DNA of 26,907 bases from Clostridia bacterium. GTDB taxonomy: Bacteria > Bacillota > Dehalobacteriia > UBA4068. How positions within the stretch are numbered: position 1 is the first letter of the stretch; each line of letters begins with the position of its first letter. This document shows, piece by piece, positions 1-26,907 of this stretch. The stretch lies in assembly GCA_012515255.1 (NCBI GenBank), contig JAAYYR010000058.1, forward strand, positions 1 through 26,907. The letters run 5' to 3'. The position numbers were made by a program, and so were the translations under genes. A model generated the notes under the pieces. That model searched no databases and was not told the origin of the DNA. It saw only the letters and a list, made by a program, of their open reading frames with translations.

Positions 1-201
1 AAAACCGGCGCCCGTGGTCTGCGCGCCATCCTCGAATCCCTATTACTCGATATCATGTTTGAGGCGCCCATCCGCGAGGATGTATATAAGTGCGTGATCA
101 CCAAAGCCGCAGTCGAGCAGAAAGAACAGCCGCTGCTGCTGGCCAAAGGCCAAAACAACCCGGAGACTCTCAACCAGGAGGCCCCGGAAGTCAGCGCTTA
201 A
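1..201 (+). CDS. clpX: ATP-dependent Clp protease ATP-binding subunit ClpX, C-terminal fragment (5' part outside window)
   Basis: Frame 1 translates to [23 protein letters not shown]...EVSA*; TGARGLR is the ClpX/HslU C-terminal motif; canonical clpX-lon-engB order. Confidence 0.9.
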
Positions 202-261
202 GCCTTGAACCGGCGGTGAGTTTTTTGCCGCCGCTCAGTTTATTTCCATGAGGGTGCAACC

Positions 262-2658
262 ATGCCAAATAGTGAAAGATTCTTAAATAAATTGGGGATT
301 GCTCCGTCGCTTCATCCGCCGCAGGATTGGGAAGTCATTCCCATGATGCCGCTGAGGGGCATGCTGATCTTTCCCCATATGATCACCCATCTCGACGTGG
401 GCCGCGACAGATCAATCAATGCCATCAACGAGGCGATGGAAAATGATAAGAACCTGCTTTTCCTCGCCATGCAAAAAGACCCGCAAATTGACGAGCCGGG
501 CCTGGATGATATCTATGATGTCGGCTCGGTAGTGCTGATCCGCCAGTTGCTTAAGCTGCCGGGCGGCACGGTGCGTCTGCTGGTCGAGGGGCTGTACCGG
601 GCGCGGCTGATGAGCTGTCTCCAGGACGATCCCTTTCTGCTCGCGGAAATCGAGCCGCTGAACAGCTACCGCGGCGAAGACCCGATTGAGGAGGAAGCCA
701 CCAAGCGCATCCTGCTCGCCAAATTTGACGACTACGCTAAAAACAGCAAGCGGGTGGCCTCGGAAACCATGGCCTCCATTGTTAATATCAGCGACCCGGA
801 CGTGCTCTCCGACCTGATAGGCGGCCAGCTTAATCTGCAGCAGGAAGAACGCCAGGAACTGCTGGAAACCCTTGATATCACAGAGCGGATGGCCAATATC
901 ATCGGCCTAATCGATAAAGAGAACGAAATCCTGGAAATGGAAAAGAATATCGCCAACCGGGTGCGGCAGCAAATGGACAAGAGCCAGCGCGAATATTATT
1001 TGCGCGAGCAGATCAAAGCCATTCAAATCGAGCTGGGCGAAGGCGATGAGCGCAGCGCCGAGGTCGAGCGGTACCGTAAAAAGGCCGAAGAGGCCAAGCT
1101 GCCCGACTATGTGATGGAGCGTTTTGAGGCCGAGCTAAAAAGGCTGGAAAAAACACCGCCAATGATGGCCGAAGCCATGGTAATCACCACTTACCTCGAG
1201 GTCATCCTTGACTTGCCCTGGAATAAGGCGAGCGAGGAAAACCTAGATATCCTGCGGGCGGAAAAAATCCTTGATGAAGATCATTACGGCCTGGCTCGGG
1301 CCAAGGAGCGCATTATCGAATACCTGGCCAGCTGTTGCCTGAAAAACAACCTCAAAGGCCCGATCATCTGCCTGGTTGGCCCGCCCGGTGTGGGCAAGAC
1401 TTCGCTCGCCCGCTCTATCGCCCGCGCTACCGGACGTGAATTTGTACGCATGAGCCTGGGCGGCGTGCATGACGAGGCTGAGATCCGCGGCCACCGCCGC
1501 ACCTATATAGGCTCCATGCCCGGCCGCATTTTGAACGGCATCAAAACTGCCGGCGTCAATAATCCGCTATTCCTCCTTGACGAAGTGGATAAGCTGGGCA
1601 AGGACTGGCGCGGCGACCCCACCTCGGCGCTGCTTGAAGCGCTCGATCCGGAACAAAATAATACCTTTTCCGACCATTATTTGGAAATACCCTTTGACCT
1701 GTCAAAGGTGATGTTCATCACCACAGCCAATATGCGTTCGGAAATACCGCGTCCCCTGCTCGACCGTATGGAAGTGATAGAAATCTCCAGCTACACCGAG
1801 GAGGAAAAGCTCAATATCGCCATCCGCCATCTGGTGAAAAAACAGTTGCTGGAGCATGGCCTGACTGCTGACCAGGTCAAATTCACCAATGCCGCGCTGC
1901 GCGCCATCATTCGCAGCCATACCCGGGAGGCGGGCGTGCGCGAGCTGGAGCGGCGCATCGCTAAAGTTTGCCGTAAGGCGGGCCGCGACATCGTGGCCGG
2001 CTTGCAGCCGCCCTTTAAAATCAATGTGGATAATCTTGCTGATTATCTGGGCAAGCCGCGTTATATTGAAAGCAAGCTCAAGCATCAACCGCAGCTTGGT
2101 ATCGCCATCGGCCTGGCCTGGACGGAGATCGGCGGCGAGATTCTTGAGATCGAGGTGCAGACACTGCCCGGCAAAGGTAAATTCACCATCACCGGCAAGC
2201 TGGGCGATGTGATGAAAGAAAGCGTACAGGCCGGCTACACTTGGCTGCGTACCATCGGCCGGCGCTACGGTATCCCCGATAATTTGGAGGAAACCACTGA
2301 TTTGCATATTCATGTACCGGAAGGCGCCATCCCCAAGGACGGCCCCTCTGCCGGCATTACGATTGCCACTGCTCTTTGCTCCCAGCTCTCCGGCATCAAA
2401 GTCCGCGGCGATATCGCCATGACCGGCGAGATCACCCTGCATGGCAAGGTGCTGCCGGTGGGCGGCATTAAGGAGAAGCTGCTGGCCGCCTATCGCTTTG
2501 GCATCAAAGAAATCATCCTTCCCGCGGAAAACGCCAAGGATCTGGAAGATATTCCGCCCAGCATCCGGGAAAAGATGGTCTTCCACACGGCGCGGCATAT
2601 GGATGAGGTGCTGGAACTGGCCCTCGTTAAAGATAAGCCCCAGGCTACAGCCAAATAA
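262..2658 (+). CDS. lon: ATP-dependent protease La (Lon)
   Basis: 798 aa; N-terminal LON domain (PLRGMLIFP), Walker A GPPGVGKT, Walker [10 protein letters not shown], catalytic PKDGPSAG Ser with downstream Lys (GGIKEK). Confidence 0.98.
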
Positions 2659-2681
2659 ATCGTCGTCTTTCCCCTAAACAA

Positions 2682-3302
2682 ATGAAAATCAAGCAATCAG
2701 ACATCGCGGCCTCAGCCGTACATCCCACTCAGTATCCGAGCGAGCTTTTGCCCCAGATCGTCCTGTTCGGGCGTTCCAACGCGGGCAAAAGCTCTTTGAT
2801 CAATGCGCTGATTGAACGGCGCAATCTGGCGCGTACCAGCTCCGCCCCTGGCAAAACGCGGCTACTCAATTTCTACCGCATCGAGGCCGTGGCCACGGGC
2901 GGCCAACCGCTGCTATTTTATTTCGTCGACTTGCCCGGCTATGGCTATGCCAAGGTTTCGCGCGATGAGCGGCAGCAATGGCTAAAAAGAATCGAGCAAT
3001 TTCTGCGCAGCGATACGCCCAAGCTTTGCTGGCAATTAGTTGATATCCGCCATCAGCCTAGCCCTGAAGATATCTCCATGTACCGGCTGCTGCATGATCA
3101 GGGCTACCATGTGACGCTGATCGCCAATAAGGCGGATAAAATCGGCCGCAATGCGCGGGCCAAAGCCCTGTCTTTGATCAGCCATACCCTAGAAATACCG
3201 CTCGCCGATATTGTGGTTTTCTCCGCTGTCACTAAGGAAGGCAAAGAGCTGCTGCAAGGACAGGCTGAATCCTACTTATTGCACTTATGCGAAGCGCAAT
3301 AA
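2682..3302 (+). CDS. engB: Ribosome biogenesis GTPase YsxC/EngB/YihA
   Basis: G1 GRSNAGKSS, G3 DLPGYG, G4 NKAD; directly after lon. Confidence 0.96.
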   Translation: MKIKQSDIAASAVHPTQYPSELLPQIVLFGRSNAGKSSLINALIERRNLARTSSAPGKTRLLNFYRIEAVATGGQPLLFYFVDLPGYGYAKVSRDERQQWLKRIEQFLRSDTPKLCWQLVDIRHQPSPEDISMYRLLHDQGYHVTLIANKADKIGRNARAKALSLISHTLEIPLADIVVFSAVTKEGKELLQGQAESYLLHLCEAQ

Positions 3303-3392
3303 TAATTGTCTTTGCCCTAAAATAGCCTGCCCCTAAGGCCCAGCCGTAGCCGAAATTCGCAAAGATTTTAGGTAAAACTTAGACTGCTTACA

Positions 3393-3422
3393 TTGACAAA
3401 GAAAACGCCGCCAGTATAAAAT
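3393..3422 (+). promoter_or_regulatory. sigmaA-type promoter
   Basis: TTGACA at 3393-3398, then TATAAA (3415-3420, 16-nt spacer) or TAAAAT (3417-3422, 18-nt spacer); predicted TSS about 3425-3428, at the start of the structured RNA. Confidence 0.75.
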
Positions 3423-3424
3423 AA

Positions 3425-3580
3425 GCTGTGTCGGCGATGGTCGGCGGACTGGAACGCGGCCCGGGATAGCCGCGAGACATAACCAAGCTTAATCCAGCGG
3501 CCGGCGTGCGGGCAGTGCCAAGGCCTTGTGATTGCAGCCTGGGGAAGCTGATCCAATCTGTCGCCCATTGCCGGGCCAGT
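3425..3580 (+). ncRNA. ssrS: Structured ncRNA, most likely 6S RNA
   Basis: Closing stem CGGCGAUGG-U-CGGCGGA (3432-3448) pairs with UCUGUCG-C-CCAUUGCCG (3557-3573); its G-U wobbles define + as the RNA strand. Central bubble, internal stem AGCUU..CCAG/CUGG..AAGCU, and apical region UCCAGCGGCCGGCGUGC...AAGGCCUUGUGAUUGC that resembles, from memory, the E. coli 6S apical region. No covariance search was run. Confidence 0.6.
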
Positions 3581-3581
3581 T

Positions 3582-3665
3582 TAGGGAACCGCCCGGCTTT
3601 AGTCGGTTTCCCGCCAGAAGAAATAGGGAACCGCCTCGCTTTAGTCGGTGTCCCGCCGAAAGAGA
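3582..3665 (+). repeat. Two tandem 42-bp imperfect repeats, each folding as a hairpin
   Basis: TAGGGAACCGCC-CG-GCTTTAGTCGGT-T-TCCCGCC (3582-3615) and TAGGGAACCGCC-TC-GCTTTAGTCGGT-G-TCCCGCC (3624-3657): 31/34 identical, period 42. Confidence 0.92.
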
Positions 3666-3678
3666 TAAGGAGACGAAC

Positions 3679-4194
3679 ATGAAAAAGATTCTGCTTTTTG
3701 CCTTTACCTTGATGCTGATTATCGCTTTTACCGCTTGCTCGCCGCAGGCCAATATCGCGGAAACGCCTGATTTTAGCGTCGAAGCGACCGCCACAGCCGC
3801 GGATGTCGGCCGTTCCGCCGCCGACTTGCTGAAAAAGACCATGGATGATCAGGGCATCGCCTATACCGCTGATAACGGCTTTTTCGATAATATCGGCGGC
3901 TTTGCGTCCACCCAGACCGACGGCTGGCTGTTCTACTATAATGATGAATTGTCCAATGTCGGCGCGGCTGATGTGACTTTGTCTGAAGGCGACACCGTCA
4001 CCTTCCGCTGGGCAAACTATGATGAAGCATTCGGCGCCTTTCCCGATAACGGCGATATGACCGATGATAATGCGGACGCCGACGATGACGCCAATATCGA
4101 TGATGACGCCAATATCGATGATGACGCCAATATCGACGATAACGCGAACATCGGTGACGGAACAGTCACCGACGATAACACCGTAACGCAATAA
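3679..4194 (+). CDS. Lipoprotein with DUF4430-like (transcobalamin C-terminal-like) domain and acidic repeat tail
   Basis: RBS AAGGAG before ATG 3679 (the ORF-track start at 3532 lies inside the RNA/repeats); signal peptide MKKILLFAFTLMLIIAFTA-C with lipobox; GWLFYYNDELSNVGAADVTLSEGDTVTFRW matches the recalled DUF4430 pattern. Confidence 0.75.
   Translation: MKKILLFAFTLMLIIAFTACSPQANIAETPDFSVEATATAADVGRSAADLLKKTMDDQGIAYTADNGFFDNIGGFASTQTDGWLFYYNDELSNVGAADVTLSEGDTVTFRWANYDEAFGAFPDNGDMTDDNADADDDANIDDDANIDDDANIDDNANIGDGTVTDDNTVTQ
4063..4152 (+). repeat. In-frame 18-bp tandem repeat (about 5 units, DDDANI-like)
   Basis: GA(C/T)GATGACGCCAATATC x3 at 4081-4134, flanked by degenerate units GATGATAATGCGGACGCC and GACGATAACGCGAACATC. 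Confidence 0.93.
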
Positions 4195-4224
4195 TTTGCC
4201 AATAAGCTACCCGCCTGTTAGCCA

Positions 4225-4270
4225 GGCCATATAAAAACGGCTCCCTCAAGGGAGCCGTTTTTATATGGCC
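4225..4270. terminator. Intrinsic terminator (symmetrical, 21-bp perfect stem)
   Basis: GGCCATATAAAAACGGCTCCC-TCAA-GGGAGCCGTTTTTATATGGCC, 30 nt after the lipoprotein stop. Confidence 0.88.
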
Positions 4271-4412
4271 ATTTTCTTGTCCCTTGCCATATCCTTGTCC
4301 CCTCCTCGCTTCTGCCCCTTGCCTGCTTTGCCATGCCCGCCCCTGTACTCATACCCTTTGCCTTGTCTCATGGCCGTGCATATCAACAAACGAAAAAAGT
4401 TTTATATACCTC

Positions 4413-4442
4413 TTGACAACTGATACTATGCGCTGTATAGTA
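4413..4442 (+). promoter_or_regulatory. sigmaA promoter with overlapping palindrome (putative PadR autorepression operator)
   Basis: TTGACA(4413-4418)-17-TATAGT(4436-4441); inverted repeat TACTAT-N7-ATAGTA (4424-4442) covers the spacer and -10. Confidence 0.75.
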
Positions 4443-4465
4443 CTCTGTGAAAGGAAGTATAAACA

Positions 4466-4783
4466 ATGGACGCACAATTAAAACGAGGCTTATTGGATAT
4501 CTGCGTGCTTTCGATACTACAGCGCGGCGATTCCTACGGCTACCAGATCATCAAGGATACCGCCCCCCTGCTCGAGCTAACCGAATCCACTCTCTACCCG
4601 ATTTTAAGGAGGCTGGAGCAAGCCAATTATGTCAGCGAATACGCGATAGAGCATAATAGCCGCTTACGCAAATACTATCACATCACCGCGGAAGGCGTGG
4701 CCAGGATCGGCGAATTCCTGCAGGAATGGCAGGATATTATGAGAGTTTATCAATACATCAAGGAAGGGTATGATCATGAATAA
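4466..4783 (+). CDS. PadR-family transcriptional regulator
   Basis: 105 aa; MDAQLKRGLLDICVL...SYGYQII...ESTLYPILRRLE...RKYYHIT, typical short PadR (subfamily 2) wHTH. Confidence 0.93.
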   Translation: MDAQLKRGLLDICVLSILQRGDSYGYQIIKDTAPLLELTESTLYPILRRLEQANYVSEYAIEHNSRLRKYYHITAEGVARIGEFLQEWQDIMRVYQYIKEGYDHE

Positions 4784-5393
4784 GCAAATGTTTTTAGATG
4801 GCCTCAGGGTTGCGCTGGCCGAGCTGCCCGTTGCGGAGAGAGAAAAAACCCTGGCCTATTATGAAGAGATGATTAATGACCGGATCGAGGACGGAATGAG
4901 CGAAGCCGACGCCGTGGCCTCTTTGGAACCCGTGGAGGTGCTGGCCGCCCGTATTCTTGATGAAACGCCGATGATGCAAAAGGCCGTGCGCAAGGCCAAA
5001 AACAGCGGCATTTCCACCGCATTGCTGGTAGTGCTGCTGATCGTCTTCTTCCCAGTTTGGTTTCCATTGGCTGCCGTAGTCTTTGGCATTATCGTCACTG
5101 TGCTGGCCTTGATGTTCGCGTTGATCGTGGCTCTTATTGCGCTGGTGCTGGGCCTGGGTGTCGGCGGCCTGGCTGTGCTGATCGGCGCGCTCTTCAGCGG
5201 CAGCTTTTTTAGCGGCGGCCTCTTCGGCGGCAGCGTCCTCTTGGCCGTAGGCGCCGGATTGGTCGGCACCGGCATCGCCGTGCTGCTCATCTACCCGGTA
5301 TGGTATCTAATCAAGCTGATCTGGTCGGGCTTAAAGAAGCTCTGCCGCAAAATCCGCTCCTGGTTTAAAAAAGAGGAGGCCAACAATGAATAA
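4776..5393 (+). CDS. DUF1700/HAAS-domain membrane protein
   Basis: MNKQMFLDGLRVALAELP...LAYYEEMINDRIEDGMSEADAV (HAAS-type N-terminus) followed by long hydrophobic helices; ATG 4776 overlaps the padR stop (alternative start 4770). Confidence 0.85.
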   Translation: MNKQMFLDGLRVALAELPVAEREKTLAYYEEMINDRIEDGMSEADAVASLEPVEVLAARILDETPMMQKAVRKAKNSGISTALLVVLLIVFFPVWFPLAAVVFGIIVTVLALMFALIVALIALVLGLGVGGLAVLIGALFSGSFFSGGLFGGSVLLAVGAGLVGTGIAVLLIYPVWYLIKLIWSGLKKLCRKIRSWFKKEEANNE

Positions 5394-6243
5394 AACCGTA
5401 AAAGTAATCTTAATTATCGCCGCGGTCATGATCATGACCGGACTGGCCTTATGTGTCGCGGCTATCGCTTCCGGCAACTGGCATCCAATCCGCTGCGGCA
5501 ACAATATACCCCTGACCGCCGAAGACGCGCAGACAGAGGCTTCGGGCTACCAATCCCAGGAATATCAAATCGACGCTGACGGCATTAGCCGGCTAGAGAT
5601 TTCCGCGGTAGCGGATAATATTATTATCAAAGCCCATGCCGACAGCAATAACATCATCGTCCACTACACAAACAGCAAATATCATCGCTACGATATCAAG
5701 GCCACGGGCGGGAACCTCTCGATCCGCTACCGGGATCTTGATCATGGCCTGGGGTTCTTCGCGCTACGACAGTGCCTCTTACCCACCCAGATGGAGCTGT
5801 GGCTGCCGCAATCCTTCTTTGAGCGAGGAGAGCTGGATTTGGAGCTGGTTAGCGGCAAGATAGAGCTGCAGGGCATCTCAGGCGCCTCCTGCGCCGTCAA
5901 AAGCGTCTCCGGCGATATTCAGCTGCTAGACTGCGCTTTTGACGAACTGGACTGGTATTCGGTGAGCGGCGACACCCTGATCCGCGGCGGCTCCGGCAGC
6001 GCCCATGGCGAGGCGATTTCCGGCTCCGCCACCATCGAGGGCGCGGGCTTTAGCAAACTGGAAATCAACTTGGTCAGCGGCGACATCGAGGCGGAACTGC
6101 TCGGCAGTAGCCAGGATTACCGCATCGATACTAAGAGCGTTTCCGGCGATGTCGAGGCTGACCGCGGCAATGATCTCGCGGCGGGGCATATCGATCTGCA
6201 AACCATCTCCGGCGATATCGAGCTTGTTTTCCATAGCCGCTAA
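5386..6243 (+). CDS. DUF4097 family beta-strand repeat protein with N-terminal membrane anchor
   Basis: N-terminal TM helix; repeated (V/I)SGD(I/V) motifs; third gene of the conserved PadR-DUF1700-DUF4097 triad. Confidence 0.85.
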   Translation: MNKTVKVILIIAAVMIMTGLALCVAAIASGNWHPIRCGNNIPLTAEDAQTEASGYQSQEYQIDADGISRLEISAVADNIIIKAHADSNNIIVHYTNSKYHRYDIKATGGNLSIRYRDLDHGLGFFALRQCLLPTQMELWLPQSFFERGELDLELVSGKIELQGISGASCAVKSVSGDIQLLDCAFDELDWYSVSGDTLIRGGSGSAHGEAISGSATIEGAGFSKLEINLVSGDIEAELLGSSQDYRIDTKSVSGDVEADRGNDLAAGHIDLQTISGDIELVFHSR

Positions 6244-6283
6244 GCCAAGCCGCCAAACGTCCCTGCGCAAACGCGCATAGCAA

Positions 6284-6315
6284 AGCACAGCCGGCAAAAT
6301 TTTGCCGGCTGTGCT
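6284..6315. terminator. Perfect 32-bp palindrome between convergent genes, likely terminator
   Basis: AGCACAGCCGGCAAAA/TTTTGCCGGCTGTGCT between the DUF4097 and cysteine hydrolase stops; lacks a clear external U-tract. Confidence 0.65.
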
Positions 6316-6357
6316 GCCTATAACGATGATTTGAGGCCGGACGCTTCAGGCAGTCCG

Positions 6358-6864
6358 CTAAAACGCTTCCTCGACAGAAACAAAAGGTACCCGCGTCGCC
6401 AGTCCCTGCAGAGCCAGCATATGAATGATTTCATTCACCGTGGTGCAAGCCTCGGGAATGACTTTGGGATTATACTTTTCAATATCCCTAGACAAAGCGG
6501 AGAACAATACACAGTTATGAGTCATCATGCCGCACAGTATCACCTCGTCGACGCCTAAATCCTGCAGCACCTGATCTAAATCGGTTTCATAAAAAACATC
6601 GGCATTATACTTGATGATTGGCGTGGCATCCGGAACCATGGCCAAAATATCATCGCGGATTTGCCTGCCTTTGGTCGTTTCACCAAAGAATGGGGTCTCA
6701 CCCTTGATGGCGTGCCGCACCAAGATGACCGGAGCGCCCGCTGCCTGAGCCGCAAGAATGGCTTTTTTGATGTTTTCCAGGGTCTGCTCCCCGTTCCACA
6801 GCACAAAGGCCCCGCCTTCAAAATATTCGTTTTGTACATCGATAACTATCAGCGCCTTTTTCAT
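6358..6864 (-). CDS. Cysteine hydrolase / isochorismatase-family protein
   Basis: MKKALIVIDVQNEYF...IIKYNADVF...GMMTHNCV gives the Asp/Lys/Cys triad; RBS AGGGGTG favours ATG at 6864. Confidence 0.88.
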   Translation of the reverse strand: MKKALIVIDVQNEYFEGGAFVLWNGEQTLENIKKAILAAQAAGAPVILVRHAIKGETPFFGETTKGRQIRDDILAMVPDATPIIKYNADVFYETDLDQVLQDLGVDEVILCGMMTHNCVLFSALSRDIEKYNPKVIPEACTTVNEIIHMLALQGLATRVPFVSVEEAF

Positions 6865-6974
6865 AAATATCACCCCTTTTTTAATTTTTGTTGCTAATTA
6901 ATATATTCCCACCAATTCACTAGTATATGATTATTATACAGTTTAATCCTTAAAAACAAGTTTTTTTTGTAAAA

Positions 6975-7011
6975 AAATAATTAACCCCGGGATAAAATTT
7001 AACCCGGGGTT
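6975..7011 (-). terminator. Intrinsic terminator of glyQS
   Basis: Stem AACCCCGGG (6983-6991)/CCCGGGGTT (7003-7011) followed on the minus strand by a U-rich tract. Confidence 0.75.
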
Positions 7012-7054
7012 GTTGTATTTTAATCTATCGGCTTTATATGATGATCTGCCGAGC

Positions 7055-9163
7055 TTAGGCGACAATCTTACTTAGATCGCCAATCTCGGCGGCGATTTGC
7101 TGAATTATCTGCAATAAGGCCAGCCGGTTGCGGCGCAGCTCCTGATTATCATCCATGACCATGACAGCGGTAAAAAAATCATTGATTGCCGGAGTCAGGC
7201 TATTGAGCGCAGCTAGCGCCGCCGCATAATCCGCCGCAGCCAACGCCGCCTTAGCCTGGTTCTCCATAGCCTGCACTTGCTGCCATAAGGCCTGCTCCGC
7301 ACTGTCGGCCAATAGCTCCGCCCGTACTTCGCCGGCGGCTCCGGCCTCGCCGCTCGCCGAGCGGAGGATATTGCCTACCCGCCCCATAGCCTCGAGCATA
7401 GCGGGGAAATCAGCGCCGCGGCGCGCTTGCTGCAAGGCCCGCGCCCGCTTGATCAGGCCAACCACATCGCCGGCGGCAGCCGCTTTGCTTGCCGCTACCG
7501 CATTGATCGTATCATAAGCCATGCCCTCGTCGCTGAGCAATGTTTCCACCCGCTGATTGACAAAGCCGATCAAATCGGTCTGTCGCTCAGCTGATTGCTC
7601 CCGGCCGATACCTGCCGCGTCCTTGGCGATCAGTTCAAAAGCCAGGGGGAGTATCCCAGCCAGGCGCAAAGGCAAGTTATGACGCGCCATGATCTGGGCG
7701 CAGCCGGAGGCGGCGCGGCGCAGGGCGTAGGGGTCCTGGGAGCCGGAGGGGATCATGTCCAGGCTGAAAAAACCGGTCATGCTGTCCAGCCTATCGGCCA
7801 GGGCAACCACGATACCGGCCCGGCTTTGCGGCAGTTCATCGCCGGCAAAGCGTGGCTGATAATGCTCGCGGATAGCCTGCGCCGCCTGCTCGTCCTCACC
7901 CGCGGCGCTGGCATAATACGCGCCCATAACGCCCTGCAGCTCAGGGAATTCATAGACGGCGCGGCTGCCCAGGTCGGCTTTGGCCAGAAAGGCGGCTCGC
8001 TTGACCAGCGCGATTTCTTCTTTGCTATAGCCTAAACATTCGGCTATAGATTCGCTAAGCCGAATGATACGCTCTACTTTTTGCCGCAGCGAGCCAAGTT
8101 TCTCATGGAAAACCACGGCGGAAAGCTCCTCCACCTTATCGTCCATTTTGTCCTTAAGGTCTTCATTATAGAAAAACTCGGCGTCCGCAAGGCGCGCCCG
8201 CAGCACTTTTTCATTGCCCTCGGCCACGATATCGAGATAGCGGCTGTCGCCGTTGCGCACGGTGATGAAGCGGGGCAGCAGCCCGCCCTTATCATCATAG
8301 ACCGGGAAATAGCGTTGCTGATCGACCATAGGCGTTGTGACCAGCTCCGGCGGTATGGCGAGGTATTTTTCCTCGAAGCGACCGGACAATGCGGTGGGGT
8401 ACTCGAGCAAATAAGTGATTTCGGTCAGCAATCCCTCATCTTCTGCCGCCACGCCGCCGAACTCCGCCGCGACTTGGGCGATCTGGCTGCGGCATAATTG
8501 GCGCCGCTCATCTTGGTCGACAATGACAAAATTACGCCGCAGAGCCTCTTGATAATCCGCGGGCCTGCTGATTTCGATCCGGTCGCTGCCGAGCAGACGA
8601 TGCCCGCGGCTGACACGGCCGGCTTTGACGCCGCCGAACTCGATATCGATAACAGTATCGCCAAACAGCGCCACCAGCCAGCGTACCGGCCGGGCGAAGC
8701 GCAAGGTATTATAGCCCCAGCGCATCGGTTTGGGGAAATAGAGCTTCTCGGCGATTGGCGGCAGCAGGCCGGGCAGCAGCTCGGCCGCTGCTTTGCCTAC
8801 CGTTTTTTTCCGCGCGTAGAGATAGATATTGCCGTTTTGCTCACGCTCGCTCAGATCATCCGGATTAACGCCCTGGCTGCGGCAAAATCCTTGCAAGGCT
8901 TTTGTCGGCTGCCCCGCGGCGTCAAAGGCGGCGCTTTTAGCCGGGCCCTTGACATCGGCTTCCCGGTCGAGCGCCTTGTCCGCCATACCCTCTGCCAGCA
9001 ACGCCAGGCGGCGCGGCGTGGCGTAGACGTTTAGCCGATTATAGGTCAGCCCCGCAGCTGCCAGGGCTTCCTCTGAAAGTTGTTTCATCTGATCGACAGC
9101 GCCCGGCAAAAAACGAGCGGGGATTTCTTCCACGCCGATCTCCCATAGTAAATCCTTAGTCAT
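7055..9163 (-). CDS. glyS: Glycine--tRNA ligase beta subunit
   Basis: 702 aa; [41 protein letters not shown]-terminal NRLALL; overlaps the glyQ stop. Confidence 0.97.
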
Positions 9164-10070
9164 TACTCTTGACCTCCAATCCCAGTTTGGCCCGCAAAGC
9201 CTGATCCTTGAGCAGCGGATAGCCCAAGGCCTCGCGCTGCTTGAGATAAGCGGCGGCGCAGTCGCGCGCCATATTGCGCACCCGGCCGATAAAGCTTTGC
9301 CGCTCAGTCACAGAAATGGCGGAGCGGGCGTCGAGCAGATTGAAGGTATGCGAACATTTGAGGCAATAATCATAAGCCGGCTGGGGATAGCCCTGCTCCA
9401 CCACCCGGTAGCATTCTTTTTCAAACATATCGAAGAGGGCAAAAAGCATGGCTGTATCGGCGATCTCAAAATTATAATGCGAGTAATCGACTTCGTTTTG
9501 ATGATGTACATCGCCGTAGTTAATGCCGTCCACCCACTCGATATCATAAACGCTGTTTTTCTTCTGGATGAACATGGCCAGCCGCTCGATGCCATAAGTG
9601 ATTTCCCCTGCCACCGGATGGCAGTCGATGCCGCCGCATTGCTGGAAATAAGTGAACTGGGTCACTTCCATGCCGTCCAGCCATACTTCCCAGCCGAGGC
9701 CCCAGGCGCCCAAGGTCGGGCTCTCCCAGTTGTCCTCAACAAAGCGTATATCATGCTCCTCGCCGCGGACGCCGATCTTGGCCAGCGATTGCAGATACAA
9801 TTCCTGGATATTATCGGGGGACGGCTTCAGTAAGACCTGATATTGATAATAATGCTGCAGGCGATTGGGGTTTTCGCCATAGCGGCCGTCCGTGGGACGG
9901 CGTGAAGGCTCGACATAAGCCGCATTCCAAGGCTCCGGGCCGAGCGCGCGCAGGAAAGTGGCCGGGTTCATGGTACCGGCGCCTTTTTCCATATCATAGG
10001 GCTGAACGATAATACAGCCATGTTCGCCCCAAAATTTGTTAAGGCTAAGAATCAGCTCCTGAAAATTCAT
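9156..10070 (-). CDS. glyQ: Glycine--tRNA ligase alpha subunit
   Basis: MNFQELIL...[12 protein letters not shown]...[19 protein letters not shown]...EITYGIERL; RBS GAGGGAG before ATG 10070. Confidence 0.98.
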
Positions 10071-10105
10071 TTTGGCTCCCTCTTTACTCATGAGTTTATC
10101 ACCTA

Positions 10106-10134
10106 ATTATAGTATTAGGCCAGGGGCTTGTCAA
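10106..10134 (-). promoter_or_regulatory. Consensus sigmaA promoter of glyQS
   Basis: Minus strand TTGACA(10134-10129)-17 nt-TATAAT(10111-10106), about 35 nt upstream of the glyQ ATG. Confidence 0.85.
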
Positions 10135-10299
10135 TCTTTGTCCCCAGCATCGCGCCATTATGGGAATTGCTTTTATCCGCGCTGTTTGCAATATGGAGCG
10201 TGGCGACGGAGGCTTTGATCCGTCCCCATTGCCGCTTTCATGATCTCCCTCAAAGCAAACAAGGCTTCCTCGCTATTACTCCTTCGTCTGCCAAGCAGC

Positions 10300-11625
10300 T
10301 TATACCGGCTCAACCACCAGCCCCTGCCCGGCCAGATCGACCCCGCGCACCCGCAGCAGCCCCGCCGGTATCTCAGCCGCTTGCCAGGGCAGCAGCAGCG
10401 TCACATAATTACCGCTATGCCCGCGCAGATAATGCTGTCCCGCCACAATAACGCTTTGCTCCGGTAGCAAATCCAGCTCTTGGCCGATAAAGCGGCGGCT
10501 GAAAGCCGCGGCCTGCTCACGTCCTAAATCAGCGAGCAGAGCGGCGCGCCGTTCTTTTTCCGCCTGGCTGATCTGCCCGGGTAAAGCGGCGGCCGCCGTA
10601 CCGCTGCGCCTTGAGTAAGGAAAAATATGCAGCCGCGCCGCGTTGAGCCGGCGCAAAAAATCTGCTGTCGCCGCAAAATCCGCCTCGCTTTCGCCGGGAA
10701 AGCCGACAATTGCATCGCTTGTAATGGCGATATCCGGGCGCAGAGCGCGTAATCTGTTTACGAGATCAAGAAATTCCGCCGTAGTATAGCTGCGCCCCAT
10801 GGCGGCAAGGATACGGTCGGAGCCGGATTGCAGCGGCAAATGCAGATGAGCGCAGAGGCGCGGCTCGCTACCTAGCATTTGCAGCAATTGCTCGCTTAAA
10901 TACTGCGGCTCAATCGAGCCGAGCCGTAGACGCGGTAGACCGGGCAACCCCAGCAAGGCCCGGATCAAAGCGGGCAAATCCTGGCCCGCGCCCAGATCCT
11001 GGCCATAAGCGCCGATCTGGATGCCGGATAAAACCAGCTCGGCATGTCCTGCCGCCGTGAGCCGGCGCGCCTGCTCCACCGCCTGATCAAGCGGCAGCGA
11101 GCGCACGGGCCCCCGCACATGGGGGATGATGCAATAAGCGCAATTTTGATCGCAGCCGTCCTCAATTTTCAGATAAGCGCGGGCGCGGCTTTGATCGCTC
11201 CTGTCCGCAATGAGCCGGAACTGACGCTGGCCGCTGATTTCTGTCACCGCAAGCATGGGGCGGTTGCTCCCGGGCTGGGCGGCTTGTGCTTGAAAGGCCG
11301 CGACCAGCTCGGGCAGACGGCGGCGCTCGTCCACACCGGCGACGATATCCACGCCGGAAAGCGCCGCAATGCCGGCCGCGTCACGCTGGGCATAACAGCC
11401 GCAGACCGCGAGTATTGCCTGCGGCTGCTCACGGCGCAGGCGGCGAATTAGATTACGCGCCTTTTTATCCGCGGTCGCAGTCACGGTGCAGGTATTGATG
11501 ATAATCAGCCGCGGCTCATCCGCGTCATGGCGCCAGCCGTGAGCCAAAAAGAGGGCGGAGATCGCTCCCCCCTCTTCTTGATTGACCTTGCAGCCGAAAT
11601 TATATACGGCAAATGTACTGTTCAT
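10300..11625 (-). CDS. mtaB: tRNA t6A37 methylthiotransferase (MiaB-like radical SAM, MtaB)
   Basis: NFGCKVNQ and INTCTVT (UPF0004 domain), radical SAM CDQNCAYC, HLHLPLQSGSD, HIFPYSRRSGT; follows dnaJ. Confidence 0.92.
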   Translation of the reverse strand: MNSTFAVYNFGCKVNQEEGGAISALFLAHGWRHDADEPRLIIINTCTVTATADKKARNLIRRLRREQPQAILAVCGCYAQRDAAGIAALSGVDIVAGVDERRRLPELVAAFQAQAAQPGSNRPMLAVTEISGQRQFRLIADRSDQSRARAYLKIEDGCDQNCAYCIIPHVRGPVRSLPLDQAVEQARRLTAAGHAELVLSGIQIGAYGQDLGAGQDLPALIRALLGLPGLPRLRLGSIEPQYLSEQLLQMLGSEPRLCAHLHLPLQSGSDRILAAMGRSYTTAEFLDLVNRLRALRPDIAITSDAIVGFPGESEADFAATADFLRRLNAARLHIFPYSRRSGTAAAALPGQISQAEKERRAALLADLGREQAAAFSRRFIGQELDLLPEQSVIVAGQHYLRGHSGNYVTLLLPWQAAEIPAGLLRVRGVDLAGQGLVVEPV

Positions 11626-11636
11626 ACAGCCTCGCC

Positions 11637-12779
11637 TTATCTATCCTTGAAAATCTTGCCGAAAAAGCCTTTTTTGTCGTCGCCCGTACCATCGCCCAGC
11701 CGGCGCAAGATTTCTTTTTGCTCTGCATTAAGATGTGTCGGCGTGACCACCTTGACCTTCACATACTGATCGCCGCGGCCATAGCCGCGCAGCTTGGGGA
11801 AACCGCGCCCGCGCAGGCGGAAGGTAGTGGCTGTTTGGGTGCCCTCCGGTATATCGAGCTTGACAGCGCCGTCTAAGGTCGGCACCTCGATCGCGGCGCC
11901 CAGGGCCGCCTCGACAAAGCTGATTGGCTGCTCTAAAAACACATGGTCGCCGTCGCGCTTGAACAGCTTATGCGGACGCACGGAAATGTAGATGAACAGG
12001 TCGCCCGCGGGGCCGCCGTTTTTACCGCCTTCGCCCTCCCCAGCCATACGCAGCCGCGAGCCGTTATCCACGCCGGCCGGCACATGTACGACTAGTTTGC
12101 GATTTTTGCGCATTCGGCCGCTGCCGCCGCAGTCGGGACATGGCTCTTTGATGACGCTGCCGCTGCCGGCGCATCTGGGACAAGTCTTGACTGTCTGGAA
12201 CTGGCCAAACGGCGTGCTTTGCGTAGTGCGCACCCTGCCGCTGCCGCCACAGCCGGCGCATTTCTCGCGGCCGGTGCCGGGCTTAGCGCCGCTGCCATGG
12301 CATTTAACGCAGCCTTCATAGCGGCTGACCGATATTTCCTTATCAACGCCCCTGGCCGCCTCCTCGAAACTGACCTGCATATCGACTCGCATATCATTGC
12401 CGCGCGAGGGGGCGTTCGGGTCGCGCTGCTGCTGAGTAAAGCCGCCACCAAAAAATGTCTCGAATATATCGCCGAAGCCGCCGCCAAAACTGCCGCCAAA
12501 AGGATTGCCCGCGCCGCCAAAAGGATTGCCGCCATAGCCGCCGGCGCCTCCCATCGGATCATTATGACCGAACTGGTCATAGCGGGCCCGGGAATTATTA
12601 TCGGATAAAATCTCGTAAGCCTCGTTGATTTCCTTAAATTTGCTCTCGGCGGTCTTACTGTCCGGGTTGAGGTCCGGATGATATTGCTTGGCCAGCTTTT
12701 TATAGGCCTTTTTAATCGTCTCATCGTCGGCGTCGCGGCTAACGCCCAGCACATCGTAATAATCGCGTTTCTCTGCCAT
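11637..12779 (-). CDS. dnaJ: Chaperone DnaJ
   Basis: J domain with HPD, G/F-rich region, four CxxCxGxG repeats. Confidence 0.99.
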
Positions 12780-12908
12780 TGTTACCTCTTTCGCACATCA
12801 GGGGATGGGGCGGCCGTTACGCCTCACATAGGAGCAAGGGACGGCCCGCCGGGGTAAAGCCCGGGCTGCGCGGCGAAACAGCCGCGCGGTCCGGGCATCA
12901 TTATAAAC

Positions 12909-14795
12909 TTAATCCTTTTTATTGTCATCATCCACATCATGGAATTCCGCATCATAGAAATCTTGGGCTTGCTGCTGATTGAAATCAGCGTCATTGCCAT
13001 CAGCGCCGCCGGGGCCGGCTCCGGCAGCACCTTCCTGCTGCTGTTGCTGTTGTTGGGCGGCTGCCGCGGCCTCGCCGTAAATGCGCTCGGTGACTTTATA
13101 CAAAGCCTCGGAAAGAGCTTTGGTCTTGGCCTCGATCAAATCGCTATCGTCACCGGCCAAAGCGTCGGCCAAATCCTTTTTCGCCGCCTCGATGGCTTCT
13201 TTTTCCGCGTCCTGCACCTTGCCTTCCAGGTCTTTCAGCGAGCGGTCCACCGAGTAGAGCAGACTGTCGCCCTGATTGCGGATCTCAACGGTTTTCTTCT
13301 TCTTCTCGTCATCCTCGCGATACTGTTCGGCATCGGCCATCATACGGTCGATCTCGCTGTCGGACAGGCCGGAGCTGGCGGTAATGGTCACGCTCTGCTG
13401 TTTGCCGGTGCCAAGATCCTTGGCGCTGACATGGACGATGCCATTGGCGTCGATATCGAAGCGGACTTCGATCTGCGGCACGCCGCGGGGAGCCGGAGCA
13501 ATGCCGGTCAAATTAAAGCGGCCCAGCGTCTTATTATCGGATGCCATTTGCCGTTCGCCCTGCAGCACATGAATTTCCACCGAAGGCTGATTGTCGGAGG
13601 CTGTAGAGAAAATTTGGCTCTTTTGCGTGGGTATAGTGGTGTTGCGGTCGATAAGGCGGGTGAAAACGCCGCCTAAGGTCTCGATGCCAAGGGACAATGG
13701 AGTCACGTCGAGCAGCAGCACGTCCTTGACCTCTTTATTGAGGATACCGCCTTGAATAGCCGCGCCCAAAGCGACGCATTCATCGGGATTGATACCCTTA
13801 TGCGGCTCTTTGCCCAATAGCTTGCGTACGGCTTCCTGCACCGCGGGGATACGGGTAGCGCCGCCTACCAGCAAAACCCGGTCGATTTCCGAGGCTTGAA
13901 GCCCGGAGTCTTGCAAAGCTCTTTTGGTAGGGCCAACGGTTTTCTCCACCAGTTCAGCGGTCAACTCATCGAATTTGGCTCGGGTGAGATTGAATTCCAA
14001 ATGCTTGGGGCCATCGGCTGTGGCGGTGATAAAAGGCAGGTTGATGGTGGAGGACATCATGCCGGAAAGCTCGATTTTGGCTTTTTCAGCCGCCTCGCGC
14101 AGGCGCTGCATGGCCATTTTATCAGCGGCCAGGTCAATGCCCTGCTCGCGCCGGAACATATCCACCAGGTAATTGACGATACGGGCGTCGAAATCATCGC
14201 CGCCAAGCGAGTTATTACCGGAAGTGGCCTTGACCTGAAAGACGCCTTCGTCCAGCTCAAGGATTGATACGTCGAACGTGCCGCCGCCCAGGTCGAATAC
14301 GAGCACTGTATGCTCCTCTGATTTTTCCAGACCATAAGCCAAAGCTGCTGCTGTCGGCTCATTGATGATGCGCAGCACTTCCAGCCCTGCGATCTTGCCT
14401 GCGTCCTTTGTCGCCTGGCGCTGCGCGTCGGAGAAGTAAGCCGGCACGGTGATTACCGCCTGGGTTACGGTCTCGCCCAGATAAGCCTCAGCGTCGCTTT
14501 TCAGTTTTTGTAGGATCATAGCGGAGATTTCTGCCGGCTGATAAGCTTTGCCGCCCAGCTTGACCTCCATCTTTTTGCCCATCTGGCGCTTGATCGACAT
14601 GACAGTGTTATCGGGATTGGTGACAGCCTGCCTTTTGGCAATTTGGCCCACGAGGCGCTCGCCATTGGCATAAGCCACCACAGACGGCGTAGTGCGCGCG
14701 CCTTCGGGATTGGGGATGACTATGGCCTCGCCGCCTTCCATAACGGCGACGCAAGAGTTTGTCGTTCCTAAATCAATACCTATGACTTTACTCAT
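12909..14795 (-). CDS. dnaK: Chaperone DnaK (Hsp70)
   Basis: [34 protein letters not shown]; RBS AAGGAGG before ATG 14795. Confidence 0.99.
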
Positions 14796-14851
14796 TGTAA
14801 AATCCTCCTTCATTTATCTTTTGTTTTTCTATTTACTTTAATTTTCCCGGC

Positions 14852-15457
14852 TCATTTACCTACATGCACCATGGACGGACGCAATAGCTTATCGTCAAAG
14901 AGATAGCCTTTTTGCAAAACCAAAGTCACCTTGCCCTTTGGTCCCGCCGCATCCTCAGCTACCGCCTGGTGAAAATTAGGGTCAAAATCCGCGCCGAGAG
15001 CGGCGATCTCGCTTAAGCCGGCGCAAGCGAGTGCATCCATTAGCTGGCGGTAAATCATTAATACGCCGTCCTTGCCGCTATCATCCGGCATCAGGGCTAT
15101 GGCTCGCTCCAGATTATCGATGACCGGCAGAATATTGCAGATCAGCTCCCGGGCTCCTCTTTTGCCCGCTTCTTCCGCTTCGCGGCGGGTGCGGCGCCGG
15201 TAATTATCAAAATCCGCCTGCACGCGCAAAGCCCGAGACTCCGCATCCGCGGCGACGGATTGCGCCTTTTGATACTCGGTCAAGAAGGCCATGATATCAA
15301 AATCCCCGGCTTCGATCGCGGACTGCAGTTCCGCGGCTTCCGCCCGCAGCCTGGCTTCATCGGTCGGCGCATGCATACCTTGCGCCTGATCCGCGGGGCG
15401 CAGTTGTTCCCCGCCGCCTGCCGCCATTTCTTCATGATACTTTCTTTGCTCTGCCAT
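14852..15457 (-). CDS. grpE: Nucleotide exchange factor GrpE
   Basis: RVQADFDNYRRR, LPVIDNLERA, FDPNFHQAV, LQKGY...LLRPSMVHV. Confidence 0.97.
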   Translation of the reverse strand: MAEQRKYHEEMAAGGGEQLRPADQAQGMHAPTDEARLRAEAAELQSAIEAGDFDIMAFLTEYQKAQSVAADAESRALRVQADFDNYRRRTRREAEEAGKRGARELICNILPVIDNLERAIALMPDDSGKDGVLMIYRQLMDALACAGLSEIAALGADFDPNFHQAVAEDAAGPKGKVTLVLQKGYLFDDKLLRPSMVHVGK

Positions 15458-15500
15458 GACTTCACCTCATTGTATAATTTATCTTTCCGTTTAAACAAGA

Positions 15501-16538
15501 TTATTCTTGGCTTTTCTTATCTTTATCAGACATGGTGCGCGAAAGTTCGCCGGCGATAAATTCCATCAGGGAAACAGTGCGGCTATAATTGAGTCGGGTG
15601 GGGCCGAGCACGCCGAGGCTGCCCGCTTTTTCGCCGTTGACGAAATAATTAGCCACAACCATGGAGCAATCCTGCGCGCCTTCTACCGGCATTTCGCCGC
15701 CGATGGTTACGGTCAGCTGGTCGCTGTCTGAAGTCTGCAGCAATTTTTCCACTTGCGGATCATCTTCGATGATCGACATCATGGAGCGCAGCTTTTCGAT
15801 ATCCTGAAACTCGGGCTGCGACAACATATTCATAATGCCGCCGGTGAATATTTTATGGGCGGTTTCTCCCGTTAATGTCTGTTCCAGTAAATCAAAGGCC
15901 TGCTCCGCCAATTTATCCTGGCGTTGAAAATCATAAAGCCGCTCGCGCAGCATATCATAGCTGATGTTTTTCAGCTCCGCGCCCACCAAGTATTGGCGCA
16001 GCTTTTGCTCGATCCGCGCCAGCTCCTCGGCATTGATCGGCAGGGGCAGCTCAAAGAGCTTATGCCGCACGATACCGGTTGAGGCAAGCAGAATCACCAA
16101 CACCTGATATTCATTGATCGATACTAACTGAAGATTGAGCAGATTGCCGCGCCCCTGCTCGGGAACTGCGGCGATAGAGGTATAATTGGTCAGGCGGGAA
16201 ATCATATTGCAGCAGGAGCGCATAAAGCTGTCCAGCTCGGAGAACTCGCCGCTCATAATTTCGCGCACTTGATGCCGTTGCGCCGAGGTTAGCGGCTCTC
16301 TTTGCATCATATTATCCACATAATAGCGGTAGCCTTTAGCCGAGGGGATGCGGCCCGCTGAAGTATGCGGTTGCTCAATATAGCCTTCCTCCTCAAGATC
16401 GCTCATCTCATTGCGAATCGTAGCGGGGGATACGCCTAAATCATATTTTTTGGATACCGCCCGCGAGCCGACAGGTTCGGCATTGGCGATATAATCCTTG
16501 ATGATGGCGTTCAGCACCTGTTTTTTTCTTTCTTCCAT
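15501..16538 (-). CDS. hrcA: Heat-inducible transcription repressor HrcA
   Basis: EPVGSRAV...SPATIRNEMSDLEEEGYIEQPHTSAGRIPS...GVLGPTRLNY. Confidence 0.98.
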   Translation of the reverse strand: MEERKKQVLNAIIKDYIANAEPVGSRAVSKKYDLGVSPATIRNEMSDLEEEGYIEQPHTSAGRIPSAKGYRYYVDNMMQREPLTSAQRHQVREIMSGEFSELDSFMRSCCNMISRLTNYTSIAAVPEQGRGNLLNLQLVSINEYQVLVILLASTGIVRHKLFELPLPINAEELARIEQKLRQYLVGAELKNISYDMLRERLYDFQRQDKLAEQAFDLLEQTLTGETAHKIFTGGIMNMLSQPEFQDIEKLRSMMSIIEDDPQVEKLLQTSDSDQLTVTIGGEMPVEGAQDCSMVVANYFVNGEKAGSLGVLGPTRLNYSRTVSLMEFIAGELSRTMSDKDKKSQE

Positions 16539-16554
16539 GGGTGCCCTCCTTCTG

Positions 16555-16581
16555 ATAGCACTCTCCCTCGTCGAGTGCTAA
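16555..16581 (-). promoter_or_regulatory. CIRCE element (HrcA operator)
   Basis: Minus strand TTAGCACTC-N9-GAGTGCTAT, one mismatch to TTAGCACTC-N9-GAGTGCTAA, between the promoter and the hrcA RBS. Confidence 0.96.
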
Positions 16582-16585
16582 TAAT

Positions 16586-16614
16586 AGCTTACACCCTTAA
16601 CCAAATATTGTCAA
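16586..16614 (-). promoter_or_regulatory. sigmaA promoter of the hrcA-dnaK operon
   Basis: Minus strand TTGACA(16614-16609)-17 nt-TAAGCT(16591-16586), just upstream of CIRCE. Confidence 0.75.
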
Positions 16615-16789
16615 GAAGAATTTTGACCTTTGCGCAAAAAGTTTGACCTTTGTATTCCCCCTGCTCTAGTGCTTGATTTTTCCGGCCGTCCGCCGGAGAA
16701 AATCCATTTTAGAGCGGCGGCCGGCATCCTTTTGGCTATAGACGCGCCTATGCCGTCCGCAATAATAGCGCTTGAAAAGCGCCTGGGTC

Positions 16790-16818
16790 TTTACAGCGCC
16801 GCTGCCGCATGATAAAAT
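16790..16818 (+). promoter_or_regulatory. Putative sigmaA promoter of pta (extended -10)
   Basis: TTTACA(16790-16795)-17 nt-TAAAAT(16813-16818) with TGn before the -10. Confidence 0.6.
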
Positions 16819-16873
16819 ATCTTCTATATTTATAGGATTCAGCCAATGGCGAAATATATACGGAGGCGAAAAC

Positions 16874-17881
16874 ATGGACTTAATTGCACAGATACGCGAT
16901 AAAGCGCGGCAAGCAGGGCGGCATATTGTATTGGCCGAGGGCACGGAACAGCGCACCTTGATAGCCGCCGCGGCCATCGTCGCCGCAGGAATCGCCCGCA
17001 TCACCCTTTTGGGCCGTGAGGCTGAGATCAAAGCAGCGGCGGAACAGGCCCAAGTTGATCTCGACGGCATCACGCTGATCGATCCTGAAACCTCGCCGCT
17101 TTATGCGGATTTTACGGCTGAGTTTTTACGCCTGCGGGAGAAAAAAGGCATGACAGCCGATAAAGCCGCGGCAACGATGAAAAACCCGCTGTATTTTGGC
17201 GCAATGATGGTCTATCAGGGCGTTTGCCAGGGCATGGTGGCGGGCGCAGAGAATTCCACCGGCGATGTATTACGCCCGGCGCTGCAAATCATCAAGACCC
17301 GCCCCGGCGTGAGCATTGTTTCCGGCTCCTTCCTGATCATTTCGCCCAAGACGGAATACGGCGAGGGCGGCGTGATGATTTTCGCCGACTGCGCCGTCAA
17401 CCCCGAGCTGAACGCTGCGCAAATGGCGGAGGTCGCTTATTGCTCCGCGCTCACGGCGCAACATATAGCGGGCATCGAAGAGCCGCGCGTGGCCTTCCTT
17501 AGTTTTTCCACCAAGGGCAGCGCCAAAAACGAACTGGCGGAGACTGTGGCCGAGGCTGCCAAGATCGCCCGCGAGCGCTACCCGGATCTTTTATCCGATG
17601 GCGAGCTGCAGCTGGACGCTGCTATCGTGCCTAATGTCGGCGCGCTCAAGGCGCCCGGCAGCCCGGTCGCGGGCCGCGCCAATGTGCTGATCTTCCCTGA
17701 CTTGACATCCGGCAATATTTGCTACAAGGCCGTACAGCGCTTCGGCGGCGCGCAAGCCATTGGCCCCATCCTTCAGGGCATGGCCAAGCCGGTCAACGAT
17801 CTTTCGCGCGGCTGCTCTGTGGAGGATATTATCAATACTGTGGCCCTTGTCTGCTGCCAGGGCGCGGACTGCGGCTGCTAA
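16874..17881 (+). CDS. pta: Phosphate acetyltransferase
   Basis: IVLAEG, IFADCAVNP, RVAFLSFSTKGS, DGELQLDAA, GNICYKAVQR, GPILQGMAKPVNDLSRGCS; RBS GGAGG before ATG 16874. Confidence 0.95.
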   Translation: MDLIAQIRDKARQAGRHIVLAEGTEQRTLIAAAAIVAAGIARITLLGREAEIKAAAEQAQVDLDGITLIDPETSPLYADFTAEFLRLREKKGMTADKAAATMKNPLYFGAMMVYQGVCQGMVAGAENSTGDVLRPALQIIKTRPGVSIVSGSFLIISPKTEYGEGGVMIFADCAVNPELNAAQMAEVAYCSALTAQHIAGIEEPRVAFLSFSTKGSAKNELAETVAEAAKIARERYPDLLSDGELQLDAAIVPNVGALKAPGSPVAGRANVLIFPDLTSGNICYKAVQRFGGAQAIGPILQGMAKPVNDLSRGCSVEDIINTVALVCCQGADCGC

Positions 17882-17958
17882 GGAACGGCCGCACGAGGCA
17901 TGGCTCCCGCCGGGAAATGCCCGGCCAAGCATGCTGAAATAATTTACCTGCCGCATAT

Positions 17959-17993
17959 AAAAAAGAGGGCGTCGTATACGACGCCCTCTTTTT
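17959..17993. terminator. Bidirectional intrinsic terminator between pta and ribU
   Basis: AAAAAAGAGGGCGTCG-TATA-CGACGCCCTCTTTTT between convergent stops. Confidence 0.9.
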
Positions 17994-18007
17994 ATGTTTC
18001 CGCCGGC

Positions 18008-18685
18008 TTAGGCAGCCCGCTTGCGAATCAAATGCGCCAGCCGATGATAGACAAAATAGAGGATCAGCGAATTCAGTCCGGCCTTGATCAGGTTAAATGG
18101 GATCAAGCCGACTAAAAGCAGCCCTTTGACCGCATTATAAGCGTTGACCGCCGCTGCGCTATAACCGGCCGGATCATAGCCTTGCGAGAGGCCGTCCCAG
18201 AACAGGCGGGCCGCCTCACCCACCGGCACATCCATCAGTACCTTGGGCGTAAAGATGAAGTTAAGAGGTATCATGATAAGCGCCATAGCCAGGCTGCCGC
18301 AAACCAAAGCGATGATCATCGAGCCGCGGCGCTTTTTTAGCGCTTTCCATAACGAGACCGCGACCAGCACCAGGGTGCCGGAGGCAATTACATGCATGAG
18401 AAAGCCGATCGGCCCGTCATGCCCGAAAAGAAAAGCCTGGATTGCCGAGGCCGCAAGCAAAACGATCATCCCGGCAGGCGTTCCCATAGTGAAGGCGGCC
18501 AGCAATACCGGCACATCCGCCATATCATATTTGAGAAAAGGCGCGCCCGGCACAATGGGGAAGCAGACAAAAACGAGGATCGAGGAGATGGCGGTCAGCA
18601 TCGCCAGCTGCACCAGCCGCAGCGTTTGATCCTGCCTGCTGCTTTGATCAAGTGAACGGTGTAATAGGGTTTTTTCCGACATCAT
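18008..18685 (-). CDS. ribU: ECF transporter S component, riboflavin (RibU-like)
   Basis: RBS AAGGAG before ATG 18685; LAMLTAIS...FLKYDMADVPVLL...GPIGFLMHVIAS...IPFNLIK; preceded by an FMN riboswitch. The ORF-track start at 18898 runs through the riboswitch. Confidence 0.85.
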   Translation of the reverse strand: MMSEKTLLHRSLDQSSRQDQTLRLVQLAMLTAISSILVFVCFPIVPGAPFLKYDMADVPVLLAAFTMGTPAGMIVLLAASAIQAFLFGHDGPIGFLMHVIASGTLVLVAVSLWKALKKRRGSMIIALVCGSLAMALIMIPLNFIFTPKVLMDVPVGEAARLFWDGLSQGYDPAGYSAAAVNAYNAVKGLLLVGLIPFNLIKAGLNSLILYFVYHRLAHLIRKRAA

Positions 18686-18718
18686 AACACTCCTTTGCCG
18701 GCTGTCGCAAACGGTATT

Positions 18719-18744
18719 AAAAAATCCCGCTAAACATAGCGGGA
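18719..18744 (-). terminator. Riboswitch attenuator (expression platform)
   Basis: Minus strand TCCCGCTA-TGTT-TAGCGGGA followed by TTTTTT, between the FMN aptamer and the ribU RBS. Confidence 0.75.
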
Positions 18745-18775
18745 CGACAAGCCGGCGCATAAGCGCCCGGCTATG

Positions 18776-18911
18776 CCTTCTTCCATCCGGACTATACCGT
18801 CGGCTCAGGAATCGCACCTGATCTGCCGGCCTGCCAAAGGCAGGCTGCTCGCGGGCTTGTCGGCTCAAAGCCGCATCACCGCCGGTGGGGAATCGCACCC
18901 CGCCCCGAAGA
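18776..18911 (-). ncRNA. FMN riboswitch (RFN element)
   Basis: Minus strand TCTTCGGGGCGGGGTGCGATTCCCCACCGGCGGT...AGCCCGCGAGC...GCAGATCAGGTGCGATTCCTGAGCCGACGGTATAGTCCGGATGGAAGAAG carries the RFN signatures. Confidence 0.97.
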
Positions 18912-18935
18912 CAGCCTATATATTTGATCGATTAC

Positions 18936-18964
18936 ATTATATGCGCGCACGCCGTTGCTGTCAA
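18936..18964 (-). promoter_or_regulatory. Consensus sigmaA promoter of the FMN riboswitch-ribU unit
   Basis: Minus strand TTGACA(18964-18959)-17 nt-TATAAT(18941-18936). Confidence 0.88.
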
Positions 18965-19045
18965 GCGGGAAACACATCAACTCATACCCCCGGGCGCTAA
19001 GCGCCTGATGCCAAGACCGGCTCCTTGGCCGGACAGCGCCGCCAT

Positions 19046-19552
19046 TTAGCGCTTGCGGCCGAAAAAATCTTTGAGCAGGCCGGCAGCCTCGTCCGCCAAA
19101 ACACCGCCTGCCACCGCCACCGTATGATTAAGCAAGCCTTTGCCGCAAAGATCCAGCACGCTGCCGCAGGCGCCGGATTTCTGATCCGCCGCGCCAAAGA
19201 CGAGGCGGTCAATGCGGGCATTAATGATCGCGCCGGCGCACATCGGACAAGGTTCGAGCGTCACATAAAGCGTGGCGTCCGGCAGCCGCCAGCCGCCAAG
19301 CGCGGCGCAGGCCTCGCGGATGGCAATCATCTCAGCGTGCAAAGTAGCGTCGCGTCCAGCCTCGCGCTGATTCCAGCCGCGGCCCACGATCCGGCCGCCC
19401 GCCACCACCAAAGCGCCCACCGGCACCTCGTCCTCGGCAGCGGCACGCGCGGCCAAAGCCAAAGCCTGGCGCATCAGTAACTCATCCCGCTGCTCCGGCG
19501 TCAAAGCGGCCCAATCGGATTGCGGCGGCTGTTTCGCGCAATCCTGACTCAT
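19046..19552 (-). CDS. tadA: tRNA-specific adenosine deaminase
   Basis: EVPVGA, HAE and LYVTLEPCPMCAGAI zinc motifs, VFGAADQKSG, LKDFF C-terminus. Confidence 0.93.
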   Translation of the reverse strand: MSQDCAKQPPQSDWAALTPEQRDELLMRQALALAARAAAEDEVPVGALVVAGGRIVGRGWNQREAGRDATLHAEMIAIREACAALGGWRLPDATLYVTLEPCPMCAGAIINARIDRLVFGAADQKSGACGSVLDLCGKGLLNHTVAVAGGVLADEAAGLLKDFFGRKR

Positions 19553-20109
19553 ATAATCTCCACATTAAGACAATCGCGCAGATGGCGGAGCGCCCATTCC
19601 TGACCATGCTCAAAAATGGTGGCGCAGCAGTCCGCAGGCACCTTGACCCGGTAGCCTTCGTAAACAGCGGCGATCACGGTATGCAGCACGCAGATATCGG
19701 TGCAAACGCCGGCCACAATCAGCTCGTCGACGCCACGGCTGCGCAGCAGATAATCAAGCGGCGTGCCAAAGAATGCGGAATAGCGCAGCTTCGGCACATA
19801 GACGATGCGGTCGCTGCCCTGCTCCTGCATACGGCGCACAAAAGCGCCGGTTTGGCCGTAAATTTCCGCGCCCCAACTCCCCGCGAGATTATGAGGCGGG
19901 AAAAGCGCCGCTTCCGGGTCGAAAGGATCGCCCTGATGATGCTCGTCATTGCAGATGAACACAAAATACTGCCGCGCCAGGGCTTGCTCGGCTTGCCTGA
20001 GGATATTTCCGTCCAAAGCCTGGCCTGCCGCGCCGCAGCTCATTGCGCCCGCATCCGCGATAAAATCATTACTGTAGTCGACAATTAGCAAAGCGCCTGT
20101 CATCTTCAT
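19549..20109 (-). CDS. Nicotinamidase-like isochorismatase-family cysteine hydrolase
   Basis: LLIVDYSNDF, D-x-H...PPHN metal ligands, KLRYSAFFGT, GVCTDICV; resembles PncA; RBS GGGGAGG before ATG 20109; 4-bp overlap with tadA. Confidence 0.85.
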   Translation of the reverse strand: MKMTGALLIVDYSNDFIADAGAMSCGAAGQALDGNILRQAEQALARQYFVFICNDEHHQGDPFDPEAALFPPHNLAGSWGAEIYGQTGAFVRRMQEQGSDRIVYVPKLRYSAFFGTPLDYLLRSRGVDELIVAGVCTDICVLHTVIAAVYEGYRVKVPADCCATIFEHGQEWALRHLRDCLNVEII

Positions 20110-20191
20110 CCCTCCCCATGCCCCTATCGACAGATTTGGCAAAAAACAGCAGCTCAACAGCTATATCGGCTCATGAACCTGCTTTGAGTGG

Positions 20192-20220
20192 ATTATAACA
20201 TTTTTTTTTGGCGGCAGCAA
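20192..20220 (-). promoter_or_regulatory. Putative sigmaA promoter of the hydrolase-tadA unit
   Basis: Minus strand TTGCTG-17 nt-TATAAT with TGn extended -10. Confidence 0.65.
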
Positions 20221-20229
20221 GCGCATCAC

Positions 20230-20258
20230 TTGACGCGGCTGGACAAAAAGGGTAAACT
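20230..20258 (+). promoter_or_regulatory. Putative sigmaA promoter of tRNA-Arg
   Basis: TTGACG(20230-20235)-17 nt-TAAACT(20253-20258), back-to-back with the divergent promoter. Confidence 0.6.
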
Positions 20259-20328
20259 TGTTTTGTTATGTTTTGCGCCAAAGCGCAGCTTAACTTTGGT
20301 GCGGTCAAGCCGCAGCCACTTTTTACCT

Positions 20329-20404
20329 GCGCCCGTAGCTCAGCGGATAGAGCATCCGCCTCCTAAGCGGAGGGTCGCGCGTTCAAGTCGCGCCGGGCGC
20401 GCCA
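20329..20404 (+). tRNA. tRNA-Arg(CCT)
   Basis: Acceptor GCGCCCG/CGGGCGC, D arm GCTC..GAGC, anticodon arm TCCGC-CTCCTAA-GCGGA, T loop GTTCAAG, encoded CCA; 76 nt. Confidence 0.97.
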
Positions 20405-20442
20405 AATTGACTATAAAATAATTTTCCCAAGGGGGTCTTTGG

Positions 20443-20607
20443 ATGCCGGATTACAAATCGATGTACTACCACTTGGCAGGACGAGTGGCAGGGGCCATCG
20501 AAGCGTTGGAAGCGATTACCGAAACACTCAAGCAGGCGCAGCAGACCACGGAAGATATGTTCATGAACAGCACGGACGAGGAAGACTTGGACGATAAGCT
20601 GGAATAA
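20443..20607 (+). CDS. Small hypothetical protein (54 aa), not in the ORF track
   Basis: MPDYKSMYYHLAGRVAGAIEALEAITETLKQAQQTTEDMFMNSTDEEDLDDKLE*; GGGGG before the ATG; helical with an acidic tail; resembles small clostridial MPDYK(K)MY proteins from memory. Confidence 0.6.
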   Translation: MPDYKSMYYHLAGRVAGAIEALEAITETLKQAQQTTEDMFMNSTDEEDLDDKLE

Positions 20608-20662
20608 TTCTTTTCCATTGTTATTATAAAAGACAAGGCATTTCGCCACAGGAGGTTTTCAC

Positions 20663-20896
20663 ATGCCTTATATCGCAATTAAATCATTTCCCAAAGATCA
20701 GGCGACCAAGGAATTGGTTGTTGAGAAAATTAATGAGATTTTTTTAGAGCTTTGGGGCTGCCCACAGGAAGCAATCACCGTTTCAATTGAAGATGTGGCG
20801 CCTGAAGATTGGCATGAAAAAGTCGTCAAGCCTGAGATTGAGCCTAAAAAAGAAAATATGATGATCCTGTCCGGTAAAAAATGCTATAAATCATGA
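20663..20896 (+). CDS. 4-oxalocrotonate tautomerase-family protein
   Basis: N-terminal Met-Pro (Pro1 catalytic base), MPYIAIKSFPK...ITVSIEDVAPEDW; RBS AGGAGG. Confidence 0.8.
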   Translation: MPYIAIKSFPKDQATKELVVEKINEIFLELWGCPQEAITVSIEDVAPEDWHEKVVKPEIEPKKENMMILSGKKCYKS

Positions 20897-21035
20897 TAAT
20901 ATAATCTGTATCTGAAAATATACCTTTTCCGCCATCTTTACCAATGGCGCGGATGAAGCCCCGGCAAAAATCTCTATTGCCCGGCAACCGGTGATTTTAC
21001 GGCTGCCTCATCGCTCCTGGTTTTAGCCAAAAGCC

Positions 21036-21140
21036 AAGGCGGCAATGTCTTTTTGCTTTACAGAGCCAGACCGCCACATTCATGCTTACCGCGCCCTCTT
21101 AATGCGCTTTGACCAGCGTGTTCAGGGGCGCTGCCGCCTT
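21036..21140 (+). ncRNA. Structured 5' leader of the polyamine operon (candidate cis-regulatory RNA, possibly ldcC motif)
   Basis: 9-bp perfect P1 AAGGCGGCA(21036-21044)/TGCCGCCTT(21132-21140) encloses two branched hairpins. Family assignment is by context only. Confidence 0.55.
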
Positions 21141-21186
21141 AACGTAATTTTCATCCGGGATTACCGCCCGGTACAGAAGGAGAAAA

Positions 21187-22638
21187 ATGCCTGATCTTGC
21201 GCAAGAAAATGCGCCTTTATATGAAGCGCTGGAGCAATTCCGGCAGCGCCGGGTCGTGCCTTTCGACGTACCGGGCCATAAACGCGGCCGCGGCAATCCG
21301 GAGCTGGTCAAATTCCTCGGCGAAAAATGCCTGAGCATCGACGTCAATTCGATGAAGCCGCTCGATAATCTCGGCCACCCCAGCTCGGTGATTCTCGAAG
21401 CGGAGCAGCTGGCGGCCGAGGCCTTCGGCGCCGCCCACGCTTATTTCATCGTCGGCGGCACTACAGCCGCTGTACAGAGCATGCTGCTCTATGCCTGCCG
21501 CGAGGGCGAAAAAATCATCCTGCCGCGCAATGTGCATCAAAGCGTGGTCAATACTTTGGTGCTCTCCGGCGCTATGCCGATCTATGTCGACCCGGAGGTG
21601 GAGCCGCGGCTCGGCATTCCGCTTGGCATGAGATTGGCCGCTGTGGAGGCCGCCATCGCCGCGCATCCCGACGCCAAGGCGGTGCTGGTCAATAACCCCA
21701 CATATTATGGCGTTTGCTCGCGGATCGAGGCCATAGCCGAGCTGGCGCATCGCCATAATATGCTGCTGCTTGCCGATGAGGCGCATGGCGCGCATTTCTA
21801 CTTCGGCGCGGATTTTCCGGCGGCGGCAATGGCGGCCGGCGCTGATCTGGCCGCGGTGAGCATGCATAAGTCGGGCGGCAGCCTTACCCAAAGCTCGATC
21901 CTGCTGGCCGGGGCGGCTATTGATGCGGGCGGCCTGCGCCAGACGATCAACCTCACCCAAACCACCAGCGCCTCTTATCTGCTACTTGCGAGCCTGGATC
22001 TCTCACGGCGCAACCTGGCCTTAAACGGCCGCGAAATCTTCGCCAAGGTGCGGCAGCTTTCAGCCTACGCCAGGGATGAAATCAATCTGATCGGCGGTTA
22101 TGTGGCTTATGGCAAAGAGCTGATCAATCATGACAGCATCTATGATTTCGACGATACCAAGCTCTCGGTTTTTACCCTCGATATCGGCCTGGCCGGTATT
22201 GAGGTCTATGATTTATTGCGCGATGAATACGATATCCAGGCCGAATTCGGCGATGTGGGCAATATGCTCGCCTATATCTCGATCGGCGACCGGCCGCGCG
22301 ATATCGAGCGCCTCGTCAACGCGCTCGCGGAGATCAAGCGACGCTTTGGCCGCACCCCGATCGCCCTGCCGGTACAGGCCTATCCCGAGCCGCGGCTTAT
22401 GCTCTCGCCGCAGCAGGCCTATTTCGCGGCCAAGACGACCCTGCCCATCAGCGCGTCGGCCGGCCGGGTCAGCGGCGAATCTGTGCTCTGTTATCCGCCC
22501 GGCATCCCGGTGCTGGCGCCGGGAGAAATGATTACGCCGGAGATTATCGACTATATCCGCTTCAGCAAGGACAAGGGCTGCCTGGTCACCGGCACCCGCG
22601 ACCAGGCGGTCGAATTGATTGACGTGGTGGAGGAGTAG
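21187..22638 (+). CDS. PLP-dependent Orn/Lys/Arg decarboxylase (class I fold), probably arginine decarboxylase
   Basis: PFDVPGHKRG, GGTTAAVQ, PRNVHQS, DEAHG, SMHKS (PLP Lys), TTSASYLL, YPPGIP; context with agmatinase suggests Arg as substrate. Confidence 0.92.
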   Translation: MPDLAQENAPLYEALEQFRQRRVVPFDVPGHKRGRGNPELVKFLGEKCLSIDVNSMKPLDNLGHPSSVILEAEQLAAEAFGAAHAYFIVGGTTAAVQSMLLYACREGEKIILPRNVHQSVVNTLVLSGAMPIYVDPEVEPRLGIPLGMRLAAVEAAIAAHPDAKAVLVNNPTYYGVCSRIEAIAELAHRHNMLLLADEAHGAHFYFGADFPAAAMAAGADLAAVSMHKSGGSLTQSSILLAGAAIDAGGLRQTINLTQTTSASYLLLASLDLSRRNLALNGREIFAKVRQLSAYARDEINLIGGYVAYGKELINHDSIYDFDDTKLSVFTLDIGLAGIEVYDLLRDEYDIQAEFGDVGNMLAYISIGDRPRDIERLVNALAEIKRRFGRTPIALPVQAYPEPRLMLSPQQAYFAAKTTLPISASAGRVSGESVLCYPPGIPVLAPGEMITPEIIDYIRFSKDKGCLVTGTRDQAVELIDVVEE

Positions 22639-22641
22639 CCT

Positions 22642-23496
22642 ATGGAATTATGGTTCAGCGAGATGCATACCGAAAATGTCCGCTTTTCGATCAAGGTTGA
22701 CCGCCAGCTTTATTCGGGGCAAAGCGAATTTCAGCGCATCGATATCTTTGATTCGCCGGAATTCGGCCGCTTCCTCACCCTGGACGGCTTTATGATGCTG
22801 ACGGAAAAAGATGAGTTTATCTACCATGAGATGATCGCCCATGTACCGATGGCCGTGCATCCCCAGGCCAAAAATGTGCTGCTGGTCGGCGCGGGCGACG
22901 GCGGCGTGGCGCGGGAAATCGCCCGCTATGATACGGTGAAAAATATCGACGTAGCGGAGATAGACCCGGAGGTGGTGCGCGTCTGCCGCGAGTACCTGCC
23001 GCAGACCGCGCTAAGCTTCGACGACCCGCGCGTGCATGTTTACTATGAGGACGGCATCAGGTTTATCCGCCGCTGCGCTAATCAATACGATTTGATCATC
23101 ATCGATTCTACCGATCCTTTCGGCCCCGGAGAGAGCCTGTTCACCAAAGAGTTCTACGGCAGCTGTCATCAGGCCTTAAAAGAAGACGGCATTATGGTCA
23201 ACCAGCATGAAAGCCCCTTTTATGCCGAGGACGCTAAGGAGATGCGTCAGGCGCATAAAAAAATCGCGGCCAATTTCCCGATCAGCCTGCTTTATCAGGC
23301 GCATATCCCCACCTATCCTTCGGGACATTGGCTGTTTGGCTTCGCCGCGAAGAAATATCATCCGCTGCATGATTTCCATGCGGATAACTGGAGTAAGCTT
23401 GGCATCAAAACGAAATACTATAATCCCGGCATCCACCGGGGCGCTTTTGCTCTGCCCAGTTATGTGGAGGAGATGTTGAATGACGCCCGCTCATAA
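22642..23496 (+). CDS. speE: Polyamine aminopropyltransferase (spermidine synthase)
   Basis: LDGFMMLTEKDEFIYHEM, VGAGDGG, IIIDSTDP, IPTYPSGHW, YYNPGIH. Confidence 0.95.
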   Translation: MELWFSEMHTENVRFSIKVDRQLYSGQSEFQRIDIFDSPEFGRFLTLDGFMMLTEKDEFIYHEMIAHVPMAVHPQAKNVLLVGAGDGGVAREIARYDTVKNIDVAEIDPEVVRVCREYLPQTALSFDDPRVHVYYEDGIRFIRRCANQYDLIIIDSTDPFGPGESLFTKEFYGSCHQALKEDGIMVNQHESPFYAEDAKEMRQAHKKIAANFPISLLYQAHIPTYPSGHWLFGFAAKKYHPLHDFHADNWSKLGIKTKYYNPGIHRGAFALPSYVEEMLNDARS

Positions 23497-24337
23497 CCTG
23501 CTCACTTTTATCAATGCGGAAGCTGATTTCGCCGCCGCCCGCCTTATCATCTTTGGCGCGCCCTTCGACGCCACAGCCTCTTTCCGCCCCGGCTCCCGCT
23601 TCGCCCCTGCGGAGATACGCACTTTTTCCCAGCAGCTGGAGACTTACAGCCCTTATCAGGAGCGCGATTTGAGCGAGATCAGCGTCTGCGATATCGGCGA
23701 CCTCACGCTGGCGCATGGCAATGCCGCCGCTATGGTGGAAGCTGTGCGCGAACAGGCGGCGGCTATTTTGGCCGCCCGGAAAATTCCTTTACTGCTCGGC
23801 GGCGAGCATCTGGTAAGCTTGGGCGCGGTGCAGGCCGCGGCCGCCGCTTATCCGGATTTGCTGCTGCTGCATCTTGACGCCCATACTGATCTGCGCGACG
23901 ACTACCTCGGAGAACGGCTCTCCCATGCCACGGTGATCCGCCGCTGCCATGATATCCTGGGCGACGGCCGTATCTTCCAATTCGGCATCCGCTCCGGCGA
24001 GCGCGACGAATTTCTTTGGAGCGGCGCGGGGCATACGCATCTGCGCAAATTTGACCTTGGCGGGATCAGCGAGACTGTCGAGCAGCTCCAAGACCGGCCG
24101 CTTTATCTTACTGTTGATTTGGATATACTTGATCCATCTGTGCTGCCGGGCACCGGCACGCCGGAGGCGGGCGGGATCAGCTTCGAGGAGTTGCGCGCCG
24201 CTTTGACTATGATTTGCCGCGAGGCCAATATCATTGCCTGCGATATGACCGAGCTTTGCCCGCCTTGCGATCCGAGCGGCGCTTCGACGGCTGTCGCCGC
24301 CAAAATTTTGCGGGAAATGCTGCTGGCCCTGGGGTAA
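23480..24337 (+). CDS. speB: Agmatinase (ureohydrolase family)
   Basis: GAPFD..SFRPGSRFAP, GGEHLVS, HLDAHTDLRD, DLDILDPSVLPGTGTPEAGG. Confidence 0.93.
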   Translation: MTPAHNLLTFINAEADFAAARLIIFGAPFDATASFRPGSRFAPAEIRTFSQQLETYSPYQERDLSEISVCDIGDLTLAHGNAAAMVEAVREQAAAILAARKIPLLLGGEHLVSLGAVQAAAAAYPDLLLLHLDAHTDLRDDYLGERLSHATVIRRCHDILGDGRIFQFGIRSGERDEFLWSGAGHTHLRKFDLGGISETVEQLQDRPLYLTVDLDILDPSVLPGTGTPEAGGISFEELRAALTMICREANIIACDMTELCPPCDPSGASTAVAAKILREMLLALG

Positions 24338-24410
24338 AAGCGCTTCCGTGAATTGCGTAAGTCTAAGGCTTGAGGCGATTAGTTCCCTGGGCTCGCCTGC
24401 CCGGCGAGGG

Positions 24411-24457
24411 GCAAGGGGGCGAGGGGGACTTCCGATTGTCCCCCTCCGCCCCCTTGC
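24411..24457. repeat. GC-rich imperfect palindrome (REP-like hairpin) in the speB-dehydrogenase spacer
   Basis: GCAAGGGGGCG-AGGGGGAC-TTCCGATT-GTCCCCCT-C-CGCCCCCTTGC: 19-bp stem with one bulge. Confidence 0.7.
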
Positions 24458-24582
24458 ATTCCCTGTACCCCCTTAAAACGGCCAAAGACTCACCGCCTTT
24501 GGAATCCGCATCAGCGTAGTATACCATTTTCGGTTAAATATAAGCATGGCTCTTACACCACTGCCAGGCGAAAGGAGAAAAA

Positions 24583-25785
24583 ATGGCAAAAGCCCTGATC
24601 ATCGGCTGCGGCGGCGTGGCATCCGTCGCCATTCACAAATGCTGCCAAAACAGCGCAATATTCACTGATATCTGCATTGCCTCGCGCACGGTGGAAAAAT
24701 GCGACGCCCTGGCTAAAAAACTCGCGCCAACCACCAAGACCAGGATCAGCACTGCCCAAGTGGACGCCAATAATGTCGGCGAGCTGGTAGCCCTGATCGA
24801 ACAATTCCAACCTAACCTTGTGATGAATCTGGCTCTGCCCTATCAGGATTTGGCGATCATGGATGCTTGCCTTGCCACCCGCGTCAATTATCTTGATACC
24901 GCCAATTATGAGCCGGAGGATGAGGCCAAGTTCGAATACAGCTGGCAGTGGGCCTACCGCGAGCGTTTCCGTAAGGCGGGCATCACGGCGCTGCTCGGCA
25001 GCGGCTTTGACCCGGGCGTGACCGGCGTATTCGCCGCTTATGCCCAAAAGCATTATTTCGATACCATCGAGTATATCGATATCCTTGACTGCAATGCCGG
25101 CGATCATGGCTATCCCTTTGCCACCAATTTTAACCCGGAGATCAATATCCGCGAAGTAACGGCCAAAGGCAGCTACTGGGAGGGCGGCCATTGGGTCGAA
25201 ACAGAGCCGCTCGCCATCAAACGCGTCTACGATTTCCCGCAAATCGGCAATAAAGATATGTATTTGCTGCATCATGAGGAACTGGAATCGTTGGCCCTGA
25301 ATATCCGCGGCATCAAGCGCATCCGCTTTTTCATGACCTTTGGCGAAAGCTATCTGACTCATTTGCGCTGCCTGCAGAATGTGGGCATGACCTCGATCAC
25401 GCCCATCATATTCGAGGGGCGCCCCATCATCCCGCTGCAATTCCTAAAGGCGGTGCTGCCCGACCCCTCCTCGCTCGGCCCGCGCACCAAGGGCAAGACC
25501 AATATCGGCTGCATTTTCCAAGGTCTGAAGGACGGTCGGCCGCGCAGCTATTATGTCTACAATGTCTGCGATCATGAGGCCTGCTATCGCGAGGTTGGCT
25601 CGCAGGCGGTGGCCTATACCACCGGCGTGCCGGCGATGATCGGCGCTTCCCTGCTGATGAGCGGCATATGGAGCGGCCCCGGCGTATTCAATATCGAGGA
25701 ATTCGATCCCGACCCCTTCATGGCGGCCTTAAACAAATGGGGCCTGCCCTGGGTAGAGGATTTCGACCCCATTTTAGTAGATTAA
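24583..25785 (+). CDS. Saccharopine dehydrogenase-family protein, carboxy(nor)spermidine dehydrogenase (CASDH)
   Basis: Rossmann IIGCGGVA, YLDTANYEP, GSGFDPGVT, FATNFNPEINIRE, QAVAYTTGVPAM; adjacent to nspC. Confidence 0.92.
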   Translation: MAKALIIGCGGVASVAIHKCCQNSAIFTDICIASRTVEKCDALAKKLAPTTKTRISTAQVDANNVGELVALIEQFQPNLVMNLALPYQDLAIMDACLATRVNYLDTANYEPEDEAKFEYSWQWAYRERFRKAGITALLGSGFDPGVTGVFAAYAQKHYFDTIEYIDILDCNAGDHGYPFATNFNPEINIREVTAKGSYWEGGHWVETEPLAIKRVYDFPQIGNKDMYLLHHEELESLALNIRGIKRIRFFMTFGESYLTHLRCLQNVGMTSITPIIFEGRPIIPLQFLKAVLPDPSSLGPRTKGKTNIGCIFQGLKDGRPRSYYVYNVCDHEACYREVGSQAVAYTTGVPAMIGASLLMSGIWSGPGVFNIEEFDPDPFMAALNKWGLPWVEDFDPILVD

Positions 25786-25815
25786 TCAGCCCGGACTTAT
25801 AGGATGAGCATTGCC

Positions 25816-26907
25816 ATGCGCTATGAAGAATTACCCACCCCCTGCTATGTGATTGACCAAGAGCTGCTGGAGCATAATCTGCGGCTGCTCTTTGATTTGT
25901 CGCGCCGCAGCGGAGCGAAAATCCTCCTAGCGCAAAAAGCTTTCTCTATGTTCAGCCTCTACCCGCTGATTGGCCGTTATCTGGCGGGAACCGCGTCAAG
26001 CGGCCTGTTTGAGGCGCGTCTGGGCCGCGAGGAAATGGGGGGCGAAAGCCATGTTTACGCCCCTGCCTACCGGGAGGAAGAAATAGAGCAGATTGCCCGG
26101 CTCGCCGACCATATCATCTTTAATTCCTTCGGCCAGCTGGCCAAATATAGCGGTCAGGCCCTGGCCGGGGGAGCGAAAATTGGTCTGCGTATCAACCCTG
26201 AGCGCTCCACCCAAAGCATACAGCCGTTATACGACCCTTGCGCGCCGGGCAGCCGTCTCGGCGTCACAGCCGCTGCTTTCGCCGCCGCCCTGGCGGCCGA
26301 TCCCCGTGCTTTGCGCGATGTCAGCGGCCTGCATTTTCATACCCTGTGCGAGCAAAACGCCGACGCCCTGGCCTTAACGCTTGACGCCGTGGAGGAAAAA
26401 TTCGGCCGCTGGCTGTCGCTGCCGCAGATGGAATGGCTTAACCTGGGCGGCGGACAACTGATCACCAACGACGATTATGATTTGCCGCTGCTGGAAGCAT
26501 TGATTCGCCGGATGCGGGAGCGCTATGGCGTCACAATCTATCTTGAGCCGGGGGAAGCGGTGGCGCTTAAAGCCGGTTTTTTGCAGACCACGGTGCTGGA
26601 TATCATCCGCCATGACCGCGCTATCGCTATCCTTGACGCATCGGCCGCCTGCCACATGCCGGATGTGTTGGAAATGCCCTACCGGCCGCCGCTGCCCTGC
26701 GCCGGCCTGCCGGGGGCAAAGCCTTATACCTACCGCCTGGCCGGGCCGACCTGTCTCGCGGGCGATGTGATCGGCGACTATTCCTTTGACGCGCCGCTTG
26801 CCCCGGGCGACCGCCTTAGCTTTAGCGATATGGCGATCTATACCATGGTTAAAAATAATACCTTCAATGGCGTGAATTTACCGGCGATCGCCCTGCGCGA
26901 GCCGGGC
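25816..26907 (+). CDS. nspC: Carboxy(nor)spermidine decarboxylase, 3' end outside the window
   Basis: Open frame to the window end (absent from the track because it has no stop): MRYEELPTPCYVID...LLAQKAFS...GLHFHTLCEQ...EPGEA...HMPDVLEMPYRP...GPTCLAGD...MVKNNTFNGV. Alternative start 25804. Confidence 0.93.
   Translation, partial: MRYEELPTPCYVIDQELLEHNLRLLFDLSRRSGAKILLAQKAFSMFSLYPLIGRYLAGTASSGLFEARLGREEMGGESHVYAPAYREEEIEQIARLADHIIFNSFGQLAKYSGQALAGGAKIGLRINPERSTQSIQPLYDPCAPGSRLGVTAAAFAAALAADPRALRDVSGLHFHTLCEQNADALALTLDAVEEKFGRWLSLPQMEWLNLGGGQLITNDDYDLPLLEALIRRMRERYGVTIYLEPGEAVALKAGFLQTTVLDIIRHDRAIAILDASAACHMPDVLEMPYRPPLPCAGLPGAKPYTYRLAGPTCLAGDVIGDYSFDAPLAPGDRLSFSDMAIYTMVKNNTFNGVNLPAIALREPG

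Follow-up and report, generated by a model that had tools for sequence, protein, structure and literature searches.

A lineage-restricted leader with one conserved hairpin upstream of a polyamine operon in a Clostridia bacterium

Introduction

Structural stem-loops in untranslated and intercistronic regions of mRNA stabilise or delimit segments of the message. In the polyamine operons of Bacillota, more elaborate RNA elements have been described. The ldcC RNA, listed in Rfam as RF02440, 'SpF59_sRNA (ldcC RNA)', lies in the 5' UTR of Orn/Lys/Arg decarboxylase genes (Weinberg et al. 2017, PMC5737381). The spermidine riboswitch is a rare variant of SAM-I with a terminator platform (Salvail et al. 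2023, PMC10853860). It likewise controls polyamine genes (speE, speB and ldcC) from the leader, and it couples a four-stem SAM-I aptamer to a terminator/antiterminator (PMC10853860).

We examined the leader of a polyamine operon in a metagenome-assembled genome of a Clostridia bacterium (GCA_012515255.1; 1.28 Mb, 73.5% complete). The window, meaning the whole stretch of contig JAAYYR010000058.1 that was analysed, is 26,907 nt long. A first-pass annotation of the window, made from the letters alone, had described a riboswitch-like three-way junction of stems P1, P2 and P3 upstream of the operon and had proposed it as a candidate polyamine- or arginine-responsive element, pointing to an ldcC motif that occurs ahead of polyamine decarboxylase genes. 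That motif does exist upstream of such genes (RF02440; PMC5737381), and the window leader was compared both with it and with the leaders of the closest relatives that could be found.

Results

Gene context of the leader

The genes 3' of the leader form a polyamine operon, as had been claimed: a SpeA-type decarboxylase, speE, speB and members of the carboxyspermidine dehydrogenase and carboxyspermidine decarboxylase families were identified downstream, and the operon can therefore be taken as real (Table 1). Upstream, a gap of 290 nt on the + strand separates the speA start from a 77-aa tautomerase-family ORF (20663-20896). Scans of the + strand of this gap (20897-21186) found neither a promoter consensus nor a terminator-like site, that is, a hairpin followed by a U-tract; the latter result bears out the earlier statement that the leader has no U-tract terminator. 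Perfect TTGACA-17-TATAAT promoters are present elsewhere in the organism, and the missing consensus promoter in the speA leader is compatible with transcription reading in from upstream. One RNA-library contig covers 20850-20962 and stops short of P3; DNA carry-over is possible in that library. Public sequencing runs gave only 151-nt contigs, which were identical to the window and showed no variants.

Table 1. Coordinates of the leader, its predicted elements and the genes of the operon
Feature	Coordinates	Strand	Evidence or remark
Untranslated leader	20897-21186	+	From the stop of the tautomerase-family ORF to the speA ATG; ORFs and Pfam
P1 5' strand, 9 nt	21036-21044	+	Pairs with 21132-21140; first 5 nt alone kept in L105
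P2 hairpin as folded, GUCU/AGAC and GCUU/GAGC	21047-21071	+	Present in this genome only; 5' half absent from L105
C-rich single-stranded stretch 5' of P3	21066-21090	+	25/25 identical in L105, 17/23 in L099
Six-codon mini-ORF MLTAPS-stop (MFIAPS-stop in L099)	21083-21103	+	Ends inside the P3 5' strand; without SD
P3 imperfect hairpin	21091-21131	+	16 pairs including two G.U, bulged U21097, variable loop
P1 3' strand	21132-21140	+	9/9 identical in L105, 7/9 in L099
CCGGG/CCCGG hairpin, 5 bp	21155-21171	+	Not significant; not conserved in L099
speA Shine-Dalgarno (SD), GAAGGAG	21176-21182	+	Read in the sequence; ATG at 21187
speA-type PLP-dependent Orn/Lys/Arg decarboxylase, 483 aa	21187-22638	+	Pfam PF01276 and PF03711
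speE, spermidine synthase	22642-23496	+	Pfam
speB, agmatinase family	23480-24337	+	Pfam
Saccharopine-dehydrogenase-family gene, carboxyspermidine dehydrogenase type	24583-25785	+	Pfam
Orn/DAP/Arg decarboxylase-family gene, carboxyspermidine decarboxylase type	25804 onward, cut by the window end	+	Pfam

A tRNA-Arg gene (anticodon CCT; 20329-20404, + strand) stands between an isochorismatase-family gene and the tautomerase/speA block. Because the polyamine operon is missing at this place both in the congeners and in the isochorismatase-linked relatives, it may have been acquired beside the tRNA. A 54-codon ORF with the ribosome-binding site AAGGGGG (20444-20607, +), shorter than the length cut-off of the ORF list, lies between the tRNA and the tautomerase gene. 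Farther upstream, on the - strand, an FMN riboswitch (113.9 bits; 18771-18916) precedes an ECF-type transporter S-component gene; it is served by a perfect TTGACA-17-TATAAT promoter at 18964-18936 and has a canonical terminator at 18745-18724.

Predicted fold of the leader

The MFE fold of the leader reproduced the three-way shape, with P1, part of P2 and P3. P1 is the perfect 9-bp helix that had been described, joining 21036-21044 to 21132-21140, and both sequence and fold place P3 directly on top of it, the last base of P3 abutting 21132. The earlier account of P2 held in part: the GTCT/AGAC and GCUU/GAGC pairings appear in the MFE fold, but the ATGT/ACAT pairing excludes GTCT/AGAC, as both need G21047 and T21048. 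P3 carries a U/C mismatch at 21100/21123 and a 6-nt loop at 21109-21114. The small hairpin reported just before the SD is present, but it folds no better than shuffled sequences (z -1.0) and is lost in L099, the contig of the more distant of the two relatives described below.

Fold z-scores were -3.35 for the 105-nt junction and -2.93 for a 166-nt stretch, and P3 alone reached about -24 kcal/mol (z -4.0). When all 47-nt windows on both strands of the 27-kb window were folded, about 33 separate places were found at -24 kcal/mol or better. The genome is GC-rich, and stability by itself is thus unremarkable here. The two most stable 47-nt hairpins of the window, at 12859-12905 (+) and 4225-4271 (+), reach about -40 kcal/mol; the one at 4225-4271 is terminator-like, with a U-rich tail.

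Relatives of the leader

A protein search yielded only two close lineages, P0121 (SpeA 94% identical; contig L105) and P0003 (86%; contig L099), and in the latter the JGI annotation of SpeA is arginine decarboxylase. The leader comparison covers three metagenomic lineages: the window, L105 and L099. L105 carries the whole leader. L099 begins inside the region equivalent to P2 and so has no P1 5' strand.

Searches for further copies were negative throughout. A protein scan of genome contigs found no SpeA above 71% identity, and blastn with the leader found no second copy, whether in its own genome, among 60 relatives or in the complete sets of 31 family and 51 order genomes. Four congeners gave no blastn match to the leader and have no speA orthologue at all. 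A covariance model of P3 with its flanks, run over 99 ortholog loci and 101 genomes, recovered only its three input sequences, everything else scoring at E>0.2, and a pattern scan of JGI metagenomes returned only the L099 contig. A 33-nt match to the leader in G005 was dismissed as chance, since it is part of a 441-aa ORF.

The three-way junction is not conserved

The riboswitch-like junction did not survive comparison with the nearest relative. L105 lacks 16 nt, a gap that takes away the last four bases of the P1 5' strand together with the 5' half of P2. It retains five of the nine P1 pairs and no P2, and its MFE fold keeps P3 only; the P1 3' strand is still identical at all nine positions although its partner strand is partly deleted. 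In L099 the P1 3' strand is altered and reads AGCAGCCUU..., and the sequence between P3 and the SD has received a 24-nt insertion, is 54% identical and has lost the small hairpin. A two-sided change was found at no pair in the compared leaders. P1 and P2 show neither covariation nor conservation, an outcome that the first-pass annotation had itself named as refuting its riboswitch-like reading.

Across the three lineages compared, the three-stem fold is private to this genome, and only P3 is kept in its few known relatives. Alternatively, L105 could be a decayed allele of a once-functional junction.

Other candidates within the leader were set aside. A leader peptide encoded by a 13-codon ORF at 20955 was rejected because in L105 the stop is lost and three codons are changed non-synonymously. 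A possible promoter immediately ahead of P3 (TTGCTT-16-CACATT) was rejected too: it is weak, and L105 has a deletion of its -35 element.

P3 is under constraint

One stem, P3, is under selection: both relatives keep it and its flanks far better than they keep neutral sites. At four-fold degenerate speA sites the window shares 77% identity with L105 and 63% with L099. Outside the loop, the stretch 21066-21140 shows no change at any of 69 positions between the window and L105, against backgrounds for the same pair of 10% change in the leader and 23% at four-fold sites (Fisher p 0.004 against the rest of the leader; binomial probability 1.6e-8 at the four-fold rate). In the comparison with L099, the P3 stems differ at 4 of 35 positions and the four-fold sites at 81 of 221 (p 0.003).

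The loop has been free to vary. Three of its six positions differ in L105, which has also gained 1 nt there, and two of six differ in L099. The loop was rejected as a pseudoknot partner, since it changes from lineage to lineage without a matching change elsewhere. Within the stem, L099 has one G.U pair replaced by G-C and one C-G pair replaced by U.G, while the loop-closing pair opens; over the three lineages 47 of 48 P3 pair cells remain paired, and two changes on one side only leave the pairing intact. The folding energy of P3 is about -24 kcal/mol in each lineage (z -4.0 to -4.7). The minus strand is weaker, at -20.7 kcal/mol, as expected from the G.U pairs on the + strand.

Constraint, free loop, G.U pairs and strand bias together indicate that P3 is a selected + strand RNA hairpin. 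Since the loop has changed in length by 1 nt, a dimeric DNA operator is a poorer explanation. A stem that is kept, a loop that is free and pairing that is strand-specific are what a structured cis-acting mRNA hairpin is expected to show, and P3 shows them all. The structure modelled here for P3 draws on one-sided changes, loop variability and thermodynamics in three sequences, one of them truncated.

A second hairpin, at 24412-24458 (+), lies in the 245 nt that separate speB from the gene after it. It is GC-rich and very stable (about -49 kcal/mol, z -6.9) and has no U-tract. Its counterpart in L105 (5283-5335) carries compensatory changes: the loop-closing C-G pair has become G-C, a G-C pair has become U-A, and one deletion is paired. 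In the 86% lineage the corresponding gap is just 28 nt long, and blastn found no repeat copies of this hairpin in the genome. The lack of a U-tract and the compensatory changes indicate that structural intercistronic hairpins are in use in this operon.

Known RNA families and the leaders of orthologous operons

At gathering score, Rfam models matched only the FMN riboswitch and the tRNA in the whole window. The region 20850-21260 gave nothing credible even at E<=10, RF02440 and RF00162 included. A covariance search with the ldcC and riboswitch models, the check that the first-pass annotation had itself suggested, therefore places the leader in no known family. RF02440 is absent above its cut-off from the source genome, where the best score was 19.6 bits against a cut-off of 37.2 and fell outside the leader. 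As positive controls, the orthologous loci L009, L011, L015 and L019 scored 63-74 bits with the same model.

In position, the leader resembles the ldcC RNA: it belongs to the 5' UTR of a Bacillota polyamine operon that opens with an Orn/Lys/Arg decarboxylase gene (PF01276), followed by speE and speB, and orthologues of this same speA gene carry ldcC RNA. A regular expression for the ldcC core matched 11 of 93 orthologous leaders, and in four of these the Rfam model also scored above its cut-off. In L100, the closest relative found outside the lineage (SpeA 72% identical), the ldcC boxes are followed by a terminator. The window leader, by contrast, matches the ldcC RNA neither in sequence nor by covariance model and has none of the conserved bulged-hairpin boxes. 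The 5' box ACUUGUGAAAC and AAGAGUAG...AGACUCU are both missing, and so are the other features of the extended leader, the AAACGCAAG box and the intrinsic terminator in which the ldcC leaders read here end. An nhmmer profile built from 11 full-length ldcC-type leaders and run with filters off found no match at E<=100 in the leaders of the window, L105 or L099 (control 1e-39). Since orthologous operons in other genera carry the ldcC RNA and a terminator, this lineage uses another leader.

The spermidine riboswitch class was ruled out for the window leader as well, there being no match to RF00162 or any other SAM-family model at E<=10 and no terminator.

The ldcC-type leaders comprise that of L100 (2810-2980) and those of L009, L011, L015, L018, L019, L037, L043, L050, L064 and L065, and have the 5' ACUUGUGAAAC box in common. 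The sequence of the box recurs in the 3' strand of the terminator that follows, and the box could thus be an antiterminator, pairing with the terminator 5' strand. A third type of leader was found in another genus of the same family (L003, L004 and L027), about 230 nt upstream of speA. It has a TTGACT...TATAAT promoter and a long GGGGGAAA...UUUCCCC hairpin followed by UUUCUC, an attenuator-like arrangement, and contains neither an ldcC box nor P3. Downstream of the speA loci in L009 (4246-4337) and L011 (4253-4344) lie c-di-GMP-I riboswitches (77-78 bits).

Discussion

Our best reading, which taken as a whole has about an even chance of being right, is that the 290-nt region is a lineage-restricted untranslated leader with a selected hairpin, P3, that is probably a ligand-independent structural or factor-binding element. 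The same reading takes the leader for an ordinary lineage-specific element and not for a riboswitch, new or known, and treats P1 and P2 as unselected and dispensable. The selected element would consist of P3 with about 25 nt of 5' flank and about 13 nt of 3' flank. The leader would be transcribed as part of the speA mRNA, and P3 would stand between the upstream ORF and speA as an intercistronic or 5'-UTR structural hairpin, serving as an mRNA-decay barrier, a processing determinant, a site for a trans-acting factor or some combination of these. In this way it would set expression of the speA operon through decay or processing or through factor binding.

P3 resembles the structural stem-loops of other messages in being GC-rich, in having a conserved stem, a free loop and no U-tract, and in its presumed place within the operon transcript. 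It differs from a pure decay barrier in that its single-stranded flanks are conserved too. A plain decay barrier needs no such flanks, and a sequence-specific partner, whether protein, ribosome or ligand, therefore fits better. Signs of a ligand pocket were not seen in the leader in any of the three lineages: there is no conserved junction, conserved loop, pseudoknot partner or expression platform.

P3 and its flanks might instead work as a translation switch, an unlikely reading, though the main rival. The 3' flank GCCUU would pair either with AAGG of the SD or with an upstream SD-like AAGGC, and the choice between the two would be tilted by a protein or by direct action of polyamines on the bulged helix. 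In each of the three sequences the P1 3' strand ends in CCUU, which is able to pair with AAGG of the SD; besides P3, this 4-bp contact is the sole pairing that RNAalifold retained across them. AAGGC also outlasts the 16-nt deletion in L105, and the P3 flanks are perfectly conserved between that contig and the window. However, the contacts consist of only 4-5 invariant pairs, which accordingly show no covariation and are too weak to enter any MFE fold, and the SD region shows no significant structure (z -1.0, -0.6 and +1.3).

We consider it rather unlikely that P3 has no function and is a chance GC-rich hairpin, conserved through the closeness of the lineages or through local differences in mutation rate. 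The roughly 33 places of similar stability in the window would allow this, as would a comparison of three sequences in which no two-sided compensatory change was seen. What speaks against chance is the complete lack of change at the 69 positions, set against the 10% and 23% backgrounds, next to a loop of which half has changed; in L099, moreover, the 46 nt downstream are 54% identical and carry a 24-nt indel.

It is doubtful that P3 and its flanks, with or without the six-codon mini-ORF, form the core of a polyamine-responsive cis-regulator of a new kind and very narrow distribution, one that has displaced in this lineage the ldcC RNA controlling the same operon in neighbouring genera.

The full P1-P2-P3 junction would on another reading be a ligand-binding aptamer, a new and very rare riboswitch of the polyamine pathway, with L105 carrying a defective allele. 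The first-pass annotation had likewise proposed a riboswitch-like responsive element, and we regard the aptamer reading as improbable. The MFE fold does form the junction (z about -3), the leader of a biosynthetic operon is a typical riboswitch setting, and the two changes in the P1 3' strand of L099 could be compensated on the 5' strand that lies beyond the contig end. Yet the nearest relative has lost P1 and P2, with P3 and its flanks perfectly conserved. Neither covariation nor an Rfam match was found, and no further copy turned up in the 51 order genomes or the 101 relatives. The leader also has no expression platform, offering neither a terminator nor a significant SD-sequestering helix, whereas the organism's own FMN riboswitch has a canonical terminator.

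Stalling of a ribosome on the six-codon uORF, whose stop lies inside P3, is a further conceivable means of sensing polyamines, and a very improbable one. The MAGDIS uORF of eukaryotic AdoMetDC is an analogue for polyamine sensing by this route. All three lineages share the ATG, the frame, the closing Ala-Pro-Ser codons and the stop, and a 1-nt indel in L099 falls just outside the mini-ORF. Nevertheless, no SD stands upstream of it in any lineage, whereas that of speA is strong, so that the mini-ORF is probably not translated; its conserved codons coincide with the conserved P3 stem, and both substitutions inside it are non-synonymous.

Least probable of all is that the leader belongs to the ldcC RNA family as a divergent member. 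That RNA is what usually precedes this operon in related Bacillota; the gene context agrees, and 11 of 93 orthologous loci, L100 among them, have the ldcC core. But this reading is already refuted at the level of the tools used: RF02440 had no hit at E<=10 in the leader and none above cut-off genome-wide, the boxes and terminator are missing, and the 11-leader nhmmer profile is negative.

The locus carries a caution, in that a convincing three-way junction in a biosynthetic leader failed on comparison with a relative whose SpeA is 94% identical. P3, at 41 nt, together with its flanks is under measurable constraint and hence gives reporter or decay assays a compact, clearly delimited object. 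Should P3 prove to be polyamine-responsive, it would be a third RNA solution for polyamine control, although the odds of this are at present low. The same polyamine operon is preceded in related Bacillota by quite different leaders: the ldcC RNA with a terminator, a promoter with a long hairpin and a U-rich tail, and P3. This diversity indicates that the cis-regulation of this operon turns over quickly.
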